IMG/VR virus record: IMGVR_UViG_3300030085_002431
Span: 124,001-188,000 of that record
Length of the DNA: 64,000 nt
Strand: one strand, 5' to 3'
Below, piece by piece: positions 1 to 64,000 of the stretch. Below the pieces are notes generated by a model. The model was given only the letters and a program-made list of their open reading frames with translations, ran no database searches and was not told the DNA's origin. Every line of letters starts with the position of its first letter. Within the stretch, counting starts at the first letter, position 1. The position numbers were made by a program, and so were the translations under genes.

Positions 1-818
1 CTTCCCGTTCACAGGGTGGCAAGATGATTTCTGGTGATGACAAGATGAGTGGTGCTGAATACACTCACGGTCGTAGAGTCAAGGCAGCAAACCCTGGAAT
101 GCAACCTGATGTAGGTGGCAAGACCAAGCCCAAGTCCCAGGGTAAAATGGACAGAGGTACAAAAGCAGACCTCATGTACCGCAAAGCAAATCTTAAGAAA
201 GCAAACGAGGAAACTGAAATGGCAAATGAGTACGAAGTCTACAATGTAGTCTCCACTTATCTTCTGGAGAACAACTTTGCAGAATCACAAGAAGGTGCTG
301 ATGCAATCATCGAGAACATGAGTTCTGAGTGGGTAGAGCAAGTTATCGAAGAGTACAACGAGTATGTAGATGAGTACAACCTCTTCCTTGAGGAACTCGA
401 TGCAGTTGGTGTAGACCTCGATGAGTGGACCGATGAGGAACTAGAAGAAGCATACAAGAAGCTTCCATTCCGCAAGATGGTCAAGCAGGCAAAGAAGACT
501 GGTAAGTCCCTCGACGACGTTATGAAGGTCTCCCAGAGCCACAACCCATCCAGAGTAAAGGGTCGTTCTGAAGCAAACAAGATGGCAGGTGCTATCACTG
601 GAGGACGTGCAGCAGACCGTAACCCACCAAAGGCAGATAAGTCTAAGGACGAGCCAGGTGGATATGGTGATATGTCCAAGTACACTGGTGACATCTATGC
701 TAAGAAGTTCAAGCCAGGTAAGACAGTTCCTAAGGTAATGAAGTTCGGCAGACCTTTCGGTAAGTACAAGCCAAGAAGCATCAAGTTCGATGACATCAAG
801 AAGCAAGGTCTCGATTGA
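1..818 (+). CDS. Hypothetical, probably virion-internal protein (5' end outside window)
   Basis: Frame is open upstream of 24; acidic YLLENNFAESQEGADAIIENMSSEW segment between Lys-rich segments, typical of cyanomyovirus head-associated proteins. Confidence 0.6.
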   Translation, partial: SRSQGGKMISGDDKMSGAEYTHGRRVKAANPGMQPDVGGKTKPKSQGKMDRGTKADLMYRKANLKKANEETEMANEYEVYNVVSTYLLENNFAESQEGADAIIENMSSEWVEQVIEEYNEYVDEYNLFLEELDAVGVDLDEWTDEELEEAYKKLPFRKMVKQAKKTGKSLDDVMKVSQSHNPSRVKGRSEANKMAGAITGGRAADRNPPKADKSKDEPGGYGDMSKYTGDIYAKKFKPGKTVPKVMKFGRPFGKYKPRSIKFDDIKKQGLD

Positions 819-844
819 GACTCAACTTAAAACTGTATCACACG

Positions 845-879
845 GCACCCTTGACAGGGTGCTTTTTTATGCCTAAAAT
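845..879 (+). terminator. Intrinsic terminator whose loop is a -35 box (TTGACA-17-TAAAAT)
   Basis: GCACCC-TTGACA-GGGTGC-T6; TAAAAT at 874-879. Confidence 0.75.
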
Positions 880-940
880 GACTCTGTGGAGTTTCAAGGT
901 TATATTGTAGCCCTAAATACTTCATAATACTTTTTATATA

Positions 941-1381
941 ATGAGTACTTATGAAAATCCTTGGGTGTTCTTGGAACGAGATTTTGATAGCTCTGATGTT
1001 GGGGACCACTTTGGGTTTGTGTACCTCATTACCAATCTCAAGAACCAACGACAGTACATTGGGAGAAAGTATTTTTGGTCGTTCCGAACCCCAAAAGGTA
1101 AGAAACGAAAAGTAAAGTCAGAGTCTGACTGGAAAAAATATTATGGTTCTTGTCCAGAACTAAAAGAGGATATAAAAAAGTTTGGTAAGGAAAATTTTCG
1201 TAGAGAAATTATATCTTTACATCAAACTAAAGGCAAAGTGAACTACGAAGAAACCAGACAACTCTTTGTGAACGGTGTGTTGACCGAATCTCTTGACGAT
1301 GGCACACCCAAATACTATAATAGTAATGTCCTAGGACGATATTATCGTAAAGATTACTTCAATGAACAGTCTGGAAACTGA
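941..1381 (+). CDS. GIY-YIG family endonuclease
   Basis: GFVYLITN...YIGRK motif, later YYGS and a conserved E. Confidence 0.8.
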   Translation: MSTYENPWVFLERDFDSSDVGDHFGFVYLITNLKNQRQYIGRKYFWSFRTPKGKKRKVKSESDWKKYYGSCPELKEDIKKFGKENFRREIISLHQTKGKVNYEETRQLFVNGVLTESLDDGTPKYYNSNVLGRYYRKDYFNEQSGN

Positions 1382-1556
1382 AATCATCTGCAACACTATC
1401 ATTCAAAGTCATATTGACAGAATGCATCAACTATGTGATGATAAAAAGTTCATGGAAGCAGAAAGTCTTTACATGGAAATTCAACAGTGGGTTATTGAAA
1501 AGGATAATTTAGACGTTCTAACTCTTCCTTTGATTCCTGCTTCTGAATTTGAATAA
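1362..1556 (+). CDS. Hypothetical protein
   Basis: ORF overlapping upstream gene, ending 1 nt before tRNA. Confidence 0.6.
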   Translation: MNSLETEIICNTIIQSHIDRMHQLCDDKKFMEAESLYMEIQQWVIEKDNLDVLTLPLIPASEFE

Positions 1557-1557
1557 T

Positions 1558-1628
1558 GCGAGTGTGGTGTAGCGGTAACATGCGAGCCTTCCAAGCTCTT
1601 GTCACGGGTTCGATCCCCGTCACTCGCT
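1558..1628 (+). tRNA. tRNA-Gly (TCC)
   Basis: GCGAGTG/CACTCGC acceptor stem, CT-TCC-AA anticodon loop, ACGGG-TTCGATC-CCCGT T arm; no encoded CCA. Confidence 0.95.
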
Positions 1629-1644
1629 TGATTAAAATAGAACA

Positions 1645-1893
1645 ATGACTACAGTAAGATGCAAAAATTGTAATGTAGAATTGACAAGTACTAGCAAAGT
1701 ACAATGTTGCGGATGCGACAACCAAATGATGATAGTTGATGATAAAATAGGAGCAGTGAATCTCGATTTAGTTGAGATAGTTAATACTTCCTATAAAAAA
1801 GAAGGTAAAAACGTTCTTAGCAATGAGGATTTACAGTACCAAGAATCAAGACGTACACGAAAAGTAAGAAGAATAGACTTTGAAGAAAAGTAA
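1645..1893 (+). CDS. Small Zn-finger protein
   Basis: CKNC...CCGC. Confidence 0.7.
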   Translation: MTTVRCKNCNVELTSTSKVQCCGCDNQMMIVDDKIGAVNLDLVEIVNTSYKKEGKNVLSNEDLQYQESRRTRKVRRIDFEEK

Positions 1894-2000
1894 ATTTCTT
1901 AATTTTTACTTAATGAGTGTTACGGGATGAACACATTTATGGTCAAGTGAGGCACTAGTTATTATTATATAATAAGTATAACTTCACGGAGACTAACCAC

Positions 2001-2162
2001 ATGGACAAATACACCTACGAGAATTGGGTGAAGATTAAAGAAACATTTGAAGAATCGGGTAACACCGAGAATATGTTTTATCAACGTGCATGTGCTATAG
2101 TAGGAGGGCAACCAGACCCTATTGATGCGAAGTTAAACCCAGATGAGTCACAGGATGGATGA
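2001..2162 (+). CDS. Small hypothetical protein (53 aa, MDKYTYENWVKIK...)
   Basis: GGAG SD; below ORF-track cutoff; resembles a conserved picocyanobacterial small protein. Confidence 0.7.
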   Translation: MDKYTYENWVKIKETFEESGNTENMFYQRACAIVGGQPDPIDAKLNPDESQDG

Positions 2163-2358
2163 GATTAAACCGCCGCACTATGTCACTCGGGAAGAGTGTC
2201 AGGAGATGATTGATGATGCCATACGACAACATAATCGTAATGCTGCGATTATCTCAATGTGTGTTGGCTGGGTTGTTCTTGCACTTTTTTCTGAGGGTCT
2301 GCTTCGACTTATTGGAGTGATTCCACCAGTATTACCATGGCTGAATCCACATTTATAG
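2143..2358 (+). CDS. Small membrane protein
   Basis: MIDDAIRQHNRNA plus hydrophobic helix. Confidence 0.7.
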   Translation: MSHRMDEIKPPHYVTREECQEMIDDAIRQHNRNAAIISMCVGWVVLALFSEGLLRLIGVIPPVLPWLNPHL

Positions 2359-2519
2359 ATTGGTTAGGAACAATTTTATTGTTCCTTTTTGGTATAACAA
2401 TGCTTGTTCAGGGACATTTTATATTTCATGGTAAGCATGGATACAAGCATTCGGAAAGAGAAAAACTAAAGATGGGTAATGCCCGAAAACAGGTAGAAGA
2501 GTTATTCAAAGACAAATGA
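2337..2519 (+). CDS. Small membrane protein
   Basis: N-terminal TM, HGKHGYKH. Confidence 0.65.
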   Translation: MAESTFIDWLGTILLFLFGITMLVQGHFIFHGKHGYKHSEREKLKMGNARKQVEELFKDK

Positions 2520-2692
2520 ATCCAGACCAAAAAAGAGAGTTTTACAAATCTCTCAGGGAACGAATCAATCAGTTAAGAATGAACCATTTGTTTGAAGAAC
2601 CATGTCCATTGTATGAACCAGAGTGGGATGAAGATTATATTTGGGATTGTAGATTAAGTTACGACCATCATCACGAAGAGGAAGGAGCATGA
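2516..2692 (+). CDS. Hypothetical protein (58 aa)
   Basis: ATGA overlaps on both sides. Confidence 0.6.
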   Translation: MNPDQKREFYKSLRERINQLRMNHLFEEPCPLYEPEWDEDYIWDCRLSYDHHHEEEGA

Positions 2693-2811
2693 CAGGAGAA
2701 GAGTGGATGATATTCATCCAATTCCTATCTCATATTCTGTACATGTATGTTGCATTTTTGAGTGGGGTACTTCTTGGTTATGTTATTGGATTTAGAAACG
2801 GGAGCATGTAA
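2689..2811 (+). CDS. Small membrane protein (40 aa)
   Basis: ATGA/TAATG coupling; hydrophobic. Confidence 0.55.
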   Translation: MTGEEWMIFIQFLSHILYMYVAFLSGVLLGYVIGFRNGSM

Positions 2812-3023
2812 TGAAATATCAGTTGACTTTGATACTATGCTTTGCACCACTTGTGGTTATCTACATAGTAATGAAACTAGCCGTTTGGTTATCTGCCATC
2901 AATGCTGAATCGGATTATGTCAGAAAAGAACCTCTACGAAAACGAGGACCCTATGTGGAGGACCCATATGCTGATGTTGACGAAGAGGAAGAGGAATATG
3001 GAGATCGCACAGATTATCGATGA
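2811..3023 (+). CDS. Small membrane protein with acidic tail
   Basis: TM followed by DVDEEEEEY. Confidence 0.65.
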   Translation: MKYQLTLILCFAPLVVIYIVMKLAVWLSAINAESDYVRKEPLRKRGPYVEDPYADVDEEEEEYGDRTDYR

Positions 3024-3141
3024 TTCCCTAAAAGAATATTACTCTGAAATAGGTAAAGATGTTCCGAAATGGAAACAATCGCAACCACAGTGGTGGATTG
3101 ATTACCTAGATAGTCTTGGTATTGATCCTAGGAATCCATGA
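2998..3141 (+). CDS. Hypothetical protein (47 aa)
   Basis: GAGG SD before ATG 2998. Confidence 0.55.
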   Translation: MEIAQIIDDSLKEYYSEIGKDVPKWKQSQPQWWIDYLDSLGIDPRNP

Positions 3142-3221
3142 GTCTTTTATTTGTAATTGTTCTTATGACGTTGTTAATTTCAGGAATGCAATTAACATGG
3201 GCAGGTAGATACAGAGGGTAA
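3138..3221 (+). CDS. 27-aa membrane peptide
   Basis: ATGA overlap; MSLLFVIVLMTLLISGMQLTWAGRYRG. Confidence 0.5.
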   Translation: MSLLFVIVLMTLLISGMQLTWAGRYRG

Positions 3222-3222
3222 A

Positions 3223-3462
3223 ATGAAAAATGAATCTGACAAAGAAAAAGAAAAACGGGAAAGGATAGAACAAGTTTCCAGGCATCTTCACCCTCATGAT
3301 GATGAACCTGACCCCACAGCATATATGGGTAACTACAATTTTCCTCAGATGCTGTTTGCTTTCTGCGTCGGATTCGCAACAATGTTTGTCTTAGCAGTAG
3401 ATGAGATAAACGATTTTAAAGGGTGTCCACTCCCAGAATATTTTTTAAACGAGAGAAAATGA
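3223..3462 (+). CDS. Small membrane protein
   Basis: ORF coupled to gnd by ATGA. Confidence 0.65.
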   Translation: MKNESDKEKEKRERIEQVSRHLHPHDDEPDPTAYMGNYNFPQMLFAFCVGFATMFVLAVDEINDFKGCPLPEYFLNERK

Positions 3463-4508
3463 AAGTAGGAATGATTGGTCTTGGACGAATGGGGGAAGGT
3501 ATGTCCCGTCGTCTTATAGCAGCAGGTCACGAAGTACATGGGTATCGCAACAACTATAAAAAAGCTGAAGAACAATTTGAGAAGGGTTATATCAGTGGAT
3601 GTACCACTTCTCTGGAAAGCCTTGTTCAAGTAGTTCATTCAGGTAAGGGAACTCTTACCCAGGAAGAGTCAAAAAATCCTGGTGTTTTTATGATGGTTGT
3701 ACCAGCAGAAACAGTAGAGGAAACTATCAATGAGCTACTACCATTTTGTGTGGAAGGCGATATTATTATTGATCATGGCAATAGCAATTTTAAGGACTCT
3801 AGACGGAGAGCAGAACGGTTATCTAAACTTGGCATCTCGTATATTGACTGCGGTACTAGTGGTGGTGTTTACGGTTTGGAGCGTGGATACTGTCTTATGG
3901 TTGGTGGTGCAAATACTGCAGTATCCACCTGCTCTCCAATCTTTAGGGCACTCGCACCAGGGATTGGCTCAGCACCAAGAACTGATCCAACAACAAGGGC
4001 AACAAGTGCCGAGTATGGTTGGTTACATTGTGGACCACCTGGAGCAGGTCATTTTGTAAAGATGGTTCATAATGGAATCGAATATGGAATCATGCAAGCA
4101 TACGCAGAAGGATTTGGTATCCTGCATGAAGCAAATACTGGGGCAGCATACGTTGCTGCAGGTGATGCTGAAGTTGCTCCAATGGATAATCCAGAAGACT
4201 ATCAGTATGATATTGACGTTTCTGAAGTGGCTGAGTTATGGCGTCGTGGTAGTGTGGTTGGCAGTTGGTTGCTTGACCTTACCGCTGATGTACTACGCGG
4301 TAATAGAGAGCTTAGCAAGTTCGATGGAGGAGTATCAGACAGTGGTGAGGGTCGTTGGACTGTTCACGCTGCTGTGGATCTTGGCGTACCCGCTCCTGTC
4401 ATCAGCAGTGCGTTGTGGGCTCGTTTTGAGTCACGCCGTCTTGGTGCTTTCACGGCCAAGGTTCTAAATGCTATGAGAGCAATGTTCGGAGGACATGATG
4501 TTAGGTAA
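3459..4508 (+). CDS. gnd: 6-phosphogluconate dehydrogenase (short type)
   Basis: GLGRMG Rossmann motif, DCGTSGG, GHFVKMVHNGIEYG, DSGEGRWT, MRAMFGGH. Confidence 0.97.
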   Translation: MKVGMIGLGRMGEGMSRRLIAAGHEVHGYRNNYKKAEEQFEKGYISGCTTSLESLVQVVHSGKGTLTQEESKNPGVFMMVVPAETVEETINELLPFCVEGDIIIDHGNSNFKDSRRRAERLSKLGISYIDCGTSGGVYGLERGYCLMVGGANTAVSTCSPIFRALAPGIGSAPRTDPTTRATSAEYGWLHCGPPGAGHFVKMVHNGIEYGIMQAYAEGFGILHEANTGAAYVAAGDAEVAPMDNPEDYQYDIDVSEVAELWRRGSVVGSWLLDLTADVLRGNRELSKFDGGVSDSGEGRWTVHAAVDLGVPAPVISSALWARFESRRLGAFTAKVLNAMRAMFGGHDVR

Positions 4509-4629
4509 TTTTCTTATATACATCTGTATTCCATTTGTGTTGACAACACTATATTTTGGAACTAAAGGTGGATATTATGACACAGATAAGTATGATGGTG
4601 ATGGAACAGCACATAAAGTACTTAAATGA
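4498..4629 (+). CDS. ndhP: NDH-1 small subunit NdhP-like (43 aa)
   Basis: TM followed by FGTKGGYYDTDKYDGDGTAH, matching the NdhP FGxxxGFYDxDxYxGxGxAH pattern; GGAGGA SD. Confidence 0.85.
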   Translation: MLGNFLIYICIPFVLTTLYFGTKGGYYDTDKYDGDGTAHKVLK

Positions 4630-4787
4630 ATCACGTTCAACTGTTCGTTAGGTCAGTAATGCAAACTCCATGGTGTCTAGGTGTCATGGGGTTTTTCTTA
4701 GTTTTTGTGCCTATTATTGGTATGCACTTAGTCCACAAGTATGGTTGGGAGCACTGGGAACCCTTTGACAAACGGTCTCACAAGTGA
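4626..4787 (+). CDS. Small membrane protein (53 aa, ...VHKYGWEHWEPF)
   Basis: ATGA overlap with ndhP; TM helix. Confidence 0.7.
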   Translation: MNHVQLFVRSVMQTPWCLGVMGFFLVFVPIIGMHLVHKYGWEHWEPFDKRSHK

Positions 4788-4793
4788 TACTAT
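4765..4793 (+). promoter_or_regulatory. sigma70-type promoter
   Basis: TTGACA-17-TACTAT. Confidence 0.7.
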
Positions 4794-4818
4794 ATACTTA
4801 TAACAATACTTTAATTGT

Positions 4819-5013
4819 ATGGGTCATAAGTTTGAGAATTTCCCAGTAATTCCTATCGCACAGTTCCAAGAAAACTTTGATGAATATATGGAGGATATTG
4901 AAGAAAATAAATCCTCATATATTATTGAAACAGAAGATGGGCAGAGAGCAGTAATGGTTCCTGCTGATGATGATATGATTAGAATGTATACTGACCATGA
5001 AGAAGGTTGCTAA
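4819..5013 (+). CDS. Phd/YefM-like antitoxin-fold protein
   Basis: IPIAQFQENFDEYMEDIEEN...YIIETEDGQRAVMVP pattern. Confidence 0.65.
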   Translation: MGHKFENFPVIPIAQFQENFDEYMEDIEENKSSYIIETEDGQRAVMVPADDDMIRMYTDHEEGC

Positions 5014-5716
5014 AGACCCATATATTTGGGAAGTTCCAAATTCATTGACTGATGAGTTTTGTGATGATTTAATTAAAAAATTTGAAGAAGATCCAGGACA
5101 CGATATGTATAAAGGTGTTACTGGTGAAGGATATAATCCAAATATAAAAGAAACTCTTGACCTGGCAATTTCTGCTAATAGTATTCACTGGAAAGAAGAA
5201 GATAGTTTTATTTGCAAAAAACTTACCAAATCTTCAAATGAATACTATGCTCATATAAAGAAAACTATTGATAACTGTGTCATTTTTAATGATGTCATTA
5301 ACTTAACTGACGATGGATATCATATTCAAAAGTATGTACCCAACACTGGATTTTATACTTGGCATAATGATTATCATTTTAATGATGAACTGGGAAGTAG
5401 AATCTTGACATTTATTTGGTATTTGAATACAGTAGATAATGGTGGTGAAACTGAGTTCACTAATGGGGTGAAAATTAAAGCAGAAAAAGGAAAACTTCTT
5501 ATGTTCCCATCTACTTGGACATATAGTCATAGAGGGTGTATGCCATATTCTAATGATAAGTATATTCTTACTGGGTGGTTATACAATGGATGGTATAAAA
5601 ATATGGACAGTCAAGAGTACAAAAATGCTTGTGAAGAACACAGACAACAAAAATTGAGTATTAAAGAACAAAATGAAAGCTCGATTAGCAATCTGGTGAA
5701 TGCAGCAAACTCATAA
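4997..5716 (+). CDS. 2OG-Fe(II) oxygenase
   Basis: WHND, RILTFIWYLN, GGETEF, HRG...K. Confidence 0.92.
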   Translation: MKKVAKDPYIWEVPNSLTDEFCDDLIKKFEEDPGHDMYKGVTGEGYNPNIKETLDLAISANSIHWKEEDSFICKKLTKSSNEYYAHIKKTIDNCVIFNDVINLTDDGYHIQKYVPNTGFYTWHNDYHFNDELGSRILTFIWYLNTVDNGGETEFTNGVKIKAEKGKLLMFPSTWTYSHRGCMPYSNDKYILTGWLYNGWYKNMDSQEYKNACEEHRQQKLSIKEQNESSISNLVNAANS

Positions 5717-5751
5717 TTTGCCTAAGGAGAGTTCGATCCTCTCATCGAGCA
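5679..5751 (+). tRNA. tRNA-CAT (elongator Met or Ile2)
   Basis: GCTCGAT/ATCGAGC acceptor, GCAAA-CTCATAA-TTTGC, GAGAG-TTCGATC-CTCTC; lacks initiator GGG/CCC stem. Confidence 0.92.
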
Positions 5752-5955
5752 TAGTCTTGGGATGACTTAAAAAGCACCCTGGTCGGGATGGGTTCTTACG
5801 ACCCCTCGGGTTTCTTGCTTTTCCATAAGAGCAAGTGGTGGAGCTAAGTGCTATCGAATATACCCCGCAGGATAAGGGTTAAGCCTGCTGGTGCGGACAT
5901 CTGCAAAGGTTTCTTGTTTTTCCTTACGTCTAAAAAAACAAGTGGCGAGCCTGCA
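5752..5955 (+). ncRNA. Structured cyanophage RNA, manA-like (manA/wcaG group)
   Basis: ~200 nt right after a tRNA and before a sugar epimerase; two GGTTTCTTG...CAAGTGGYG hairpin units, CTGGTCGGG/CTGGTGCGG motifs. Confidence 0.7.
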
Positions 5956-5963
5956 TACTAACG

Positions 5964-6001
5964 GAGAGGGGGTTTACAATGACCCTCTTTTTTAGTATGA
6001 T
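5964..6001 (+). terminator. Terminator with embedded promoter (TTTACA-17-TATGAT)
   Basis: GAGGG...CCCTC-T6 hairpin; -35 box 5973-5978 in the loop. Confidence 0.65.
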
Positions 6002-6036
6002 ATATACTATGGTTTATTATAAGTCTCTGATTTAAC

Positions 6037-7089
6037 ATGGGTCAATATGTAAAGAAGGCACTAGTCCTTGGTGCTGGTGGATTCATTGGAAGTCACATGG
6101 TCAAACGTCTCCGTTCCGAAGGTTATTGGGTACGGGGTGTGGACCTTAAACGTCCTGAGTTTTCTCCTACTGAAGCAAATGAATTTGTTCAGGGGGACCT
6201 ACGTGATGTAGATTTTGTCAGTCGTGTACTTCAGTACAAGGGGGATCGTGGCAATTTCTATAATTCTGTTCCTTATAGGTACATTGGTGCCTTTGATGAA
6301 ATCTATCAGTTTGCTGCTGACATGGGTGGTGCTGGTTTCGTCTTTACTGGTGAAAACGATGCTGACATTATGCATAATAGTGTTAGTATTAATTTGAATG
6401 TTCTTGAAGAGCAACGTAAATTTAATGAACAACTCGGTAAAAATACTACTAAAATTTTCTACTCTGGTTCTGCTTGCATGTATCCTGAGCATAACCAACT
6501 TGATCCCAATAATCCTGATTGTCGGGAGTCTTCTGCTTATCCCGCAAATCCAGACTCTGAGTATGGTTGGGAAAAGTTGTTTAGTGAACGTCTATATCTG
6601 GCTTACAATCGCAACCACGGGATTCCTGTACGTGTTGCTCGATATCATAACATCTTTGGACCCGAAGGTACGTGGCAAGGAGGAAGAGAAAAAGCTCCTG
6701 CTGCGATTTGTAGAAAGGTGGCTTATCTTCCGTCTGAGGGAGGTGCTATCGAAGTATGGGGAGACGGAGGACAGACAAGAAGTTTCCTCTTCATCGACGA
6801 GTGCATCGAAGCAACCAGAAGACTGATGGACTCTGACTTCCTTGGACCTGTGAACATTGGTTCTGAGGAGATGGTTACTATTAATGAACTTGTAGATACT
6901 GCTGCTAGGGTTGCAGGCAAAGAAGTTCTTAGGATGCATATCGATGGACCTCTTGGTGTTCGTGGACGTAATTCCAACAACGACCTTGTTCGTGAGAAAC
7001 TTGGTTGGGATTATTCTCAAACCTTAGAAGAAGGAATTCGTAAAACATACGAATGGATTTGTTCTCAAATTGATATTGTTGGAGAGTGA
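6037..7089 (+). CDS. GDP-mannose 3,5-epimerase-like NAD-dependent epimerase
   Basis: GAGGFIG, AADMGGAGF, SACMYPE, YGWEK, GGREKAPAAICRK. Confidence 0.92.
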   Translation: MGQYVKKALVLGAGGFIGSHMVKRLRSEGYWVRGVDLKRPEFSPTEANEFVQGDLRDVDFVSRVLQYKGDRGNFYNSVPYRYIGAFDEIYQFAADMGGAGFVFTGENDADIMHNSVSINLNVLEEQRKFNEQLGKNTTKIFYSGSACMYPEHNQLDPNNPDCRESSAYPANPDSEYGWEKLFSERLYLAYNRNHGIPVRVARYHNIFGPEGTWQGGREKAPAAICRKVAYLPSEGGAIEVWGDGGQTRSFLFIDECIEATRRLMDSDFLGPVNIGSEEMVTINELVDTAARVAGKEVLRMHIDGPLGVRGRNSNNDLVREKLGWDYSQTLEEGIRKTYEWICSQIDIVGE

Positions 7090-7091
7090 GT

Positions 7092-7754
7092 ATGAGTACA
7101 TTAGTTTATGTTGGTGCCAATGAAGGAGTATCTTTATGGGGACTGATTGAGCATTTTGATGAGGTTCATGTATTTGAACCTGACCCAGAAATTTTTGCAA
7201 AGTTGAAAAAAAGATATCAGCAGTTTGAGTGGGTTACTCTTAACAATGCTGCATGTTCAGATAAAGATGGTGAGAGTTCTTTCTTTGTAACTAATAATAG
7301 AGTTGCTAGTAGTCTTGGTGCTGGTAGTGAAGAGTTTCAGGGGTTTGGTGATTACAATAAAGTAATGAAAGAGGTTACTGTAAAAACCATTAACCTTTCT
7401 AAATATCTTGAAGAAAAAGGAATCGAAGACATTGACCTTTATTATTCCGATTGTCAGGGAAGTGACCTTACTGTTCTGAATACTATTAAAGAATGGGTTG
7501 ATGCTGGAAAGATTAAAGAAATTTTCACAGAAACACATAACAATGGAAGGTTGTTGTATGAAGGTTTAGATAATCAGTTTGAAGGTTTTGTGAAAATCTT
7601 ATCTAAAAACTATGACTTCATTCATGCAAGTCTAGGATGTGAACAAGCAAGACTTGTGGGTGCTGAAGATATTCCAGATAGCAATCCAGAGTTTGATAGT
7701 TATTGGAGATTGAAAAATAATCCACCAGGCATCGGAGTTCATCTGAGAGCTTGA
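7092..7754 (+). CDS. FkbM-family methyltransferase
   Basis: VGANEG, FEPDP, DCQGSDL. Confidence 0.85.
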   Translation: MSTLVYVGANEGVSLWGLIEHFDEVHVFEPDPEIFAKLKKRYQQFEWVTLNNAACSDKDGESSFFVTNNRVASSLGAGSEEFQGFGDYNKVMKEVTVKTINLSKYLEEKGIEDIDLYYSDCQGSDLTVLNTIKEWVDAGKIKEIFTETHNNGRLLYEGLDNQFEGFVKILSKNYDFIHASLGCEQARLVGAEDIPDSNPEFDSYWRLKNNPPGIGVHLRA

Positions 7755-7782
7755 TATATGTACACGAAATTACTATTGTATA

Positions 7783-8640
7783 ATGAAAATTACAGTACTT
7801 GGTTCTAGTGGGCAAATTGGTGCCTACCTTACAGAATATCTTAGAAGAAAAGGTCACACTGTTCATGAATTTGATGTCGTAAATGGTCGGCACCATGATG
7901 CAACAGTTATTCCTAATGCAGAACTACATCGAGTCATTTACGATACTGACTTTGTGTTCTTTCTTGCGTTTGATGTTGGTGGGTCACGATACCTTAAAAA
8001 GTATCAACATACCTTCAAGTTCATTGACAACAACACCAGGTTGATGACACAGGCATTTGGTCTGATTGAAAAGTATAAGAAACGGTTTGTGTTTGCTTCA
8101 TCTCAGATGAGTAACATGTCTTACTCTCCATATGGTGTAATGAAACGTGTAGGAGAACTCTACACAATGGCACTTAAGGGACTTACTGTTAAGTTCTGGA
8201 ATGTTTATGGTATTGAGAAAGACCATGACAAAGCACACGTTATTACTGACTTCATCCGTAAGGGATTTGAAGAAGGTGATTTTGAAATGATGACTGACGG
8301 TACTGAAGAACGTCAGTTTCTCTATGCAGAGGACTGCTGTGAGGCATTAGAGACAGTGATGAATTCCTATACTGAATTTAAACCAGAAGACCCTCTCCAC
8401 ATTACTTCCTTTAGAACAACCACTATTAAGGAAGTTGCTGCAATTATCCAAGGACTCTTTTCTCGTATTGGAAAGACAGTTCATATTTCACCTGGACTTG
8501 CAAAGGATAGTGTTCAGTTAGACAAGAGAAACGAAGCAGATAATTACATCATGGATTGGTGGTTGCCTCAGACCAGTATTCAAGATGGTATTAAGGCAGT
8601 GTTTGATGAGATGGCAAAGGAATATGACGTTCAAAATTAA
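7783..8640 (+). CDS. NAD-dependent epimerase/dehydratase
   Basis: GSSGQIG, FASS, YGVMK, RQFLYAED. Confidence 0.88.
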   Translation: MKITVLGSSGQIGAYLTEYLRRKGHTVHEFDVVNGRHHDATVIPNAELHRVIYDTDFVFFLAFDVGGSRYLKKYQHTFKFIDNNTRLMTQAFGLIEKYKKRFVFASSQMSNMSYSPYGVMKRVGELYTMALKGLTVKFWNVYGIEKDHDKAHVITDFIRKGFEEGDFEMMTDGTEERQFLYAEDCCEALETVMNSYTEFKPEDPLHITSFRTTTIKEVAAIIQGLFSRIGKTVHISPGLAKDSVQLDKRNEADNYIMDWWLPQTSIQDGIKAVFDEMAKEYDVQN

Positions 8641-9421
8641 TTTATATTGTAACGATAGACTAGAACCATCATCTTCAGATAAGAACGAACAAAAGTTCAC
8701 TGACTGGGCATATGATGGTTCTGGTGTGGTTGACTTTTATGTCAATCAGAGAGCACTAGAACCATTTAGTAAGGTCAATGAAAGACCAACTTACATTTGG
8801 TTGCTAGAATCAAAACAAATCATTCAACCTTACTATGATTGGATTCTTGCAAACTACGACTTTGTTGCTTCCCGAGTGGACGGTATTATTAGTTGCGATA
8901 AAGAACTTTGTGCAAAGTACCCAAAGTTCATGTACTCGGTAACCAATGCTGCTCCTTGGGTGGTTGACCGTCAAATCTTTGAGAAGACTAAACTTGTTTC
9001 GATGATTTCTTCTAATAAGAGAATGATTCCTGGACATTTGAAGAGACTTGAGTTTGTTGAAAAGTTCAAGAACCAAGTTGACCTGTATGGTCGTGGATTC
9101 CAAGAGATTGATTGTAAAGAAGATGGTTTGCGTGACTATATGTTCTCTATTGCCGTAGAGAATGCTGTGTATGATACTTATTTCACAGAGAAACTAACAG
9201 ACTGTTTTGCTACTGGTACTATTCCAATCTTCTATGGGTGCAGAGGAGTTACTGAATACTTTAATGAAGATGGAATTATCTTCTTGGATGATGACTTTGA
9301 TGTATCTACATTGACTGAAGAACTTTATTATTCTAAAATGGATGCTATAAAGGATAACTATCAACGTTCACTGGAGTTTCCAGTAGCAGAAGATTATATC
9401 TACACTAACTATTTCAAATGA
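8624..9421 (+). CDS. GT10-like glycosyltransferase
   Basis: YMFSIAVEN...YFTEKLTDCFATGTIPIFYG. Confidence 0.85.
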   Translation: MTFKINLYCNDRLEPSSSDKNEQKFTDWAYDGSGVVDFYVNQRALEPFSKVNERPTYIWLLESKQIIQPYYDWILANYDFVASRVDGIISCDKELCAKYPKFMYSVTNAAPWVVDRQIFEKTKLVSMISSNKRMIPGHLKRLEFVEKFKNQVDLYGRGFQEIDCKEDGLRDYMFSIAVENAVYDTYFTEKLTDCFATGTIPIFYGCRGVTEYFNEDGIIFLDDDFDVSTLTEELYYSKMDAIKDNYQRSLEFPVAEDYIYTNYFK

Positions 9422-10068
9422 TTTACAAATATTTTAAAGATAACAATGTCAAAGTTGAAGGTGCTATTCATGTAGGGGCACATCGTGGTGAAGAAATCTA
9501 TGACTACGAGAAACTCGGAGCAAAGAAGGTTGTATGGATTGAACCTAATCCAGAAGTATTTGAAGAATTAGTTTGTTTCCTTGAAAATGCGGAGACCAGT
9601 GTAGAATCCACTGGTTTTTGTGTTGCTGCTGGAGATAGTGATAATGATGAGATTGATTTTCATGTATGTTATGGACCAGATGCTGGGTACATGGTTGGTA
9701 ACAAGGGTTGTTCTTCTCTCTTGAAACCTTGTAGTGACCAAATGAAAGAGTGGCACCAGAAAACTATTCAAGTTGAAGTTGCAAAACTAGACAGTATTAT
9801 TATAGATAATGAACTTTCATTTGAGGATTATCAAATTCTTGACATGGATACTCAAGGTGCAGAATTGATGGTTCTTAAAGGTGCTGATGAAGTTTTGAAT
9901 CATGTAAAATACATCACTACTGAAGCAACTTGGAATAATCCAGACTATCAAGGTGGGGTTATGTTTGATGAACTAACTGAGTATCTCAATAGTAAAGGAT
10001 TTACTCATGTAGAAACTTTTGAACATACTGAAGATTGGGGTGACGCATTGTTTGTGAAGGAAGACTGA
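9418..10068 (+). CDS. FkbM-family methyltransferase
   Basis: HVGAHRGEE, IEPNP, DTQGAEL, WGDALF. Confidence 0.88.
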   Translation: MIYKYFKDNNVKVEGAIHVGAHRGEEIYDYEKLGAKKVVWIEPNPEVFEELVCFLENAETSVESTGFCVAAGDSDNDEIDFHVCYGPDAGYMVGNKGCSSLLKPCSDQMKEWHQKTIQVEVAKLDSIIIDNELSFEDYQILDMDTQGAELMVLKGADEVLNHVKYITTEATWNNPDYQGGVMFDELTEYLNSKGFTHVETFEHTEDWGDALFVKED

Positions 10069-10910
10069 TGGCAATTTCATATAATCAACTAGGTTCTAAT
10101 GGTCGTCTGGGTAACCAGATGTTCCAGTATGCAGGTCTTCGTGGTATTGCTGCTAATCGTGGATTTGATTGGTTGATTCCACCACAGGATGCGGAGTCTA
10201 CATGTAATTATGGTCTTTTTGATTGTTTCAGAATGCAGTCAGTTGAAGATAAAAATATTGGATTCGGGCAAGGTCCCACACTTACTACAGGAAATTTTCA
10301 TTTCGATGAAGAACTGTTTAATAGTTGTCCAGACAATACTAACTTAAATGATTATCTTCAAACTGAAAAGTATTTTAGTGGAATAGAAAAAGACATTAGA
10401 TGTGACTTTGCGTTTAAAGATGACATCTATACTGATTGTAAAGAAATTATAGATGAAGTCGGTGACTGTATCTTTATTCATGTCCGTAGAGGAGATTATA
10501 TTGCTACTCCAGACCACCACCCATGCCTAACTGAAGAATACTATTTGGAAGGTCTCTCTCACTTTGATAAAGATATTCCTGTTCTTGTTTTTTCTGATGA
10601 CTTAGATTGGTGCAACCAACAAAAGTTTTTGGAAGGAGATAGGTTCTTGATTTCTGAAAATCATGTAACTTATTCTAATAAAATTAAACTTGGTGATGGT
10701 ACATTTCAGCACTCACTTGTTCCTTATTGGGATATGTGCTTGATGACTATGTGTAAAGGTGCTATAATTGCAAATAGTTCTATGTCCTGGTGGGGAGCAT
10801 GGCTACAGAATGATGCTGGTAAAGTAGTAGCACCAAAGAGATGGTTAGGAAAAGCATTTTCTAACTATAACATGTCTGATGTTACCCCTGATCGTTGGGT
10901 AAAAATTTAA
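10068..10910 (+). CDS. GT11 alpha-1,2-fucosyltransferase-like #1
   Basis: GRLGNQMFQYA, HVRRGDY, NSSMSWWGAWL. Confidence 0.92.
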   Translation: MAISYNQLGSNGRLGNQMFQYAGLRGIAANRGFDWLIPPQDAESTCNYGLFDCFRMQSVEDKNIGFGQGPTLTTGNFHFDEELFNSCPDNTNLNDYLQTEKYFSGIEKDIRCDFAFKDDIYTDCKEIIDEVGDCIFIHVRRGDYIATPDHHPCLTEEYYLEGLSHFDKDIPVLVFSDDLDWCNQQKFLEGDRFLISENHVTYSNKIKLGDGTFQHSLVPYWDMCLMTMCKGAIIANSSMSWWGAWLQNDAGKVVAPKRWLGKAFSNYNMSDVTPDRWVKI

Positions 10911-10924
10911 TTTATCAAAATAAA

Positions 10925-11851
10925 ATGGAAGTTATTTACGGGAGAAGCAGAGGTCAATATGATGACCCTGTTTTCAATTTAGGATTTGAAGCATACACAG
11001 ATGTAGCAAGGGATTGCTATTTGTTTTTGTCTGACTTTCATAATAACATTACTTCTTCTGCATTTAACGATAAAGAAAAGGTAGTCCTCACACTGGAAGA
11101 ACCAAATTTTTGCCTCTCTAATAGGCAAGATTTGGGATGTGTTACTGCTCATACATACGCAGATAAAATCTTGACACTTTGCCCATATACAGCAGAGTGT
11201 TTTGATGAAAGAGAGCAATGCTGGTTTCCTATTGATGATAAATTTGAACCAGAAAATAAGGAAAAGGAAATAGATTTCTTTTATATTGGACAAGCACCCA
11301 CGTTCCCTGCTGGGTCTTTTAAGTCATACTTTGATAATGTTTTAGTTCCAAACTATAATACTCAACTTGGATTTTGGCATAATGCTGGAACAGACCACAT
11401 AGGTAGGTTTAATGCAAGTGTCACTAATGTAAATTATGCAGGAAAACTTGAGTATTTTGCTAAGGCAAAAGCAACTCTAGTTCATGGTATTGATAACTTC
11501 TGGAGACATGGTAGTTCCCCTCAGCAATTTTTAGATTTTCCTAGATCATTTTATAATAAGGCATTCACTCATCTTGAGGATGGTATTATTCCACAACTCA
11601 AGTCCAGAGTTTTTGAAGCAGCATTGTGTAAGACTCTTATGCTTTGTCAAAGAGACCCTTGGAATGTTATTGAATACTATTTTACTCCAGGAGAAGATTT
11701 CATATACATCGATAATGAAAACCACTTGAAGGAAGTAGCAGAGGATGTTATCAATAACTACGATAAGTATAATTTTATGGTAGAAAATGCATACAATAAG
11801 TTAAAGAATAACTACACCACTAAACACTTTGTTGATAAATTCTTAAAATGA
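10925..11851 (+). CDS. Glycosyltransferase (CgeB/Glyco_trans_1_2-like)
   Basis: KSRVFEAALCKTL...YFTPGEDFIY C-terminal motif. Confidence 0.75.
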   Translation: MEVIYGRSRGQYDDPVFNLGFEAYTDVARDCYLFLSDFHNNITSSAFNDKEKVVLTLEEPNFCLSNRQDLGCVTAHTYADKILTLCPYTAECFDEREQCWFPIDDKFEPENKEKEIDFFYIGQAPTFPAGSFKSYFDNVLVPNYNTQLGFWHNAGTDHIGRFNASVTNVNYAGKLEYFAKAKATLVHGIDNFWRHGSSPQQFLDFPRSFYNKAFTHLEDGIIPQLKSRVFEAALCKTLMLCQRDPWNVIEYYFTPGEDFIYIDNENHLKEVAEDVINNYDKYNFMVENAYNKLKNNYTTKHFVDKFLK

Positions 11852-12768
11852 AAAAGTACATTGTAACTACTACTATTAATCCTCCAACAAAAGCAACTCA
11901 TCTTTATGCAGATAAAGAGGATTGGACTCTTGTAGTTGTTGGTGATACAAAGACACCACATGAAGAGTACGAGAAATTAAACTGTGTTTATCTTTCTCCT
12001 GAGCAACAAGAGGAGATGTGTCCAGAACTGTCTGATATTATTGGGTGGAAATCAATCCAAAGAAGAAACCTTGGATTTGTATATGCATATAATCAAGGTG
12101 CAGATATTGTTGCTACTGTTGATGATGATAATATTCCATATGATGATTGGGGTAAGAACGTTGTAGTTGGTCAAACCATTGAGTGTGACTTGTATGAACC
12201 AGATGAAAGGGTATTTGACCCCCTGTCCGTTACCAACACTCCAAATATTTGGCATCGGGGATTCCCCATCGAATTGCTTCAGGACAGGCATAGGGTTGAA
12301 TATAAAGGAAAGACTCAAAGAAAGGTTTTGGTTCAGGCAGACCTTTGGGATGGTGACCCTGACATTGATGCAATGGCAAGACTTACGATGAAACCAATCG
12401 TAAAATATGAAGTAGAAAAACCATATTGTTCTAATACTATTTCTCCATTTAATAGTCAGAATACATTCCTTGCTAGAGAAGTTATTCCTTTTTATTCAGT
12501 ATTTCCTCACGTTGGTCGTATGGATGATATTTGGGGTGCTTATGTACTTCAGAAGTATTTTCCCAATAGTGTGGTCTATAACAAAGCATCTGTTTACCAA
12601 GATAGAAATGTTCAAGATTTGGTGACCAATCTCGAAAAGGAAGTCATTGGTTATAGAAATACAATGAAGTTCATTGATAATCTAGAATATTGGAACTACA
12701 CAGCTCTGTCACCTATTCCAGAAAGAACAGTTGACTACTGGAAAGCATATAGACAATGCTTTAAATAA
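11848..12768 (+). CDS. STELLO/DUF288-like glycosyltransferase
   Basis: VTTTINPPT, VVGDTKTP, RRNLGFVYA, DDDN, HRGFP, DPDIDA, FNSQNT, RMDDIW. Confidence 0.82.
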   Translation: MKKYIVTTTINPPTKATHLYADKEDWTLVVVGDTKTPHEEYEKLNCVYLSPEQQEEMCPELSDIIGWKSIQRRNLGFVYAYNQGADIVATVDDDNIPYDDWGKNVVVGQTIECDLYEPDERVFDPLSVTNTPNIWHRGFPIELLQDRHRVEYKGKTQRKVLVQADLWDGDPDIDAMARLTMKPIVKYEVEKPYCSNTISPFNSQNTFLAREVIPFYSVFPHVGRMDDIWGAYVLQKYFPNSVVYNKASVYQDRNVQDLVTNLEKEVIGYRNTMKFIDNLEYWNYTALSPIPERTVDYWKAYRQCFK

Positions 12769-12799
12769 GTGATAAAATAGTAACTAGTAGAGGTTGTCA

Positions 12800-13669
12800 A
12801 TGCTTAGTTTTAATAAACTTGGAAAGTCAGGTCGTCTGGGTAACCAGATGTTTCAGTATGCAGCACTAAGAGGTATTGCTGCGAATCGTGGATTTGATTG
12901 GGTTATACCTCCTCCAGAAGCAGGAGGTATTGGTGACTTTGGTGAAGAGAATAATTACTGCATGTTTGATACATTTAAAATGCCACATGCAACTAGAGAG
13001 CATCAAGCAATTTCTAATACTCAACAGTGGGCAGTATGGAAAGAGTTTCACTTTAATGAGCAACTCTTTAATGAGTGTCCAGACAATGTAAACCTTGATG
13101 GATATTTTCAATCAGAAAAGTATTTCAAGAACGTTGAAAAAGAAATTAGAGAAGATTTTATCTTCCAAGATGAAATCTTAAATCCATGTAAAGAGATGAT
13201 TGATAGTCTCGGTGATGGTCGTAAGATTTTCTTACACATTCGTAGAGGTGACCCTAAACTTCAGTGGGCATATGTCAATCTTCAGAATGCACATCCACTT
13301 CAAACTTGGGATTACTATGAAAAGGCACTTGCTGAATTTCCTGATGATATTCCTGTCATTGTATTCTCTGATGTTATTGAGTGGTGTCGTGAACAAGAAT
13401 TCTTCAAACCAGACAGATTCATACTCTCAGAGTCAACTGATGAATTTTCTGATGGGCAACGAGTACCATGGACTGACCTTTGCTTGATGAGTCTTTGTAC
13501 TGATGCTATCATTGCCAATTCTTCGTTCTCTTGGTGGGGTGCTTGGTTGATGGAGAATAAAGATAAGAAAATTATTGCACCTAAGAAATGGTTTGGACAG
13601 CAGTTTTCTCACTATGATATGAGTAACCTGATTCCTAAAGATTGGATTGAAATTATGGATGAGGGTTGA
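12800..13669 (+). CDS. GT11-like #2
   Basis: GRLGNQMFQYA, HIRRGD, NSSFSWWGAWL. Confidence 0.92.
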   Translation: MLSFNKLGKSGRLGNQMFQYAALRGIAANRGFDWVIPPPEAGGIGDFGEENNYCMFDTFKMPHATREHQAISNTQQWAVWKEFHFNEQLFNECPDNVNLDGYFQSEKYFKNVEKEIREDFIFQDEILNPCKEMIDSLGDGRKIFLHIRRGDPKLQWAYVNLQNAHPLQTWDYYEKALAEFPDDIPVIVFSDVIEWCREQEFFKPDRFILSESTDEFSDGQRVPWTDLCLMSLCTDAIIANSSFSWWGAWLMENKDKKIIAPKKWFGQQFSHYDMSNLIPKDWIEIMDEG

Positions 13670-13670
13670 T

Positions 13671-14483
13671 ATGGATTTATCTTTTATTATTCCTATTAAG
13701 ATTGAGTCTCTAGACCGTCTTAGAAACTGTATTACAATTCTCAGTTATCTTCGTAACGTAGTTCCTGATGCAGACATCTACATTAAAGAGGTAGATGAGA
13801 AGTCAAAGTTTACTCAGTATGTTCTTCCTGAAGTTCAGAAGAATGCTGATACTTCTAAAATTCATCATACGTTTCAAGAAAATCCAGATGATGCTTTGTT
13901 CCATAGAACAAGATACATCAATGATTTGTTTCTACAAACTAATAGTAAAGTAGTTTGGCATTACGATATTGATGTTCTCTTTCCAAGAGATACTTATCTA
14001 GCAACATATAATATGATTGCTAATCATGGTTATGACTTCGTATATCCTTTTGGTTGTGGTCCTTACCAGAATGCAATCAATTATGATGATGCAATGTATG
14101 AAAGATTTATTAACTCTGGATATAATCTAGAATTATTAAAAACTGATTATTTCAGATTACCAGCAACTGTAGGATTCTCTCAGGTTTTTAATGCTGAGTC
14201 CTATGCTAAGTTTGGATTTATGAATGAGAACTTTGTTTCCTGGGGATGTGAAGACTGTGAACTATATTACAGAATGAATATTCTTGGATATAAAGTTGGT
14301 CGTGTCATGCATGACGTGTATCATCTAGAGCACTCTAGAACATTCAACTCTCACTATCACAATCCTAAGTTTAACGAAAACAATCAATTGTGGCAGTGGT
14401 TTAGACATCAAGATGTTGATGTTGTTAGAAAGTATTATGAAGACCAGAAGTATGTAAAAGAACGGAGGGCACAATGGACCTAA
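13671..14483 (+). CDS. GT2/GT7-C-like glycosyltransferase #1
   Basis: SFIIP, YDID, MNENFVSWGCED, YHLEH. Confidence 0.85.
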   Translation: MDLSFIIPIKIESLDRLRNCITILSYLRNVVPDADIYIKEVDEKSKFTQYVLPEVQKNADTSKIHHTFQENPDDALFHRTRYINDLFLQTNSKVVWHYDIDVLFPRDTYLATYNMIANHGYDFVYPFGCGPYQNAINYDDAMYERFINSGYNLELLKTDYFRLPATVGFSQVFNAESYAKFGFMNENFVSWGCEDCELYYRMNILGYKVGRVMHDVYHLEHSRTFNSHYHNPKFNENNQLWQWFRHQDVDVVRKYYEDQKYVKERRAQWT

Positions 14484-15301
14484 GTTTTTTGATTCCAACT
14501 AAGATTGAATCTGAAGATAGACTTAGAAATGTATGTACTGTTCTTGGATTTTTATTAAACAACTTTGATGCTCAGATTCTTATTAAGGAAGTAGATGATG
14601 AGCAAAACGTAAAGAAGTTTGTCTTTCCTTTAATCTATAAAAGATTTACATGTATTCCTGATAACCTTCATTACCTTTATGAAAAACCAACAACTGAGTA
14701 TTTTCATAAGACAAAAATTCTCAATGATTTGATTGAGGAATCTGAAACAACAGTTGTTGCTAACTATGACACTGATGTAATTCTTCCAACTCGTTGCATT
14801 CAAGCAGCATATGAACTAATTGCAAATGGAACTTCTGATGCTGTATATCCATATGCTGTAGGACCATATCAGAAAGCAGTTAGATATTCACCTGAAATGT
14901 TTGATGAGTTCTTTAACTCTCCTATGGGTGATAACGACATTGCTACCACACTTGAAAAAGATTTTTACGTTAGTAGTTCTACAATTGGTTGGTGTCAGTT
15001 CATCAGAAAAGAAAACTATATTAATTCTTTCATGATGAATGAGTCTTTTGCAGCATGGGGTCCAGAAGATTGTGAGTTACATTATCGTTTACTTGCAATG
15101 GGAAATAAGGTTGACAGAATACAACAATATGTTTATCATTTAGAACACTCCCGTACCCAAGATTCTTGGTTCAATAATCCGAAGTGGCAAGAAAATATGA
15201 AACTGTGGGAGTGGATTCGGACTCAAGATAGGGAACAACTATCTTCATACTATAGAAACCAGGAATACTTTAAGGAGAGAATTGTAAATGCTGGCATTTA
15301 A
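14474..15301 (+). CDS. GT2/GT7-C-like glycosyltransferase #2
   Basis: Paralog of preceding gene; YDTD, WGPED, YHLEH. Confidence 0.85.
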   Translation: MDLSFLIPTKIESEDRLRNVCTVLGFLLNNFDAQILIKEVDDEQNVKKFVFPLIYKRFTCIPDNLHYLYEKPTTEYFHKTKILNDLIEESETTVVANYDTDVILPTRCIQAAYELIANGTSDAVYPYAVGPYQKAVRYSPEMFDEFFNSPMGDNDIATTLEKDFYVSSSTIGWCQFIRKENYINSFMMNESFAAWGPEDCELHYRLLAMGNKVDRIQQYVYHLEHSRTQDSWFNNPKWQENMKLWEWIRTQDREQLSSYYRNQEYFKERIVNAGI

Positions 15302-16145
15302 TGGTTTGGGTAACAATGGTCGTCTGGGAAACCAGATGTTCCAGTATGCAGCACTGAGAGGCATTGCTGCATTTAAAGGATATGATTGGTGTATTCCTCA
15401 TTGGAATACACCTAGGGTAGATAACTATAGTCTTGGTAATTGCTTCCAGATGGGTAGTGTTCAACCCTCTAACATGAAAATCCTGGATAATGGATATGCC
15501 CCAACAGTGATTGAAAGATACTTTCATTATGATGAGGAGATGAAATCTCTTTGTCCTAATGATGTTTCTATTCATGGTTTCTTTCAAACCGAAAAATATT
15601 TCGCACATATTATAGATACCATTCGTAGAGATTTTACTTTCCACGATGAAATCTTGAATCCATGTAAAGAGATGATTGATTCTCTTGATAAGCAACCTCT
15701 ATTCCTCCATGTTCGTAGAGGTGACCCAAATCTCGTTGATGCTCGGGGATTTAAGTGGTCATATACTGAATGCTCTGACCAGCATCCTCCTCAACCTCTT
15801 GCTTACTATGAAGAAGCACTCAAGGAGTTTCCTGAGGACCAACCAGTTGTTGTTTGTTCTGACTCTCCTGAGTGGGTTAATGACCAGGAATTCTTTAATG
15901 ATGATAGATTCTTAGTATCTGAACCTGAAGATAAGTATCCTGATGGTTCTTACACACCTTATGTGGACCTCTGTCTTATGAGTTTGTGTAAGGGTGCAAT
16001 TATTGCTAACTCATCATTGTCATGGTGGGGTGCATGGTTGCAAAATGGTGCAGGAACTGTTGTTGCACCTAAGACCTGGTTTGGTCCGACTTATGCTGAC
16101 AAAGATACTAGTGACCTTTATTGTGAAGGTTGGAAAGTTATCTAA
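15288..16145 (+). CDS. GT11-like #3
   Basis: GRLGNQMFQYA, HVRRGD, NSSLSWWGAWL. Confidence 0.92.
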   Translation: MLAFNGLGNNGRLGNQMFQYAALRGIAAFKGYDWCIPHWNTPRVDNYSLGNCFQMGSVQPSNMKILDNGYAPTVIERYFHYDEEMKSLCPNDVSIHGFFQTEKYFAHIIDTIRRDFTFHDEILNPCKEMIDSLDKQPLFLHVRRGDPNLVDARGFKWSYTECSDQHPPQPLAYYEEALKEFPEDQPVVVCSDSPEWVNDQEFFNDDRFLVSEPEDKYPDGSYTPYVDLCLMSLCKGAIIANSSLSWWGAWLQNGAGTVVAPKTWFGPTYADKDTSDLYCEGWKVI

Positions 16146-16747
16146 TGGGTAAGAATATATTCTTCATATTTGGAACAGTGAGAACTAGAAGCACCTGGTT
16201 CTCTAACCTGTTTACATATAAAGATAGTTTTTGTTATAATGAGGAATCCAGATATTTGAGAAGTCTGGATGAAATTTATGAACGTATTGATAGAAGACCA
16301 GAGAAAAACGTAGGATTCTCTGACCCAGAGATGTTTCATTATGTTGATAAAATTCATGAGATGTTTCCTAATGCAAAGTATTTGCTTTTAGACCGTGAGT
16401 ATGATAAGTGCTTAGCATCACATCACCTCATGTCAGATTTTCCTGTAAAACAAATGGTTCCCAAGTTTCAATTTTGGGCATGTAATACAGAATATTTGAA
16501 AAGAAATGTCAAATACCATAAAATTCATTTCGATGAAATGGATGATATGAAAAAAGTACAGAAGTGTTGGGAATATATTCTTCCAGATTGCCACTTTGAT
16601 GTTGGTAGATACAATCAACTAACAGCAATGGCAATCAAAGTGACTATCTCTACTAAACCAGAACTGCCCTACGACGATTGTATCGCACCTTATTTCGATT
16701 ATGACCACCCAGTTTTCAACTCTAGACAAAAACAAAGCAGCATTTAA
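16145..16747 (+). CDS. Sulfotransferase-like P-loop protein
   Basis: FFIFGTVRTRSTW resembles the 5'-PSB loop; LLDR...S resembles 3'-PB. Confidence 0.5.
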   Translation: MGKNIFFIFGTVRTRSTWFSNLFTYKDSFCYNEESRYLRSLDEIYERIDRRPEKNVGFSDPEMFHYVDKIHEMFPNAKYLLLDREYDKCLASHHLMSDFPVKQMVPKFQFWACNTEYLKRNVKYHKIHFDEMDDMKKVQKCWEYILPDCHFDVGRYNQLTAMAIKVTISTKPELPYDDCIAPYFDYDHPVFNSRQKQSSI

Positions 16748-17513
16748 GCTAAAGGGATTTGGTCCTGTATACTACATCAACCTTGATGGGCAACCAGAAA
16801 GGAAAGAGTATATGGAAGAGCAGTTCAAGTATTGGGAGATTGAGAACTATACTCGTATCTCTGGATATGATGGACGTGACGATGACCTTAGTGATATAAT
16901 TAAGGGACGTTATCCTGAGATGATGACACCAGGTGAGATTGGATGCACCACTTCTCACCTGAAAGCAATTAAGGAGTTCTATGAAAATAGTGATGAACCT
17001 TATGCTATCATTGTCGAGGATGACCTTGATTTGCAACTAGTTCATAACTGGTGCTTTACATGGAAAGAGTTTTACTCTAAGATTCCATACGATTGGGATG
17101 TTGTTCAACTCGCAATCATCTGTACGGGAAACCTCCATATTTCCCTACACAAGAGATTCGTAAATGATTTCTCTACTGCTGCCTATGTGATTTCACGTCA
17201 CCACGCAGCAAAACTTGTCAAACTTCACTGCAGAGGTGACAAATATAAACTGGACAATGGTGTTAAACCTCGTGCAGTTGCAGATGATTTAATCTACAAC
17301 TCAGGTAATACCTTCTCTGTACCAGTGCTTCTGTATAAGATTGCTCTTGGGTCTTCTATCCACCCAGACCATATTGACATTTTCCATCGTTCGAGTCATG
17401 ATGGTCTTCTGAATTGGTGGCAACAGAACGGTGCCAACGTTCAACTTGATGCTTTGATGACTTATGACCCGTACTACGGTCGGGTATCCGAACCAGAAAA
17501 GCAACAAACTTGA
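16701..17513 (+). CDS. GT25 glycosyltransferase
   Basis: YYINLD...ER, GEIGCTTSH, IVEDD, STAAYVIS. Confidence 0.88.
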   Translation: MTTQFSTLDKNKAAFKLKGFGPVYYINLDGQPERKEYMEEQFKYWEIENYTRISGYDGRDDDLSDIIKGRYPEMMTPGEIGCTTSHLKAIKEFYENSDEPYAIIVEDDLDLQLVHNWCFTWKEFYSKIPYDWDVVQLAIICTGNLHISLHKRFVNDFSTAAYVISRHHAAKLVKLHCRGDKYKLDNGVKPRAVADDLIYNSGNTFSVPVLLYKIALGSSIHPDHIDIFHRSSHDGLLNWWQQNGANVQLDALMTYDPYYGRVSEPEKQQT

Positions 17514-17543
17514 CATTAACCAATTCTTAGGATAGTATAAATA
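17510..17543 (+). promoter_or_regulatory. Overlapping sigma70 promoter and T4-late TATAAATA
   Basis: TTGACA-17-TAGTAT; TATAAATA 17536-17543. Confidence 0.7.
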
Positions 17544-17660
17544 CTTAACCTTTTGCAAAACTTCACACTTAGTTACAAAAGGCACAAAACGAAGACATGT
17601 CGAGTCTTCTATCATCTGTGGGTTGAACTCCACAAGTAAAAATTAAGAGGTATTAATTCA

Positions 17661-18032
17661 ATGATTAAGTCTATTTTCGCAGCAACTGCTGCTCTTTCCG
17701 TATCCGCTGGTGCTGCTGTTGCAGGTCCCTACGTTAATGTAGAGGCAAATGCAGGTTGGACTGGTGATGACTACACTGGTTCCGTTACCGACATCCACGT
17801 AGGCTACGAGGGTGCTCTCGGTGATTCTGGTGCTTCATACTACGTACAGGGTGGCCCTGCGATCGTGGCTGTGGACGGTGCTGACACCGAGACTGAGTTC
17901 TCTGGTAAAGCAGGTGTTGGCGTCCCCGTTACCGATGCAATCGGAGTATATGGTGAGGTTTCCTTCCTGACCACAGACGACTCTGACGACCTCGGCGTTG
18001 GTGGTAAATTGGGTGTTAAATACTCCTTCTGA
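17661..18032 (+). CDS. Small outer-membrane beta-barrel protein
   Basis: Signal peptide, amphipathic beta strands, C-terminal VKYSF; host-like codon usage. Confidence 0.75.
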   Translation: MIKSIFAATAALSVSAGAAVAGPYVNVEANAGWTGDDYTGSVTDIHVGYEGALGDSGASYYVQGGPAIVAVDGADTETEFSGKAGVGVPVTDAIGVYGEVSFLTTDDSDDLGVGGKLGVKYSF

Positions 18033-18066
18033 GTAGAGTAGACATATAAACATCTAGGTGTTAGAT

Positions 18067-18090
18067 TGGGGTGCGACGGCACCCCTTTTT
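18067..18090 (+). terminator. Intrinsic terminator
   Basis: GGGGTGC-GACG-GCACCCC-T5. Confidence 0.8.
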
Positions 18091-18091
18091 A

Positions 18092-18283
18092 ATGTTCAAA
18101 AAGATTCTACTTTCTCCTGTCACTCACTTCAATATCTTAATCGTAGGATTTTTTATTCTTGTTGGTGTGATGCACAATAACTATCATCATCGTATGGATG
18201 AAGATGTTCATGGTTATGTGAGAAAATTTTGTGAAAAGAATCTTGAGAAATGTCAGGATATTGTTGAAGGAGATGATTACTGA
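18092..18283 (+). CDS. Small membrane protein
   Basis: TM plus His-rich segment and Cys pair. Confidence 0.6.
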   Translation: MFKKILLSPVTHFNILIVGFFILVGVMHNNYHHRMDEDVHGYVRKFCEKNLEKCQDIVEGDDY

Positions 18284-18286
18284 ATA

Positions 18287-18760
18287 ATGAGTAACGTACA
18301 GTTCAAAAAACATCGAGTCTTTCGGGAGACCGACTCTGTTATTTTCTACGACATTTCTGTAGAGAATTCAAATGCATCGGACCTAGTAGTGCATACTGGA
18401 CCTGCAATCTCCCCTCCTAATGATATTGTTGGTGCAAAACAATTTTATATTCATCGTCATCAGACTGATAACAATCGTGTTCTTTCTGGTGTCCGTACCT
18501 TTGAGTTGATTAATCCTGAGTGGAAGTATCCATATCACATTGTTCACCTTAATCGGTCCTCTGGTGCCCTTGTAATCCCAACCAACACATATCATCGTTC
18601 TATTTCTGGTGAAGATGGTTCAATCGTCATTAACCAGGCAATTAGAGACGATGAATTTAATGCTGATACTGAGTTTGTTCCTGTATCTACAGCACAAAAT
18701 AAACAAATATATGATATTCTATCTCATGAAAAGCCAGTGATTCATAACATTGGTGAATGA
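18287..18760 (+). CDS. Cupin-like protein
   Basis: YIHRHQTD...LVIPTNTYHRS two-motif cupin pattern. Confidence 0.65.
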   Translation: MSNVQFKKHRVFRETDSVIFYDISVENSNASDLVVHTGPAISPPNDIVGAKQFYIHRHQTDNNRVLSGVRTFELINPEWKYPYHIVHLNRSSGALVIPTNTYHRSISGEDGSIVINQAIRDDEFNADTEFVPVSTAQNKQIYDILSHEKPVIHNIGE

Positions 18761-18780
18761 TAAGTATATTTTACTACAGA

Positions 18781-18816
18781 GCACCCCTTGACAGGGGTGC
18801 TTTTTTTATATATACT
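18781..18816 (+). terminator. Terminator with embedded promoter (TTGACA-17-TATACT)
   Basis: GCACCCC-TTGACA-GGGGTGC-T7. Confidence 0.8.
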
Positions 18817-18843
18817 ATGTAAAGAATTATTACAGGAGGTAAC

Positions 18844-19047
18844 ATGACCGTAACAACCAACGAATATGGACAAAATAATCTCTTTGCCAAAGAGCCCCAA
18901 ATGGTGGTAGAATCCTACAACCGTAAGGGACTGTATTCTCCCCAGCAGTTTGCCGAGGTCTATAATGGACGTTGGGCAATGATGGGTATTGTCAGTGGCT
19001 TGATTTCGTATGCAACAACTGGTAAACTGTTCTTTGGTATCTTTTGA
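18844..19047 (+). CDS. hli: High-light-inducible protein
   Basis: AEVYNGRWAMMG. Confidence 0.95.
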   Translation: MTVTTNEYGQNNLFAKEPQMVVESYNRKGLYSPQQFAEVYNGRWAMMGIVSGLISYATTGKLFFGIF

Positions 19048-19065
19048 ATTTTTGTAAAGTAAACT

Positions 19066-19359
19066 ATGGCTTTTAATATTACTCTTCGTCAACCCGATGG
19101 TACTGAAACCGTTATTCCTTGTGAAGACGACCAGTATATTCTAGATGCTGCTGATGAAGCAGGAGTTGACCTGAACTATTCTTGTCGTGCGGGTGCATGT
19201 TCTTCTTGTGCAGGTAAGATTGTTTCTGGTACGGTTGACCAATCCGATCAGTCTTTTCTTGATGATGACCAAATCGAAGCAGGTTTTGTGCTAACATGTG
19301 TGGCGTACCCAACCTCTGATTGTGTCGTAGAGACTGAGAAAGAGGAAGAACTTTATTGA
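19066..19359 (+). CDS. petF: [2Fe-2S] ferredoxin
   Basis: [13 protein letters not shown]...LTCVAYP. Confidence 0.98.
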
Positions 19360-19364
19360 TTATC

Positions 19365-19517
19365 ATGCCAGACCCTGATGCATTATGGAAGGATATGCAG
19401 AAACTCGACGATATGTACGAAGAGTTACTGTGGCATCCAGATGATGAGTTACAATTCACTCATGATGGAGTGAAGATTATTATCACAAACAAAACCTTAG
19501 AGGATAAACAACAATGA
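19365..19517 (+). CDS. Hypothetical protein (50 aa)
   Basis: Fills gap; ATGA overlap with hli. Confidence 0.6.
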   Translation: MPDPDALWKDMQKLDDMYEELLWHPDDELQFTHDGVKIIITNKTLEDKQQ

Positions 19518-19633
19518 AAGACTTCTTTAACGAAAAAGCAGAAAACCTTAACGGTCGAATGGCAATGGTTGGTTTCGTTGCTGCCGTTGGTGCATATCTG
19601 ACTACAGGACAAGTAATCCCAGGAGTATGGTGA
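19514..19633 (+). CDS. hli: High-light-inducible protein (39 aa)
   Basis: AENLNGRMAMVG...TTGQVIPGVW; missed by ORF track. Confidence 0.95.
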   Translation: MKDFFNEKAENLNGRMAMVGFVAAVGAYLTTGQVIPGVW

Positions 19634-19758
19634 TGTTAGCCCTAGCAGGACTTTTGCTAGGGGCATTCATTCTTGGGTCCGTCCTAGTCGAAGATGAACA
19701 TGATGATGGTGATGGACCAGATGGTGGTCTTATGACTCCCGTGTATAACCCTATTTGA
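19633..19758 (+). CDS. Small membrane protein (41 aa)
   Basis: TM followed by DDGDGPDGGLMTPV. Confidence 0.6.
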   Translation: MLALAGLLLGAFILGSVLVEDEHDDGDGPDGGLMTPVYNPI

Positions 19759-19763
19759 TTATT

Positions 19764-20126
19764 ATGGAAGAAACTCTTGCTGCAAAACGTAAAGCAATTG
19801 CAGTCTGCAATCAAGGTGTTGTTCAACAACTCTATGATGTCATCGCAGAACTAGGATGGGACTGCTATGACGATGTTGTCGTAGAGATTGGTGGCACGTC
19901 TGTGTATGAAATTGAAGGTGCTGGCACTAAGTGGGCACCTGTAAAAGGCACCCGTAAGTATAATAAGGATGCCTTTATTGTTATTAAAAATAAGTCTAGG
20001 GACCAGATGATTTTCTCTAATCCTAACCCTGACCTTAAAGCACATCATCTCAAGACTGAGAAAGAACTTGCTGCTGAACTCAAAAGGTCAGATGATGCAA
20101 AAATGTACGAAACTTACAGCAAGTAA
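19764..20126 (+). CDS. Hypothetical protein
   Basis: ORF. Confidence 0.65.
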   Translation: MEETLAAKRKAIAVCNQGVVQQLYDVIAELGWDCYDDVVVEIGGTSVYEIEGAGTKWAPVKGTRKYNKDAFIVIKNKSRDQMIFSNPNPDLKAHHLKTEKELAAELKRSDDAKMYETYSK

Positions 20127-20128
20127 AA

Positions 20129-20317
20129 ATGGAAAACCTGACTGAACTTCTAACTTATTATGTAATTGTTGCCTTCGTATTTGTCGGAGCACCAGGAGTT
20201 TTCTTCTTCATTGTATTCATGCCTGCCCTTCAAAATACTAAGGGTAGAATGGTTGGATATAAGGACCATAAGACATATGGTGATAGTACAATTTACGAAG
20301 TAAATCGAACTACTTGA
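20129..20317 (+). CDS. Small membrane protein
   Basis: Hydrophobic N-half. Confidence 0.65.
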   Translation: MENLTELLTYYVIVAFVFVGAPGVFFFIVFMPALQNTKGRMVGYKDHKTYGDSTIYEVNRTT

Positions 20318-20456
20318 TTGTTAAGTACATCTTAAACGAGAATTTCATACTAAATAGTAAAATCCAATATCGGATAAACCACCCAAGGAGAGTTCTGTGA
20401 GTAATTAATTTTTACATTAAGATGTAGGACTCTTTGTTGGATACCATTCAAAAGGT

Positions 20457-20651
20457 ATGACGCATTTAACGAGAGATGTGCTTGTAAAGTCTATTGTTGC
20501 CGAAGAAGTTCGGGATATGAAAGGTGACGGTTACCTAGAAGCACTCAAAAATCTCTATCATAAATGGGAACACGTATCTAGTGATGAACTGTGTACCCGA
20601 TACAACGAAATAAAAGAAACACATATAACGAAGGAACACCTCAAACCTTGA
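20457..20651 (+). CDS. Hypothetical protein
   Basis: ORF after a structured 140-nt intergenic region. Confidence 0.65.
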   Translation: MTHLTRDVLVKSIVAEEVRDMKGDGYLEALKNLYHKWEHVSSDELCTRYNEIKETHITKEHLKP

Positions 20652-20710
20652 CCCTTGACAAGACCCCCTATAGGCATGTACTATAGGGGTTCACTGATGA
20701 GAGACTTGAA

Positions 20711-21280
20711 TTGATTAGGATTTTAGCTACAATTGCATTACTAAGTGCTTCATGTACTGCAGCAACACTTGATGCAGACTTGAATCCAGATACTTCTATG
20801 CCTATTGAAGTTAAAGAATCTCGTTGGGAGTGTCCTGATTGCACACCTAACGAACAATATGTCCTCAAACAACTACAAGAAAAAACCAAAATTAGAGACC
20901 GTAATGCACTTGCAACACTGTTGGGAAACATTAAACAGGAAAGCAACTTCCATCCCAACATATGCGAGGGAGGGGCTAGAGTTTCTTATGGGGATTGCAC
21001 TCGGGGTGGGTATGGCCTTATTCAGTGGACCAGCCTAGGTCGTTATATGGCTCTTGGTAAATTCTGTGAAAAATATGGATGTGACCCAAGCAGTCTAGAA
21101 GGACAAACTCGTTTCATGATTAACGAGACAACTTTTCAACGTTACCTTCCAGAGTTTGAAGGTCGTGGATTTAGTATCCATCAATACATGGTTCCTGCTT
21201 ATTATTGGTTAGGATGGGGAATCAAAGGAAACCGAGAGGTTTATTCGCATAACTATTATCAGAAACTCGTTTGGCAATGA
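20711..21280 (+). CDS. Exported phage-tail-lysozyme-like protein
   Basis: Signal peptide; LGNIKQES...GYGLIQWT. Confidence 0.8.
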   Translation: MIRILATIALLSASCTAATLDADLNPDTSMPIEVKESRWECPDCTPNEQYVLKQLQEKTKIRDRNALATLLGNIKQESNFHPNICEGGARVSYGDCTRGGYGLIQWTSLGRYMALGKFCEKYGCDPSSLEGQTRFMINETTFQRYLPEFEGRGFSIHQYMVPAYYWLGWGIKGNREVYSHNYYQKLVWQ

Positions 21281-21723
21281 TTTTTAAAGCAATCAAAGAG
21301 ACCCTAGGTCAAGTGTTTCATTCTCCTGAAGCATCTGGAACATGGGGAACGGATGATGTTAAACTTCCATTTTGGGATGATGCAGACATTGAATGTGCAA
21401 TTGATGAAGAAGTTGTGGACTGCAGTGAAATGGACAGTCCTCCTTATGTCGGTGTTCCTGCTCCTGCGTACCTAGAGGATGATGAATGGTTTGGTCCTGC
21501 TCCAGTTCTTACAGAAAAGCAGGAAGCATACATTCAACTTGAAGAAGCAACTGAAAGACTTCATGAAGATATGCGTAAAGAGTCTGGAAAAGTCGAGTCT
21601 GAAAATATCCATGAAGAACTGTATAAAATGGCAAGTAAGAACTGGAACACTGTGAGTGAGACTCAGGGTGGTTCAGAGAACTTCCAAGAAGGTCCTAATG
21701 GATGGAGTTCAGGAATCCGATGA
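21277..21723 (+). CDS. Acidic hypothetical protein
   Basis: ORF, ATGA coupling. Confidence 0.65.
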   Translation: MIFKAIKETLGQVFHSPEASGTWGTDDVKLPFWDDADIECAIDEEVVDCSEMDSPPYVGVPAPAYLEDDEWFGPAPVLTEKQEAYIQLEEATERLHEDMRKESGKVESENIHEELYKMASKNWNTVSETQGGSENFQEGPNGWSSGIR

Positions 21724-21935
21724 CAACACTTGACGACTGGCGTTATAATGACGACAGGATGCTTGTCAGAGAACAGGCATTGAAAATCTTGATGTCAAAG
21801 TTTGGTCATGTTATGGATGGGGTAGTTCCTAAGTATTCCCCACAGTCCATCTATGAGTGTGCTCATGATTGGGTTTCTCAAGGACACAACACGACTGCTG
21901 GCATCGTTAAATATTATGAGGCTTATTATCAATGA
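21720..21935 (+). CDS. Hypothetical protein
   Basis: ATGA coupling. Confidence 0.65.
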   Translation: MTTLDDWRYNDDRMLVREQALKILMSKFGHVMDGVVPKYSPQSIYECAHDWVSQGHNTTAGIVKYYEAYYQ

Positions 21936-22603
21936 AAACTTTTTTGACTGCGTTGGTTGCTGCTGCTGCAGTTTCTCTTCCTGCCTTTGCTGACAACTCT
22001 AAAATCACCAAGGGTTTTCATACTATGGATGCAATGGGGTGTATGCTACTTCGAGAGTGTACAAATGGAGTCGATAAGGTCGAAAGCATCGCAACTATTG
22101 CTGATGAGTATCCCGATATTGATTTTAATATTGTTGCTGACGAGTTCAACGCAATGCTCGTTGCTTTTGAACAGATCGGAGTTGGGGTGTTTCTAGCAGA
22201 TAGTAAGTATTTTCCACACAGTCATCGTGGTGTTTATCATACTGTTGGTAATAACTTCTTTCTTAATAGGAAGTATATGGACAGTACCAATTATCTGATG
22301 CAGGTAATGCGTCATGAGGGTTGGCACGCTGCACAGGACTGTATGGCAGGAACTATCGAGAATAGTTTGATTGCTATTATCAAACCTGAAGATGAAGTTC
22401 CTATTGTTTGGCGTGTTCTGGCAGAACGTACCTATCCTAAAAATGCAGTTCCTTGGGAAGCAGAAGCATCGTGGGCAGGTCGCACTGAGAATATGACCAT
22501 GGAAGCACTTCAGGCATGTGCAGCAGGTAAGATGTGGGAAGTGTATGAACCCACTCCTCTGACTCGTAAGTATCTTGTTGAAGAGGGTTATATCAAGGAT
22601 TGA
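21932..22603 (+). CDS. Exported HExxH metallopeptidase-like protein
   Basis: Signal peptide; RHEGWHAAQ and downstream WEAEA. Confidence 0.7.
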   Translation: MKTFLTALVAAAAVSLPAFADNSKITKGFHTMDAMGCMLLRECTNGVDKVESIATIADEYPDIDFNIVADEFNAMLVAFEQIGVGVFLADSKYFPHSHRGVYHTVGNNFFLNRKYMDSTNYLMQVMRHEGWHAAQDCMAGTIENSLIAIIKPEDEVPIVWRVLAERTYPKNAVPWEAEASWAGRTENMTMEALQACAAGKMWEVYEPTPLTRKYLVEEGYIKD

Positions 22604-22612
22604 TAAATAAAA

Positions 22613-22924
22613 ATGCCTTGCCTCTTTAAAATGCCAGTATCACCTAAGGATACGGTGGTAAAAAAAGAGGAAACCAAAAAGGAAAACAAATTTGAATGGG
22701 CTGATGAAGGGGTTTCGACCCTTGTGAGAGTTATTATATTGGGATGGTCAGCAGCAATACTGACCCTTAACTATGTAAGTATTCCTGGTATTCCTCAGAA
22801 GAACATCGATCCAACTTTCATAGCCAGTGTTTTTACAGGAACTTTAGCGACCTTTGGGGTTGTTCCTGCTAAAAAGAAAGAAGAAAAACCAGAAGTAGAG
22901 ACTAAAGAGAAGGTTGAAAAATGA
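22613..22924 (+). CDS. Two-TM membrane protein
   Basis: IDPTFIASVFTGTLATFGV. Confidence 0.7.
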   Translation: MPCLFKMPVSPKDTVVKKEETKKENKFEWADEGVSTLVRVIILGWSAAILTLNYVSIPGIPQKNIDPTFIASVFTGTLATFGVVPAKKKEEKPEVETKEKVEK

Positions 22925-23213
22925 GAGACGGAGGCAAATGGAGAGCATACTACCTAGAACATCGAGGAGGATTATCTCCATGCCAACAAAAACTTCTCAT
23001 TGAAGGTCCAAAGTCTCTCTCCCAAGCATGGCAATTAAATGCTATGTGGTATGATTACCAAAAGAGATTCTTGAAAGATGAACCTAGTTCTTAGACCACT
23101 ATCTGATATTAACGACCCCACATGGAGTGTCATAATTTCCCTCGTCATTCTTTTGGCGGGGGTTTTTTATGTTATTGTCTATATAATAAGTATGGCAAAT
23201 AATGAATTAAACG

Positions 23214-23603
23214 ATGAGCGACCTGACGAATAAGGATGCTGAACAAGACTCTAAACTTGCTGTCTTGGAAAGTAAGATTGAAAGTTATCGAGAACGCATC
23301 ATTGCGCTTGAGGGAGAAACAAAAGATGTTTCTGTCATTGATAGCACTCTAGAGAATGCTATTCGTCGTATTGAGATGGTTCACCAACGTATTGATAGAA
23401 CAGAAGAGAAACTTAAGCAAGTTGAACAGAAAGTTCTAGACAATAAAATTTGGATTCAAAGAGCATCTGCTGTCATTGGTGCAGCAGTTACTATTATTGG
23501 ACTTATTGCTGCCATGCCATCAGACGCAGATGCTCAGGAGGCATATTATGGGAGCAATGACACCCCCCAGCAGGAAGTCGTGTTACAACTTCCGAGTAGT
23601 TGA
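23214..23603 (+). CDS. Coiled-coil protein with C-terminal TM
   Basis: Heptad pattern followed by hydrophobic helix. Confidence 0.6.
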   Translation: MSDLTNKDAEQDSKLAVLESKIESYRERIIALEGETKDVSVIDSTLENAIRRIEMVHQRIDRTEEKLKQVEQKVLDNKIWIQRASAVIGAAVTIIGLIAAMPSDADAQEAYYGSNDTPQQEVVLQLPSS

Positions 23604-24009
23604 AATCAATAGAGTTGTTGATGGTGATACCATCGATGTAACTATTGACTTAGGTTTTGACCTTTTTAAAAAAGAAAGGGTAAGAGTTGCAGGTGTTGAC
23701 ACACCAGAAAAACGCACAAGAGACCTAGAGGAAAAGGAGTTAGGAATTGAGGCAACGAATTGGCTCAAAGAGAAGTTGGATGGTGCCATTAGTGGGGATG
23801 ACGATCTTGTTATTCGTACTGAGCTTGTTGGTGGTATGGGCAAGTATGGTCGTCTTCTCGGATGGCTTTACATTGGAGACAGTGAACTTTCCTTGAACGA
23901 AATAATGATTGAGGAAGGTTATGCCTGGTCATACGACGGTGGAACTAAACAAAAAAACTTTGAAGAACTTAGAGAAATTCGTCGTGCTAAAGGCACGTTG
24001 GTATCATGA
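23548..24009 (+). CDS. Thermonuclease (SNase)-family nuclease
   Basis: VVDGDTI, RVAGVDTPE, KYGRLL, EEGYA. Confidence 0.92.
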   Translation: MGAMTPPSRKSCYNFRVVEINRVVDGDTIDVTIDLGFDLFKKERVRVAGVDTPEKRTRDLEEKELGIEATNWLKEKLDGAISGDDDLVIRTELVGGMGKYGRLLGWLYIGDSELSLNEIMIEEGYAWSYDGGTKQKNFEELREIRRAKGTLVS

Positions 24010-24185
24010 CCTTTAAAAAGAAAAAGAGAAGCCTGGGCTGGCACATCGAGCAGAAACTTGATGACACAGCAATGTGGCACAAGAGAGTTATTCGCAACAT
24101 TCAAAAGAAGTACGACCTGACAAATTACAATCTTTTATGGATTGCATTTGCTAAGGGAGTTCTACTTGGTTTAATTATACTGTGA
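24006..24185 (+). CDS. Small membrane protein (59 aa)
   Basis: ATGA overlap; C-terminal TM. Confidence 0.55.
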   Translation: MTFKKKKRSLGWHIEQKLDDTAMWHKRVIRNIQKKYDLTNYNLLWIAFAKGVLLGLIIL

Positions 24186-24192
24186 GGACACC

Positions 24193-24438
24193 ATGCAGAA
24201 ACTAATCAATGTACTTGCACTTGCGTCTTTTGCTGTATCTGCTGCCGTTGTTGGTGGTGGCACTTGGTTATATCTTAACAAGGATGTCTTAATTGAAAGA
24301 GCAAGAGAGAGGGCAGCAGCTGCGGCAACGGAAGCAGTGGCAGGAGCACTTCCTGGTCTCATCGATGCTGCTATGCCAGAAATGCCTGAAATGCCTAAGC
24401 ATACAGGTGGTGCTATTCCACCAGTGAGGATGCCATGA
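24193..24438 (+). CDS. Membrane-anchored hypothetical protein
   Basis: GAGGA SD; N-terminal TM. Confidence 0.7.
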   Translation: MQKLINVLALASFAVSAAVVGGGTWLYLNKDVLIERARERAAAAATEAVAGALPGLIDAAMPEMPEMPKHTGGAIPPVRMP

Positions 24439-25097
24439 AACCATACTGGGAAACTAACAAAGAAGAACCTGGAGATTACTATCCAGAACCAAAGACTGAA
24501 GAACCAAAAGTAAAAGGTACGTCACCATTGAAGATGGTTGCCATTGCTGCTGGTTCACTTTTTGCAATATCACATATCGGTCTTTTGGGTTATCTTGTAA
24601 GACAACCTGAACAACCTAGAGTTCCACAAGTTCCAACAATTAATATTCCCCGTGGGGATTATTCTTCATATACCATCAAAGCAGGAAAGGATGGATATGA
24701 AATTCAATATAAAGCAAATGACCCTGCTATTCTTGAGTCAGAAAGGTCTTTGAATCTTAATCAGAATAAGAAAGGATTGTTTGGTGGTGGCACTGAACAA
24801 CGCAATGAGTATCGTCGTGACCAATACACCATGGACGGAACCCGTAACATCGGGGGAGGTGCAATAGGTGAAGAGGGAAAGATGAATGCCCAAAGCGCAG
24901 AGTGTATAGCGGCGGACGCTGGAGCACGGTCACAAGGTGCAATGGCAGGTAGTTCTATTGCTGCTGGTTTAGTTGTTCCTGCGGTTGCTAACATTCCTTA
25001 TGTTGGATGGTTAGCAGGTGGTTGGGCATTACTCTTAGGACAAAGAGCAGGTTCTTCAATCGGTTCACAAGTTGGACAAGTATTTAATGATTGTTAA
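24435..25097 (+). CDS. Membrane protein with glycine-zipper C-terminus
   Basis: IPYVGWLAGGW...GSSIGSQVG. Confidence 0.7.
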   Translation: MKPYWETNKEEPGDYYPEPKTEEPKVKGTSPLKMVAIAAGSLFAISHIGLLGYLVRQPEQPRVPQVPTINIPRGDYSSYTIKAGKDGYEIQYKANDPAILESERSLNLNQNKKGLFGGGTEQRNEYRRDQYTMDGTRNIGGGAIGEEGKMNAQSAECIAADAGARSQGAMAGSSIAAGLVVPAVANIPYVGWLAGGWALLLGQRAGSSIGSQVGQVFNDC

Positions 25098-25112
25098 ATA
25101 GAAAGAAAACAC

Positions 25113-25325
25113 ATGTCAGAGTTTAACACTCCTCATAGAGACCCCTGGTACTCTATGATTAAAGAGTGTCAGGATGCCGTAGATAGGCATACCCAGATGT
25201 ACTTAGAAACATATGATGTATTTCATTTGAATCAAGCAGATTTAATAAGACTCTACATGTGTAGATTGAAAGAGTGGATTACTAAGAATGAATCGGAGAT
25301 GAACGATGCCTGCGGAGATTCCTAA
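25113..25325 (+). CDS. Hypothetical protein
   Basis: ORF. Confidence 0.6.
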   Translation: MSEFNTPHRDPWYSMIKECQDAVDRHTQMYLETYDVFHLNQADLIRLYMCRLKEWITKNESEMNDACGDS

Positions 25326-26139
25326 TATTGGTACTAAGGACATTAGAATCAAAACATTACGGATTAATGATATTAGAGTTCCTGAGGTTACTACTTGGGA
25401 TAGAGATACTTCTTTGGCTATTCCTTATGCTGCACCAGTTACGGTAGATATAGGTAGTCCTATTGTTGATATTCCTGGATGTGTTGAGGCACATGAGGTA
25501 GATGAAAACAATATGTTGGAAGATGCTGACCCAAAAGGCACTGAAACCTTTTGTGATGCAGGAATTCCATCTTACAATCCGATTGATTATAATAAAGGAA
25601 AATTAAAGTTTGAGCGTGAGACTCCAGTACCACCAGTTGCACCACCACCAAAAAAGGAAACACCAGAACCAGAAGTAAACACACCCAAGACACCAGATAC
25701 TTCAGGAGCAACTGCAGAGATTGAATGTCCTACCCAGAAACAATTGTCGGAGGAACCTGTTGGTTTCATCTTCGACAGTGGTAGGAAAGTTGTTATTGGA
25801 TATAAGTTAGAAGGAACTGAATGTATTCGATTAGTTGAAGATGTTCCAATCATTCAACAAGCCATAAATGGATTACCCCCAACGGGGACCGTAATCACCA
25901 CTGGGGGTATTGCTGTTGTTGCTACTACTTCTGCACTGCTTGCTAAACCTTTCGCAGATATACTTCTGAAGGTTATCAAACCTACAGTCAAGAAGGTTCT
26001 TAAAAAGGTTGCTCAGATTAGAGGCAAGAAGATTAAGGTCGAATCTGTATCGGACCGCCGAGCAGAGCAGCGGATTCGGAATGAAGCGATTGCAAAGCTT
26101 CGGTCTGTTGCGGTGAAGAGCCAGAAGAAGAAGAAGTAG
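25306..26139 (+). CDS. Hypothetical membrane protein
   Basis: Pro-rich linker, Cys pairs, TM, basic tail. Confidence 0.7.
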   Translation: MPAEIPNIGTKDIRIKTLRINDIRVPEVTTWDRDTSLAIPYAAPVTVDIGSPIVDIPGCVEAHEVDENNMLEDADPKGTETFCDAGIPSYNPIDYNKGKLKFERETPVPPVAPPPKKETPEPEVNTPKTPDTSGATAEIECPTQKQLSEEPVGFIFDSGRKVVIGYKLEGTECIRLVEDVPIIQQAINGLPPTGTVITTGGIAVVATTSALLAKPFADILLKVIKPTVKKVLKKVAQIRGKKIKVESVSDRRAEQRIRNEAIAKLRSVAVKSQKKKK

Positions 26140-26962
26140 TAGGTTCTGGAATAGTGTGTGCGTGAGGTTTGATGTAAGTGACATCTCGTACCATTACATC
26201 AGCACAAATAGAATAATAAGGACTCTTGGGATGGAAACTGATTCCCTCCTTTAATAATTGTCCACAATTTTTTAGTCTCGCAATCTCAAAGTCTAACCGC
26301 TTGTTGGCAGTTAATTGTTGTTGCAACTTAATCTGTGTTTCTGCTGCTTCTTTGCAGAGTGCTTGTGCTTTTTTGTCTAGCGGTGTAGACCAGGTTAGTG
26401 AGAATCCTAACCCAAGACTGTAATTATCTTTCTGTCCTGTTCTTGTAGGAACATTGTATAAAATGGAGCCTGGACTATCTGGTGCTCCATCGGGAATATC
26501 ATTTCCATCATCATCAAAATCACCAGTCAAATCCCTCATGTCATAAACGGGAGACGGGTAATATGCTTCATACGGTCTCATGAACGAAGTTGTTCCAGTT
26601 ACATACGGGGTGAAGTTTCTGGTAGCACCTTGACATTGGACTCCACCCCCATAAGTATTCGTAATGTAGGGTCCTTGTAATACCTGGATTGCCTGATTAG
26701 TGACGGAGCCACTACTATTAGCAACAGGAGCAGCAGTAGCGGAGACACCACCAACAGTTTCTGCCAAAGATTGAGATGGGAATAATCCACTAAGTATTAT
26801 TGGGAGAATATACTTGTAGTATCTGTTACCGAGGTTACCTCGGTTGTTCTTTGTATAATTGTGTGGTTTGACAGCCCTGGGCCTTTTACGGTCTCGGTAA
26901 ACTGGAACGCTGCTCCTGGGGTTGTCTGTGTGAATGTTGGTTTTGAACCCACTCCAGTCCAT
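26033..26962 (-). CDS. Exported hypothetical protein; start uncertain
   Basis: Signal-peptide-like RYYKYILPIILSGLFPSQSLA/E has no nearby canonical start codon. Confidence 0.65.
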   Translation of the reverse strand: MDWSGFKTNIHTDNPRSSVPVYRDRKRPRAVKPHNYTKNNRGNLGNRYYKYILPIILSGLFPSQSLAETVGGVSATAAPVANSSGSVTNQAIQVLQGPYITNTYGGGVQCQGATRNFTPYVTGTTSFMRPYEAYYPSPVYDMRDLTGDFDDDGNDIPDGAPDSPGSILYNVPTRTGQKDNYSLGLGFSLTWSTPLDKKAQALCKEAAETQIKLQQQLTANKRLDFEIARLKNCGQLLKEGISFHPKSPYYSICADVMVRDVTYIKPHAHTIPEPTTSSSSGSSPQQTEALQSLHSESAALLGGPIQIRP

Positions 26963-27240
26963 GTTGAATTCACTCCTTCAATGGTTACATTAGTTGTATG
27001 AGGCGTTGGTGAAAGGTTTCCAGATGCAGTAACACCTGAACCTGTAGCAGAGTATTGATACCCTGTGTTATAGTCCATCGAATTGATGGTCTCAGTGATT
27101 GTTTGTGTTGTTTCAGTATGGCTGGTCATTGAGCCCTGGGTGAAGTTTGGTACAACAGGAACAGAGTGTCCAGGTTGCACCAAACCATGTATTACACCAA
27201 GAACCAATCCCAATCCGATTGCTTCTTGTAGTCTAGTCAT
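26797..27240 (-). CDS. Exported Thr-rich hypothetical protein
   Basis: Signal peptide, VPVVPNFTQGSM. Confidence 0.7.
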   Translation of the reverse strand: MTRLQEAIGLGLVLGVIHGLVQPGHSVPVVPNFTQGSMTSHTETTQTITETINSMDYNTGYQYSATGSGVTASGNLSPTPHTTNVTIEGVNSTWTGVGSKPTFTQTTPGAAFQFTETVKGPGLSNHTIIQRTTEVTSVTDTTSIFSQ

Positions 27241-27737
27241 CAGTCGATTACAGTAACTTCAGAGACGAATTGTCCGATTGCACTGGATCCAGCTCCGCCT
27301 GCGGTTACCGTAATTGCACCAGCACTGGTTACAGTACCAGCTAGGTCTCCTGCAGTTCCAGCTGAGTAAGAAGTAACTGAACCAAAGTTAGGAATTGCAC
27401 CTACAGTTGCAGCACTAGTAGGTAGTGCATCACCCTGTGTATAAGATTGACTGAAACTAAATGCTGCACCTGCGGTATCTTGTGTTGCAGCAATGGTTCC
27501 TGGGCTGTAAACACCACTGGTAATAGTACCAGCAGAAACTGTGTTTGCAGTTGATCCGTCCGTAGTATCAATATTTGAACCTGCGATACTGAACGAGGAT
27601 CCGATTCTTGAAGCAGTTGAACGCGCAGCATCTACGGTCAGTTGAACACTAGATGCATGTTTAGTAACAAGTCCGCCTGCATTTGCTGCAGATGCGGTCA
27701 TCAGAAGCATACCCAAAGTAATCGCTAGTCTCTTCAT
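27240..27737 (-). CDS. Exported Ala/Thr/Gly-rich hypothetical protein
   Basis: Signal peptide MKRL...ANA. Confidence 0.75.
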   Translation of the reverse strand: MKRLAITLGMLLMTASAANAGGLVTKHASSVQLTVDAARSTASRIGSSFSIAGSNIDTTDGSTANTVSAGTITSGVYSPGTIAATQDTAGAAFSFSQSYTQGDALPTSAATVGAIPNFGSVTSYSAGTAGDLAGTVTSAGAITVTAGGAGSSAIGQFVSEVTVID

Positions 27738-27810
27738 TTAAAATTCCAAGTGCGTCTTCACGACTATTTAGCAAACTATAAATATTTTCACAAAGATTTT
27801 TGTATGTCTG

Positions 27811-28353
27811 ATGACAACACGTACTGCAGCACTAGTGATTGATAATTTTCTTAGTGAAGAACAGTGGCAATGGATACAAAACAATCTTGCTGACTTCATG
27901 AATACCGATGGATTTGTCGAAAATATTCATGAACCATACAAGACTGGATTGGGGTGGATTGTTGATAAGTTAAAAGAGTTAGGTTTATATCAAGAACATT
28001 GGGAACAGACTATTCCTTCATGGTCTTTTATTAATACTTTACCACCAGGAATTGATAGAGAGTCTTCTGGAACTGGTTATCACATTGACTTTGGTGGTTT
28101 CATATATTATGCTCACCCTACATGGGATGAATCATGGGGTGGAAATTTGATGTTTGAGAACTGTGATGTTGATAAAATTGTTCCAATGCCAAATAGATTT
28201 GTTTGGATAAACCCAAAGGTTCCTCATGGAATCGAAGTTGTTAATAATACTGCACCACACAATAGAATTACTATTGTTGGATGGCCAGAGGGTTGTGTAG
28301 AATATAGTGCTGCTACGATGCAGATAAATACTCCTATGGGAGATACTGTTTGA
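27811..28353 (+). CDS. 2OG-Fe(II) oxygenase
   Basis: YHID, WDESWGG, PNR, PHG...R; late promoter TATAAATA upstream (27777). Confidence 0.85.
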   Translation: MTTRTAALVIDNFLSEEQWQWIQNNLADFMNTDGFVENIHEPYKTGLGWIVDKLKELGLYQEHWEQTIPSWSFINTLPPGIDRESSGTGYHIDFGGFIYYAHPTWDESWGGNLMFENCDVDKIVPMPNRFVWINPKVPHGIEVVNNTAPHNRITIVGWPEGCVEYSAATMQINTPMGDTV

Positions 28354-28358
28354 TAGGA

Positions 28359-31300
28359 ATGGGAAGTTCTAATACATTTTCAAAAGCATTGAAGCACCTG
28401 AAGGCATCTAGACCTTCAAGTCTTCATGAAGAGGTTCCTACAAATAATACGCAGAATTTATATAGAGTAGAACCAATGACATTCCAGGAGACGCATCCTG
28501 GAGTAGACGCACCAGATTTCGATCAGGATGGTGATGGTTCATCTGGGTATACTGGTACTGATACCTCAGGTCTTTTCATGCCTGATGGTACGATTAGAGT
28601 AGCTGAACCACCTGGAGATACGAGTGCCATTCTCGGACCAATGGCATCCATGTGGTATGCATGGGGAAATTTTAGTACGTTTGGATATATTAGACAGTCT
28701 GACCGTAAGATGGTCAACCTAGGAAGAATTACTGGAAAACTTTCCGACTGGGATGGTGTCAGTAATTTTACTTCTTATAATAATGACTTCACTATTGATC
28801 AAGCAGTTTGGTTTAGAGATGTAGAAAAGTATGGTGGAATTAGTAATGACCCAGCAGAGGCAAACTATAGGGCATTCTATCCTGGTCCACCATCAAATAC
28901 TCCAGACCAGTATGGTAGATACTATTGTACAACTACGGGAAGACCTAAGAATCGAAGAACGGGAACCAATCCACCAAACAGAGGACCCGAAGGTTCTGGA
29001 TTCCCATGGGGTAGTGGTAGTAATCCTAACAGAAGAAGAAGAGGAGGACAGGGAGGTAGACCTGGTGGTTCCTCTGGCAACAGAGGTGGATATGGAGGAG
29101 GTAATTTCCCTGGTTCTGGAGGACCAGGAGGTCAAGGTGGTGAAGGTGGACCACCTAAACCACCAAAGGAACCACCAATTGATCCAGACACAGGAAAACC
29201 TACAAAGCAACCTACACCTGCGGAACTTAATGCAGCAGCAAAGTATGTTGAGTACTTGGCACAAAAATCAGTTAATGACCCAGGTTCATTAACACCTACG
29301 GAACGAGAAAGGTTTCAGGCATATAGTGGAGAGAACAGTGTTTTTAAACCCACTGTTGATGCCGTACTTAACAGAGCAAATCTTACTCCAGCACAAGCAG
29401 GTAAAATTGCAACTAATATGGCTGGTGGAACTCCATTTAATCCTTCTTTGCAGGCATATGGAGGCAGTTCTAAAGGTCTTGGTGGTGAAATTAAATTGGG
29501 TCAGCATGGAACTGGACAGCAAGCTGCTCAAGGAATTAAAAAAGATGGATTTAGAGCAGGCAGTCGTCAAAATGTTTATGGAACTAAAGGTGTCTTTATA
29601 GATCCTTCTGCGAGTGGAGCAGCAGCAGACGACTTTGCCCGAGCTGGTGCTGCAGCAGAAGCAGGTGGTAGAGGAACTGCAGGAAGAACTGCCGCACAGA
29701 GAGCAGCAGACTTAAAAGCAGCAGGTCAAGGAGCAGGAAAAGGAACAAAAATTCCAGTTGCATATAAACCTGGAACTGGTTCCAGGATGAATATTCCTGG
29801 AACAAAATATGCTGAAGTTGGTGTAGATGCTAGCAAGGCAACCAAAGGTGCAAGACTTGCCCAGAATGCTATTACTAAGTATCCTAATAGTGCGAAAGCT
29901 CAGCAGTTAATAACAAAAGGTGCAACAACTACTGCATCTAAAGGTGCTGCTAGAACTGTGGCAAAAACTCTTGGCAAGGCAGTTCCTTTTGCAGGAGCAG
30001 CTATATCAGTTGCTGATGCTGCCGATAGAATTTCTAAGGGTGATGTTGCTGGTGCATTGTTAAGTGGATTAACAGCAGTTCCTGGTCCAGTTGGTTGGAC
30101 AGCACTTGCTACTCAGATAGTAACTGATAGTACTGGTTTAACTGGTGGTGGTTCTCGTCCAACTTCTGTAAAAGAGGAGAATGAATATAGTAGTTATCAA
30201 GAATATGTTGATAAAGCCAAAGAAGTTATTGATAGAGATAAAGTAAATCTTGGTAAGGACGAGGATCTGCTGAATGTTCTTAAATCAGAACTTGGTTTGC
30301 ACGATAAACTAAGTGATAAGGATAAGGAATACTTAGTTGACCTTTTTGATAACTCTAAGGATGTAAATCCTGAAGAAGTTTCTTCTTTCTTGAATAAGAT
30401 AATTAAAAAACTTTCATCGGGTGAAAAGAAAGTTCCTAAGTCTTCACTACCAAGACTTCCAAAAAGAACTAATAAAGATTCTTCTGTAAATGAATCTCAC
30501 ACCTTAGATGTAGTTAAAAACATCAAAAAACCTGTAGTTATTGAAGAGAAGAAGGAGAAAGTAAAACGTCGTCCTAGAGTCATTGGTTCTGAACCAAGAA
30601 CTCTCAATACTAGTTTGATGAAACAGGCAGAAGTTCCTGCATCATTCAAGAAACCAGAAGAGAGAATGTGGGGCAAGTATGAAAGAGAGCAAAATGCAAG
30701 AGCATCTCAGGATAGAAAGAACGTTGTTCTAGACCATCTTGGTAATGCAGACCAAGCATGGGAATATCTTCTCGATAGAAATGCTGGTAAGAGAAGTTTT
30801 GCTGGATACTTTGAGAAGGATGGAACTCCAAGAACCATCTTTACTGATGGTAAGGTGAAGACAGTAACCCGTGAAGAAAAAATTGGCACAGATACCCTTA
30901 TCTTCTTTACTGACGAAGAGGGTAAGAAAGGAAGTATTCTTCAGTCTGAATACAATGAACTTCAAGACCAAGCACATACACAGCAGATGTTTGCGGAGTA
31001 TGAGGCAACAGTTTCTTCTGCTAAGGAAGAAGAAAATGACTTTGATAAGATTGCAAATAAACTAGAATTAAAAGCAGAAAGGAATCCTACTAATGATAAG
31101 ATTCAATCAATGCTTTCTAGTTACAGAGCATTGTCTCATCTTAGGAAAGAAGATAAAAAGCAAGAAGCACACTTTACTTCTTGGAAATCTACAATCGATG
31201 GAAAGATTACTAGTAACTTCCAATCATGGGTTGACTCTGTTGGACAAGAGACTGCTGATGCAGTAGCTGTAACTGAAGCTATGACTTCGGGTGACATGTT

Positions 31301-33767
31301 TGTACGTACCCAATTAGAACCTACTGGAGAAGAAATAAGAGTACCTGTACCAAGTGATTCTTTTAGGTATAACCAAAGTGATGCAGTTACAACTACAGGT
31401 GGTGTGGTTAAATTTGGTGAGGTTGCTCCTCATAATTACGATAGTCAGTACTGGTGGAGGCAGACGGCATCAACTAACTATATTACAACTACAGATGTAC
31501 CTGGAGAACAAACTGTTACTCACGTAACCTTTGATGTTGATTTGGGAACTGGGATTGATGCTCCCTTACCTAATCATCCTTTGAAGGTTGAGTATAGTAT
31601 GGTTTATAGAGACTCTAACGGAAATGCATATAATGCTGGGACTGGAACTCTGGGTAATATAACTGCTGGTGGAAAGACTAGTTTTGAATTGCCAAAATAT
31701 CATGAATATTTTGAAATCAGTTTTGACCTGACGGTTGATGGAACTTGGATGCGTTCTTATGAACTAGATTACCAACGTAGAATGTTTGTTGGTACAACTC
31801 TTGCAGGAGCAACACTTACTCAGGCTGATGCTGAGGGGAACATTGGTCCAATAGCGATGATTCTCGATGTTTTACGCCATCCAGGTCCTTTTGATGATGA
31901 TGCGGACGATACGATGCATGTTCTTTTATTTAATGGATTTTCATCGAGAATAAGTGGTCTACCTGGTGGATCTGGGGGAGGTTTAGGATCAGATAGAGAA
32001 TATCTCTATAATCTTATAAGAAGTCAGTATGCTCATCTTAAAGATAGGTATGCACTAACATACACAATAAACAGTATGGGTCTGACTAGAGTAGCTCCAA
32101 TAACGGTGTGGGTTCCTCTTGATAGTCCAGAAGCAGTGAGCTTTATGAGAACAGCACCAGAAATGCAAGGACTAACTCCTGCACAAAGACTTAAAAAACT
32201 TAAGGAAATGCTTGAAGCTGGTAATGAGTATCTAATTAAGATGCTTGGATATCAAGGTTCTACTGCAACTCCTGATGGTTATAACACTGAAGTTGCTTTG
32301 GATACCATTCCTTATGAGGAACCATCTCCAGGTCCAGGGGGATATAAACCACCTGGAAGTTATGATCCTAATAAGTTCTATGACTTGAAAACTGACCCAA
32401 GTCAATTACCATCTCCAAATCTTCCTTCTACTGGACCTGGTAGATCGAGTGTTCCTGATGGTACAGAAGTTGCTGCTAGTTATCCAAAAATGGATCCTTT
32501 GGATAAACTCCTGAAGGATATTGATGATGCAGATAAAAAACTTAAAAATCAACCACCAGGAACTAGACCAGGTAAGGGAAGAGGCATGGGAGATAGATGG
32601 GATTTCAATAAATTTGTTAAAGGAAAAAATAATACCGTTGTTGCTCATCATGAGCCAAAGGGTAAGTATCTGGCTGACTCCAAGACGTTCAAGAAAAAGT
32701 CATTTTCAAATTGGTACAGTTCCATGGAGTCTGAAATTTCAGACAAAGTGGTTGAGGATACTAAAAAGTTAATTGAAGGTATGACTTCTGGATCATTATT
32801 TCAAGCAAATCTTCCAGCAATGGGTGATGTTCCTCTAGATACAGTTTCTGATACCTCTATCAGTGATTCTGATCTTTTGCAACCTTATCAAGATTATGGA
32901 GACCCTGATTATGCAATTAGTGCTCAAATACAGACTCTAGGAACTGTTGATGCATCTGAATATGATACTTTGAAACTTACTATAGGTGGTTCTTTTAATA
33001 GTAGAGTTGTTGATGGTTCTTCACTAGATGATAAAATTAGTATAGGTGTGCTAGTTGGTGGAACTTATGCTGGAAATTATCTTGCACATGATTTGGATGC
33101 TGGTACTCACATCATTTCAATTCCATCAAGGTTCCAAAAAGCAAATGTGAAATTTGATGCTCTTACGATTACTGCTATTCAAGGAGTTACTGGCTCTAGA
33201 TCAATAACAAACATAGAATTCCAGAGAAGGAATTCTAAAACAATTTTTGTTTCTTTGGATTCTCCAGAGGCAGTTAACTTTATAAGAACTGACCCAATGA
33301 TGAAGGGACTAACTCCTCAACAGCAACTTGATAAACTTAAGGAAATGCTTGAGGCTGGTAATGAATATCTCCTACAACAACTTGGGTATATTGGTTCTAC
33401 TGCAACTCCTGGTCCTGATGAAGTTGCACAGGCATTGCCATACACTGATGAGGATGATGCTTTTGATAATCCTTACTATGATGACCCATTTAAGGACCCT
33501 GGTGATTTGGATGATAGTGATGATGAGAGCACTTGGGACTTTGCAAGCACTGATTCTGATACCGAGATTGCTCAGGCAGAACCACTAAGCATGAACACTC
33601 CTGGTGGTGTTCAGGGCACTGCTAAAGATTATACTTATGATCCTCATATGAAAACATGGGTTCCTAACATTTCTGACGTTGAAAAAAGAGCGGCAGGTCG
33701 AAGATCAAAATTTAGAATGGAGTCTGTAGAGAAACTAAATACTCATACAAAGGAAATCGAACAATGA
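28359..33767 (+). CDS. Giant modular virion-associated protein with candidate ART domain and duplicated cassettes
   Basis: HGT...GF...YGTKGVF...YAE; two LDSPEAVxFxRT...LKEMLEAGNEYL repeats. Confidence 0.75.
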   Translation: MGSSNTFSKALKHLKASRPSSLHEEVPTNNTQNLYRVEPMTFQETHPGVDAPDFDQDGDGSSGYTGTDTSGLFMPDGTIRVAEPPGDTSAILGPMASMWYAWGNFSTFGYIRQSDRKMVNLGRITGKLSDWDGVSNFTSYNNDFTIDQAVWFRDVEKYGGISNDPAEANYRAFYPGPPSNTPDQYGRYYCTTTGRPKNRRTGTNPPNRGPEGSGFPWGSGSNPNRRRRGGQGGRPGGSSGNRGGYGGGNFPGSGGPGGQGGEGGPPKPPKEPPIDPDTGKPTKQPTPAELNAAAKYVEYLAQKSVNDPGSLTPTERERFQAYSGENSVFKPTVDAVLNRANLTPAQAGKIATNMAGGTPFNPSLQAYGGSSKGLGGEIKLGQHGTGQQAAQGIKKDGFRAGSRQNVYGTKGVFIDPSASGAAADDFARAGAAAEAGGRGTAGRTAAQRAADLKAAGQGAGKGTKIPVAYKPGTGSRMNIPGTKYAEVGVDASKATKGARLAQNAITKYPNSAKAQQLITKGATTTASKGAARTVAKTLGKAVPFAGAAISVADAADRISKGDVAGALLSGLTAVPGPVGWTALATQIVTDSTGLTGGGSRPTSVKEENEYSSYQEYVDKAKEVIDRDKVNLGKDEDLLNVLKSELGLHDKLSDKDKEYLVDLFDNSKDVNPEEVSSFLNKIIKKLSSGEKKVPKSSLPRLPKRTNKDSSVNESHTLDVVKNIKKPVVIEEKKEKVKRRPRVIGSEPRTLNTSLMKQAEVPASFKKPEERMWGKYEREQNARASQDRKNVVLDHLGNADQAWEYLLDRNAGKRSFAGYFEKDGTPRTIFTDGKVKTVTREEKIGTDTLIFFTDEEGKKGSILQSEYNELQDQAHTQQMFAEYEATVSSAKEEENDFDKIANKLELKAERNPTNDKIQSMLSSYRALSHLRKEDKKQEAHFTSWKSTIDGKITSNFQSWVDSVGQETADAVAVTEAMTSGDMFVRTQLEPTGEEIRVPVPSDSFRYNQSDAVTTTGGVVKFGEVAPHNYDSQYWWRQTASTNYITTTDVPGEQTVTHVTFDVDLGTGIDAPLPNHPLKVEYSMVYRDSNGNAYNAGTGTLGNITAGGKTSFELPKYHEYFEISFDLTVDGTWMRSYELDYQRRMFVGTTLAGATLTQADAEGNIGPIAMILDVLRHPGPFDDDADDTMHVLLFNGFSSRISGLPGGSGGGLGSDREYLYNLIRSQYAHLKDRYALTYTINSMGLTRVAPITVWVPLDSPEAVSFMRTAPEMQGLTPAQRLKKLKEMLEAGNEYLIKMLGYQGSTATPDGYNTEVALDTIPYEEPSPGPGGYKPPGSYDPNKFYDLKTDPSQLPSPNLPSTGPGRSSVPDGTEVAASYPKMDPLDKLLKDIDDADKKLKNQPPGTRPGKGRGMGDRWDFNKFVKGKNNTVVAHHEPKGKYLADSKTFKKKSFSNWYSSMESEISDKVVEDTKKLIEGMTSGSLFQANLPAMGDVPLDTVSDTSISDSDLLQPYQDYGDPDYAISAQIQTLGTVDASEYDTLKLTIGGSFNSRVVDGSSLDDKISIGVLVGGTYAGNYLAHDLDAGTHIISIPSRFQKANVKFDALTITAIQGVTGSRSITNIEFQRRNSKTIFVSLDSPEAVNFIRTDPMMKGLTPQQQLDKLKEMLEAGNEYLLQQLGYIGSTATPGPDEVAQALPYTDEDDAFDNPYYDDPFKDPGDLDDSDDESTWDFASTDSDTEIAQAEPLSMNTPGGVQGTAKDYTYDPHMKTWVPNISDVEKRAAGRRSKFRMESVEKLNTHTKEIEQ

Positions 33768-34036
33768 AAGGGAAGAAGAAACCATCATTTGATGAGTTCA
33801 TGAAAAAAACTGGTTACTATGAGGGGAAACCTTCTCCTATGGGTTTCCCTACAGACCCACCACCTGAGATGGTGAACGGGTATCATCCCGACCTTGTGAC
33901 TCCTGAAGGACAGGAGAAACAGTCTCAACGATTTAATAAAATGGACCCGACTACTGCACAGATGGCAATGGGGGCACCAACAGGAAATCCGAAGATAGAT
34001 GCGAAGGTAAAGAAGGCAGCACGGATGCCAAAATGA
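33764..34036 (+). CDS. Hypothetical protein coupled to giant gene
   Basis: ATGA overlap; PPPEMVNGYHPDL. Confidence 0.7.
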   Translation: MKGKKKPSFDEFMKKTGYYEGKPSPMGFPTDPPPEMVNGYHPDLVTPEGQEKQSQRFNKMDPTTAQMAMGAPTGNPKIDAKVKKAARMPK

Positions 34037-34047
34037 TAAGTGGCACA

Positions 34048-34070
34048 AGGGGGTTTCGACCCCCTTTTTT
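34048..34070 (+). terminator. Intrinsic terminator
   Basis: AAGGGGG...CCCCTT hairpin running into a T tract. Confidence 0.75.
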
Positions 34071-34124
34071 ATGTGGTATTATTAAGAGGTGGAGGAAACA
34101 CCACTTCTCCACTGAAACGATGGG

Positions 34125-34158
34125 TTGACAACCGTACAAACCCATGGTACTATAAATA
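34125..34158 (+). promoter_or_regulatory. psbA dual promoter (sigma70 plus late)
   Basis: TTGACA-17-TACTAT overlapping TATAAATA. Confidence 0.8.
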
Positions 34159-34200
34159 AATCAACGACGAAGAAGTTTACATTTCTTAATCCGTTGGACC

Positions 34201-34290
34201 ACACCCCTTAAACCGAGACCTCTAGGGTGTCAAAATTACGTCTCTCATACCAACCCTGGAGGGTAGGGTTGGAATATTATATTCAGTGTT
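34201..34290 (+). ncRNA. PhotoRC-II-like psbA leader RNA
   Basis: GAGAC/GTCTC stem, CCCT/AGGG pseudoknot potential, CCAACCCT/AGGGTTGG hairpin, upstream of psbA. Confidence 0.75.
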
Positions 34291-34323
34291 CCCCGCACTA
34301 TTACATAACCCTTTTTCAAAACA

Positions 34324-35406
34324 ATGGCAAACGCTACTCTTTCACGCCAACAAGGCGCATCCACTTGGGAAAACTTCTGCGAGTGGGTAACTTCAACCAA
34401 TAACCGTCTCTATGTCGGTTGGTTCGGTGTGCTGATGATTCCAACTCTGTTGGCAGCCACTATCTGCTTCATCGTTGCATTCATTGCAGCACCCCCCGTC
34501 GATATTGACGGTATCCGTGAACCCGTTGCTGGTTCACTTATGTATGGTAACAACATCATCTCTGGTGCAGTTGTTCCTTCTTCAAACGCAATCGGACTCC
34601 ACTTCTACCCTATTTGGGAAGCTGCTTCACTGGATGAATGGCTTTACAACGGTGGTCCTTTCCAGTTGGTAATCTTCCACTTCCTGATTGGCATCTATGC
34701 TTACATGGGTCGTGAGTGGGAACTTTCCTATCGTCTCGGTATGCGTCCTTGGATTTGCGTTGCATACTCTGCACCTGTTGCAGCAGCATCCGCAGTCTTC
34801 CTGGTCTATCCTTTCGGTCAAGGTTCGTTCTCTGACGCAATGCCTCTCGGCATCTCTGGTACTTTCAACTACATGCTTGTCTTCCAAGCAGAGCACAACA
34901 TTCTGATGCACCCCTTCCACATGCTGGGTGTCGCAGGTGTCTTCGGTGGTTCACTGTTCAGTGCAATGCACGGTTCACTGGTTACCTCCTCTCTGGTTCG
35001 TGAAACAACTGAATCTGAGTCCCAGAACTACGGTTACAAGTTCGGTCAAGAAGAAGAGACTTACAACATCGTTGCCGCACACGGTTACTTCGGTCGTCTT
35101 ATCTTCCAATACGCATCCTTCAACAACTCCCGTTCACTGCACTTCTTCCTCGCAGCATGGCCTGTTGTTGGTATCTGGTTCACTGCTCTTGGTGTCAGCA
35201 CCATGGCATTCAACCTGAACGGTTTCAACTTCAACCAGTCCATCCTTGATGGTCAGGGTCGTGTCCTCAACACTTGGGCAGACGTTCTTAACCGTGCTGG
35301 TCTGGGTATGGAAGTCATGCACGAACGTAACGCACACAACTTCCCCCTCGACCTTGCTGCTGCTGAGTCCACTCCTGTGGCACTTACCGCACCTAGCATC
35401 GGTTGA
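34324..35406 (+). CDS. psbA: Photosystem II D1
   Basis: NRLYVGWFG...[13 protein letters not shown]; no intron. Confidence 0.99.
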
Positions 35407-35431
35407 TACACTGAAAACTGAATAATAAATA

Positions 35432-35457
35432 AAGGGACCCGAAAGGGTCCCTTTTTT
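35432..35457 (+). terminator. psbA terminator
   Basis: AAGGGACCC-GAAA-GGGTCCCTT-T run. Confidence 0.9.
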
Positions 35458-35468
35458 AATGGCAATAA

Positions 35469-35726
35469 ATGGGTAAAAGAAAAAGCACCTGGAGAATCTG
35501 GGCAAAAGCACTAGGAGCAAAGGAGGGCAAGAATGACAGAGAGGCAGACACAGTGGCTATCATACGCACTGTTATACTTGTTTCTTATATGGTCACTAAC
35601 GTTGCTATTGTAGCCAACGCAGTAAGACATTGGAATGCAAACGATACATGTGTAAATAGTAGTAGTAGTCTAGGGCACACAACCCAGTTGGGTTCCGATG
35701 TACAAGGAACCTCACCTCACCGTTAA
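35469..35726 (+). CDS. Small membrane protein
   Basis: WRIWAKALG...AIIRT...ANAVRHW. Confidence 0.65.
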   Translation: MGKRKSTWRIWAKALGAKEGKNDREADTVAIIRTVILVSYMVTNVAIVANAVRHWNANDTCVNSSSSLGHTTQLGSDVQGTSPHR

Positions 35727-35901
35727 AAATGCTGAGTGTAATAAATTATGGTATGAGTGGTATGAACTTTTTAATAATCCAGAAACAAGACACAGTGAAG
35801 AGACCAAACGACTAAGAAAAAAATGGTGCAAATGTGTTGATGAACTTAGTGTCATGCTTCATCAAGCATACTTAGACATGCCGCATAAACCCCCGATGTA
35901 G
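35698..35901 (+). CDS. Hypothetical protein
   Basis: ORF. Confidence 0.6.
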   Translation: MYKEPHLTVKNAECNKLWYEWYELFNNPETRHSEETKRLRKKWCKCVDELSVMLHQAYLDMPHKPPM

Positions 35902-35909
35902 GAGAACGT

Positions 35910-36170
35910 ATGGATTTCGATTTAGATATGGAGGATTTTACAATCATCCAAAATGCTCTTCACTATTATAAGAAAGTAGAGAAGAGAGGAAATTTCAGAC
36001 AGTACGATACGGAAAGAATTAATGCTCTTAGAGATAAACTTGCAGAGCAAATCTCACCCAGTACAATTAAGAGTACAGTTTTCTCCTACAGTTCTACTGC
36101 AGACACTGCAGAGACTTATAGACTAAAGAAGATTAAAGAAGACGAGAACATCTCATTTAAGTATGAATAA
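35910..36170 (+). CDS. Hypothetical protein
   Basis: AGGAG SD. Confidence 0.6.
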   Translation: MDFDLDMEDFTIIQNALHYYKKVEKRGNFRQYDTERINALRDKLAEQISPSTIKSTVFSYSSTADTAETYRLKKIKEDENISFKYE

Positions 36171-36197
36171 ATAATTAAAGTTCGGATATCCGCACAT

Positions 36198-36449
36198 ATG
36201 AAGTGTGAAGAGGCTTGTTACGCACTCAAACTTGAATGTGCATTACGAGATTTAGGTTTCGTAGATATCGGTTGGAAGACCGTTGCTCACGCAGGTATAT
36301 TCTTTGTACAACCAGTAGGCATCCCAGATGAACCCGAAGGGGATCTTCTGGGATTTTCTGTATCAATACCATACAGAACTGATTACAACAAAAGGTATCG
36401 TTTGTTAGGAACTGCTAAAAAAGCACTCGATTTTGCTCAAGGTATTTGA
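36198..36449 (+). CDS. Hypothetical protein
   Basis: ORF. Confidence 0.6.
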   Translation: MKCEEACYALKLECALRDLGFVDIGWKTVAHAGIFFVQPVGIPDEPEGDLLGFSVSIPYRTDYNKRYRLLGTAKKALDFAQGI

Positions 36450-36478
36450 CTACATAGTGTAGTTGCAAATACTTATAG

Positions 36479-36802
36479 ATGAAGTTCTTTTTTGCACTGT
36501 TAGCAACCCTTTTCTTCTCTGCTCCTGCATGGGCAGTAGATGTTCAGATGGGTTCTAATGGAAATCTAGTTTTCGATCCAGCAGAAGTAACTATCTCCGC
36601 AGGAGAATCAGTTCACTTTGTCAACAATATGCTCCCACCACACAACGTAGTTGTAGAAGACCATCCAGAATTAAGTCACGAAGCCCTGGCAATGTTACCA
36701 GGTGAAGAATTTGACGTTGAATTCACAGAGGCAGGTGACTATACTTATTGGTGTGCCCCTCATAAAGGAGCAGGCATGATTGGTACTGTACATGTAGAGT
36801 AA
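36479..36802 (+). CDS. petE: Plastocyanin
   Basis: PHNV...YWCAPHKGAGM; signal peptide. Confidence 0.97.
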   Translation: MKFFFALLATLFFSAPAWAVDVQMGSNGNLVFDPAEVTISAGESVHFVNNMLPPHNVVVEDHPELSHEALAMLPGEEFDVEFTEAGDYTYWCAPHKGAGMIGTVHVE

Positions 36803-37305
36803 TGAAAAAGTTCAACACTGTTGTATTAAACATCACTGTTGCAATCATTGATTTTTTATATCAAGGTAGAGACTACCAGAGATTTTGGGTGCTTGAGGAG
36901 ATTGCTCGGGCACCCTATTTTGCGTTTTTAAGTGTATTGCATTTGAGGGAATCCATGGGCCTAAGAGGTCCAGAACACATCTATTTGATGGAGGAACATT
37001 TTGCTCAAACTCTTAACGAAACAGAACATCTGGAATATATGGAAAGTAGGGGTGGCAATTCTTATTGGATTGATCGTTTCTTTGCCAAGCACCTCGTACT
37101 TGTCTACTATTGGGTCAACGTGGTTTATTATTGGGTGGCTCCTCGCCTTGCTTACCATCTCTCCTATGAAGTAGAAATTCATGCAGCAGAAACTTATGGC
37201 AAGTATCTTGCTTTGAATGGTCCAGATGAAAAGATTTTGGAAATTTTAAATGATGAATTAGAGCACTCTAGAGAATTGTCGCAAGCAATGGAGACTATCA
37301 AATGA
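36802..37305 (+). CDS. ptoX: Plastoquinol terminal oxidase
   Basis: RFWVLEEIARAPYF, ETEH, EIHA, DELEH di-iron motifs. Confidence 0.96.
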   Translation: MKKFNTVVLNITVAIIDFLYQGRDYQRFWVLEEIARAPYFAFLSVLHLRESMGLRGPEHIYLMEEHFAQTLNETEHLEYMESRGGNSYWIDRFFAKHLVLVYYWVNVVYYWVAPRLAYHLSYEVEIHAAETYGKYLALNGPDEKILEILNDELEHSRELSQAMETIK

Positions 37306-37469
37306 ACGAGAAGTTAACCCTGAGGGATTGTCCGCATTGCTCGGGGAGTTTAGTATCAGCGGAAATAAGTGAAGCAGTAAAACCATACTGTGAACCTGGT
37401 GCATTCCACTCATCACTTCTTTTGTCAGATGATGGGTGGGTGTGTCCACATTGTGGAGAACTGGTATGA
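37302..37469 (+). CDS. Zn-ribbon protein (55 aa)
   Basis: Two CPHC motifs; ATGA coupling. Confidence 0.65.
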   Translation: MNEKLTLRDCPHCSGSLVSAEISEAVKPYCEPGAFHSSLLLSDDGWVCPHCGELV

Positions 37470-37555
37470 AAACATATCAATCTGCTATAATTATATTCAG
37501 TGCTATTACACTCTTAGTTATTTGGAGTGTTAATACTGCGTATCCAATTAGTTAA
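37466..37555 (+). CDS. 29-aa membrane peptide
   Basis: MKTYQSAIIIFSAITLLVIWSVNTAYPIS; ATGA coupling. Confidence 0.5.
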   Translation: MKTYQSAIIIFSAITLLVIWSVNTAYPIS

Positions 37556-37562
37556 GTAAAAT

Positions 37563-38891
37563 ATGGAATTAACAAAAGGCATCGTTATCTTTGGTGCCAC
37601 GGGAGACCTTTGCAAAAGGAAACTTATACCTGCCCTTTTTAAATTATGGGAAAAGGGTCTCCTTCCACATAACTTTTTAATTACTGGTGCATCTCGTAGA
37701 GAGAGGTCACCACAACAGTGGAAAGAATCCCTTGGTAATTATCCAGAAGAATTTCTTCATCAACTAGATTACATCTCAGCGGACTTAGACAATGTTGACA
37801 CTCTCAGTCACCTTCCTAATTACCTGCACGATAATACTTATTTCCTTTCGGTTCCTCCCGAAAGATATGCTAACGCTATTATCAATCTCAAAGAGGCAGG
37901 TAAACTCGATGACCCCGAAGCATCCCGTGTGGTTATTGAGAAACCCTTTGGGTACGATTTTAAATCTGCTGATAATCTACAGTCTGTGGTGGAGCGACAT
38001 TTACGCGAGAAGCAAGTCTATCGCATTGACCATTATCTTGGCAAAGATACTGTTAATAACATACTTGCTACTAGGTTTGGCAATATATTTCTTGAACCTA
38101 TCTGGAATCGTCAGTGCGTAGACGAAGTACAAATTTTTGCTTCTGAAACTATTAGTTGCGATGGTCGTGCTCAATACTATGACACTGCTGGTGCAGTTCG
38201 TGACATGCTTCAGAACCATATGCTTCAGGTTCTATCTCTGATTGCTATGGAGGCACCATGTAGAATGGATGCTAGAGAAATTAGGAGAGAGAAAACTAAA
38301 GTTCTTGCTGCTACCAGACTGGGACATAAAGTAATCTTTGGTCAGTATGCTGGGTATAGAGAAGAGGAAGGAGTAGGTGAAGAATCTCTAACTCCAACGT
38401 TTGTTGCGGGTGACTTGTATATTGATAACTGGAGATGGCAGGGTGTTCCTTTTTACTTCTTGACTGGAAAGAGTATGCCTTATGGATGTGTTGAAGTTGT
38501 TATTAAACTAAAAGAACCCCCGCTAAAATTATATGAAGGTGAAGTTAACGACCGTATTGTCATTCGTCTGCAGCCTAATCCTCATTTGGATATTCGCATG
38601 GACATTAAATCTCCTGGCCTTGGTAATGATCTTGAACTCGCTACTCTCACACACAACTACCCCCAAGACAGGTCCATCGATGGATACGAAAAACTCCTAT
38701 ACGATGCCATCAACGGAAACCAATCCAACTTTGTCCACGCAGATGAAGTGATGGAGTCTTGGAGAATTGTTGATGACCTTCTATGTACTGGTGATGAATG
38801 CCCTATTCAAACCAGACCATACATTTATGAAAGTGGTTGGGGTCCACAATCAAAAACAGACTCAATTACTAACTGGGATTATCCTGCATAA
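37563..38891 (+). CDS. zwf: Glucose-6-phosphate dehydrogenase
   Basis: GATGDL, EKPFG, RIDHYLGK, RDMLQNH. Confidence 0.98.
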   Translation: MELTKGIVIFGATGDLCKRKLIPALFKLWEKGLLPHNFLITGASRRERSPQQWKESLGNYPEEFLHQLDYISADLDNVDTLSHLPNYLHDNTYFLSVPPERYANAIINLKEAGKLDDPEASRVVIEKPFGYDFKSADNLQSVVERHLREKQVYRIDHYLGKDTVNNILATRFGNIFLEPIWNRQCVDEVQIFASETISCDGRAQYYDTAGAVRDMLQNHMLQVLSLIAMEAPCRMDAREIRREKTKVLAATRLGHKVIFGQYAGYREEEGVGEESLTPTFVAGDLYIDNWRWQGVPFYFLTGKSMPYGCVEVVIKLKEPPLKLYEGEVNDRIVIRLQPNPHLDIRMDIKSPGLGNDLELATLTHNYPQDRSIDGYEKLLYDAINGNQSNFVHADEVMESWRIVDDLLCTGDECPIQTRPYIYESGWGPQSKTDSITNWDYPA

Positions 38892-38916
38892 ATTATTAAG
38901 TATTAGTAATATTTTT

Positions 38917-39219
38917 ATGGAAAAATACGTGCCCAGGGAAATGTGGACTGTATATGATTCGGTTGGACGAAAAGTTGCCGACTGTGGTTGGGAACGTGAT
39001 GCTGCTATATTGGCAGAACGTCGCAATGGAACTTATCGCAGAAACAATACCGACCTCCCTGGTCCCGTAATTGACGTTGAGGTTCAGAAAGCATTACCTA
39101 CATCTAATGTAGTAATTACGTCTGAACCTGAGAAGGAACCTGTAGAGGTTCCAAAACAATTAGAAACTTTTACCTTTAGACTTTCTGAATCTGAATGGGA
39201 AGCCGTTGACCTACACTGA
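38917..39219 (+). CDS. Hypothetical protein
   Basis: ORF; start 38917 or 38941. Confidence 0.6.
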   Translation: MEKYVPREMWTVYDSVGRKVADCGWERDAAILAERRNGTYRRNNTDLPGPVIDVEVQKALPTSNVVITSEPEKEPVEVPKQLETFTFRLSESEWEAVDLH

Positions 39220-39232
39220 GTAAGATTGCTCA

Positions 39233-39261
39233 TTGACCCCTATTGTAAAGTTGTGTAAACT
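39233..39261 (+). promoter_or_regulatory. sigma70 promoter of psbD operon with HLR1-like repeat in spacer
   Basis: TTGACC-17-TAAACT; minus-strand TTTACACA-AC-TTTACAAT. Confidence 0.6.
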
Positions 39262-39275
39262 AAATAGGTCAGGTT

Positions 39276-39530
39276 ATGAGAGAACTCATGATTGGTAAAC
39301 TCGATCCAGAGGAACGTGTTTTGGAAGAATTACAAGTCTTCCAGCAGACCTCGGACGCACCATATGACCGTCACGTTTATCAAGTAAAGATGAACGGTGA
39401 GTCATTCATTGTCGAAGACTACGAAGACCTTAGAGCACTTTGGTTTCAACAATTAAGAAACTTTAGTGGTGTTACTGTAGAAGTCTTAGACGTTCAGAAA
39501 AAGAAAAAATCTAAAGGAGGTTTCAAGTAA
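39276..39530 (+). CDS. Hypothetical protein preceding psbD
   Basis: QTSDAPYDRH...KSKGGFK. Confidence 0.7.
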   Translation: MRELMIGKLDPEERVLEELQVFQQTSDAPYDRHVYQVKMNGESFIVEDYEDLRALWFQQLRNFSGVTVEVLDVQKKKKSKGGFK

Positions 39531-40573
39531 ATGGTTGCATCTACATTACAACCGCAACGGAGGGAATGGTTCGATGTCTTGGATGACTGGCTTAAACGAG
39601 ACCGCTTTGTATTTGTGGGTTGGTCTGGATTACTACTTTTTCCCACTGCTTATTTGGCAATTGGTGGCTGGCTTACTGGCACGACGTTTGTTACGAGCTG
39701 GTATACCCACGGACTGGCGTCTAGTTATCTTGAGGGTGCTAATTTCCTCACGGCAGCTGTGTCAACTCCTGCTGATGCTATGGGTCATTCTCTTCTTCTA
39801 CTTTGGGGTCCTGAGTCTCAGGGGGACTTTCAGCGGTGGCTCCAACNNNNNNNNNNGCGCTCCACGGAGCCTTTGCTCTCATCGGTTTTATGCTCAGGCA
39901 GTTTGAACTTGCTCGTCTAATCGGAATCCGTCCCTACAATGCGATTGCTTTCTCTGGTCCTATTGCTGTTTTCGTTAGTGTCTTTCTCATCTACCCTTTG
40001 GGTCAATCGAGTTGGTTTTTCGCTCCATCTTTTGGGGTCGCAGCAATCTTCAGATTCCTTCTCTTCCTTCAGGGATTCCACAACTGGACATTGAACCCCT
40101 TCCATATGATGGGTGTTGCTGGTATACTTGGTGGAGCACTCCTGTCTGCTATTCATGGGGTGACTGTAGAGAACACCCTGTATGAAGATGGAGAACAAGC
40201 AAACACATTTAAAGCATTTGATTCTACGCAAGAAGAGGAGACTTACTCAATGGTTACGGCGAACCGTTTCTGGTCTCAGATTTTCGGTATTGCCTTTTCT
40301 AATAAGAGGTGGTTGCATTTCTTTATGCTGTTTGTTCCTGTTATGGGTCTTTGGACATCTAGCATCGGCATTATTGGTCTTGCTCTTAATCTTAGGGCTT
40401 ATGATTTCGTGAGTCAGGAGATTCGTGCATCGGAAGACCCTGAGTTTGAAACGTTCTATACCAAGAACATTCTCTTGAATGAAGGTCTCCGTGCTTGGAT
40501 GGCACCTGTTGACCAACCACATGAACAGTTTGTATTCCCAGAGGAAGTTCTTCCTAGAGGAAATGCACTGTAA
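39531..40573 (+). CDS. psbD: Photosystem II D2 (10-N scaffold gap at 39847-39856)
   Basis: [14 protein letters not shown]...[10 protein letters not shown]. Confidence 0.97.
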
Positions 40574-40816
40574 TGAAAACAAAATGCTGCCAGTTTGGTT
40601 GTCCCAATTGTCCATGGGGATTTAAGTTACCCAAACAGAAAGAAAAACAAAATGATAAGTTCGGAAACACCAGATAAATTGGCAGAAATTATCCGAGATA
40701 CATGGCCGATGATATATCGGCCACCAAAGGATTTTAAAAAAGAAAAGAAAAAGAAGGAGGAATAAAACCCTCCCTTTTTTATGCGATCCCTAAATAGTAA
40801 TAGGTCGCAGTATCGT

Positions 40817-41197
40817 ATGGAAGTACTCAACTCTCCCCAGGATTTTCTGTTCAATCTTAAAACCTGTTCTCCTTCAGAAGCACGACGAATGTGGAAGGAA
40901 AGCATAAAGAAAAAATGGAAACATAAGTGTGCATATTGCGGAGAGAAGAGTGAGGAGTTATCATTAGACCATATAGTTCCACAAGCAAAAGGTGGAAACG
41001 ACCATATCACAAACGTTTGCTGTGCTTGCGTCAAGTGCAATAGAGACAAAGCACATGAGCAGATGGAAGCATGGTATTTCAGACAGGACTTCTTTACAAC
41101 TGCACGATATGATGCTATCGTGGCATGGCAGAAACAAATGACTAACCAAGAAGTCACCCTACATAGATACAAACCCCGCAGGAATAAAGTCTTATGA
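40817..41197 (+). CDS. HNH endonuclease
   Basis: CAYCG...LDHIVP..KGG...N...CVKCNRDK. Confidence 0.92.
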   Translation: MEVLNSPQDFLFNLKTCSPSEARRMWKESIKKKWKHKCAYCGEKSEELSLDHIVPQAKGGNDHITNVCCACVKCNRDKAHEQMEAWYFRQDFFTTARYDAIVAWQKQMTNQEVTLHRYKPRRNKVL

Positions 41198-41430
41198 ACA
41201 TCACTATTCATAGTAAGTATGGGTGCCCATACTGTGAAAAAATTAAAGCAGTACTCGACCAACGAGATATGGAATACAATGTTCTTACGTTGGAAGAAGA
41301 TTTTACAGAAGACGAATTCAGGGAAGAGTTTGGTTTAGATGCAACTTTTCCTAGAGTAGTTATTGACGGTGCTATCATTGGTGGATGCCGTGACACTGTT
41401 GAGTACTTACTCAATAAGGATATGTTTTGA
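41194..41430 (+). CDS. nrdC: Glutaredoxin
   Basis: CPYC, TFP, IGG. Confidence 0.9.
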   Translation: MNITIHSKYGCPYCEKIKAVLDQRDMEYNVLTLEEDFTEDEFREEFGLDATFPRVVIDGAIIGGCRDTVEYLLNKDMF

Positions 41431-41618
41431 TGTCCTCTATAAATAACAATGATACTTCTGGTGTAAACAGGGGTGTTGAGTTAATATTAAAAAAGAGGAG
41501 GGAATCCAAACCCAAGGAAATAAAGAAACCATTCTTTAGTTTTCTTAAGATGTTTTCCCTCTTCAAGAGGGAAATAAAGATTAGTTTTAGTATAGACGTT
41601 ACTAAAAAATTAAATTAG
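41427..41618 (+). CDS. Hypothetical protein
   Basis: NRGVELIL. Confidence 0.55.
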   Translation: MMSSINNNDTSGVNRGVELILKKRRESKPKEIKKPFFSFLKMFSLFKREIKISFSIDVTKKLN

Positions 41619-41638
41619 TTCTCTCGGAGGGTAGAGTC

Positions 41639-41857
41639 ATGTTAGCAGCAGAACTCATTATTTTTTCAATGGTTTCAATTCTGTTCTTGTTTGTAGGAGG
41701 AATCGTTGGATGGTTAGCAAAAGACTACGTTTATCAGACTCAACCAGTATATACACACCCCGAAATGTTTGATGCAAACGGAAACATTTTACCAGATGAA
41801 ATTTTAGCAGTACGATTTGAAAATGGCTATGACGACGACGAAGAAGACGACGAGTGA
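41639..41857 (+). CDS. Small membrane protein
   Basis: TM, HPEMFDANG. Confidence 0.7.
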   Translation: MLAAELIIFSMVSILFLFVGGIVGWLAKDYVYQTQPVYTHPEMFDANGNILPDEILAVRFENGYDDDEEDDE

Positions 41858-42413
41858 AGCAAAACCAAAAGTGAGCAGACGCAAGTCTGCTCCGAAAGCA
41901 ATCGAACAACTTCCTCCCAATCCCTTCACTTTTGAAGTTTTGAATCTTGCTGCAAAGCAGAGAAGCAAAGCAAAGAAGATTGAAGTATTGCAGAAGTACG
42001 AGCACGATTCAATCAAAGCAATTCTAATTTGGAATTTTGATGAAACCGTGATTTCCGTACTTCCCCCAGGAGAGGTCCCGTACTATGATGATGAGGAAAG
42101 GTCCTTGTCTGAACGCATTGCAGAGGCAGTAGAGGCACTGAATGGTGGTAAGTCCGTAGGTGCATTAGACACCAAGTTCACCGCACTCAGAACCGAATAT
42201 ACCAAACTCTACAATTTCATTAAAGGTGGAAACGATAGATTGAATAGTCTCCGTAGAGAGAATATTTTTATTGACCTTCTCAAAGGTCTTCATCCCCTTG
42301 AAGCAGAAATTATTTGTCTCTGTAAAGACAAGTTACTGACTAATAGATACAACCTGACAAAGGAGTTAGTATCTGAAGCATATCCTGATATTACCTGGGG
42401 AGGTAGAAGTTGA
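41823..42413 (+). CDS. Conserved T4-like hypothetical protein
   Basis: LIWNFD...LPPGEVPY...RRENIF..LLKGLHPLEA. Confidence 0.75.
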   Translation: MAMTTTKKTTSEAKPKVSRRKSAPKAIEQLPPNPFTFEVLNLAAKQRSKAKKIEVLQKYEHDSIKAILIWNFDETVISVLPPGEVPYYDDEERSLSERIAEAVEALNGGKSVGALDTKFTALRTEYTKLYNFIKGGNDRLNSLRRENIFIDLLKGLHPLEAEIICLCKDKLLTNRYNLTKELVSEAYPDITWGGRS

Positions 42414-42673
42414 AACAATTGAAGGTTATTCACAAAGAATGTGATCCCACCCTTGCACAAGACAGAACACTTCCATACACTGCCTACATTGTAGAGTATG
42501 TACAGGATGGAATTACCAAGTTCGATATTGTAACTGCTTCAAAACAAGTAGAAATATTCGATTACTACTGGGATAACTATCGGAGTGACTTCAAGAATAT
42601 GACACAAACAGAGGGGAGAGCTAACCCCAAACTTTGGGGAAACAAAGGACCCTCAGATAAAAAGAAAAAATGA
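42410..42673 (+). CDS. Hypothetical protein
   Basis: DRTLPYTAY...GRANPKLWG. Confidence 0.7.
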   Translation: MKQLKVIHKECDPTLAQDRTLPYTAYIVEYVQDGITKFDIVTASKQVEIFDYYWDNYRSDFKNMTQTEGRANPKLWGNKGPSDKKKK

Positions 42674-42834
42674 AAGAGAAATTTGAAGATGTCCTGAAGA
42701 GAGAACTCAAAGCAGAGTTTAAAAAACAGATGGATGTCGATGTCAATGAAGCAGAACTAGATAAGGTTCTGAAACAGTACACCAAAGTAAAAAAGTCCAA
42801 TCTTCATGAAATCAGGAGACTGGACAAGTCTTAA
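42670..42834 (+). CDS. Hypothetical protein (54 aa)
   Basis: ATGA overlap. Confidence 0.55.
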   Translation: MKEKFEDVLKRELKAEFKKQMDVDVNEAELDKVLKQYTKVKKSNLHEIRRLDKS

Positions 42835-42847
42835 GTTAGATTAAAAT

Positions 42848-42861
42848 GTATCACATGTTAC
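42848..42861. promoter_or_regulatory. NtcA-type binding site
   Basis: (T)GTA-TCACATGT-TAC(A) = GTA-N8-TAC. Confidence 0.7.
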
Positions 42862-42869
42862 ACATGTGG

Positions 42870-42898
42870 TTGACTATATAAAAGACAGGGACTATAAT
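42870..42898 (+). promoter_or_regulatory. sigma70 promoter
   Basis: TTGACT-17-TATAAT. Confidence 0.85.
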
Positions 42899-42907
42899 GT
42901 CCTCATA

Positions 42908-43141
42908 CGTTCATCCTAATGCTCAGTCTAATACTGGCATTGACCTTAGCCCATCATGATGATGCTAATCCATATGGTTGGCATATGAGTTGTGAAAGGT
43001 TTTTAGAGAAACGAGTTGAAATCCTTATGGACGACAACTTGGACCGACGTGCAAAGTATAACCTTATAGGTTATTTTAAATCGAAGGTTCCAGGTGAATG
43101 CAATAGTATACTGACTTAGGACGCAAGTAAGTCGCGGAACG
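42908..43141 (+). ncRNA. Glutamine-riboswitch-like unit 1, ORF in P2 loop
   Basis: P1 CGTTC/GAACG; P2 TCCTAA/TTAGGA; CGCAAGTA junction. Confidence 0.7.
42919..43119 (+). CDS. 66-aa protein nested in riboswitch unit 1
   Basis: Hydrophobic N-terminus, Cys25/Cys61. Confidence 0.7.
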   Translation: MLSLILALTLAHHDDANPYGWHMSCERFLEKRVEILMDDNLDRRAKYNLIGYFKSKVPGECNSILT

Positions 43142-43144
43142 GAG

Positions 43145-43323
43145 CGTTCATCCCATGTTAGAATTACTACTCTACAGTAATATTCACTGCATTGATGCTG
43201 TTGAAATGATTCAACGCATTGAAGCAAATAAAAATGTGGATAAAGTTATTCGCACTGAGGTGATTGAGACCTTAAAGGAAGCAACACCTGAGTGTAATTG
43301 GGACGCAAACGACTGAAGGAACG
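43145..43323 (+). ncRNA. Glutamine-riboswitch-like unit 2, ORF in P2 loop
   Basis: P1 CGTTC/GAACG; P2 TCCCA/TGGGA; CGCAAA-CGACT-GAAG. Confidence 0.7.
43155..43316 (+). CDS. 53-aa protein nested in riboswitch unit 2
   Basis: MLELLLYSNIHC...TPECNWDAND; GGAG SD at 43141-43144. Confidence 0.7.
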   Translation: MLELLLYSNIHCIDAVEMIQRIEANKNVDKVIRTEVIETLKEATPECNWDAND

Positions 43324-43356
43324 GGGCTACAATCCCATTCTTTTAGGAGACCTACA

Positions 43357-43524
43357 ATGAACACCCTCAATCTCATTCGCAAGCAAATCGAAAAGCAGGC
43401 AGCACTGCATGACGCACAAATCTCTCATACCGCATATCGTGGTGTTGAGTATGACCAACGTTGTGTAGAGTCCAAAGAGACTCATGGAACTTTCTGCTAT
43501 CGTGGCAAAACTTACACCAAGTAA
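43357..43524 (+). CDS. DUF4278-like YRG peptide (55 aa)
   Basis: AGGAGA SD; AYRGVEY and CYRGKTY. Confidence 0.85.
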   Translation: MNTLNLIRKQIEKQAALHDAQISHTAYRGVEYDQRCVESKETHGTFCYRGKTYTK

Positions 43525-43528
43525 ACCC

Positions 43529-43624
43529 ATGCAACAATTAACAGTCGTTGGATTAATTTCCTTAGGTTGTATTGCATTTATCGGAATGATGTATGGTGAG
43601 ATTCTCCTCCTGAATAGGAGGTAG
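43529..43624 (+). CDS. 31-aa membrane peptide
   Basis: MQQLTVVGLISLGCIAFIGMMYGEILLLNRR. Confidence 0.55.
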   Translation: MQQLTVVGLISLGCIAFIGMMYGEILLLNRR

Positions 43625-43801
43625 ATGGAACACTACACTTATCATCATGATGATAAGGACAAAGATAGTAGACCACCAGCATGTTATCAACTCACATATA
43701 GAGGTGTTAACTACTGGTCCTGTTATCAAATCCACTTGGATGAATGGTTTGAAAAATTATATACAACTTCAGCATTTTCTGAAGATTTAAAGGGGAGGTA
43801 A
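43625..43801 (+). CDS. Second YRG-motif peptide (58 aa)
   Basis: AGGAGG SD; LTYRGVNY. Confidence 0.7.
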   Translation: MEHYTYHHDDKDKDSRPPACYQLTYRGVNYWSCYQIHLDEWFEKLYTTSAFSEDLKGR

Positions 43802-43819
43802 AGTTACCTCTCTTTTTTT
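43791..43819 (+). terminator. Intrinsic terminator
   Basis: AGGGGAGGTAA...TTACCTCTCT followed by T run. Confidence 0.75.
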
Positions 43820-43877
43820 ATGCAATCGTGTTTAGTTAATTGAAGATTCATTTCCTCTATGTAAAAAAGCAATAAAT

Positions 43878-43891
43878 GTATATTAAGATAC
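43878..43891. promoter_or_regulatory. Second NtcA-type site
   Basis: GTA-TATTAAGA-TAC, TAGAAT 20 nt downstream. Confidence 0.55.
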
Positions 43892-44003
43892 CAAAACTTG
43901 TCTAGATAGTATAGAATTTATGAGGTGAGCCATGCACTTAAACTTCTGGGGTTAGTGATCCCGAACTTTATATTATCTCTCTCCCGTTGAAATTTTGGAG
44001 GTT

Positions 44004-44177
44004 ATGATGCACAACATCATTGCTAGAGAACAACTAACTGAATGGAGGCACTTTGAAGATACTATCGATGACCTAGAGTCTGAACTTCAAATCATTAACG
44101 ACTACTACGAATGCCTAATCGAGTGCGATGAAGACCAAGCAACATGTAAGAGAATATGTAGGAGACTCTTATCATGA
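44004..44177 (+). CDS. Small Cys-rich protein
   Basis: GGAGG SD; YYECLIECDEDQATCKRIC. Confidence 0.75.
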   Translation: MMHNIIAREQLTEWRHFEDTIDDLESELQIINDYYECLIECDEDQATCKRICRRLLS

Positions 44178-44199
44178 ATGATTGCTAATATAGATTGCA

Positions 44200-44237
44200 A
44201 AGGAGACCTTGACGGGTCTCCTTTTTTTATGTAGAAT
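44200..44237 (+). terminator. Terminator with embedded promoter (TTGACG-17-TAGAAT)
   Basis: AAGGAGACC-TTGACG-GGTCTCCTT followed by T run. Confidence 0.75.
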
Positions 44238-44262
44238 CGAGGTTGATCCCTCACATGGTTTT

Positions 44263-44439
44263 ATGGACAAGGAACGATTAAAACTAATTGTTAGAAATCT
44301 AGAATTGCTTGTCGATGGTCTGAAGTCGGAAGTCTATTCTGATGTTGACGCCTACAAGGCAGAGAACTATGATGACCCTCCTGAGTACTACCATGATTAT
44401 GATGAGGTCTTCTCCGACGATGATGGATACCCCGACTGA
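44263..44439 (+). CDS. Acidic hypothetical protein
   Basis: MDKERLKLIVRNLELLV. Confidence 0.7.
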   Translation: MDKERLKLIVRNLELLVDGLKSEVYSDVDAYKAENYDDPPEYYHDYDEVFSDDDGYPD

Positions 44440-44443
44440 ACGA

Positions 44444-45085
44444 ATGACCCAAACTGTAACTCTAGTCTCTGTTACTCCTGATGCAGAGAAGCACATGGCA
44501 TATTGTGCCCGTGTAAGCAATCCTAATAATCAGGAAAATGAGAAGTTCTCTGGACTCCTCAAGTATTGTGTGAAGCACCAGCATTGGAGCATCTTTGAGC
44601 AAGCATTCATGACTCTGGAAATCAACACTACCAGGGGTCTGGCAGCTCAAATACTGCGCCATCGCTCATTTACATATCAAGAATTTTCACAACGGTATGC
44701 TGATTCTTCCCTACTCTCGGAGACGATCCCTCTACCTGAACTACGCAGACAAGACACCAAGAATCGTCAGAATTCTATTGATGATGTTGACCCGTTTACG
44801 GTGCAGAAGTTTGAAATGCTGATGCAACAGCACTTTCAGGCAGGTATGGACCTCTATCAGAAGATGCTCAATGAGGGGATCGCAAAGGAGTGTGCCCGCT
44901 TTGTGCTTCCTTTAGCATGTCCCACAAGACTTTACATGACGGGATCTGTGCGCTCATGGATCCATTATATCGATTTGCGTTCTGCTAATGGAACACAGAA
45001 AGAACATATGGACATTGCCAATATGGCAAAGGGAATCTTTATTGAACAATTCCCTGCTGTTGCTGAGGCAATGGAGTGGGTCTAA
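44444..45085 (+). CDS. thyX: FAD-dependent thymidylate synthase
   Basis: RHRSFTYQEFSQRY, ECARFVLP. Confidence 0.96.
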   Translation: MTQTVTLVSVTPDAEKHMAYCARVSNPNNQENEKFSGLLKYCVKHQHWSIFEQAFMTLEINTTRGLAAQILRHRSFTYQEFSQRYADSSLLSETIPLPELRRQDTKNRQNSIDDVDPFTVQKFEMLMQQHFQAGMDLYQKMLNEGIAKECARFVLPLACPTRLYMTGSVRSWIHYIDLRSANGTQKEHMDIANMAKGIFIEQFPAVAEAMEWV

Positions 45086-45107
45086 ATAGAGTACATTGAG
45101 AAATATT

Positions 45108-45353
45108 ATGGCAACATACCCTGTTAAACACAAAGAAACTGGTGAAACAAAAGAAATTGTCATGAGTATTCATGATTGGGACCAGTGGAAAGAAGATAAT
45201 CCTGAGTGGGAAAGATATTACACTCCTGAAAATGCTCCTAAGTTTGGAGAGGTTGGTGATTTCCAAAACAAACTCGTTAAAAACCATCCTGGTTGGAACG
45301 AGGTACTAGAAAAAGCATCACAACAACCTGGAGCACGTAACCTGAAGATTTGA
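45108..45353 (+). CDS. Conserved small protein (FmdB-like N-terminus)
   Basis: MATYPV..KETGE...GWNEVL. Confidence 0.7.
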   Translation: MATYPVKHKETGETKEIVMSIHDWDQWKEDNPEWERYYTPENAPKFGEVGDFQNKLVKNHPGWNEVLEKASQQPGARNLKI

Positions 45354-45354
45354 C

Positions 45355-46107
45355 ATGGCAAGAAGAAAAAAGACAGGACAAAACATTGGGATTGGTCAAA
45401 CTGCTAAACAGTTGAAAAGGAAAAAACCAATCAATCAAGATTTGCTCATTCCAATTGAACCACTAACAGACAATCAAAAATCATTCTTTGAGTCTTATGC
45501 AAATGATAAGCAAATTGTTGCTTATGGTTGTGCTGGAACAGGTAAGACATTCATTGCCTTGTACAATGCACTTAAAGATGTTCTGAATGAAATTACTCCT
45601 TACGAGCAAATTTATATTGTCCGTTCGTTGGTAGCAACCAGAGAAATTGGTTTTCTTCCTGGAGACCATGATGACAAAGCAGCACTTTATCAGATTCCAT
45701 ATAAGAATATGGTGAAGTATATGTTCCAGTTGCCAACTGAAACTGACTTTGAGATGCTTTACGGTAACCTCAAGCAGCAAGAAACTATCAAGTTCTGGTC
45801 TACTTCATTCCTTCGAGGAACTACTCTGGATAACTCCATTATTATTGTGGATGAATTCCAGAATATGAATTTCCACGAACTTGATTCTATTATTACCCGT
45901 GTTGGTGAAAATAGTAGAATTATTTTCTGTGGTGATGGAAGACAGTCTGACCTTATCAAAGACAAAGAACGTAATGGCATCAGTGACTTCATGGATGTCT
46001 TGAGAAAAATGCCATCCTTTGATATAATTGAATTTGATATCAATGATATTGTCCGTTCTGGACTTGTCAAAGAGTATCTTGTTGCAAAGATGGAAACAGG
46101 AATCTAA
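45355..46107 (+). CDS. phoH: PhoH-family ATPase
   Basis: GCAGTGKT, IGFLPG, RGTT, DEFQN, GD..QSD, DIVRS. Confidence 0.96.
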   Translation: MARRKKTGQNIGIGQTAKQLKRKKPINQDLLIPIEPLTDNQKSFFESYANDKQIVAYGCAGTGKTFIALYNALKDVLNEITPYEQIYIVRSLVATREIGFLPGDHDDKAALYQIPYKNMVKYMFQLPTETDFEMLYGNLKQQETIKFWSTSFLRGTTLDNSIIIVDEFQNMNFHELDSIITRVGENSRIIFCGDGRQSDLIKDKERNGISDFMDVLRKMPSFDIIEFDINDIVRSGLVKEYLVAKMETGI

Positions 46108-46108
46108 T

Positions 46109-46780
46109 TTGGAATTTAACCACATCGATTTAAAATTACCTCGTCTGGAACGAGAAACCATTGACGGAGTTCGGTTCTACAAAGTACCTGATGGAGATGA
46201 GTTAGTTAAACTTGTCTCTATCACTTCAGTCACTAGTCATAAGAACAAAGAGTTCTTCGCACAGTGGAGAAAAAAGGTCGGAGTAGAGAAAGCAGATAAG
46301 ATTACAAAGCAGGCAACGAGTCGTGGAACTGACATGCATACGTTGACTGAGAACTATCTGCTGAATATTCCAGAACTACCCAAAGTTCAACCACTATCTG
46401 AATTTTTATTCAAGATTGCCAAACCAGAGCTAGATAATATAAATAATATCCATGCTTTAGAAGGTTCTCTGTTTAGTCGGTATCTAGGGATTGCAGGAAC
46501 TGTTGATTGTATTGCTGAGTACAACGGTGAATTAGCAATCATTGACTTCAAAACTTCCAAAAAACCTAAACCAGAAGAGTGGATTGAACACTACTTCGTG
46601 CAGTGTTGTGCATATGCATGTATGCTTCATGAAATGACTGGTATTTCAGTCAAAAAGTTCGTAATTTTAATGGCATGTGAAAATGGAGAATGCGTCGTCT
46701 ATGAAAAGTATGACAAAGAAAAATACATCAGATTGCTCGTCCAATATATTAGAGAATTTGTTAACAGTAGAACTTCTTAA
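46109..46780 (+). CDS. PD-(D/E)xK exonuclease
   Basis: RGTDMH, AGTVDC, IDFKTS, YFVQ...Y; TTG start. Confidence 0.88.
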   Translation: MEFNHIDLKLPRLERETIDGVRFYKVPDGDELVKLVSITSVTSHKNKEFFAQWRKKVGVEKADKITKQATSRGTDMHTLTENYLLNIPELPKVQPLSEFLFKIAKPELDNINNIHALEGSLFSRYLGIAGTVDCIAEYNGELAIIDFKTSKKPKPEEWIEHYFVQCCAYACMLHEMTGISVKKFVILMACENGECVVYEKYDKEKYIRLLVQYIREFVNSRTS

Positions 46781-46781
46781 T

Positions 46782-47036
46782 ATGCAAAACAACATAAAGG
46801 ATGCTATTAAAGATAAGTTTCTATGTCCTCAACGGTTTGCACAGGACATCGAATATATTGTGAAGACATCTAAAATCACTTACATTGATGCTATCATCAC
46901 GTATTGTGAAGAAAAGAATATTGAGATTGAAACTGTACCTAAGTTAATTTCCAAACCACTAAAAGAAAAACTTAAGTGCGAAGCAATTCAACTCAACTTC
47001 CTGAAGAAAACTAGTAGAGCAACTTTGAAATTTTGA
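46782..47036 (+). CDS. 33: Late transcription co-activator gp33
   Basis: YIDAI..YCEE..IEIE...LKEKL..EA..LNFL. Confidence 0.88.
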   Translation: MQNNIKDAIKDKFLCPQRFAQDIEYIVKTSKITYIDAIITYCEEKNIEIETVPKLISKPLKEKLKCEAIQLNFLKKTSRATLKF

Positions 47037-47629
47037 AAGTGACACCTTTTGATTGCTACAAAACTTATCTTGCTATAAAGAATCACTTTACCAAACCCAA
47101 CTACGATTACTTCAAGTATTGTGGTAGGTCTAGAGCATCTGTTCAGTCCTTTCATAAACGGAAGGACCGATACTTTTTTGAGAAGATGTCTCGTCAAAAG
47201 AGTGATGATGAAATCAAGGCATATTTTGTTGCCAACTTTATACAATGCACCGACCCCAGTAAACTATGGATTGGGGAAATAATTGCCAGTGGTGAAGAAA
47301 ATTATACTAATTGGCAAAAACGAATTCAAAGCCTCACTTACATGTTTAAGACAGAGAGTGAGGTTTTTTTGTCTGGTAATTTTGACTCTATGTTTGAGTG
47401 TAAAAAGAATCAACACCCAGACATACTCAAAAAGCATTTGCAGAATGCAATTACTATAGAGACAATGGTTATCCTAGATATTATTCTTGGATATACAAAG
47501 AGGTTTGATAAAAAAATGGAGTCAGACCCTGTGTGGGAAACCGTAAGTACAAAGATAAAAAAGTACAAACCTTTCCTAAATATTAATGAGAACAAATGTA
47601 AGCAAATCTTAAAAGAAATCGTGTTATGA
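47033..47629 (+). CDS. 59: Helicase loader gp59
   Basis: YLAIKNHF...YDYFKY...KRKDRYFFEK. Confidence 0.92.
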   Translation: MKVTPFDCYKTYLAIKNHFTKPNYDYFKYCGRSRASVQSFHKRKDRYFFEKMSRQKSDDEIKAYFVANFIQCTDPSKLWIGEIIASGEENYTNWQKRIQSLTYMFKTESEVFLSGNFDSMFECKKNQHPDILKKHLQNAITIETMVILDIILGYTKRFDKKMESDPVWETVSTKIKKYKPFLNINENKCKQILKEIVL

Positions 47630-47961
47630 GTGGAGAATTTTTCGATTCCGAAGTGGTAAGAGAATCCGTAGCGGAACTCGACAAACTTCAAAAAGAACTC
47701 TTTGAGTCTGTTATGACACTTCCTTTTGCTGAGGAAGATGCAAAACGTGAACAACTAGATTTGATGAGAGAGTTTCTAGAGAAACAAAAAGTCTTCATCT
47801 TCAGGTTGTCTTTATCAGATGACCCAGAAGCAGTTGAAATGAAAGAACGAATTCTTGAATCTGCTCAATTATTTGGTCTCAAGGAGGGTCAAGGTATTAA
47901 TGAGTTCTTTGATCTCATGCAGTCTCAAATAGACTATCTTGAGAGCACCCTTGACGACTGA
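47626..47961 (+). CDS. DUF1825-like protein
   Basis: FFDSEVV...RLSLSDDPEA. Confidence 0.75.
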   Translation: MSGEFFDSEVVRESVAELDKLQKELFESVMTLPFAEEDAKREQLDLMREFLEKQKVFIFRLSLSDDPEAVEMKERILESAQLFGLKEGQGINEFFDLMQSQIDYLESTLDD

Positions 47962-47980
47962 CCCCCAAACCTGCTATACT
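47951..47980 (+). promoter_or_regulatory. sigma70 promoter for gp32
   Basis: TTGACG-18-TATACT. Confidence 0.65.
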
Positions 47981-48032
47981 TAGTAGGTCAATACGACACA
48001 CACATCTAATACAATCAATACGGAGAATACGA

Positions 48033-48989
48033 ATGGGTTTTGCTGACCTCAAAAAACAATCCCGCATGGGTAGCCTCACCGAGAAACTGGTGAAGCAAGT
48101 AGAAAAAATGAATTCTAACGGTTCTAACAAAGATGATGACCGTTTCTGGAAACCTGTCATGGATAAGAGCGGAGTTGGTTCCGCAGTGATTCGTTTCCTG
48201 CCCGCACCAGAAGGTAGTGAACTGCCTTGGGTACAAGTCTGGTCTCATGCTTTCCAAGGACCTGGTGGTTGGTTGATTGACAACTGCCTCACCACTGTCG
48301 GTGGAACCTGTCCTGTTTGCGAAAAGAACCGTGTTCTTTGGAACTCTGGTAGTGATGCAGATAAGGAAGAAGCACGTAAGCAAAAGCGTAAACTGTCTTA
48401 CTACGCAAACATCTATGTTGTAAAAGACCCTGCCAATCCTCAGAACGAAGGTAAAGTCTTCCTCTATAAGTTTGGTAAGAAAATCTTTGATAAGATTATG
48501 GGTGCTATGCAACCTGAGTTTGATGATGATGAACCCATCAACCCCTTCGACTTCTGGGAGGGTGCTAACTTCAAACTGAAACTGAAGAAGGTTGCAGGTT
48601 ACTGGAACTATGATTCTTCGGAGTTCGCACGTCCATCTGCACTGCTTGATGGTGATGATGATGAACTGGAAAGTCTCTACAACGACCTGCATGACTTGCA
48701 AGCATTCGTTGCTCCCTCTGAGTTCAAGTCATATGAAGACCTGAAGAAGCGTCTTGACTTCACTCTCGGTCTTCGTGGTACACCTAAGATGCAAGACCAG
48801 GAGACCGTTGAAGAAGAAGCACAGTGGGAACGGGAACGTCGTGGTGACTTCTCTGAGAGCACTGCTGCTGCCCCCTCAATGCCCTCTGCTGACTTCAACT
48901 CCCCAGACATCACCCCAAGTCCTTCGTCCTCCAGTGACGAGGATGAGGATGACGCACTGAGTTACTTCCAGAAGCTTGCTGAGTCCTGA
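48033..48989 (+). CDS. 32: Single-stranded DNA-binding protein gp32
   Basis: AVIRFLP, HAFQ...NC...CPVC, NEGKVF, acidic tail. Confidence 0.97.
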   Translation: MGFADLKKQSRMGSLTEKLVKQVEKMNSNGSNKDDDRFWKPVMDKSGVGSAVIRFLPAPEGSELPWVQVWSHAFQGPGGWLIDNCLTTVGGTCPVCEKNRVLWNSGSDADKEEARKQKRKLSYYANIYVVKDPANPQNEGKVFLYKFGKKIFDKIMGAMQPEFDDDEPINPFDFWEGANFKLKLKKVAGYWNYDSSEFARPSALLDGDDDELESLYNDLHDLQAFVAPSEFKSYEDLKKRLDFTLGLRGTPKMQDQETVEEEAQWERERRGDFSESTAAAPSMPSADFNSPDITPSPSSSSDEDEDDALSYFQKLAES

Positions 48990-49029
48990 TTCTAAAATCG
49001 ACCTTTAATTACAAAAAAGGTCCAAAAAA

Positions 49030-49073
49030 TTTGCCCCCAAATTTTTGCTCTGTCAGGATTTGGGGGTTTTTTG
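49030..49073. terminator. Hairpin between convergent genes
   Basis: CCCCCAAAT...ATTTGGGGG-T6. Confidence 0.6.
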
Positions 49074-49370
49074 CTACTTACTTGTTCTTGGGTTGTATGC
49101 TCGTTTCGTATTAGAATCTAAGAATTGTGAAGACCTACTATATTTCATCATATCTCTGATATCAGTCTCAACAAGACTTATAAACTCTGGATTTAAAATC
49201 TGAATACTTCTCTTTTTTTCATTTTCTTTCACTTCGTAATCATAATTTGACACAGGAGTATTCACATTCTTAATTGTTTGGACAGTATTATTGGTATCTA
49301 AGAATTCTAGAATCTGAGCATCAGACTCAATAAAAACTTTCATACCTGGACGTGGAAAACTAGAAGTCAT
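49074..49370 (-). CDS. gp53-like C-terminal part
   Basis: VSNYDYEVKENEKKRSIQILNP. Confidence 0.75.
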   Translation of the reverse strand: MTSSFPRPGMKVFIESDAQILEFLDTNNTVQTIKNVNTPVSNYDYEVKENEKKRSIQILNPEFISLVETDIRDMMKYSRSSQFLDSNTKRAYNPRTSK

Positions 49371-50218
49371 GCTGGAAGCTCGTTAGTAAAGTTAAAAGTT
49401 GGTTGAACTACACCTTTTTCGTCTAATGTACCTGTAATTTCAAAAAGTCTTTCTGGTACTTTTACTTTATTATCTAATATTACGTCTTCAACCGTAATTG
49501 AAAACTCACTACCATCTCTTAAACCTACTGCAAGAGTTCCACCCCATCCAGAAGGCCAGTTTGATAAACTATTTAACACATTAATATCAGTATGACCTTC
49601 ACCATCAGGACTTAGCACTTTTAATTTTGATACATTCGTTTGAATATCAGTGATATTATAAAATGCTCTTAAATCTCTACCAATTATTTCAATTCTTTGA
49701 TTCATATTAATAGAAATAATCGTATTTCCCTTTGAACTTGGAAATTCGTTTAATCTATAACTGTTTGTAGTCGTGTTTGTTTCAATAACTTGTGATTTTG
49801 GAGGGTCAATTTGAACTCCCTCTTTAATAATTAGTCTGTCATGCTCATCTCTGTATTCTTTAGTTTCATAATGATGAATTTCACTGAGTTTTTCTTCAGA
49901 ACCATACTTATCTAGCATGTATCTGTAAAGGGATTCATTATCTAATGGCCATTCATTATTAACATCAGTGATGTTATTGACCAAGAGGATAATCCACTCA
50001 TTTTCTGGTGTTCCATAAAATTTATTGGAGATTTGATCTGGTCTCTCATTATCTCTTATCTCATATTGAGTAAATGCCGTAACTGAGTTGTTAATGTCAT
50101 CTCTTAAAACGGGTCTTCTAAAAATATTTTTTGCCAGACTAAACTCATCAATGTTTCTTTTATTTTTAAAAGAAGCACTATACTGTAAGTTTGGTAACTC
50201 TCTAAAATAAAATCCCAT
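49367..50218 (-). CDS. 53: Baseplate wedge gp53-like N-terminal part plus extra domain
   Basis: YFRELPN, ERPD..S..FYG, EWPL, IHHYET. Confidence 0.85.
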   Translation of the reverse strand: MGFYFRELPNLQYSASFKNKRNIDEFSLAKNIFRRPVLRDDINNSVTAFTQYEIRDNERPDQISNKFYGTPENEWIILLVNNITDVNNEWPLDNESLYRYMLDKYGSEEKLSEIHHYETKEYRDEHDRLIIKEGVQIDPPKSQVIETNTTTNSYRLNEFPSSKGNTIISINMNQRIEIIGRDLRAFYNITDIQTNVSKLKVLSPDGEGHTDINVLNSLSNWPSGWGGTLAVGLRDGSEFSITVEDVILDNKVKVPERLFEITGTLDEKGVVQPTFNFTNELPA

Positions 50219-50220
50219 TT

Positions 50221-51825
50221 TTAGTACCCGATTTCGTCATCCATAACTTGTACTCCTGTAGTATCCGTGTTGGCAATTGACTTTCTACTATAATCACTAT
50301 GATATACAGGTTCAAGTTCTTGAAAACTTAATGTCATTGTCATATGTGCTGGTTGTCCATCTTCAAATGATTGGTACATTCCACCAGAACTATAGTCCAT
50401 TGCCATATTCGTCAATGCACACATCTTAAATCTATTTAACCCCTCGATGTGTTCTCCAGTAGGTCCATGAATATATTCTAATTGAAATACATTAGGAGTA
50501 CCAAGGAATAGTGAAGATGACCCAGATGATGCAGCTATCTGTGAATCATCAGCAGATACTCCCTGCGAAGCAATTCTTGCTGCCATACCTTGTTTAAAGA
50601 ATCTTATGATTCTTCTGCATGATAATGCTTCCTCTTTACTTCTTGGTGACAACTTAAATCCAAAGTTAAATTGTCTAAGCACGACATTGTTGAAGAGTAA
50701 TTCCAAATTTTGGTTTGGAATCATTCCATGTCCTCTAGACAAAATTGTTTCTGGTGAAATATCAAATCCTGCTTTTTGTGAAGCCATCGATGCAATTTGT
50801 GCCTGAATTTGTGCTTGTAGAGCATTCTTTTGTGCCTGAGTACCATTACTGTTTGATGCTGCATCATTTAAAATTGAAATCATAGTTGCAAGAGGCATTG
50901 CATTTGCACCAGTAAATGCTTCCACAGCACCACTTACAGCCAATGCACCACCAGTAAAGGCTACATCTTTCATCATTGCTGCCATAACGGCAGCAGACAT
51001 ATTGTTCATTTTTTCTGGACCCCAACTTGCCGAATTGGTATCTGAGATTCCTTCTGGTATAGGAAGTATGACTGGTTTTCCTACTTGTTCCTTTTTGGCA
51101 GTTGTTCTTTGTAGACCTTCTGTAAGAATTTTTCCAGGGGAAGGCATCTGAGTGTTTCCATTTGCATCTTTTGGAAAAATTGCATCTCTATATGGTGCCT
51201 TATAATTATATTGTGTGATTTTTAAATGGTCTTGCAGAGTTTCTAGTATTGTTGATGGATAATAGAGTAATCTGCTTGCTCGTGCAGATTCACCAAATAA
51301 ATCTTGCTCATTAGCACTAGGGAACTGTGCTGCTGATGCTTCTCCCAAGTTTGCTAATGGACCAGTTAAAACTACAGTTGGTGTTTGGTTTGGATTATAT
51401 ACCCCACCATTGGCTGGTGATGGTTGTCCCCTAGTATTAACACTAGGGTGAACAGTATAACCACCAGCATTGCCACCAGCACCTTTATGTGCATTGCTTA
51501 CTTGAGTTTTAACTTTATCTGTTAACTGTGTTGCACCAACAGTTTCTTTCTTTGTGGCTTGGTCAAATAACATTACATCCTGAGTTGCAATCTTATACCA
51601 AGTTCCATTTTTATAAAGGACATCATTCTGCCAAACAACATAGGGTTGTCCAATCAGATTATATCCAACTTCATAATGCTGTACTACATAATCACCAGTG
51701 TCGGGGTCATATCTTGTACCATATTTCCTTTTCCTTGTTCCTAATCCAGGTACATTAATATCTTGCTCATATATTGGATCAGAAGTACCGTCTGGTCTTA
51801 CTTTAGTTATATCTTGTAGTGCCAT
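50221..51825 (-). CDS. 48: Baseplate tail-tube cap gp48
   Basis: ILPIP..ISD, NLELLF...LRQFNF.FKLSPRS..EA, CALT, LSFQELEP. Confidence 0.88.
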   Translation of the reverse strand: MALQDITKVRPDGTSDPIYEQDINVPGLGTRKRKYGTRYDPDTGDYVVQHYEVGYNLIGQPYVVWQNDVLYKNGTWYKIATQDVMLFDQATKKETVGATQLTDKVKTQVSNAHKGAGGNAGGYTVHPSVNTRGQPSPANGGVYNPNQTPTVVLTGPLANLGEASAAQFPSANEQDLFGESARASRLLYYPSTILETLQDHLKITQYNYKAPYRDAIFPKDANGNTQMPSPGKILTEGLQRTTAKKEQVGKPVILPIPEGISDTNSASWGPEKMNNMSAAVMAAMMKDVAFTGGALAVSGAVEAFTGANAMPLATMISILNDAASNSNGTQAQKNALQAQIQAQIASMASQKAGFDISPETILSRGHGMIPNQNLELLFNNVVLRQFNFGFKLSPRSKEEALSCRRIIRFFKQGMAARIASQGVSADDSQIAASSGSSSLFLGTPNVFQLEYIHGPTGEHIEGLNRFKMCALTNMAMDYSSGGMYQSFEDGQPAHMTMTLSFQELEPVYHSDYSRKSIANTDTTGVQVMDDEIGY

Positions 51826-52337
51826 TATGGTGAATCCCAGACTCTGTATTTCGGAACTTTTTTACCAAGTTTATTAACAAACTGTTCAGTTGGTAATAAT
51901 GAAACGTCAACCCAGTCACCTTGTGGGACTTTAAATAATTCAGTCATAACACCACTAAAGAGATACTTATGTATCGTTTTCTTTGGTGGGTTTGAGATAC
52001 CTGTTTTATTTATGAGGGATCTCACAAATCCTCCTCGATACTGAGGATTTAGGTAATGAACATTAAGTCCCGTGAAATGTCCTGTTCTGGGACTTACATC
52101 AATAATGAAGGATAGTGGATGTCTATCCCAAAATGGGTACTTATCTGGATATTTAGCAGAATAGAGAAAAAATACTAGGTCACCAGGAACAATGAATCTC
52201 GTATCAAATTCATGAATATTTTTGCTCTGTAGTGGTGCTAATTCATTCATTAAGGCATCGGTATACCAATTACCACTTCTGAATTTTTTACCTGCTTTTG
52301 CCAGTACTGCTTCTGCTACACCAAATGATTCAGCCAT
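51825..52337 (-). CDS. 2: DNA end protector gp2-like
   Basis: YSAKY...WDRHPL, GLNVHYL, LLPTEQF. Confidence 0.8.
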   Translation of the reverse strand: MAESFGVAEAVLAKAGKKFRSGNWYTDALMNELAPLQSKNIHEFDTRFIVPGDLVFFLYSAKYPDKYPFWDRHPLSFIIDVSPRTGHFTGLNVHYLNPQYRGGFVRSLINKTGISNPPKKTIHKYLFSGVMTELFKVPQGDWVDVSLLPTEQFVNKLGKKVPKYRVWDSP

Positions 52338-52566
52338 CCTTATCTTTCTTATCAGACTCTGTATAGTTAAAGCTGTAGTCTAATACTGCTCTATATAGGT
52401 TATCTCTTAAAACTTTTAAATGTTCTTGTTCTTCTGCTGGTCTTGCGGGTGAACCAGGCCATGTTCTAATGGTTTCTGATACACAATGGTATAAAAGACG
52501 AACATCTTCATATGGCACTTCTATTGTATAGAAAACCATGTCGTCTTCATTGTGGTCATTAGTCAT
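52330..52566 (-). CDS. Hypothetical protein
   Basis: WPGSPARPAEEQ. Confidence 0.65.
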   Translation of the reverse strand: MTNDHNEDDMVFYTIEVPYEDVRLLYHCVSETIRTWPGSPARPAEEQEHLKVLRDNLYRAVLDYSFNYTESDKKDKDG

Positions 52567-53030
52567 TTTAGAGTAATCCCCAATTCTTTTTCCGTTAAAA
52601 TCCTAAATTCATACTTTCGATCTGCACACCACTCTTTTGCTGCTTTCCATTTTGCTTGGTTAATAGCCCAAGTCTTGACACTGTAAACCCAAGATTTGGT
52701 CCTTCTTTTAGGATTTGGGTCTGGTTCTTTCAGGTCCTTTAATGGTTTGATTTCAACCACCATAACTCGGTTTTTTCCGTTTTTATCTTTGTATTTTACA
52801 AAGAAGTCTGGAAAGTAACGGTGTACTCTATTGTCGATTGGAGAACGGTACGGTATAAAGAACTCTTCAGATTGCCATTGATTCACACTTTCTGTAAGGT
52901 CACAATATCGCATAAATTTAAGTTCATAAGATGACCGATAAACGATATTGGTTGGGTCACCTTTGTATTTCTCTGGTTTTTGCGGTCGGAATTTTCCTTG
53001 CTTATAACCAGAGTCATCTTTATGTGGCAT
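52563..53030 (-). CDS. 4: Head completion nuclease gp4
   Basis: KYKGD...YRSSYE, RYFPDF, EIKP, NQAKW. Confidence 0.93.
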   Translation of the reverse strand: MPHKDDSGYKQGKFRPQKPEKYKGDPTNIVYRSSYELKFMRYCDLTESVNQWQSEEFFIPYRSPIDNRVHRYFPDFFVKYKDKNGKNRVMVVEIKPLKDLKEPDPNPKRRTKSWVYSVKTWAINQAKWKAAKEWCADRKYEFRILTEKELGITLK

Positions 53031-53067
53031 ACATAGTATAGGACAATAATCTCCAAAATATTTATAA

Positions 53068-54045
53068 ATGGCCGACAACCCTCAAGTCCGATTAGAAAAT
53101 CTGCCACAAGCACAAAGAAATTCGAGAGGATTCCCCAGTATTGGACCACTGTATATGAATACAACCACTCCTAGGGGTGGAGAACCATATACAGATGCCA
53201 ATCTTGCAGGGGCAAGAGATGTTTTTGGTGCATTATCGCAGTCATCACAATTTAAAATCTCATTACATTTATCAGCAAATGGTTCTGCTGGTGATGAAAA
53301 CTTGAATGCTTGGTTACAGGCATCTGGATTAACAGTTGATCCAGTTCAGAATGAGTATTATAATTTTTACTGTGCAGAAGCAAGTTTACCTGGTTCTGCA
53401 ATGCAAACAGTAGATATTAAAGGAAACTTTCAGGGCATGACTGAAAGACTTATAACAGAGAGGACGTTTCTTCCAGTTAGTTTTACATTTTATGTTGATA
53501 ATGATTATAGATTAATAAGATTATTTGAAGAGTGGATGAACTATATAAATCCACTTCATGGAAGTGGTGGTGCAGGAACTGGTGGTGCATATTCTCCAAC
53601 TACGATTGGTCATGGAAATGCTAAATTTAGTAATGATATTTCTAGACTAAGATATCCAGATTCATATAGAAGAATTATTTCTATCACAAAGTTTGAACGT
53701 GACTTCAGAGAACAACCACAGAGGTCTGGAGGGAAATTAGGAGATCAGTCATCAATAACATATCGTTTAATTGATGCATTCCCAACACAAATAAGTGGAG
53801 TTCCTTTATCTTATGAAGGAAGCACTATTTCCAAAGTTACTGTGCAGTTTGATTACACTCGTTACGTTTACGAGTTAAATCCAGATAAACGAACTTTCCC
53901 TGCTGGCACAAGACCATCACCAAAAGTAGAGAAACCACCAGTAAACTTACCAAGAAATGCATCTCCTGTAGAAGAATATGGTAATACCAATGGACCAGGG
54001 ACTAGATTTGTACCAAGAGACAGTGCTACAGGAGCTCCTATTTAA
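53068..54045 (+). CDS. Tail tube-like / baseplate-tube junction protein (gp19/gp54 family)
   Basis: C.EASLPG, FTFYVD, FEEWM, AFPT...LSY. Confidence 0.75.
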   Translation: MADNPQVRLENLPQAQRNSRGFPSIGPLYMNTTTPRGGEPYTDANLAGARDVFGALSQSSQFKISLHLSANGSAGDENLNAWLQASGLTVDPVQNEYYNFYCAEASLPGSAMQTVDIKGNFQGMTERLITERTFLPVSFTFYVDNDYRLIRLFEEWMNYINPLHGSGGAGTGGAYSPTTIGHGNAKFSNDISRLRYPDSYRRIISITKFERDFREQPQRSGGKLGDQSSITYRLIDAFPTQISGVPLSYEGSTISKVTVQFDYTRYVYELNPDKRTFPAGTRPSPKVEKPPVNLPRNASPVEEYGNTNGPGTRFVPRDSATGAPI

Positions 54046-54076
54046 CTGCTAAATAAAATTACTGAGTTGAAATACT

Positions 54077-54805
54077 ATGCCATTACCTAAGATTAGTACC
54101 CCTACTTATGAATTGGAATTACCCTCAAGTGGTAAAAAGGTCAAATACAGACCATTTCTGGTCAAGGAAGAAAAAGTTCTAATCATTGCACTAGAAAGTC
54201 AAGACACAAAACAAATTACTAACGCAATTAAGCAGGTATTGAAGGATTGTGTTTCAACAAGGGGAATTAAAATTGAAGAATTGCCAACTTTTGATATTGA
54301 ATACCTCTTCTTAAATGTAAGAGGTAAGTCAGTAGGTGAAGCAATTGAATTGGTTGTAACTTGTTACGATGATGGTGAAGGAACACAAGTTCCTGTTACT
54401 GTTTATACCGATGAGGTTCAAGTTCAAAAGAATCCAGAGCATAATCAAGATATTAAACTTGATGATTCTCTTGTTCTTAGAATGAAGTATCCATCACTTG
54501 AACAGTTTGTTAAAAATAACTTTGATTTCTCAGAAGAGAGTGAAGATAATATCGAAAAGTCTTTTGATATTATTTCATCATGTATTGAAATGGTTTATAA
54601 TAATGAAGATTCTTGGGCAGCAGCAGACTGCACTAAGAAAGAACTGAAAGATTTTGTTGAGCAACTAAGTTCTAAGCAATTCAAAGAAATTGAAAAGTTT
54701 TTTGAAACCATGCCAAAACTTTCTCATACAATTAATGTGAAAAATCCCAAAACTGGTGTTAATAATGAAGTGACGTTGGAGGGACTGACGAGTTTTTTCG
54801 GTTGA
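54077..54805 (+). CDS. 26: Baseplate hub gp26
   Basis: MPLPK, YRPFLVKEEK, FDIEYLFL..RGKSVGE. Confidence 0.93.
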   Translation: MPLPKISTPTYELELPSSGKKVKYRPFLVKEEKVLIIALESQDTKQITNAIKQVLKDCVSTRGIKIEELPTFDIEYLFLNVRGKSVGEAIELVVTCYDDGEGTQVPVTVYTDEVQVQKNPEHNQDIKLDDSLVLRMKYPSLEQFVKNNFDFSEESEDNIEKSFDIISSCIEMVYNNEDSWAAADCTKKELKDFVEQLSSKQFKEIEKFFETMPKLSHTINVKNPKTGVNNEVTLEGLTSFFG

Positions 54806-54996
54806 TAATGTCTCATATGGATCTTGAGGCATATTTTAGAATTAATTTTGCAATGATGCAGTTCCACAAATATTCTTTGACTGAAATCGAAAATATGATT
54901 CCATGGGAAAGAGATATTTACGTTGGAATGTTACAGCAACACATAGAAGATGAGAACTTGAAGGAAAAGCAGAGACAAGCAGCAGCAAATGCCTAG
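54802..54996 (+). CDS. 51: Baseplate hub assembly catalyst gp51
   Basis: HKYSLTEIENMIPWERDIY. Confidence 0.9.
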   Translation: MIMSHMDLEAYFRINFAMMQFHKYSLTEIENMIPWERDIYVGMLQQHIEDENLKEKQRQAAANA

Positions 54997-57022
54997 TTAC
55001 TTCCCAAATAAAAGAAACAGACCACTAGGAGGGGGGATAAATCCCCGTGCTGCTTCAAATCGTGGAGGAAGAAAATATAATTTCAGTGGGAGTATGGACC
55101 CTGCTGAGTACAGCATGATGATGCGAAAGAAAAAGGGTGATGCATTAGCAGACGCATATGGAATGGACCCAGAGCAGTTTGATGCACATATGCGAGATAA
55201 AATTTCTAAAGCAACAAATTTTGTTTCTGGTGGTCGTAAGATAGGTGAAGGAGTAGCTGCATCTGCCAAGAGCAACATTGTTGGTTTTAAACGTTCTGGT
55301 GTTCGTGGTTCCAGGAAAGGATTAGACGCACTAATTAAGACACTTTCTTCTAATATTACGAGCAACGTTGAAAATATACAAAACAATGTCACTAACTTTG
55401 GTAAAGGGAGAGGGGATAATGCAAGAACAATATCCCCATCTACAACAAAAAGAGATGTTACTAATGTAACTAGAGTTGTAAGACCTCAAGTATCAAATTT
55501 AAATAAGACTGTAAACAATGTAAGAAATCAGTCATTTAACACCATCAAGGCATTTAGAACTGCTGGAGAAGGAGATGGTAAAGAAGATACTGGACTGAAA
55601 GGAATAATTGGAAGACTAAAAGATGGTTTTGGGTTACTAAAACTTTTAACTAATAAAGCAACTCAAGAACAATTAAGTAAGTCAATAAAGAATCTTGAGC
55701 AATTTTTCACTGATGCGTATAGAGTTGCATATAGATTAAGAAGCAATCTATTAAAAATATTTAAAGCACTCTCAAAAATCAGAGATAGCAAAGGTGCTGC
55801 TGGTCGTGCTGCTGGTGGGTTAATTGGTGGATTTGGTGCTGGTCTTGGTGCTACTGGACTAGGAGCAATGTTTGCAGGAGGAAAGCAAAAACCGAGAAGA
55901 GCACAACCAAGAAGAAGAGGTAGAGGTAGAGCAGGTTTATTGTTAGGTCTAGGTGCAGGTGCTTTGGGAGCGGGAATGGCAACCAATGCACTAGCAGGTG
56001 AAAGTCCACAAATACAATCTGCGGAAACTGCTCCAGTAATACCTGAGGGATTTATAGATAGATTCCAAGGTATTATAGAAAAATTTGGTGGAATCATTGA
56101 TGGTCTGTTAAATGCTAAACCAAAACCTGCACCTGGTGGAGGTAGTGGTGCATCACCATCACCAACAGCATCTGGATCCAAAGATTCTGTTGCTGGTTCC
56201 ATGTCTTTAGGTGGTGGTGCAGAAACACCAGAAGAACAAGCATGGTTAAAAACTATTAGAGATGCAGAAGGAACTGCAGGAAAAGATGGATATGGAACAG
56301 TATTTGGTGGGGAAGTAGTACCAGAATTAGCAGAAGGCAAAATGACTGTTAATGAGGTCATTCAACTGCAAAAAACTGGTAAAATGCCAGAACGTCTTGG
56401 TGGTAGGCAAGTTAATTTTGGAGAGTATGATGGACGTGTAAGTGGTGCATCTGGTGCATATCAGTTCATGCCTAAAACATTAGAAGGTCTTCTTAGAAAT
56501 ACTGGAACTTCTGGTGATGCTGCATTTACACCAAAGATGCAAGACCAATTTGCTCTTGAGTTGCTTAGAGGTAGGGGTATAGACCCCACAAAGGCAGCAA
56601 CTATCGAGGGTATGAATAAGGCACAGGTCGAATGGGCTGGTCTTGGAACACATCATGGTCAGACAAAAAGGACAACAGCAGAATCACTCAGAATGTATAA
56701 TACATATCTGAACAACTCTGGTGTCCATACACCAGTTACACCACCACCTGCTATTGACCCTGCGGGAGATCAGTCCTCAGCAAGAACAATGCAATCAAGG
56801 TCTATTGCTAGAACTGCTGCATCACAGAGGCAAACAAATGGACCTTCAATAGTTCCTATCAGCATAGGTTCAGGGACACAAAGTCCTGCCCCAGCACAAA
56901 GTTCTCAACAAGTTGATACTTCACCTCCAGTAAAGGCACCATCAATACCTTCTTTACCTGCTGGTGATAGTGATAATTTCTTTGCTATGGCATCAAAACT
57001 AGCATATAACATTGTTGAATGA
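54989..57022 (+). CDS. Tape-measure/hub-like protein with lambda-type lysozyme domain
   Basis: IRDAEGT...YGTVFGG...ASGAYQF...QD..A...EWAGL. Confidence 0.8.
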   Translation: MPSYFPNKRNRPLGGGINPRAASNRGGRKYNFSGSMDPAEYSMMMRKKKGDALADAYGMDPEQFDAHMRDKISKATNFVSGGRKIGEGVAASAKSNIVGFKRSGVRGSRKGLDALIKTLSSNITSNVENIQNNVTNFGKGRGDNARTISPSTTKRDVTNVTRVVRPQVSNLNKTVNNVRNQSFNTIKAFRTAGEGDGKEDTGLKGIIGRLKDGFGLLKLLTNKATQEQLSKSIKNLEQFFTDAYRVAYRLRSNLLKIFKALSKIRDSKGAAGRAAGGLIGGFGAGLGATGLGAMFAGGKQKPRRAQPRRRGRGRAGLLLGLGAGALGAGMATNALAGESPQIQSAETAPVIPEGFIDRFQGIIEKFGGIIDGLLNAKPKPAPGGGSGASPSPTASGSKDSVAGSMSLGGGAETPEEQAWLKTIRDAEGTAGKDGYGTVFGGEVVPELAEGKMTVNEVIQLQKTGKMPERLGGRQVNFGEYDGRVSGASGAYQFMPKTLEGLLRNTGTSGDAAFTPKMQDQFALELLRGRGIDPTKAATIEGMNKAQVEWAGLGTHHGQTKRTTAESLRMYNTYLNNSGVHTPVTPPPAIDPAGDQSSARTMQSRSIARTAASQRQTNGPSIVPISIGSGTQSPAPAQSSQQVDTSPPVKAPSIPSLPAGDSDNFFAMASKLAYNIVE

Positions 57023-59058
57023 TGGCAGTATTAGAATCTCCCATAAAATCCTCAGTCAATAATATTCGCAAAACTTCTGCGTTTAGACGCAGAACGTCTA
57101 ACCAAAATAAATTGACGACAGACTTTAAATCTTTAGAAAGAACATTAACTGTTGGAAATTCTAAGTTAAAACGGATAAAGAGTCTTCCAAAAAATAAAAA
57201 GATAGACAAACTTACATTGATGATACTTAGTAGTCGTCGTAATGAAGATAAGAAAGGTACTGGTACTGCTTCTGCTGGTCTTGGATTTGCAGTTGGTCGT
57301 GGTGTTGGTGCAGTAGGTTCTGGCTTAATGGGTCTTGCTGGTGGTGCAGTAGATTTGGTTGGTGGATTATTTGATAGAGGTGCAAAGAAAGGAGCACAAA
57401 AAGGAGTGCAAAAGGGAGCACAAAAAGCAACATCTAAGGCAGCAACAAAAGCAGCAGGAAAAGGTATAGGAAAAGGATTACTTAAAAAACTTCCTCTTGT
57501 TGGTCTTGGATTAGGAGCAGCATTTGCATTAGAACGGGCAGCAGGTGGAGATATGGTTGGTGCATTAGGGGAACTTGCTTCTGGTGCAGCAGCAATGGTT
57601 CCTGGATGGGGCACAGCAGCATCCGTTGCTATTGATGCTGGGTTGATTGCAAGAGATATTGACAAATCAAATAAAAATGATAAAAAAGTTGAAGAAAAAT
57701 TAGATGAGAAGAGGAAAAAACTTCTTGGACCAACATCTACAAGAGCAGTAAATGGTTTGCTTCCCGCATTAAACAAGTTTGAAAAATATGTAGAAAATTT
57801 TAAATCTTTCTCCGTTAGTGGTAGTTTTAATCAGGATATTGCACCAGGAACCGCAACTGATAGCATGGGTTCAAAAAATCCCAACATGCATACTGGTGAT
57901 TATCCAGGTTTTGATACAATGGAAAGAGTTGCACCTTTTGTTACTGGTCATGTAAGTACATATCCTGGTGCTCAATTTGGTGCTTCTAGAGGTGGTGGTA
58001 CTAGAACTCACCTAGGACAGGACATTGATAAACAAGACCCAGGAGATCCTGTTCTTTCCATAATGAAGGGAACGGTTACGGAAGTTGGTACTGGTTTTAG
58101 ATTCCAAAACGGTCAGGGTACAAGCCAAACCATCGGAATTCAACATCCAGATGGAACAATGAGTAGATATGTTCATGTTCTTTCAGATGTTTCTGTTGGT
58201 GATGAAGTTCTAACAGGACAGAAAATTGGAACAGTATCACCAGCAGACGTTGCAAGTAGTAAAGATTTTCCTCACTTGCATTTTGAACTATATGCAAAAG
58301 GTGGTGGTGTAATCGACCCAAGACCATTCCTAAATTCTGCACCAAAGGGAACTCCAGCTGTTGCTCCAATTGCTCCTAATGGTGAAACTAAGATAAAACC
58401 AGAGAGGGATGGTGCTGATGATAGAGAGTCTGCACCAATGGATCCAACTGTTGATCCAGGCAACGATGGTTATGATATGACAAGAACCAGGGAAGGATTC
58501 TTGCGTAGTGAAGTTATGGATGATGATACAGGGTTTACCCGAGGTGATATGGAGGATATGAGGGTTGCCAAGGAAAGAAGGCAGGCAATGGTAAAGGCAC
58601 TTGGAAGAGATGGTTTCGCACAAGCACTTGATAACCTAGGAGGAAATGCAACGGTTGAAAATTATTCAGCAATGATGAAAGCTGCTGGTATGGAAGACCA
58701 ATTGAAAGATATTCTCCAGCAATATAGACCAGGGCAGTTAATTGATAGTGGTGCTGCAGCATCAACAAGGGGTCTAGTTGCTAATGACCCAATGGGAAGA
58801 AGATTTAGTGCAGAAGCACAAGCAATATTAGATTATGAAATTCCTAAGTTAGAGACATATCCAACATACAATCAGGAAGGTGGTAGTCCAACATTTATAA
58901 TTATGGATTCTGGTGGTCAATCACAACCACAATCAAGACCATCACCACCTCAAACAAGGAATAGGGGTAAGTCAGAAACTGTCTTTGTGCCCATAGGTGG
59001 TGGTGGATTAAATAGAACTATGGATGAAATGTTACTAACTAAACTCTCTAGGTCATAA
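57019..59058 (+). CDS. Tape-measure/hub-like protein with M23 peptidase domain
   Basis: HLGQD, RYVH, PHLHFE. Confidence 0.82.
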   Translation: MMAVLESPIKSSVNNIRKTSAFRRRTSNQNKLTTDFKSLERTLTVGNSKLKRIKSLPKNKKIDKLTLMILSSRRNEDKKGTGTASAGLGFAVGRGVGAVGSGLMGLAGGAVDLVGGLFDRGAKKGAQKGVQKGAQKATSKAATKAAGKGIGKGLLKKLPLVGLGLGAAFALERAAGGDMVGALGELASGAAAMVPGWGTAASVAIDAGLIARDIDKSNKNDKKVEEKLDEKRKKLLGPTSTRAVNGLLPALNKFEKYVENFKSFSVSGSFNQDIAPGTATDSMGSKNPNMHTGDYPGFDTMERVAPFVTGHVSTYPGAQFGASRGGGTRTHLGQDIDKQDPGDPVLSIMKGTVTEVGTGFRFQNGQGTSQTIGIQHPDGTMSRYVHVLSDVSVGDEVLTGQKIGTVSPADVASSKDFPHLHFELYAKGGGVIDPRPFLNSAPKGTPAVAPIAPNGETKIKPERDGADDRESAPMDPTVDPGNDGYDMTRTREGFLRSEVMDDDTGFTRGDMEDMRVAKERRQAMVKALGRDGFAQALDNLGGNATVENYSAMMKAAGMEDQLKDILQQYRPGQLIDSGAAASTRGLVANDPMGRRFSAEAQAILDYEIPKLETYPTYNQEGGSPTFIIMDSGGQSQPQSRPSPPQTRNRGKSETVFVPIGGGGLNRTMDEMLLTKLSRS

Positions 59059-60356
59059 TGGCAAATATAATCGAAGCACTTCAAACTAATTACATAAACA
59101 TTACATTATCCGATGGATTTGTCTTTAGTTTAGCAGATAAAGTTTTATACATTGATTACTTTGAGGACATTATGTCACCTGGTGTAACTCTTAATATGTT
59201 CTTATCATCATCAGAGTCAATAGTACAAGGTTTAAAAATACGTGGAGGAGAAAGAATAGATATCAATTTAAATGTTGCTTCTGGCACATTTCAAAAAGAT
59301 GAAGAATATTCATTCTATGTTTATAAAGTTAGTAATTTAAATTCTACAGATACTGCAGAAAATTTTAACATTCATTGTGTAACAAAGGAAAGTTTAAATA
59401 ATGAGTTACTAAGAGTAGCAAAAAGATATGATGGGTCTTTGAAAACTACAGTTGAATCCATCTTGGATGATGTATTAGAAACAGATCGTTATGATTCAGA
59501 GAATATTGAACAAACTGCTAACAACTATTCTTTTATTGGAAATAATAGAAATCCACTGACTGTATTACAGTGGTTAGCACCTAAAGCTGTTCCAACAACT
59601 AGTGCTAGTGGTGCATCTGGTGATCAAAATGGAGAAGCAAAGGGAACTGCTGGGTACTTATTCTGGGAGAATAGTGATGGGTATAATTTTAAAAGTGTTT
59701 CTAGTTTAGTTTCAAAAACAAAACTGGGTGTAAATTCTGCAGACAATAAAAATATTCCATCATACAAGTATAGTGGTGTAATAAAAACAACGAATGTAGA
59801 AAATATTTTCCAAATATTAGAGTATGACGTTGAAAAAAATATTGATTTAAGGAAAGCTCTGCGATTGGGAACTTATTGTAACGTAACAGAATTTTTTGAC
59901 TTGTATACTGGTTCTATGGATACATATACATATAAATTATCAGAACAATTACGAGAAAAGTTAGGAACTGAGGATAAAATTCAGGTAGATGATGCGTTCT
60001 CAGAAAATTTTAGTAGAATAATGGTCAGAATGTCCGATAGGGGTGTTCTAGATAATGATGGGGTCACTACTGATTCTGGGAGAGATATTGCTGATATGGC
60101 AAAATCCACATCACGTTACAATATCCTCTTCTCTCAGGCAATAAATATCACAGTACCATTGAATATAAATCTCAAGGCAGGTGACCTCATTAATGCGATT
60201 TTTCCAGCAATTGAGGCATCGGAAATAAAAAGACCAGATGCTAATCAAAGTGGTAGATACCTTGTTCAACAAGTCAGACACCATTTCCAGAAAAATCAAA
60301 ATTTATCTTATCTGCGATTAGTTCGTGATAGTTATGGACTATATGGTAAAAACTAA
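59058..60356 (+). CDS. Baseplate hub protein (gp27-like)
   Basis: YFEDI, GYLFWE...GYNFKS, LKAGD, SGRYLV..VRH; position before gp5. Confidence 0.65.
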   Translation: MANIIEALQTNYINITLSDGFVFSLADKVLYIDYFEDIMSPGVTLNMFLSSSESIVQGLKIRGGERIDINLNVASGTFQKDEEYSFYVYKVSNLNSTDTAENFNIHCVTKESLNNELLRVAKRYDGSLKTTVESILDDVLETDRYDSENIEQTANNYSFIGNNRNPLTVLQWLAPKAVPTTSASGASGDQNGEAKGTAGYLFWENSDGYNFKSVSSLVSKTKLGVNSADNKNIPSYKYSGVIKTTNVENIFQILEYDVEKNIDLRKALRLGTYCNVTEFFDLYTGSMDTYTYKLSEQLREKLGTEDKIQVDDAFSENFSRIMVRMSDRGVLDNDGVTTDSGRDIADMAKSTSRYNILFSQAINITVPLNINLKAGDLINAIFPAIEASEIKRPDANQSGRYLVQQVRHHFQKNQNLSYLRLVRDSYGLYGKN

Positions 60357-60367
60357 GGAGACAAAAA

Positions 60368-60595
60368 ATGGAAAGTATCGAAAAGCATATTGAAAAGGAT
60401 AAAGAAATCCTTCAAGACCCAACGACAAATCCACAAATGCGTCGTCACGTAGAAGAAGAACTACGTGAATTAGAAATTTATGCTGAAAATCATAAAAAAG
60501 AGATTGCAGCAGGGGATCACCATGACCCAACAGCACTGGAACTATTCTGTGAAGTAGAGCCAGATGCAGATGAATGTAGAATTTACGAAGACTAA
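60368..60595 (+). CDS. cp12: Calvin cycle inhibitor CP12
   Basis: LELFCEVEPDADECRIYED. Confidence 0.95.
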   Translation: MESIEKHIEKDKEILQDPTTNPQMRRHVEEELRELEIYAENHKKEIAAGDHHDPTALELFCEVEPDADECRIYED

Positions 60596-60600
60596 TACTA

Positions 60601-63207
60601 ATGCTTGAAGGATCTTTATTACAATCTCATTATCTCGGAAGAGATGGTTTCGTATGGTGGATTGGAAAAATTGCTCCAGCAAAAGTCTGGCGTAATGAAA
60701 AATCCAGACTAGATGCTGGTACATATGAACCTGGAGAGGGTGAAGATTCTACTGGTGGTTCTTGGGCATATAGATGCAAAGTAAGAATTATCGGTTATCA
60801 TACTTTTGTACAAGATGAACTACCAGACGAGGATTTGCCATGGGCACATGTCATGGCATCCAACGAAGCTGGAAGTTTCCAAGGTGGTTCTGGACAAACA
60901 CATAAACTAAGTGGAGGGGAAACTGCTTTTGGTTTCTTCTTGGATGGTGATGATGCTCAACAACCAGTTGTTGTTGGTGTATTACATAGAAATGCTTCAG
61001 TTGAAAATGTTCCCGATGAAGATGCTAAGGATAGATTTAGACCTACTACTGGACATAAAGGAAATTTGAGTCAATCACCGACTCAAATTAGAAAGAGAAA
61101 CAAGGGACAGCAACAACCAGCAACAACTTCAACTACACCTGCTACTGGTGTTGCTCAAAAACCACCAGTACTTCCAAAGAATAAAAACGCAAAACGTAAA
61201 GAATCTCCCCCTGGTGCAGACCAAGCAGTAAGAGAAGACCTAGCATCACAACAATTTGCTGCGGAAGCAGCAGTAAAAATTGTTAGGGAAAATGGTTGCA
61301 GTGACAACCTTATTGGAAAAATATCACAAGAACTTAATAACTTCATTCAATTTATCTCAAGAATTGAGGATTTTATTGGTACTTACATTGACCCCGTTCT
61401 GAATACCTTTGTTGATATTGTTCAGGAAATTAAAGGGTTTGCTAGCAGAATTGTTGGTATCATTAAATTCATCATTAACAATATGAGAGGTGCGATTATT
61501 CAGTTAGTCACCTCATTGTTTAGAGATTTTATTGCTAAAATTCTCCCAATGCCACAGCATCCACCAGTGGCAGAAGCAACAAAAAATATTATTAACATAA
61601 TATTCTGTCTCTTTGAAAAACTTATACCACTTCTAATAGATTACATTGTCAATCTTCTTACAAACATGATTGGTAAGGCAATCAATGCCCCAATGTGTGC
61701 AGTAGAAGAATGGACTGCGGGTATTCTTTCTAAATTGATGGACTTTATTGAGGACCTTTTGGGTCCAGTAATGTCTGGTCTTGATTGGTTACTAGGTGGA
61801 ATTGGTCAAATCTCCGCAGTATTGGGTCAGGTATCATCACTCGCACAACAAATTTTAAACTTTATTGGTTGTGACCAATTGAAATGTGAGGCATCAACTA
61901 CTTGGGATTCAAAATCAAAAGCAGCAAAAGCACAAAGAGATAGTTGGAATAGAACTCTTGGCAACATGAATGTTCTTAAAGGTGTTAATGATGACCTTGA
62001 CGAAGCAATGGGTGCTATCTCATTGTATGGAAATACTGGTACATCACCATTCCGTGATTGTGCAAGAAGAACTGCTAATCCAACAAAACAGTCTGACCAA
62101 TCACCAATGCCTCCTGGCATGATTGCACCAAATTGCATACCACCAGAAATTGAAGTTTTTGGTGATGGTGTTCTAGGACAAGTCCTTCCAATTGTTGGTA
62201 AAGATGGTGGAATTTTAACTGTAAAGGTTATTAATCCAGGTAAGGGTTATTCAAAACCACCATCAATTAATATTATTGATAATACCAATCATGGTAATGG
62301 TGCCAGATTACAAGCATCTATTGAAGATGGTAGAATAAGCAACGTTTATGTATTAAACCCAGGTTCTGGGTATTGTCCAGGAAATTATTCATCCATAGTA
62401 TCTGATCCATCTTATGTTGTTTTTGCTGATAAGTATTCTGTATTTGAAGGTGATAGTGTAACATTTACTATTCAAACTGAAAATGTTCCTGATGGAAATA
62501 AAGTAGAATGGTATTTTAGTGGAGATGTTTCAATAGATGACTTTGATTCTCCAACTGAACTGAGTGGTGAATTGGAAATCAAAAATGGTGAAGCAACTCT
62601 TATAGCAAAAATTAGACAAGACAGTGTTACTGAACCTGTAGAAACACTATTTTTCGACTTATATGATAGTGGTGGAGATTATGTTGCAAGGACTAGGGTC
62701 TTCCTCAATAATAGACTTTCACCAGTTTTAACACCAGAACCAGACGAACCAGTAGAGTCTCCACCAGGAACACCAGTTCCAAAAACTCCAGACGGTGGTA
62801 CTTCTCCTGGAATTGGAACTGGTGGTGGTATTATTCCTGGAATTGGAACTGGTGGCACTGGTGGAACTGGAACTGGAGGTGGTGACCCTGGAATTGGAAC
62901 TAATTTTGTTGGTATTATTACTAATATTATTGTTGATAGACCAGGATTTGGATATTCCACTGGTGATAGTGTTGAATTTGGTGGTTGTGTTTATAACCTT
63001 AAGGTCACTGAAACTGGTTCTATTGTTGGGGTTGAGTCTGCATCTTCATGTAAAAATGCTTACGAAGAAAATCCTGGAGAAGGTGTTATTACCACAACTA
63101 ATGGTCAAGCAGGAAGATTATTCGCAGTCTTAGAATTCACTCCTCTTACTAACAAAGTCACAGTTGTCGATGAGTTTGGTGTTATCTCAGTTGTTGATTG
63201 TGTCTAA
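60601..63207 (+). CDS. 5: Baseplate hub gp5-like
   Basis: WWIG, RCKVRIIGYH, LPWA, GFFLDG..AQQP OB-fold. Confidence 0.88.
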   Translation: MLEGSLLQSHYLGRDGFVWWIGKIAPAKVWRNEKSRLDAGTYEPGEGEDSTGGSWAYRCKVRIIGYHTFVQDELPDEDLPWAHVMASNEAGSFQGGSGQTHKLSGGETAFGFFLDGDDAQQPVVVGVLHRNASVENVPDEDAKDRFRPTTGHKGNLSQSPTQIRKRNKGQQQPATTSTTPATGVAQKPPVLPKNKNAKRKESPPGADQAVREDLASQQFAAEAAVKIVRENGCSDNLIGKISQELNNFIQFISRIEDFIGTYIDPVLNTFVDIVQEIKGFASRIVGIIKFIINNMRGAIIQLVTSLFRDFIAKILPMPQHPPVAEATKNIINIIFCLFEKLIPLLIDYIVNLLTNMIGKAINAPMCAVEEWTAGILSKLMDFIEDLLGPVMSGLDWLLGGIGQISAVLGQVSSLAQQILNFIGCDQLKCEASTTWDSKSKAAKAQRDSWNRTLGNMNVLKGVNDDLDEAMGAISLYGNTGTSPFRDCARRTANPTKQSDQSPMPPGMIAPNCIPPEIEVFGDGVLGQVLPIVGKDGGILTVKVINPGKGYSKPPSINIIDNTNHGNGARLQASIEDGRISNVYVLNPGSGYCPGNYSSIVSDPSYVVFADKYSVFEGDSVTFTIQTENVPDGNKVEWYFSGDVSIDDFDSPTELSGELEIKNGEATLIAKIRQDSVTEPVETLFFDLYDSGGDYVARTRVFLNNRLSPVLTPEPDEPVESPPGTPVPKTPDGGTSPGIGTGGGIIPGIGTGGTGGTGTGGGDPGIGTNFVGIITNIIVDRPGFGYSTGDSVEFGGCVYNLKVTETGSIVGVESASSCKNAYEENPGEGVITTTNGQAGRLFAVLEFTPLTNKVTVVDEFGVISVVDCV

Positions 63208-63233
63208 TAAATATCTAAAAATCCTTTTATAAA

Positions 63234-63785
63234 ATGACAGAACAACCAAAAGAGTGGTTTAGACAAGGATTCGGTTACAGAGAGCAATCTGGTGTCTACA
63301 TTGAAGGTAGAGAAGTTGGATACTCTCTAATAACTGATGAAGGTGTTGGGTATACTTATTACAAAGATGGTGGAAAGGAGGATGTTGTTCTAGAAACTTC
63401 ATTAGAAGTTTGTGGTAGGAGAGTAAAAGATAAAGAACCAGCAAAAGTAATCTATGCAAGAAATGGTGATATTCATTTTGAAGCACCAAATGGTCAGATA
63501 ACATTAAAGGCAAAGAACATAAGATTAGTTTCTCAAGATGGTGATGGTGAAGTTACCATTCAAGCAGGTAAAACCATCGAAATTGATGGTCCAACAGCTA
63601 GAGTCAAAGGAACCAATGTTGACATTACAGGAAAAAATTCTGTAAATATGATTGGAAATTATGTAGAATCTGCTGCTGGTGTGCAGCAATCAAGTGCATC
63701 ACTTGTTGATATTTTTCAAGGTTCTTTTATAGGTCAACTTCTAAATTCTCTCGGAAATCTTAAAAAATTCCTTCAACTTTTCTAA
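63234..63785 (+). CDS. Baseplate spike-associated beta-rich protein
   Basis: NGDIHFEAPNGQITLKAKNI repeats. Confidence 0.65.
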   Translation: MTEQPKEWFRQGFGYREQSGVYIEGREVGYSLITDEGVGYTYYKDGGKEDVVLETSLEVCGRRVKDKEPAKVIYARNGDIHFEAPNGQITLKAKNIRLVSQDGDGEVTIQAGKTIEIDGPTARVKGTNVDITGKNSVNMIGNYVESAAGVQQSSASLVDIFQGSFIGQLLNSLGNLKKFLQLF

Positions 63786-63788
63786 ACT

Positions 63789-64000
63789 ATGCCTGCACTA
63801 GCCTCTATTTCAACAATTGGTGATAAACTAATTGTCGGACAAGTTGATACTTCATTTTTGACTGCTACTGGTAGAGTTACACCAGGAACAGCAGTTCTAA
63901 ATGGACCTGTTTATATTGGTGCATCTCCTCAAATTGGTGTTGCTAGAGCAGCATGTATGATTGGTCCTCCTCTTCCTGGACTGTCAGTTCCTGCTTCACT
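63789..64000 (+). CDS. Hypothetical structural protein (runs off window)
   Basis: ATG 63789, frame open to end. Confidence 0.55.
   Translation, partial: MPALASISTIGDKLIVGQVDTSFLTATGRVTPGTAVLNGPVYIGASPQIGVARAACMIGPPLPGLSVPAS

Follow-up and report, generated by a model that had tools for sequence, protein, structure and literature searches.

Results

We examined a 64,000-nucleotide stretch of DNA (positions 124,001 to 188,000 of IMG/VR record IMGVR_UViG_3300030085_002431; here called the window) that derives from a T4-like cyanomyovirus. Positions 42847 to 43820 form one small operon comprising an NtcA-type box, a near-consensus sigma-70 promoter, five short conserved open reading frames (ORFs), and a terminator. 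All of these features other than the palindromic box were assigned to the plus strand. The operon recurs in hundreds of cyanophage records, including isolates and metagenomic contigs. A preliminary description of this region, made from sequence alone, had listed the box, the promoter, glutamine-sensing RNAs, YRG-containing peptides, a transmembrane peptide, and a terminator. Each of these sequence features was found where it had been placed, and the observation is therefore confirmed, although the glutamine-sensing elements are organized differently from how they had been described.

The NtcA-type palindrome TGTATCACATGTTACA (TGTA-N8-TACA) lies at 42847 to 42862, with its GTA-N8-TAC core at 42848 to 42861. 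Seven nucleotides separate TACA from the -35 box, or 8 nt when counted from TAC. The promoter consists of TTGACT (42870 to 42875), a 17-nt spacer, and TATAAT (42893 to 42898). It is the best promoter match in the region from 42000 to 44800, agreeing at 11 of 12 positions, and its predicted start is at approximately 42904 to 42907. A single GTA-N8-TAC is not remarkable in the window (20 found versus 10.9 expected). However, among 119 distinct homologous upstream regions, 101 carry the box, about 92 of them centered 43 to 54 nt upstream of the CGUUCA that begins the aptamer. About 77% of the 119 promoters carry the box within a 12-nt position window upstream of the -35 box, against an expectation of 0.7%. 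The flanking T and A are usually kept, while the 8-nt spacer varies freely. About 15% of relatives lack the box, and about 11% use a T4-late-type TATAAATA promoter instead; in these late-promoter relatives a GTARC-N4-GYTAC palindrome lies downstream of TATAAATA, where it could equally be an RNA hairpin. NtcA-dependent promoters have GTA-N8-TAC centered near -41.5, about 22 nt before TAN3T, and usually lack a -35 box. In the window, the gap from the box to the -10 box is 31 nt (26 nt in a second spacing class of relatives), and a consensus -35 box is present. The same -35/-10 layout ends 8 to 9 nt before CGUUCA in most relatives.

To determine whether the operon is expressed, we compared it with marine metatranscriptomes. 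The operon is transcribed in the ocean, at about 4 to 10 times the level of its upstream neighbors for exact-match contigs, and across four metatranscriptomes it stands far above its neighbors. Depth is about 0 upstream of 42846 in three of four runs and about 0 beyond 43786. Because these data are assembled contigs, they do not resolve a transcription start; one exact-match contig starts at 42885, upstream of the predicted start, and an exact-match RNA contig ends at 43798. An intrinsic-terminator-like hairpin of 12 bp followed by a U-run lies at 43789 to 43819 (-14.3 kcal/mol, z = -2.8). A terminator scan did not list this hairpin, but direct folding supports it. The ORF5 stop codon (43799 to 43801) spans the end of its 5' stem strand and the first loop base.

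ORF1 (42919 to 43119; 66 amino acids [aa]) belongs to the Syn9 gp196 family (phrog_6471). Its length is 198 nt in 77 of 79 sequences, with a dN/dS of about 0.13. It is present or absent among close relatives. ORF2 (43155 to 43316; 53 aa) belongs to the Syn9 gp197 family (phrog_504); its length variants differ by multiples of 3, its dN/dS is about 0.28, and its last codons are the aptamer's GGGACGCAAACGACUGA. An unrelated 57-aa ORF occupies this slot in one relative (locus L111). Both ORF1 and ORF2 are thus coding and under purifying selection. ORF3 (43357 to 43524; 55 aa, two YRG motifs) belongs to the Syn9 gp198 family (phrog_545). ORF4 (43529 to 43624) is a 31-aa single-helix hydrophobic peptide with a conserved YGE motif; it is conserved 3 to 11 nt after ORF3 in 85 loci at 42 to 100% identity and is unannotated in the Sf-CH1b record. 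ORF5 (43625 to 43801; 58 aa) carries one YRG motif within YRGVxYWSCY and is conserved in 35 loci. ORF4 and ORF5 are missing from the PHROGs families.

Searches for homologs of ORF1 and ORF3, including PHROGs and the protein atlas, returned only unnamed phage or metagenome proteins. ORF3 scores 22.4 bits against the Pfam DUF4278 model (PF14105, which includes IF17/GifB), below the gathering score of 25.3 bits, and ORF5 scores 15.7 bits. All 20 members of the ORF3 family match this model, but below threshold. The ORF3 family profile nevertheless reaches a true DUF4278 protein (P0338) at E = 7e-4, indicating that ORF3 is a remote relative rather than a filed member. A profile comparison of ORF3 with ORF5 aligned only a 9-residue motif, at 28% probability, and a profile search of the PDB with the ORF3 family found no relative of solved structure. 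ORF3 has no counterpart of the IF17 C-terminal region, which is required for binding glutamine synthetase; the same caveat has been raised for marine (Prochlorococcus) IF17-like proteins (PMC6212724).

To identify the glutamine-sensing RNA, we searched the window with Rfam. No glutamine riboswitch model matched at the gathering threshold, nor at E ≤ 10 on 1.7-kb and 271-nt slices; the window therefore does not reach the 35-bit gathering score of Glutamine-I (RF01739). This failure is explained by insertions of 200 nt and roughly 180 nt: the aptamer parts are real but are split by ORFs, such that the 5' strand (CGUUCA, 42908) and the closing 3' strand (GAAGGAACG, 43315 to 43323) lie about 410 nt apart. 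In contrast, a natural, fully compact relative (locus L175) scores 46.4 bits against Glutamine-I, aligned with the same topology as the outer aptamer with a 41-nt insertion in P3. Single canonical aptamers (42 to 44.4 bits) precede distant phage homologs of ORF3, and 19 of 19 compact first halves gave position-matched subthreshold hits. The Glutamine-II model (Downstream-peptide motif, RF01704; threshold 33 bits), whose P2 hairpin loop holds GGAACGG as a pseudoknot strand, was not matched: the best scores were 29.8 bits and, for the second half of L175, 28.1 bits, with noncanonical pairs in the supposed P2.

Comparative analysis indicated that the leader is a nested pair of aptamer cores. The outer P1 5' strand CGUUC and the junction A (42908 to 42913) begin 9 nt after the -10 box, and CGUUC (42908 to 42912) pairs with GAACG at 43319 to 43323, closing a three-way junction. 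Compensatory C-to-U/G-to-A changes in this helix occur in at least 11 viral contigs, and both the unconstrained minimum free energy (MFE) fold and the Rfam alignment of L175 give the same pairing. The outer P2 stem-loop (42914 to 43121) is closed by UCCUAA (42914 to 42919) with UUAGGA (43116 to 43121), and the whole of ORF1 lies in its loop, with the start codon in the P2 5' strand and the stop codon in the 3' strand. Across 80 distinct ORF1-bearing sequences, pairs 0 and 1 are 100% paired, whereas pair 2 is C-G in 40, U-A in 38, and unpaired in 2, with 14 to 16 changes on the ORF1 tree. The ORF1 start and stop codons are placed exactly in the two P2 strands in 65 to 70 of 79 sequences. In 42 distinct relatives a short hairpin occurs here instead, with C-G, U-A, A-U, and G-C at pairs 2 and 3. 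The outer J2/3 (CGCAAGUA, 43122 to 43129) and P3 5' strand (AGUC, 43130 to 43133) match the Glutamine-I consensus CGGAAGUA-P3 and are invariant in 152 of 166 copies. P3 (AGUC/GACU, 43130 to 43133 with 43311 to 43314) is itself invariant and so has no covariation support.

The outer P3 helix opens into a second, circularly permuted aptamer core. This inner core begins at 43134 to 43150 with GCG, a local P1 hairpin (GAACG-GAG-CGUUC), and the junction A. All 49 viral contigs with a G-to-C change in GAACG also carry C-to-G in CGUUC; the loop varies (GAG, GAA, GAU, GAGC, GAGU), and the hairpin appears in the MFE folds. The inner P2 stem-loop (43151 to 43303) is closed by UCCCA (43151 to 43155) with UGGGA (43299 to 43303), and most of ORF2 lies in its loop. 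The five closing pairs are 99 to 100% paired in 121 distinct sequences, with pair 0 being U-A in 115 and C-G in 6, and one locus (L138) has UCUUA/UAAGA. Compact versions with no ORF2 occur in loci L175 to L179 and in metatranscriptome contigs. The region from 43304 to 43324 comprises the inner J2/3 (CGCAAAC), the P3 3' strand (GACU), the outer J3/1 (GAAG), the outer P1 3' strand (GAACG), and the following G; the GAAGGAACG motif equals the Glutamine-I consensus. The MFE of positions 42906 to 43325 is the nested fold (z = -5.4), and the MFE of the 87-nt compact version agrees. All nucleotides that contact glutamine in the solved Glutamine-I/II structures (C1, G2, G18, C19, C39, G40, and G41; PMC6698751) are present in both cores. 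However, the inner core lacks a loop-E strand of its own and its linchpin G sits in a triloop, such that it is at most a putative glutamine-binding site.

A putative expression platform lies at 43313 to 43349. Here, helix X pairs CUGAAGGAA (43313 to 43321) with UUCUUUUAG (43338 to 43346) around a small hairpin (43324 to 43336) and overlaps the Shine-Dalgarno sequence AGGAG (43345 to 43349) of ORF3. Six core pairs are 97 to 100% paired in 99 distinct sequences; pair 2 is G-C in 52, A-U in 24, and G-U in 23. Helix X covaries with the outer P1 change in loci L229 to L231 and is mutually exclusive with outer P1. In the 6-bp versions, it leaves three of the five Shine-Dalgarno bases unpaired. ORF3 codon 2 is AAC in 98 of 103 sequences, against 34% AAC genome-wide.

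Two other readings of the RNA were considered and rejected. Each intergenic gap (a 3' half plus the next 5' half) was at first read as a circularly permuted local aptamer using the flanking P2 strands, but the upstream P2 3' strand covaries with the far 5' strand and not with the adjacent UCCC. Splicing or processing of the ORF2 insert was considered because metatranscriptome contigs skip 43154 to 43300. However, the skipping contigs carry their own UUCG or GUCUUCGGAC loops and are genomic variants, and L175 to L179 show that such variants exist.

Discussion

Taken together, these results suggest that this conserved cyanomyovirus operon has a messenger that starts with an RNA of the Glutamine-I (glnA RNA) riboswitch class, built in an unusual nested form. 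We favor this explanation with moderate confidence. The nested architecture is shown by sequence comparison, whereas glutamine binding, the switching mechanism, the input from NtcA, and any effect of the peptides on glutamine synthetase are inferred from sequence and from precedent. In the proposed mechanism, the outer 3' strand pairs in the absence of glutamine with the sequence just before and into the Shine-Dalgarno site of ORF3 (helix X), and in that state the 5' strand GUUCAU can pair with the ORF3 start, AUGAAC. Glutamine would stabilize outer P1, free the ribosome-binding site, and switch on translation of ORF3, probably together with the closely following ORF4 and ORF5. Published Glutamine-I and -II riboswitches are likewise ON switches acting on translation (PMC6212724, PMC6698751). 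Because the ORF1 and ORF2 start codons lie in the P2 helices, their translation and aptamer folding should oppose each other; ribosomes translating either ORF would unfold P2 and P3, which weighs against ready folding of an aptamer spanning 410 nt on a translated messenger. Transcription is inferred to come from a host-type promoter with an NtcA-type box just upstream, so 2-oxoglutarate status probably also feeds in, although the strong -35 box suggests that an activator may not be needed. A role in modulating glutamine synthetase rests only on the weak resemblance of ORF3 to the DUF4278 family, which includes the glutamine synthetase inactivating factor IF17.

The interpretation in the preliminary description is therefore partly supported. 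It proposed that the phage reads both 2-oxoglutarate (via NtcA) and glutamine and may tune host glutamine synthetase or nitrogen flux, citing gifB and Downstream-peptide RNAs as precedents. The region is indeed one conserved operon that combines an NtcA-type box, a host-type promoter, glutamine-riboswitch sequence, and DUF4278-like peptides. However, the sensors are not two simple aptamers that precede genes but one nested double aptamer with ORF1 and ORF2 inside its stem-loops, and the aptamer type is Glutamine-I, not Downstream-peptide/Glutamine-II. The box lies about 9 nt further from the -10 box than in canonical activated promoters, and in host gifB-like genes the NtcA site is a repressor site (PMC6212724); the logic is therefore not a copy of gifB. 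In addition, ORF3 falls below the DUF4278 threshold, and ORF5 shares only a YRGVxY motif.

We weighed these conclusions against alternatives. Tandem glutamine riboswitches are common, with 157 doublets reported (PMC9481103), and two side-by-side aptamers (42908 to 42912 with 43137 to 43141, and 43145 to 43149 with 43319 to 43323), each with its own expression platform, could account for the subthreshold Glutamine-I/II hits of 21 to 34 bits in compact first halves and for the Glutamine-II hit in the second half of L175. When the downstream strand is left out, the MFE does pair 42908 to 42912 with 43137 to 43141. Nevertheless, the natural variants (C,G|G,C), (U,A|G,C), and (U,A|C,G) break one or both P1 helices of the tandem fold yet are perfectly paired in the nested fold. 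Each half-aptamer lacks P3 and has only one strand of the loop-E module, whereas the two halves together reconstitute the consensus, and Rfam's own best alignment is the nested one. We therefore consider the tandem arrangement unlikely, although a transient exchange between the two folds is not excluded. It is also unlikely that the riboswitch in ORF-bearing phages is a disabled relic whose half-sites persist only as recombination anchors or translation signals in a constitutive operon. T4-type phages shuffle small gene cassettes at repeated regulatory elements, ORF1 and ORF2 are independently present or absent among close relatives, the second slot can hold an unrelated ORF, and a truncated remnant lacking the 5' half exists (L232 type). 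However, the 5' strand, both junctions, and P3 stay invariant in ORF-bearing phages, the helix closing the 200-nt ORF1 insertion keeps compensatory pairing, the ORF1 start and stop codons are precisely placed in the P2 strands, and the anti-Shine-Dalgarno helix still tracks outer P1 changes in L229 to L231, where ORF2 is in place.

With respect to the promoter, the palindrome could instead be bound by another CRP-family or phage regulator, or could simply be an upstream promoter element, in which case nitrogen status would enter only through the riboswitch. The noncanonical spacing, the full -35 and -10 boxes, and the displaced palindrome of late-promoter relatives are consistent with this possibility, which we regard as doubtful but the strongest of these alternatives. 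Against it, GTA-N8-TAC is the defining NtcA core (PMC3898017). NtcA is the only known cyanobacterial factor with this motif. A more speculative extension, which we consider unlikely but cannot exclude, is that the leader is a translation-coupled two-way switch. In this view, low glutamine would open the P2 helices so that ORF1 and ORF2 are translated while ORF3 to ORF5 are masked, whereas high glutamine would lock the nested double aptamer cooperatively through two sites that share P3, burying the ORF1 and ORF2 start codons and exposing ORF3 to ORF5. One abundant phage messenger would then yield two alternative peptide sets according to host nitrogen status, with NtcA setting the amount of messenger, and this would be the first riboswitch whose aptamer contains translated genes.

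Cyanomyoviruses are among the most abundant viruses in the sea, and nitrogen limits their hosts. The element shows a metabolite aptamer, assigned by sequence and structure, that tolerates or exploits whole genes in its stem-loops, and two aptamer cores fused through a shared helix, one of them circularly permuted. Standard covariance-model scans miss such interrupted forms, so riboswitch censuses in phages may undercount them. Five conserved microproteins are also tied to a predicted direct readout of glutamine, and probably of 2-oxoglutarate, providing a handle on how phages sense and perhaps reset host nitrogen assimilation.

Among known systems, the closest is the Glutamine-I riboswitch, including the gifB leader of Synechocystis. 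The phage element shares its consensus (CGUUCA-P2-CGNAAGUA-P3-GAAGGAACG), its three-way junction, its link to a DUF4278-type downstream gene, and an expected ON switch at the ribosome-binding site, and glnA RNAs have already been reported in T4-like cyanophages (PMC9964418, PMC6212724). It differs in that P2 holds a complete coding gene, the P3 loop holds a second, circularly permuted core whose own P2 holds another gene, the aptamer spans about 415 nt instead of about 60, and the standard model cannot detect it in this window. The Glutamine-II riboswitch of marine picocyanobacteria has the same ligand-contacting nucleotides, occurs in the same host group, sits upstream of short DUF4278-like peptides, and has an NtcA site nearby in Prochlorococcus MED4 (PMC6212724, PMC6698751). 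However, the phage element has no P2-enclosed pseudoknot, scores below that threshold (21 to 30 bits against 33), and has the loop-E/P3 module of class I. As in tandem (pseudo-cooperative) riboswitches (PMC9481103), two predicted ligand-binding cores lie in one leader, but here they are not consecutive units; they share P3, one is nested inside the other, and the P1 partners are therefore crossed relative to a tandem. Like NtcA-activated class II promoters and the NtcA sites predicted in cyanomyoviruses (PMC3037559, PMC3898017), the operon has a GTA-N8-TAC palindrome immediately upstream of the core promoter, but the box center is at about -45 or -50 rather than -41.5 and a consensus -35 box is retained, whereas host gifB-type genes carry repressor-position sites. 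Finally, group I and group II introns with ORFs in peripheral loops, such as the T4 td intron with I-TevI, also place a protein gene in a loop of a structured RNA whose long-range helices must still close, so that RNA folding and ORF translation compete. In the phage leader, by contrast, the structured RNA is a predicted metabolite sensor rather than a ribozyme, the ORFs are not homing endonucleases, and no splicing occurs.

Genomic context and conservation of the operon

The window is a T4-like cyanomyovirus that carries RNA elements known from cyanophages, namely two adjacent wcaG RNAs (positions 5751-5849 and 5859-5956; 50.1 and 43.0 bits), a PhotoRC-II RNA (34189-34285; 77.1 bits), and one tRNA (1558-1628). 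To determine how broadly the operon is conserved, we compared the region 42600-44000 with other phage genomes, where it matched 420 Synechococcus or Prochlorococcus phage records at 65-75% identity. The conserved block corresponds to Syn9 gp196-gp198 and sits in different neighborhoods in different phages: after nrdB and before talC, or before thyX. In the window, the flanking genes are a 198-aa DUF6433 protein upstream (41817-42413) and a 247-aa ORF downstream (44342-45085), which aligns in relatives with annotated thymidylate synthase (ThyX). More than 587 IMG/VR contigs encode ORF3 relatives.

Every feature listed in a preliminary description of this locus was found in the sequence. TGTA-N8-TACA lies at 42847-62, TTGACT-17-TATAAT lies at 42870-98, CGUUCA starts at 42908, and these are followed by five ORFs of 66, 53, 55, 31, and 58 aa and by a 12-bp hairpin plus U-run at 43789-43819. 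However, no Rfam glutamine riboswitch model matched the window at any threshold tried.

Identification of an interrupted, predicted glutamine aptamer

The aptamer was recognized by comparison with S-RS29, which lacks ORF1. There, the same promoter is followed by a contiguous CGUUCAUCCCAC-UUCG-GUGGGACGCAAGUAAGUCGCGGAACG, which gives subthreshold Glutamine-I and Glutamine-II hits. The window has the same two halves, separated by ORF1, and a second pair of halves is separated by ORF2. Among the fetched loci (designated L followed by a number), 42 distinct sequences have a short first hairpin, whereas 80 have ORF1 there instead. ORF1 is 198 nt in 77 of 79 sequences, its ATG is at +10 from CGUUCA in 65 of 79, and its stop ends 2 nt before CGCAAG in 70 of 79 (dN/dS = 0.13). 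ORF2 lengths differ by multiples of three (dN/dS = 0.28). The helix that closes the ORF1 insertion is maintained: one pair is C-G in 40 sequences, U-A in 38, and unpaired in 2, and it changes 14-16 times on a tree built from the ORF1 interior. Compact versions of the second hairpin also exist, both in the related loci L175-L179 and in RNA contigs, and all four presence/absence combinations of ORF1 and ORF2 therefore occur. Locus L111 carries an unrelated ORF in the second slot. In a truncated variant (IMG/VR loci L232, L234, L239, L240, and L242), the outer 5′ strand, P2, and the first 3′ half are replaced by an unrelated gene, leaving CGUUG...AAACG, which cannot pair. This variant retains ORF2 and ORF3 and looks like a broken remnant of the riboswitch.

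Nested topology of the two predicted aptamer cores

To investigate how these halves pair, we examined distant phage homologues of ORF3, which are preceded by single canonical Glutamine-I aptamers scoring 42-44.4 bits against a threshold of 35. The P3 of these aptamers reads AGUC-loop-GACU. In the window, AGUC follows the first CGCAAGUA (43130-33) and GACU precedes the second GAAGGAACG (43311-14), and each half-aptamer therefore owns one strand of P3 and one strand of the loop-E module. This arrangement suggested a nested fold, in which the outer P1 pairs 42908-12 with 43319-23, P3 pairs 43130-33 with 43311-14, and the inner P1 is a local hairpin at 43137-49.

We weighed this fold against the alternative of two aptamers lying side by side in tandem, and four independent lines of evidence agreed on the nested form. 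The unconstrained minimum free energy (MFE) structure of 42906-43325 is exactly this fold (z = −5.4), and the MFE structure of the natural 87-nt compact version is the same. Rfam aligned the compact version as one Glutamine-I aptamer with a 41-nt P3 insertion, at 46.4 bits. Finally, natural variation fits only the nested fold. All 49 viral contigs with G→C in the first GAACG have C→G in the second CGUUC, and at least 11 contigs with G→A in the second GAACG have C→U in the first CGUUC; the combinations seen pair perfectly in the nested fold and mismatch in a side-by-side tandem. One relative (L096; positions 1000-1040 and its second 3′ half) has altered linkers in both halves (AAGUAAGCCGACUCGGAACG and CGCAAAAGCCGACUGAAGGAACG), which look like gene conversion between the two strands and which weaken the AGUC/GACU P3 pairing.

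Predicted expression platform

We next examined the sequence between the outer aptamer and ORF3. In 99 distinct sequences, CUGAAG(GAA), which is the outer J3/1 plus the start of the P1 3′ strand, pairs with CUUCAG/UUCUUUUAG. The last two bases of the latter strand are the first two bases of the ORF3 Shine-Dalgarno AGGAG. The six core pairs are 97-100% paired, and one of them switches among G-C (52 sequences), A-U (24), and G-U (23). In the related loci L229-L231, whose outer P1 carries the G→A change, the downstream strand changes from UUCUUUUAG to UUUCUUUAG, which keeps pairing. The same nucleotide thus covaries with both of its alternative partners, as expected for mutually exclusive helices. 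Folds that include the ORF3 start also pair GUUCAU of the 5′ strand with AUGAAC, and ORF3 codon 2 is AAC in 98 of 103 distinct sequences, although AAC represents only 34% of Asn codons in the window's long ORFs. Some relatives (L001:1934-2020, L006:1605-1690, L022, L051, L067, L098, L126, and L156) replace the small hairpin at window positions 43324-36, between the outer GGAACG and the ORF3 Shine-Dalgarno site, with a 25-30-nt module, GGGNAACGGAUCC-hairpin-GAGAAGGUUAAUCACCC. The hairpin of this module covaries (ACC/GGU, UCC/GGA, UGC/GCA, and AGC/GCU, mostly with GAAA loops), and its internal loop resembles a loop-E motif or a glnA-like 3′ half.

The sequence comparisons show the nested pairing and the covariation of the helix ahead of ORF3, whereas glutamine binding by either core and the regulatory logic are inferred. 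The inferred logic is glutamine-ON for ORF3, as shown experimentally for both glutamine riboswitch classes (PMC6212724, PMC6698751). By inference, ORF4 and ORF5, which follow within 4 and 0 nt, are probably expressed with ORF3. The start codons of ORF1 and ORF2 lie in the P2 closing helices, and their translation should therefore antagonize aptamer folding, which is likewise an inference.

Promoter architecture and transcription

Of 119 distinct upstream regions, 101 have GTA-N8-TAC within 90 nt, and about 92 of these are centered 43-54 nt upstream of CGUUCA, compared with a chance expectation of 0.7% for that position window. The 8-nt spacer varies freely while the half-sites are kept. Two spacing classes were observed, with the box either abutting the −35 box or 8 nt from it, as in the window. 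The gap to the −10 box is 26 or 31 nt, in contrast to the canonical 22 nt (PMC3898017), and a good −35 box is retained. Activation, repression, or the action of another factor all remain possible. About 13 relatives (including L004, L006, L019, L098, L116, L123, L125, L141, L146, and L163) instead drive the same leader from a T4-late-type TATAAATA promoter. In these, a covarying palindrome, GTARC-N4-GYTAC, lies between the promoter and the aptamer; it also fits GTA-N8-TAC and could be either an RNA hairpin or an operator. Within the window, the inverted repeat CACATGT-TAA-CATGTG (42852-42868) overlaps the right half of the NtcA-type box and was listed by a terminator scan as terminator-like on the minus strand, but it is not conserved in the close relatives L093-L095 and is probably incidental. 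A second GTA-N8-TAC (GTATATTAAGATAC; 43878-43902) lies just downstream of the terminator, 5 nt (43892-43896) before a TTGTCT −35-like hexamer and upstream of the next small genes (43925 and 43995 onward), and may be another NtcA-type promoter.

To examine transcription of the locus, we analyzed four marine metatranscriptomes as assembled contigs, which do not resolve the start site. Summed depth is about 0-6 upstream of 42846, rises to hundreds and then thousands across 43034-43409, falls to 17-46 over ORF4 and ORF5, and is about 0 after 43786. Part of the rise is inflated by relatives that share the conserved core. Exact-match contigs give depths of 50-79 over ORF2 and 22-24 over ORF4/5, against 5-6 for the upstream genes, and one exact-match contig ends at 43798, beside the terminator.

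Encoded proteins

ORF3 matches DUF4278 below threshold (22.4 against 25.3 bits), as do all 20 members of its family, and the family profile reaches a bona fide multirepeat DUF4278 protein. ORF5 shares only the YRGVxY motif with ORF3. ORF4 is a conserved single-helix peptide present in 85 loci; it is unannotated in Sf-CH1b and absent from PHROGs. ORF1 and ORF2 belong to phage-only families of unknown function. The preliminary description had proposed that the phage reads both 2-oxoglutarate, via NtcA, and glutamine and may tune host glutamine synthetase or nitrogen flux. On the present evidence this interpretation is partly supported, with the suggestion regarding glutamine synthetase remaining conjecture on which none of our analyses bears.

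Comparison with known glutamine riboswitches

In full-text literature searches, we found no description of genes embedded in the stem-loops of the aptamer, nor of a P3-fused nested pair with a circularly permuted inner core, although prior mention cannot be excluded. Other elements of the system are already in the literature: glnA RNAs in cyanophages, tandem glutamine riboswitches, NtcA boxes proposed in cyanomyoviruses, and the link between the riboswitch and DUF4278 (PMC9964418, PMC9481103, PMC3037559, PMC6212724). Both cores keep the nucleotides that contact glutamine in the crystal structures (PMC6698751), although for the inner core in particular ligand binding remains putative. Around its junction, the inner unit has the same cyclic order of helices and joining strands as Glutamine-I (P1, A, P2, CGCAA.., P3, G.G, P1) and is therefore a circular permutation that shares P3 with the outer aptamer.

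Follow-up and report, generated by a model that had tools for sequence, protein, structure and literature searches.

The closest described relative of the element analyzed here is the type 1 glutamine riboswitch (glnA RNA, Rfam RF01739), exemplified by the Synechocystis gifB leader. It consists of a P1 helix (CGUUC/GAACG) followed by an unpaired A, a P2 hairpin, an ACG-N linker, an AAGUA/GAA E-loop flanking a P3 helix, and a long-range Watson-Crick pair between the linker base after ACG and the base after P1. It lies in the 5' UTR of DUF4278/IF17-type genes, a class known to be under glutamine riboswitches (PMC6212724), where control is probably translational, through the Shine-Dalgarno. Doublets of this riboswitch, annotated as glnA, occur in the cyanophages S-PM2 and S-CREM1, and 157 doublets were counted as independent units (PMC9481103), as they are also treated in the alignment of Weinberg 2010; this corresponds to the current view of glutamine doublets as pseudo-cooperative units. 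The type 2 glutamine riboswitch (Downstream-peptide, RF01704) has the same binding-pocket nucleotides, with an H-type pseudoknot in which GGAACG lies in the loop of a second hairpin, a C:G long-range pair, and a downstream YRG peptide. Protein genes in loops of structured RNA, with long-range helices closing around them, are found in group I and group II introns, where the ORFs encode mobility or maturase proteins for the intron itself. In leader RNAs such as Salmonella mgtA/mgtL and mgtCBR, and in classical attenuators, translation of an embedded ORF could decide which RNA structure forms, but these ORFs are short leader peptides with no function of their own.

In a 64,000-nt stretch of cyanophage DNA (the window; IMG/VR record IMGVR_UViG_3300030085_002431, positions 124,001 to 188,000), we examined a pair of glutamine-riboswitch-like units in which each P2 loop holds a complete small protein gene, with all features on the plus strand. 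The original prediction described two tandem aptamers, each enclosing a whole gene, and this observation proved correct to the base. Unit 1 (unit A) consists of CGTTC (42908-42912), A (42913), TCCTAA (42914-42919), TTAGGA (43116-43121), CGCAAGTAAGTCGC, and GGAACG (43136-43141). Unit 2 (unit B) begins three bases later with CGTTC (43145-43149), an A (43150), TCCCA (43151-43155), and TGGGA (43299-43303), followed by CGC-AAA-CGACT-GAA-GGAACG ending at 43323. The ATG of a 66-aa ORF (42919-43119) starts on the last base of the 5' P2 strand of unit A, and its TAG (43117-43119) lies inside the 3' P2 strand, whereas the ATG of a 53-aa ORF (43155-43316) starts on the last base of TCCCA, and its TGA (43314-43316) overlaps the GAA of the core. 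The arrangement is not due to chance, as the 3' core pattern GGACGCAA-N9-GGAACGG occurs twice in the window against 0.02 expected, and CGTTCATCC occurs exactly only at these two sites in the window.

The same four pieces in the same order are present in all ten cyanomyovirus isolates first retrieved, and in more than 100 IMG/VR contigs. As the original prediction anticipated for covariance models, Rfam searches of the window gave no hit at gathering thresholds, nor at E<=10 on positions 42800-43450, and Rfam searches of the ten isolate loci with gene-bearing units likewise gave no glutamine hit; this reflects the size of the inserts and is not evidence against the assignment. By contrast, related cyanomyoviruses (S-PM2, S-CREM1, and IMG/VR contigs) have the same pair with short P2 hairpins, forming natural loop deletions of the same locus with the units 3 nt apart and the same downstream gene, and five of these reach the gathering score of RF01739 (42.8, 40.3, 39.1, 37.6, and 36.4 bits against a cut-off of 35). 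By descent, the window element is the gene-bearing version of these short-loop doublets. In addition, the Rfam hits listed in PMC9964418 (Table S7) include a 235-nt glnA hit in S-ShM2, whose span covers unit A and the gene-bearing unit B. The element carries every conserved core nucleotide of the Rfam Glutamine consensus, apart from the covarying long-range pair. It shares the binding-pocket nucleotides, a C:G long-range pair, and a downstream YRG peptide with type 2, but it does not conform to the type 2 architecture, since no hairpin of the required kind surrounds either GGAACG, and homologues score only 24.6-29.7 bits with RF01704, below the cut-off of 33.

The interpretation offered in the original prediction was only partly supported, as the P1 partners had been assigned as two independent tandem aptamers, whereas covariation of the long-range pair and of P3 favors an interlocked arrangement. 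In this arrangement, the 5' half of unit A and the 3' half of unit B form an outer three-way-junction aptamer, and its P3 encloses an inner, circularly permuted aptamer formed by the 3' half of unit A and the 5' half of unit B. The outer P1 pairs 42908-42912 with 43319-43323 and spans 416 nt, and A42913 is the conserved unpaired A. The E-loop is split between the units, with AAGUA (43125-43129) only in unit A and GAA (43315-43317) only in unit B (Rfam consensus GGAAGUA...GAAGGAACG), so that the E-loop and P3 of type 1 are found only across the two units and not within either unit alone. P3 pairs AGUCG (43130-43134) with CGACU (43310-43314), and among homologues it appears as AGUCA/UGACU, AGUCU/AGACU, GGACGG/CCGCCC, and GGCUAACG/CGUUGAGCU; in an alignment of 29 homologues, columns 39:116 read AU 17, GC 6, GU 5, and columns 48:108 read GC 9, UA 6. 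The linker CGC of unit A (43122-43124) ends in C43124, which forms the outer long-range ("linchpin") pair with G43324, the base after the GGAACG of unit B (43318-43323); this pair is C:G here rather than the G:C of type 1, is kept in 29/29 homologues (columns 33:126; CG 17, GC 12), and is supported by 41 of 41 unique core signatures, whereas the tandem partner pairs in only 15/29. Within P3, 43137-43141 of unit A and CGUUC of unit B (43145-43149) form a local hairpin as the inner P1, with A43143 and G43144 forming the loop, and A43150 is its unpaired A. Together with P2B and the unit B linker, this hairpin rebuilds a putative second, circularly permuted glutamine pocket. The inner linchpin joins G43142 to C43306, the last base of the unit B linker CGC (43304-43306), and is paired in 26/29 homologues (columns 56:104) against 17/29 for the tandem reading. 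It changes from C:G to G:C in the L149 type of homologue, although it varies in only a few lineages and is A.C in two of them.

P2 closes around whole genes, as the original prediction proposed. P2A has 6 bp next to the core (42914-42919 with 43116-43121) and closes a loop of 197 nt, and P2B has 5 bp (43151-43155 with 43299-43303) and closes a loop of 143 nt, both very long for such short helices. Nevertheless, P2 covaries across inserts of 138-234 nt. On 30 distinct ORF-bearing P2A strand pairs, position 3 reads CG 18, UA 11, UG 1, and on 60 P2B strand pairs, positions 3-5 show several Watson-Crick types, with 0 of 1000 permutations reaching the observed pairing. A distal helix extends P2A through the coding sequence of the first gene (42937-42945 with 43093-43101, the latter strand including the codon of the invariant C-terminal Cys). 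Its pair 37:191, deep inside the first gene, also covaries and reads GC 9, CG 8, UG 2, and GG 1, the window being the G.G mismatch. The first and last 36 nt of the insert form a predicted duplex of -27.0 kcal/mol in the window, and the cognate median is -24.4 against -14.9 for non-cognate pairs. It should be kept in mind that the homologues are related, so the number of independent compensatory events is smaller than these counts suggest.

The nested ORFs are under purifying selection, with dN/dS of 0.20 and 0.26 for the first and second gene, respectively. The stop of the first gene lies inside the P2A 3' strand in 21 of 37 records. The second gene reads on through the P2B 3' strand, the linker, and the P3 3' strand, which gives the tail WDAND, and 69 of 81 records stop at this U-GA/U-AA. 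Positions G43141 to G43144 read GGAG, a possible Shine-Dalgarno for the second gene, and the GAG junction that creates it appears in 50 ORF-bearing and 0 short unit B sequences. Short or gene-bearing P2 occurs independently in either unit, with all four combinations found (29, 52, 8, and 29 records).

The element sits at the 5' end of an inferred transcript. A sigma-70-type promoter-like site (42870-42898; TTGACT-17-TATAAT, 11 of 12 consensus matches) places the inferred transcript start at about 42905, 3 nt before the aptamer, and a -10 box ends 7-8 nt before CGTTC in 63 of 119 distinct upstream sequences under a strict pattern. Downstream, the gene presumed to be regulated (43357-43524) encodes 55 aa with two YRG motifs and belongs to the Syn9 gp198 family (phrog_545), which is DUF4278/IF17-like; it matches PF14105 with 22.4 bits (E 1.6e-4), below the curated cut-off of 25.3. 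A YRG ORF follows 30-66 nt downstream in all 111 assessable loci. In the presumed expression platform (43325-43356), GGG (43325-43327) can pair with CCC (43334-43336), and the Shine-Dalgarno AGGAG (43345-43349) lies 7 nt before the ATG, although this pairing scheme is an inference, and an alignment of 69 such spacers did not resolve the platform of the subclass to which the window belongs. In the subclass where the linchpin nucleotide is C, the following CUCUUUA is complementary to the UAAGGAG Shine-Dalgarno, as in the scheme proposed for Synechocystis gifB (PMC6212724).

Overall, we consider it likely, with good but not complete confidence, that this is the cyanomyovirus form of the type 1 glutamine riboswitch, differing from the described form in that its P2 holds a 66-aa gene instead of a short loop, its P3 holds a second aptamer that itself carries a 53-aa gene, and it is phage-encoded. 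The analysis itself establishes the anatomy, its conservation, the covariation, the coding status of the nested genes, and the class of the downstream gene. What we infer from sequence alone is that two glutamines bind and stabilize the P1 helices and long-range pairs, which would change pairing of the 3' flank and so access to the AGGAG at 43345-43349, and that the folded aptamer would mask the nested start codons while ribosomes on the nested genes would unfold it. The mutual coupling of translation and ligand sensing suggested in the original prediction remains an inference. In contrast to the intron ORFs, the host RNA here is a putative metabolite sensor in an mRNA leader whose helices include start and stop codons, and in contrast to the leader peptides, the ORFs are conserved proteins, predicted to be structured and under purifying selection, that sit inside the aptamer itself. 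Published descriptions of the S-PM2 and S-CREM1 doublets, in which both P2 loops are short, and of the 157 counted doublets mention neither the interlocked pairing nor genes inside the loops. Literature searches for nested ORFs in riboswitches and for DUF4278 in phages found nothing relevant, although a prior description, for instance in Ames and Breaker 2011 or Ren et al. 2015, cannot be fully excluded.

Two independent tandem aptamers acting side by side appear unlikely. The identical and invariant P1 sequences make tandem pairing possible and cannot by themselves discriminate the partner assignment, Rfam 15 aligns single units in cis in several homologues, and in one homologue, L277, both readings give G:C pairs. 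However, the 37.6-bit Rfam alignment (positions 12-110 of homologue L068) is itself the nested one, with a 52-nt insert in P3, and the trans P3 pairs are kept with changes on both sides, whereas the cis mini-hairpins hold in only 7/29 and 6/16 and the window has no cis P3 hairpin at all. In addition, the 3-nt spacer leaves no room for a separate expression platform, and the loop-deleted window sequence folds into the nested form, with an MFE of -25.2 kcal/mol, the nested structure at -24.9, and the tandem structure 7 kcal/mol worse at -17.7. We rejected the tandem model on covariation and energy. A purely local reading, in which the 3' half of unit A and the 5' half of unit B form a free-standing permuted aptamer, was also considered, but it became the inner aptamer of the nested model in light of the P3 and linchpin data.

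It is possible, though we are doubtful, that the riboswitch works while the nested genes are passive passengers, with P2 loops tolerating any insert, small-gene cassettes having recombined in, the switch controlling only the downstream YRG gene, and translation of the inserts having no regulatory meaning. This would be consistent with the four loop combinations, with the occurrence of the same ORF family and the same short hairpin in either slot, and with the constant downstream gene. By contrast, the start codon sits at the same P2 position in nearly all records, the frame and stop of the second gene are mostly fixed in the E-loop, the GGAG-creating junction is found only when unit B holds a gene, and the coding ends are selected to pair; these features are expected if translation and folding interact, but none of them proves it. 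It is very unlikely that the gene-bearing aptamer is a relic whose pieces survive as intergenic signals (ribosome binding, translational coupling, RNase sites, recombination homology) and no longer sense glutamine. The missing Rfam hit and the long loops on short P2 helices could be taken in its favor, but every core nucleotide is kept in all gene-bearing loci, P2 and P3 covary specifically in gene-bearing members, coding sequence is constrained to close P2A, and the full 426-nt RNA is predicted to fold much better than shuffled sequences (z -4.9), with an MFE structure that contains P2A and P2B.

A more speculative possibility, which we regard as tentative at best, is that the interlocked double aptamer is a three-output translational switch. 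Glutamine would lock the fold, burying the start codons of the two nested genes and exposing the Shine-Dalgarno of the IF17-like gene, whereas at low glutamine ribosomes would enter the nested genes, unfold the aptamer, and terminate on the outer P1, such that the phage would express alternative small proteins according to host nitrogen status. The conserved aptamer halves might in addition serve as homology arms that let small-gene cassettes move between the two P2 slots and between phages.

Riboswitch aptamers are treated as compact non-coding modules, and tandem glutamine riboswitches as independent units, and neither view accommodates selected genes inside the sensor helices or two units that appear to share their halves in the manner of an intramolecular domain swap. 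Covariance-model scans systematically miss such members, and the doublet count in the literature probably mixes two architectures. The arrangement is common in marine cyanomyoviruses, which reprogram nitrogen metabolism in some of the most abundant photosynthetic organisms on Earth, and offers a tractable system for asking how translation and ligand sensing interact on one RNA.

The first nested protein belongs to the Syn9 gp196 family (phrog_6471, 3.5e-35) and the second to the Syn9 gp197 family (phrog_504, 7.6e-23), while Pfam searches found nothing for either. Both are predicted to form disulfide-type Cys-to-Cys helical hairpins, and both Cys are invariant. The AlphaFold2 model of the first (mean pLDDT 78, core above 90) has an N-terminal hydrophobic helix followed by a Cys25-Cys61 hairpin, and the model of the second has a pLDDT of 83 overall and 48 in the tail. 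Foldseek searches against the PDB gave no match better than E 4 for either model. A profile comparison of the two families aligned the Cys-to-Cys cores only weakly (E 9e-4, probability 23%), so that common descent is likely but not shown. In the first gene, RNA pairing even dictates amino-acid co-variation, with Leu/Phe at codon 8 against Gln/Glu at codon 59.

The window is a T4-like cyanophage, and the region has relatives in 420 Synechococcus and Prochlorococcus phage records. The observation behind the original prediction, namely two glutamine-riboswitch-like units that each enclose a whole gene, held in full, as every sequence element it listed was found at its position. In the first unit (unit A), CGTTC at 42908 is followed by A and TCCTAA, then by TTAGGA at 43116, CGC-AAGTA-AGTCGC and GGAACG at 43136-43141. 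The second unit (unit B) begins three bases later with CGTTC at 43145, A and TCCCA, followed by TGGGA at 43299, CGC-AAA-CGACT-GAA and a GGAACG ending at 43323. The 66-aa ORF (42919-43119) starts on the last base of the 5' P2 strand of unit A and ends with a TAG inside the 3' P2 strand, whereas the 53-aa ORF (43155-43316) starts on the last base of TCCCA and ends with a TGA that overlaps the GAA of the core. The 3' core pattern occurs twice against 0.02 expected, although Rfam reports no glutamine match here at any threshold used.

The three small genes of the locus belong to the Syn9 gp196, gp197 and gp198 families, and all ten isolates first fetched carry the same four pieces in the same order. 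Natural counterparts of the loop deletion that the original prediction had called for were found in three other phages: S-PM2 and S-CREM1 have the same two units with short P2 hairpins directly upstream of a YRG gene, and S-ShM2 has a short first unit and a gene-bearing second unit. Rfam 15 matches these short versions to Glutamine RF01739 at 33.5 and 33.3 bits, and to Glutamine-II at 29.7 bits, just under threshold, while in IMG/VR homologues five matches exceed the threshold of 35 (42.8, 40.3, 39.1, 37.6, and 36.4 bits). Rfam hits listed in a phage genome paper already include glnA hits in S-PM2 and S-CREM1, as well as a 235-nt hit in S-ShM2 that spans a gene, on which the paper does not comment (PMC9964418 Table S7).

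In an expanded survey, three pattern scans of IMG/VR gave 130 parsed doublets, of which the 118 with all four pieces were classified by the content of their P2 loops. Both units are short in 29 records, unit A is short and unit B holds a gene in 52, unit A holds a gene and unit B is short in 8, and both hold genes in 29. Syn9 itself was skipped by our parser, as it has four bases (GAGC) rather than three between GGAACG and CGTTC (junction at 766-779 of its locus). The same ORF family, and the same short hairpin, can occupy either slot. In addition, a gp196-like unit (CGUUCAUCCUAUG followed by an ORF) lies directly downstream of a manA RNA in P-SSM4 (NC_006884, about 165400-165595, in the flank of the Weinberg 2010 manA alignment), so that the cassette also occurs next to another structured RNA.

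In 111 of 111 loci where it could be assessed, a YRG-motif ORF starts 30-66 nt after the second GGAACG, behind an AGGAG-type Shine-Dalgarno. The copy in the window (43357-43524) matches DUF4278 at E 1.6e-4, below the Pfam cut-off, and DUF4278/IF17-like genes are the known targets of glutamine riboswitches (PMC6212724). A promoter-like site, TTGACT-17-TATAAT, ends 9 nt before the CGTTC of unit A, and a −10 box at that distance is common in homologues; the RNA is therefore inferred to start essentially at the aptamer. The −10 box TATAAT sits in the loop of a short inverted repeat just before the aptamer (42886-42905), as it does at the same position in many loci (for example GGTCTATAATAGACC in the doublet loci that we numbered L010, L013, L016, and L017), an arrangement that resembles the promoter-stem-loop cassettes described for T4-type phages.

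Several lines of evidence indicate that the two units are interlocked. Outside a few loci described below, unit A always has AAGUA but no GAA, unit B always has GAA but no AGUA, and the segment after AAGUA in unit A is complementary to the segment before GAA in unit B. Cognate pairs across lineages include AGUCG/CGACU, AGUCA/UGACU, AGUCU/AGACU, AGUCG/CGGCU, GGACGG/CCGCCC, and GGCUAACG/CGUUGAGCU, as well as AGCCGACG/CGCCGACU versus AGCCGACU/AGCCGACU, with a cognate duplex mean of −4.7 kcal/mol against −2.7 for non-cognate pairs. The base after ACG in linker A covaries with the base after the GGAACG of unit B, but not with the base after the GGAACG of unit A: across unique core signatures, 41 of 41 are Watson-Crick (C:G 29, G:C 12), while the tandem partners give 11 G.G and 11 C.C. 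The inner long-range pair (linker B with the base after the GGAACG of unit A) switches to G:C in the type represented by locus L149 and to G.U in the L195 type, and it is A.C in two types (L254 and L261). Five doublets (L195, L213, L274, L261, and L273) have AAGUA and GAA in both units, so that the fold is fully two-fold pseudo-symmetric with a shared P3.

The rival arrangement, two independent tandem aptamers, was compared with the nested one on an alignment of 29 short/short homologues. The outer (unit A) long-range pair, or linchpin, is kept in 29/29 under the nested model against 15/29 under the tandem model, and the inner (unit B) linchpin in 26/29 against 17/29. For P3, the nested model pairs columns 39:116 (AU 17, GC 6, GU 5) and 48:108 (GC 9, UA 6), whereas the cis mini-hairpins of the tandem model hold in 7/29 and 6/16; overall, 93% of cells are paired in the nested model, against at most 52% when the partners are slid. 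Infernal itself chose the nested alignment for homologue L068, with a 52-nt insert in P3. The window sequence with tetraloops in place of the genes has an MFE of −25.2 kcal/mol, and that fold is the nested one, with the nested structure evaluating to −24.9 and the tandem structure to −17.7. The structure therefore consists of an outer type-1 aptamer, made of P1 (42908-12/43319-23), P2A, the E-loop and P3 (43130-34/43310-14), and an inner aptamer that is enclosed by P3 and circularly permuted, with the local hairpin 43137-41/43145-49 as its P1. The interpretation in the original prediction, which read the units as tandem aptamers, was thus only partly supported.

P2 covaries around the inserts. 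In P2A, position 3 reads CG 18, UA 11, and UG 1, and in P2B, positions 3-5 each show several Watson-Crick types; no permutation out of 1000 reaches the observed pairing, although our parser required three pairs, so only positions 4 and beyond are free of selection bias. The first and last 36 nt of the P2A insert pair far better with each other than with those of other phages (medians of −24.4 and −14.9 kcal/mol, respectively; −27.0 in the window). RNAalifold finds a conserved distal helix inside the first gene, at 42937-45 with 43093-43101. One pair in this helix (window positions 42942 and 43096; columns 37 and 191 of the alignment, A7) reads GC 9, CG 8, UG 2, with the window as the single G.G exception, and corresponds to Leu/Phe at codon 8 against Gln/Glu at codon 59, protein-level co-variation that is here caused by RNA structure. 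The 426-nt RNA folds at z −4.9 relative to shuffles, with P2A and P2B both present in the MFE.

Both nested genes are coding. Their dN/dS values are 0.20 and 0.26, third positions are the most variable, length changes come in whole codons, and both Cys are invariant. AlphaFold2 gives confident predicted helix-loop-helix cores between the two Cys, preceded by a hydrophobic helix. The start codon sits at the fifth base of P2 in nearly all records, and the stop of the first gene lies in the P2A 3' strand in 21 of 37 records. The second gene reads through the core, which gives the tail WDAND or DAKAD, and stops at the U-GA or U-AA of the E-loop in 69 of 81 records; the tail is modelled as disordered, as expected if the RNA dictates it. 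The GAG junction that creates GGAG 10 nt before the second ATG occurs in 50 gene-bearing and 0 short second units, although shared ancestry may inflate this count.

The anatomy, its conservation, the covariation, the coding status and the gene context are shown by the present analysis, whereas glutamine binding and the regulatory mechanism are inferred. By analogy with the solved type-1 and type-2 structures (PMC6698751), both pockets appear complete, and glutamine would stabilise each P1 and its long-range pair. In the subclass whose outer linchpin base is C (for example loci L011, L019, and L025), that base begins the sequence CUCUUUA immediately after the aptamer, which is complementary to the Shine-Dalgarno UAAGGAG about 12 nt further on, as in the anti-SD scheme proposed for gifB, an ON switch. 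In the subclass of the window, the linchpin G and the following Gs can instead pair with a downstream CCC/UCC; either state might free the AGGAG at 43345-43349. The nested start codons are in P2, and a ribosome terminating at 43314-16 would cover the outer P1 3' strand; folding and translation of the nested genes should therefore exclude each other, and it is possible that this is used for regulation.

By descent and by core features, the element is a member of the type-1 glutamine riboswitch family, and it fails only the covariance-model score, because of the inserts. Glutamine doublets are already known, as a review from the Breaker lab counts 157 of them as independent pseudo-cooperative units (PMC9481103), and the original alignment aligns single units in cis and leaves gene-bearing second units in the unaligned flank. 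What differs here is the presence of genes inside the aptamer and the interlocked fold, of which we found no description, at least in the literature that could be searched.

Downstream of the YRG gene, a second small ORF with an LTYRG motif (43625-43801) gives a weak DUF4278 match (E 0.019), and a 46-aa hydrophobic ORF (43484-43624) lies between the two YRG genes. A strong terminator-like hairpin at 44199-44237 (11 pairs plus a T run) overlaps a promoter-like site, TTGACG-17-TAGAAT, and probably marks the end of the riboswitch transcript and the start of the next one. The 247-aa ORF at 44342-45085 contains the motif RHRSFTYQEFSQRY and sits where relatives annotate thymidylate synthase ThyX. 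Elsewhere in the window, Rfam finds a PhotoRC-II RNA (34189-34285, 77 bits), two adjacent wcaG RNAs (5751-5849 and 5859-5956, 50 and 43 bits) and a tRNA (1558-1628), which are the usual cyanomyovirus set.

What the first reader, a model, noticed from the sequence alone, without database searches (positions are those of the whole stretch)
42919..43316. The two nested proteins look like divergent paralogs
Both have a hydrophobic ML.L.L start, a Cys pair 35-36 residues apart (C25/C61; C12/C47), a central DDNLD / NKNVD turn and end ...PGEC / ...PEC. This suggests duplication of an [aptamer-half + ORF + aptamer-half] cassette encoding a disulfide-clamped helical hairpin of unknown function.
Basis: partly seen in the sequence, partly recalled or inferred. 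Interest (0 to 1): 0.6.

Follow-up and report, generated by a model that had tools for sequence, protein, structure and literature searches.

The report
Paralogous small proteins nested inside glutamine riboswitch
Two tiny cyanophage genes that sit inside the hairpin loops of a glutamine-sensing RNA are real genes and probably distant copies of one two-cysteine helical-hairpin protein, so one RNA may both sense glutamine and encode proteins it controls.

Summary
ORF1 (42919-43119, 66 aa) and ORF2 (43155-43316, 53 aa) have the stated Cys pairs, central turn and P(G)EC motif.

Both are real genes in T4-like cyanophages (syn9 gp196 and gp197; PHROGs 6471 and 504). Median dN/dS is 0.13 and 0.27-0.29.

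Direct BLASTP and narrow profiles show no similarity. Deep, diverse profiles align the two Cys-to-Cys: hhalign probability 82-85%, P about 1e-5, above every permutation control.

AlphaFold helix and turn boundaries coincide at an offset of 13 residues. All 239 distinct loop-nested ORFs found (four families) have exactly two Cys, 35-38 apart. I rate paralogy at about 0.8.

Both ORFs lie in the apical loops of the first hairpins of two adjacent glutamine-aptamer units, behind a sigma-70-like promoter and ahead of a DUF4278 (IF17-like) gene. The enclosing stems covary. ORF-less twins of the same leader exist, as do free-standing homologues.

"Duplication of a cassette" is therefore only one possible route, and the disulfide is untested.

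Inferred mechanism: aptamer folding and translation of the nested ORFs exclude each other, so glutamine would toggle between the nested proteins and the IF17-like protein. What the proteins do remains unknown.

The parts
42870..42898 (+). Sigma-70-type promoter, TTGACT-17 nt-TATAAT. The predicted transcript start lies a few bases before the first CGUUC.
   Evidence: scores it 11 of 12. The same arrangement is conserved in relatives and in the ORF-less twin L095. The start site itself is inferred, not mapped.
42908..42921 (+). 5' half of aptamer unit A: CGUUCA, then the 5' strand of the hairpin (UCCUAA). This strand overlaps the ORF1 start codon at 42919-42921.
   Evidence: It matches Rfam Glutamine-II positions 1-15 as a 3'-truncated hit of 10.5 bits, weak because it is short. 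The stem covaries with 43116-43121.
42919..43119 (+). ORF1, 66 aa. It is a two-Cys small protein of PHROG 6471 and the counterpart of syn9 gp196.
   Evidence: Median dN/dS is 0.126 and variability by codon position is 3>1>2. AlphaFold2 gives pLDDT 79.5 with helices 2-13, 25-37 and 43-54.
43116..43142 (+). 3' half of unit A: the 3' strand of the hairpin (UUAGGA, which holds the ORF1 stop codon TAG), then CGCAAGUAAGUCGCGGAACGG.
   Evidence: The stop codon covaries with the 5' strand: TAG with UCC, TAA with UCUUA, TGA with UCUCA.
43141..43144 (+). GGAG, a likely Shine-Dalgarno site for ORF2, 10 nt before its AUG. It is made of the last G of GAACG, the following G and the AG of the linker.
   Evidence: The linker is GAG in 68 of 75 units that carry an ORF in loop B, against 3 of 124 units with a short loop B. 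Its function is inferred.
43145..43157 (+). 5' half of unit B: CGUUCA, then UCCCA. The A of the ORF2 AUG (43155) is the last base of the stem.
   Evidence: All five pairs of the stem are kept in 46 of 46 distinct stems.
43155..43316 (+). ORF2, 53 aa. It is a two-Cys small protein of PHROG 504 and the counterpart of syn9 gp197. Its last five codons (WDAND) and its stop codon are the aptamer core UGGGACGCAAACGACUGA.
   Evidence: Median dN/dS is 0.27-0.29, and third-position entropy is zero in the last five codons. AlphaFold2 gives pLDDT 77.4 with helices 2-24 and 30-43.
43299..43324 (+). 3' half of unit B: UGGGA, then CGCAAACGACUGAAGGAACGG, the Glutamine-II type core.
   Evidence: In five loci U-A becomes C-G (CACCCCA with UGGGGC), which changes the protein from WDAND to WGAND. 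The same core with a 4-nt loop occurs in L095, L103, L154 and L170.
43323..43349 (+). Small hairpin GGGG-CUACAAU-CCC, followed by the ORF3 Shine-Dalgarno site GGAG at 43346-43349. This is the likely expression platform.
   Evidence: Read from the sequence and conserved in relatives. Its role is inferred from the Glutamine-II literature (PMC6698751, PMC6212724).
43357..43524 (+). ORF3, 55 aa. It is the DUF4278 / IF17-like 'downstream peptide' that glutamine riboswitches normally control. It belongs to PHROG 545 and is the counterpart of syn9 gp198.
   Evidence: PF14105 at E 1.6e-4 and 22.4 bits, below the cut-off of 25.3; phrog_545 at E 2.3e-35. PMC6212724 links these aptamers to DUF4278 genes.

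Best explanation
ORF1 and ORF2 are real, translated small-protein genes of a T4-like cyanophage. They are most likely distant paralogues within one phage superfamily of 50-75 aa proteins. Members share a hydrophobic N-terminus, a Cys at the start of helix 1, a short acidic turn, helix 2, and a second Cys 35-38 residues after the first, so the two Cys lie at the open end of a helical hairpin. In this phage each gene occupies the apical loop of the first hairpin of one of two adjacent glutamine-aptamer units. These units form the leader of a DUF4278 (IF17-like) gene and are transcribed from a sigma-70-like promoter. Each start codon lies in the 5' strand of the enclosing stem. The ORF1 stop codon lies in the 3' strand of its stem. 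ORF2 runs on through the conserved core of unit B. ORF2's likely Shine-Dalgarno GGAG is built from the two G's that close unit A in the ligand-bound fold. The following steps are inferred, not shown. When glutamine is high the aptamers fold, burying both start codons and the ORF2 Shine-Dalgarno site, and the downstream IF17-like gene is translated. When glutamine is low, ribosomes translate the nested ORFs and thereby keep the aptamers open. The nested proteins would then be low-nitrogen products that act on host nitrogen or redox physiology through a Cys-clamped or Cys-sensing hairpin. Their target is unknown.
For: The genes are real. 420 phage records hold the region, and syn9 and Sf-CH1b annotate both ORFs. 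Median dN/dS is 0.126 for ORF1 and 0.27-0.29 for ORF2. PHROG matches have E 3.5e-35 and 7.6e-23. Marine metatranscriptome contigs hold the exact sequence.

Paralogy. hhalign of A6 against A7 gives 81.8%, E 1.1e-5, over 40 columns from Cys to Cys. In-box runs give 83.8%. A profile built from 36 representatives returned by the big search gives 85.1%. Permutation z-scores are 5-10, also with the Cys columns fixed, and reversed profiles score lower. The best cross-family BLASTP hit is 8.6e-6 and collinear. Every one of 239 distinct nested ORFs has exactly two Cys, 35-38 apart. The predicted turn is 38-42 in ORF1 and 25-29 in ORF2, the same offset of 13 as in the alignment.

Nesting. The stems covary: C-G 36 against U-A 19 at pair 3 of stem A, and 5 of 5 pairs are kept in 46 of 46 B stems. 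Contiguous aptamers with identical cores but 4-23 nt loops occur in relatives, and loops are either 7-23 nt or about 150-220 nt. The ORF-less twin L095 scores 43.6 bits on Rfam Glutamine.

Shine-Dalgarno link. The linker is GAG in 68 of 75 units with an ORF in loop B, against 3 of 124 without.

The RNA is strongly structured: -140.3 kcal/mol against -105.6 +/- 5.6 for shuffles, z = -6.2.
Against: The profile probability stays below 95%. The two window proteins alone show no detectable similarity, and HMMER profiles of one family do not find the other in the phage's own genome at E<=1. PHROGs, which clusters by remote homology, keeps them apart. A helical hairpin is a very common fold, and Foldseek finds nothing specific. 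I could not superpose the two models or measure the Cys-Cys distance. There is no experimental evidence here for translation, for glutamine binding by the split aptamers, or for reciprocal control. The read data are contigs only and do not show a transcript start. The cyanobacterial cytoplasm is reducing, and the N-termini lack the positive charges of a typical export signal, so a structural disulfide is doubtful.
Confidence: 0.6

Rival explanations
1. The two proteins are unrelated. They look alike because both are short helical hairpins selected under the same constraints: they must fit inside an RNA hairpin loop, start in its 5' strand and end near its 3' strand.
For: There is no pairwise or narrow-profile similarity. 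PHROGs keeps the families separate. The ORF1 coding sequence is itself shaped by RNA pairing: the codons for Ala-Leu-Thr at 42937-42945 pair with those for Gly-Glu-Cys at 43093-43101, and a Val/Ile codon change is coupled to a synonymous Asn codon change. Permutation controls destroy helical periodicity and so flatter any two amphipathic hairpins.
Against: Free-standing members of the ORF1 superfamily, with no aptamer around them, keep the same Cys pair, spacing and N-terminus (P0180 in L363). These features are therefore protein-level, not RNA-driven. The interior of ORF2 shows no conserved RNA helix. Reversed profiles, which keep periodicity, score 11-18 against 23-30 for the real ones. Four families link to each other with the same Cys-to-Cys register.
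Confidence: 0.18
2. The proteins are paralogues, but the nesting has no regulatory meaning. The apical loops are simply permissive sites where phage recombination dropped small genes. Those genes are then expressed constitutively from the early promoter, and the riboswitch works only on untranslated copies.
For: Loop length in this hairpin is free, from 4 to about 220 nt, and all four combinations of loops with and without an ORF occur. Free-standing homologues show that the protein does not need the aptamer.
Against: The start codons always sit in the stem (A of AUG paired in 54 of 59 A stems and 46 of 46 B stems). The stop codon of ORF1 covaries as part of the stem. The ORF2 Shine-Dalgarno site appears only when an ORF is present and is made from the closing G's of unit A. 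An aptamer interrupted by an actively translated 150-200 nt insert could hardly keep such perfect conservation unless the two processes were coordinated.
Confidence: 0.3
3. The open frames are not protein-coding. They are structured RNA spacers of the riboswitch that happen to be open.
For: The 456-nt leader is far more structured than shuffles, z = -6.2. ORF1 contains covarying helices.
Against: dN/dS is 0.13-0.29 and variability by codon position is 3>1>2. Length changes come in whole codons. W, C, D and K columns are invariant across 30-60% identity. The 1.84-billion-protein library holds 86 protein clusters of the ORF1 type.
Confidence: 0.02

Closest known systems
Glutamine-II riboswitch (Downstream-peptide motif, Rfam RF01704) controlling DUF4278 / IF17-like genes in marine picocyanobacteria (PMC2864571, PMC6212724, PMC6698751)
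   Same: It has the same core sequences (CGUUCA, hairpin, GACGCAA, GAAGGAACG), the same kind of downstream gene (a DUF4278 small protein with YRG motifs) and the same ecological group. Relatives with short loops score 27-32 bits on RF01704.
   Different: Here the hairpin loop holds a whole protein-coding gene of 150-200 nt, so Rfam finds no contiguous match in the genome. Two units stand 3 nt apart, and the nested ORF2 is translated through the conserved core.
Glutamine riboswitch type I (glnA RNA, RF01739), including tandem arrangements noted by Weinberg et al. 2010 (PMC2864571)
   Same: The ORF-less twin of this leader (L095) passes the RF01739 gathering score, 43.6 against 35 bits. Unit A carries the AAGUA element typical of type I.
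   Different: Rfam reads that twin as one aptamer spanning both units, with unit B inside its third stem. It is unresolved whether the RNA is a simple tandem or an interleaved pair. No ORF-bearing loop has been described for this class in the papers I could search.
syn9 gp196 and gp197; PHROGs phrog_6471 and phrog_504 (function unknown)
   Same: They are direct family members, at the same positions between the promoter and gp198, the DUF4278 gene.
   Different: They are annotated only as hypothetical proteins in separate families. Neither their mutual relationship nor their position inside aptamer hairpins is annotated.
Small regulators of cyanobacterial nitrogen or carbon status: IF7/IF17 (GS-inactivating factors), NblA (about 60 aa helical hairpin induced by N starvation), CP12 (phage-encoded small Cys-pair regulator)
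   Same: They are of similar size. NblA is a helix-turn-helix hairpin, CP12 uses Cys pairs as a redox switch, and all are tied to N or C status, as this locus is through its glutamine sensor.
   Different: There is no Pfam match to NblA or CP12 at E<=1, and neither appears among the structure matches listed. The resemblance is a lead from memory, not a result.

Membership tests
PHROG phrog_6471 (ORF1) and phrog_504 (ORF2) | Full-length match to the family HMM | tested here: met
   ORF1 matches at E 3.5e-35 over profile positions 1-65 of 66; ORF2 matches at E 7.6e-23 over 1-53 of 53.
One superfamily joining ORF1 and ORF2 (two-Cys helical-hairpin phage proteins) | Significant profile-profile similarity | tested here: inconclusive
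   hhalign gives 81.8-85.5% probability with P about 1e-5, and the real score exceeds all permutation and reversed controls. This is still below the customary 95%, and narrow profiles give 0.2%.
One superfamily joining ORF1 and ORF2 | Exactly two Cys at a fixed spacing, at the start of helix 1 and just after helix 2 | tested here: met
   All 239 distinct nested ORFs have two Cys 35-38 apart. Of 36 representatives taken from the big search, 33 have a single Cys pair 36-39 apart.
One superfamily joining ORF1 and ORF2 | Same predicted secondary structure in the alignment register | tested here: met
   ORF1 has helix 25-37, turn 38-42 and helix 43-54. ORF2 has a helix ending at 24, turn 25-29 and helix 30-43. 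The offset is 13, as in the hhalign alignment.
One superfamily joining ORF1 and ORF2 | Superposable three-dimensional structures with adjacent Cys | not testable with these tools
Glutamine-II riboswitch (RF01704) | Pseudoknot strands CGUUC and GAACG, the GACGCAA strand, and a covarying first hairpin | tested here: met
   The sequences are present in both units. The long-range hairpins covary, and RNAalifold recovers stem B with U-A in 28 sequences and C-G in 2.
Glutamine-II riboswitch (RF01704) | Score at or above Rfam's gathering threshold (33 bits) | tested here: not met
   There is no contiguous match in the window or genome. The 5' half alone scores 10.5 bits as a truncated hit. Short-loop relatives score 27.2 and 32.1 bits. 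The 150-200 nt inserts are beyond what the model allows.
Glutamine riboswitch type I (RF01739) | Score at or above Rfam's gathering threshold (35 bits) | tested here: inconclusive
   The window itself gives no match. Its ORF-less twin L095 scores 43.6 bits and L133 scores 35.6 bits, both as a single aptamer spanning both units.
Glutamine riboswitches (both classes) | Selective binding of L-glutamine with a structural change | not testable with these tools
   This needs in-line probing, ITC or SHAPE on the RNA.
DUF4278 / IF17-like (ORF3, the gene downstream) | Pfam PF14105 at or above its gathering score (25.3 bits) | tested here: not met
   One search gives 22.4 bits, E 1.6e-4, covering only part of the profile. 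ORF3 does match phrog_545 at E 2.3e-35 and carries the YRG motifs.
NblA (PF04485) and CP12 (PF02672) | Pfam match or structural match | tested here: not met
   Neither ORF has any Pfam family at E<=1. Neither NblA nor CP12 is among the Foldseek PDB matches listed.

The most novel reading that the evidence does not exclude
A riboswitch that encodes proteins inside its own ligand-binding domain. The glutamine aptamers of this cyanophage leader would act as an OFF switch for the genes nested in their hairpin loops and, at the same time, as an ON switch for the IF17-like gene behind them. That would give a one-transcript toggle between low-glutamine and high-glutamine proteins. The two units may also be interleaved, sharing a helix, rather than simply tandem, which would couple their folding.
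Probability: 0.35. Interest if true: 0.85.

Novelty: new variant of a known kind. Interest (0 to 1): 0.65.

Why it matters
Glutamine riboswitches are the known RNA sensors of nitrogen status in marine picocyanobacteria and their phages. Nothing is known about how phages use them. I found no description, in the papers held here, of a protein gene placed inside an aptamer hairpin.

If the nested genes and the downstream IF17-like gene respond in opposite directions to glutamine, this would be a new regulatory logic, in which translation and ligand sensing compete on the same RNA. It would also give a direct handle on how abundant ocean viruses read and reprogram the nitrogen state of their hosts.

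Joining four orphan families (about 86 clusters at 50% identity for the ORF1 type alone) into one two-Cys hairpin superfamily turns hundreds of hypothetical proteins into one testable object. The work also shows that covariance-model scans miss riboswitches whose loops carry large inserts.

Tried and rejected
**No similarity at first pass**
- BLASTP of the two window proteins found no alignment at E<=100.
- Narrow family profiles A1 against A2 gave hhalign probability 0.2%. This was superseded by the diverse profiles.

**Family libraries**
- Pfam, NCBIfam and PADLOC gave no usable family for ORF1 or ORF2.
- The only rows were a far sub-threshold SPIN peroxidase-inhibitor match (14.8 bits against a cut-off of 45) and matching weak PDB sequence hits (E 0.26-0.7). 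I treat these as noise.

**Structure searches**
- Foldseek against the PDB gave nothing better than E 2.3.
- BFVD returned the protein's own family and other small cyanophage proteins, with E above 0.01.
- The ESM Atlas returned only viral hypothetical clusters.
- The NblA-like and CP12-like ideas found no support.

**RNA searches**
- Rfam found no contiguous glutamine aptamer in the window, in the genome or in 12 related loci.
- The 3' halves gave no truncated hits.

**Other sources**
- The genome-contig scan with ORF3 returned only two phage-like contigs binned in MAGs, so host counterparts were not examined.
- The read data are Logan contigs only. They show that the sequence is present in RNA libraries but give no transcript ends or expression levels.
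- The Syn9 transcriptome paper was not found, and Ames & Breaker 2011 is not held.
- No complex prediction was run, because I make no binding claim.

Full report
**What is at the coordinates.** The window belongs to a 250.6 kb T4-like cyanophage record. Rfam finds PhotoRC-II and wcaG RNAs in it, and the region matches 420 Synechococcus and Prochlorococcus phage records. ORF1 lies at 42919-43119 (66 aa) and ORF2 at 43155-43316 (53 aa), both on the + strand. The only correction is that five and six residues follow the last Cys.

**Both are real genes.** The same two ORFs are annotated in syn9 (gp196, gp197) and Sf-CH1b. Word searches found 78 and 50 clusters at 90% identity. The ORFs match PHROGs 6471 and 504 over their full length. 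Across unique coding sequences, variability by codon position is 3>1>2. Median dN/dS is 0.126 for ORF1 and 0.27-0.29 for ORF2. Marine metatranscriptome contigs from at least two studies hold the exact sequence. These are contigs, so they do not prove transcription or give transcript ends.

**Where they sit.** A strong sigma-70-type promoter (42870-42898, 11 of 12) is followed directly by this series:
- CGUUCA and a stem 5' strand ending in the ORF1 AUG.
- ORF1, whose stop codon TAG lies in the stem 3' strand.
- CGCAAGUAAGUCGCGGAACGG, then the linker AG.
- CGUUCA-UCCCA, whose last A begins the ORF2 AUG.
- ORF2, whose last five codons and stop codon are UGGGACGCAAACGACUGA.
- AGGAACGG, a small hairpin and a Shine-Dalgarno site.
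- ORF3 (43357-43524), a DUF4278 / IF17-like protein.

These are the conserved strands of glutamine aptamers. The 5' half matches Rfam Glutamine-II positions 1-15. The 3' motif occurs only at these two places in the genome, and never in the reversed-pattern control. Rfam finds no contiguous aptamer because each first hairpin carries a 150-200 nt insert.

**The enclosing stems are real.** I parsed about 200 distinct units from IMG/VR loci. Stem A shows C-G (36) against U-A (19) at its third pair, and U-A, C-G and A-U at its fourth. The ORF1 stop codon takes part: TAG goes with UCC, TAA with UCUUA, TGA with UCUCA. Stem B keeps all five pairs in 46 of 46 distinct stems. One of its changes, U-A to C-G, turns the protein tail WDAND into WGAND.

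Relatives carry the identical cores with 4-23 nt loops. Loop lengths fall into two classes, 7-23 nt and about 150-220 nt, and all four combinations occur. L095 is an ORF-less twin of the whole leader, with the same promoter and the same downstream gene. It passes the Rfam Glutamine gathering score, 43.6 against 35 bits. In the metatranscriptomes, contigs that skip ORF2 and carry UUCG or similar short loops lie on the same flanks.

**Are the two proteins related?** The first tests said no:
- BLASTP found nothing.
- Narrow profiles gave hhalign probability 0.2%.
- PHROGs keeps the families apart.

Collecting every ORF nested between a 5' half and a 3' half changed the picture. 239 distinct proteins fall into four families:
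- F0: the ORF1 type with two further subfamilies; 133 proteins, in position A.
- F1: the ORF2 type; 64 proteins, in position B.
- F2: 37 proteins, in position A.
- F3: 5 proteins, in position B.

Every one has exactly two Cys, 35-38 apart. Cross-family BLASTP reaches 8.6e-6 with collinear Cys-to-Cys alignments.

Profile comparisons gave these results:

| Comparison | hhalign probability | P or E |
|---|---|---|
| F0 vs F1 | 83.8% | 7.9e-6 |
| A6 vs A7 (tool alignments) | 81.8% | 1.1e-5 |
| 36 big-search representatives vs F1 | 85.1% | 6.2e-6 |
| 36 big-search representatives vs F2 | 75.7% | 2.4e-5 |
| 36 big-search representatives vs F3 | 59.7% | 8.8e-5 |

The A6/A7 alignment pairs ORF1 22-62 with ORF2 9-48.

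The controls support this. No column permutation reached the real score in any test (0 of 100 to 150; z 5.6-8.1). The same held with the Cys columns fixed (z 5.0-10.1). Reversed profiles scored 7-18 against 22-30 for the real ones. Independently, AlphaFold2 places the turn at 38-42 in ORF1 and at 25-29 in ORF2, the same offset of 13.

I put common ancestry at about 0.8. It remains short of proof, because the probability is below 95% and the models could not be superposed.

**RNA-driven convergence is unlikely.** The ORF1 coding sequence is itself constrained by RNA pairing, which could mimic protein similarity. But the exhaustive profile search found 86 clusters of the ORF1 type, all small proteins apart from one 240-aa repeat protein with a weak match. 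Some members are free-standing. P0180 lies between the portal and Mu-F genes of a GC 51% phage, with no aptamer halves nearby. P0156 lies 200 nt upstream of a contiguous aptamer. Both keep the hydrophobic N-terminus and the Cys pair. The interior of ORF2 shows no conserved RNA helix.

**How the arrangement arose.** Nothing shows that a whole cassette was duplicated. The two 3' halves differ. ORF-less and half-occupied leaders are common. The stems flanking both loops share about 9-10 identical bases on each side, so an ORF-bearing loop could move between units by recombination. Either route gives paralogues.

**Likely mechanism (inferred).**
- In stem A, the A of the AUG is paired in 54 of 59 distinct stems, the U in 35 and the G in 40.
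- In stem B, the A is paired in 46 of 46.
- ORF1 has no Shine-Dalgarno site and begins about 14 nt from the predicted 5' end.
- ORF2 has GGAG 10 nt upstream, formed by the G that ends GAACG, the next G and the linker AG.
- That linker is GAG in 68 of 75 units with an ORF in loop B, against 3 of 124 without. The two groups are phylogenetically clustered, so this is suggestive only.

In the solved Glutamine-II structure, those two G's form the last pseudoknot pair and the ligand-dependent long-range pair (PMC6698751). Glutamine binding is reported to switch the downstream DUF4278 gene on (PMC6212724). I therefore propose that high glutamine folds the aptamers and hides both AUGs and the ORF2 Shine-Dalgarno site, while ORF3 is translated. 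Low glutamine would let ribosomes translate ORF1 and ORF2 and keep the aptamers open. What the proteins then do is unknown. No family, structure or feature search gave a lead.

**Unresolved: tandem or interleaved.** Rfam reads the ORF-less twin as one type-I aptamer running from the first CGUUC to the last GAACG, with unit B inside its third stem. In the window, AGUCG (43130-43134) is complementary to CGACU (43310-43314). The only natural double variant among 194 distinct units changes GAACG of unit A and CGUUC of unit B so that they still pair with each other. In a simple tandem, that change would cost one pair in each unit (L022, L027, L352). Against this, phages with a mini hairpin (CCG/CGG) in unit A fit a tandem better.

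**Novelty.** Full-text searches on glutamine riboswitches with cyanophage, tandem, Downstream-peptide, Glutamine-II and nested ORF found no description of genes inside the aptamer hairpins, or of a link between these protein families. Ames & Breaker 2011 is not held, so this absence is provisional.

Noticed in passing
L095:8336-8422; window 43130-43134 with 43310-43314: Rfam's type-I Glutamine model reads the ORF-less twin as a single aptamer spanning both units, with unit B as a 38-nt insert in its third stem (43.6 bits). In the window, AGUCG and CGACU could form that shared stem, so the two units may be interleaved rather than tandem.
   Followed up: partly
L022, L027 and L352 (junction between the unit A 3' half and the unit B 5' half): This is the only double variant among 194 distinct units: GAACG becomes CAACG in unit A together with CGUUC becoming CGUUG in unit B. 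The change keeps a local hairpin between the two units but costs one pair in each unit of a simple tandem.
   Followed up: partly
L002:1957-2000 (syn9) and many other relatives; absent from the window: An extra conserved element follows unit B in many phages: AACGGAUCC, a short GNRA-type hairpin, then GAGAAGGUUAA. A second variant ends in UAAAGGAG. It has no Rfam match at E<=0.1.
   Followed up: partly
window 42937-42945 with 43093-43101; columns 114:137 of alignment A10: The ORF1 coding sequence doubles as a long irregular hairpin. The Ala-Leu-Thr codons pair with the Gly-(Gln/Glu)-Cys codons. A Val/Ile codon change covaries with a synonymous Asn codon change (G-C 18, A-U 13).
   Followed up: partly
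window 43299-43316; relatives such as L174, L148 and L279: The protein tails are dictated by the aptamer core. ORF2 always ends in W(D/G)AND, encoded by UGGGACGCAAACGACUGA. Many ORF1-type relatives end in GRK, encoded by GGACGCAAGUAA.
   Followed up: yes
L363:1501-1725; L366:1186-1389: Free-standing homologues of the ORF1 superfamily exist. One lies between the portal and Mu-F genes of a GC 51% phage, with no aptamer halves nearby. Another lies 200 nt upstream of a contiguous glutamine aptamer, near a weak NblA-like gene.
   Followed up: partly
window 43484-43624 and 43625-43801: Behind ORF3 lie a 46-aa hydrophobic ORF and a 58-aa ORF with a weak second DUF4278 match (E 0.019; it contains YRGVNY). 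The locus may therefore hold two IF17-like genes.
   Followed up: no
window 1558-1628, 5751-5956 and 34189-34285: The window also holds a tRNA, two adjacent wcaG RNAs and a PhotoRC-II RNA, all above Rfam gathering scores.
   Followed up: no
L091:2256-2381 and other loci with a short loop in unit B: In phages where only unit A carries an ORF, the downstream gene is a different, shorter DUF4278-like peptide (MAQVTYRG... with a poly-Gln stretch) rather than the MNTL... type found in the window.
   Followed up: no
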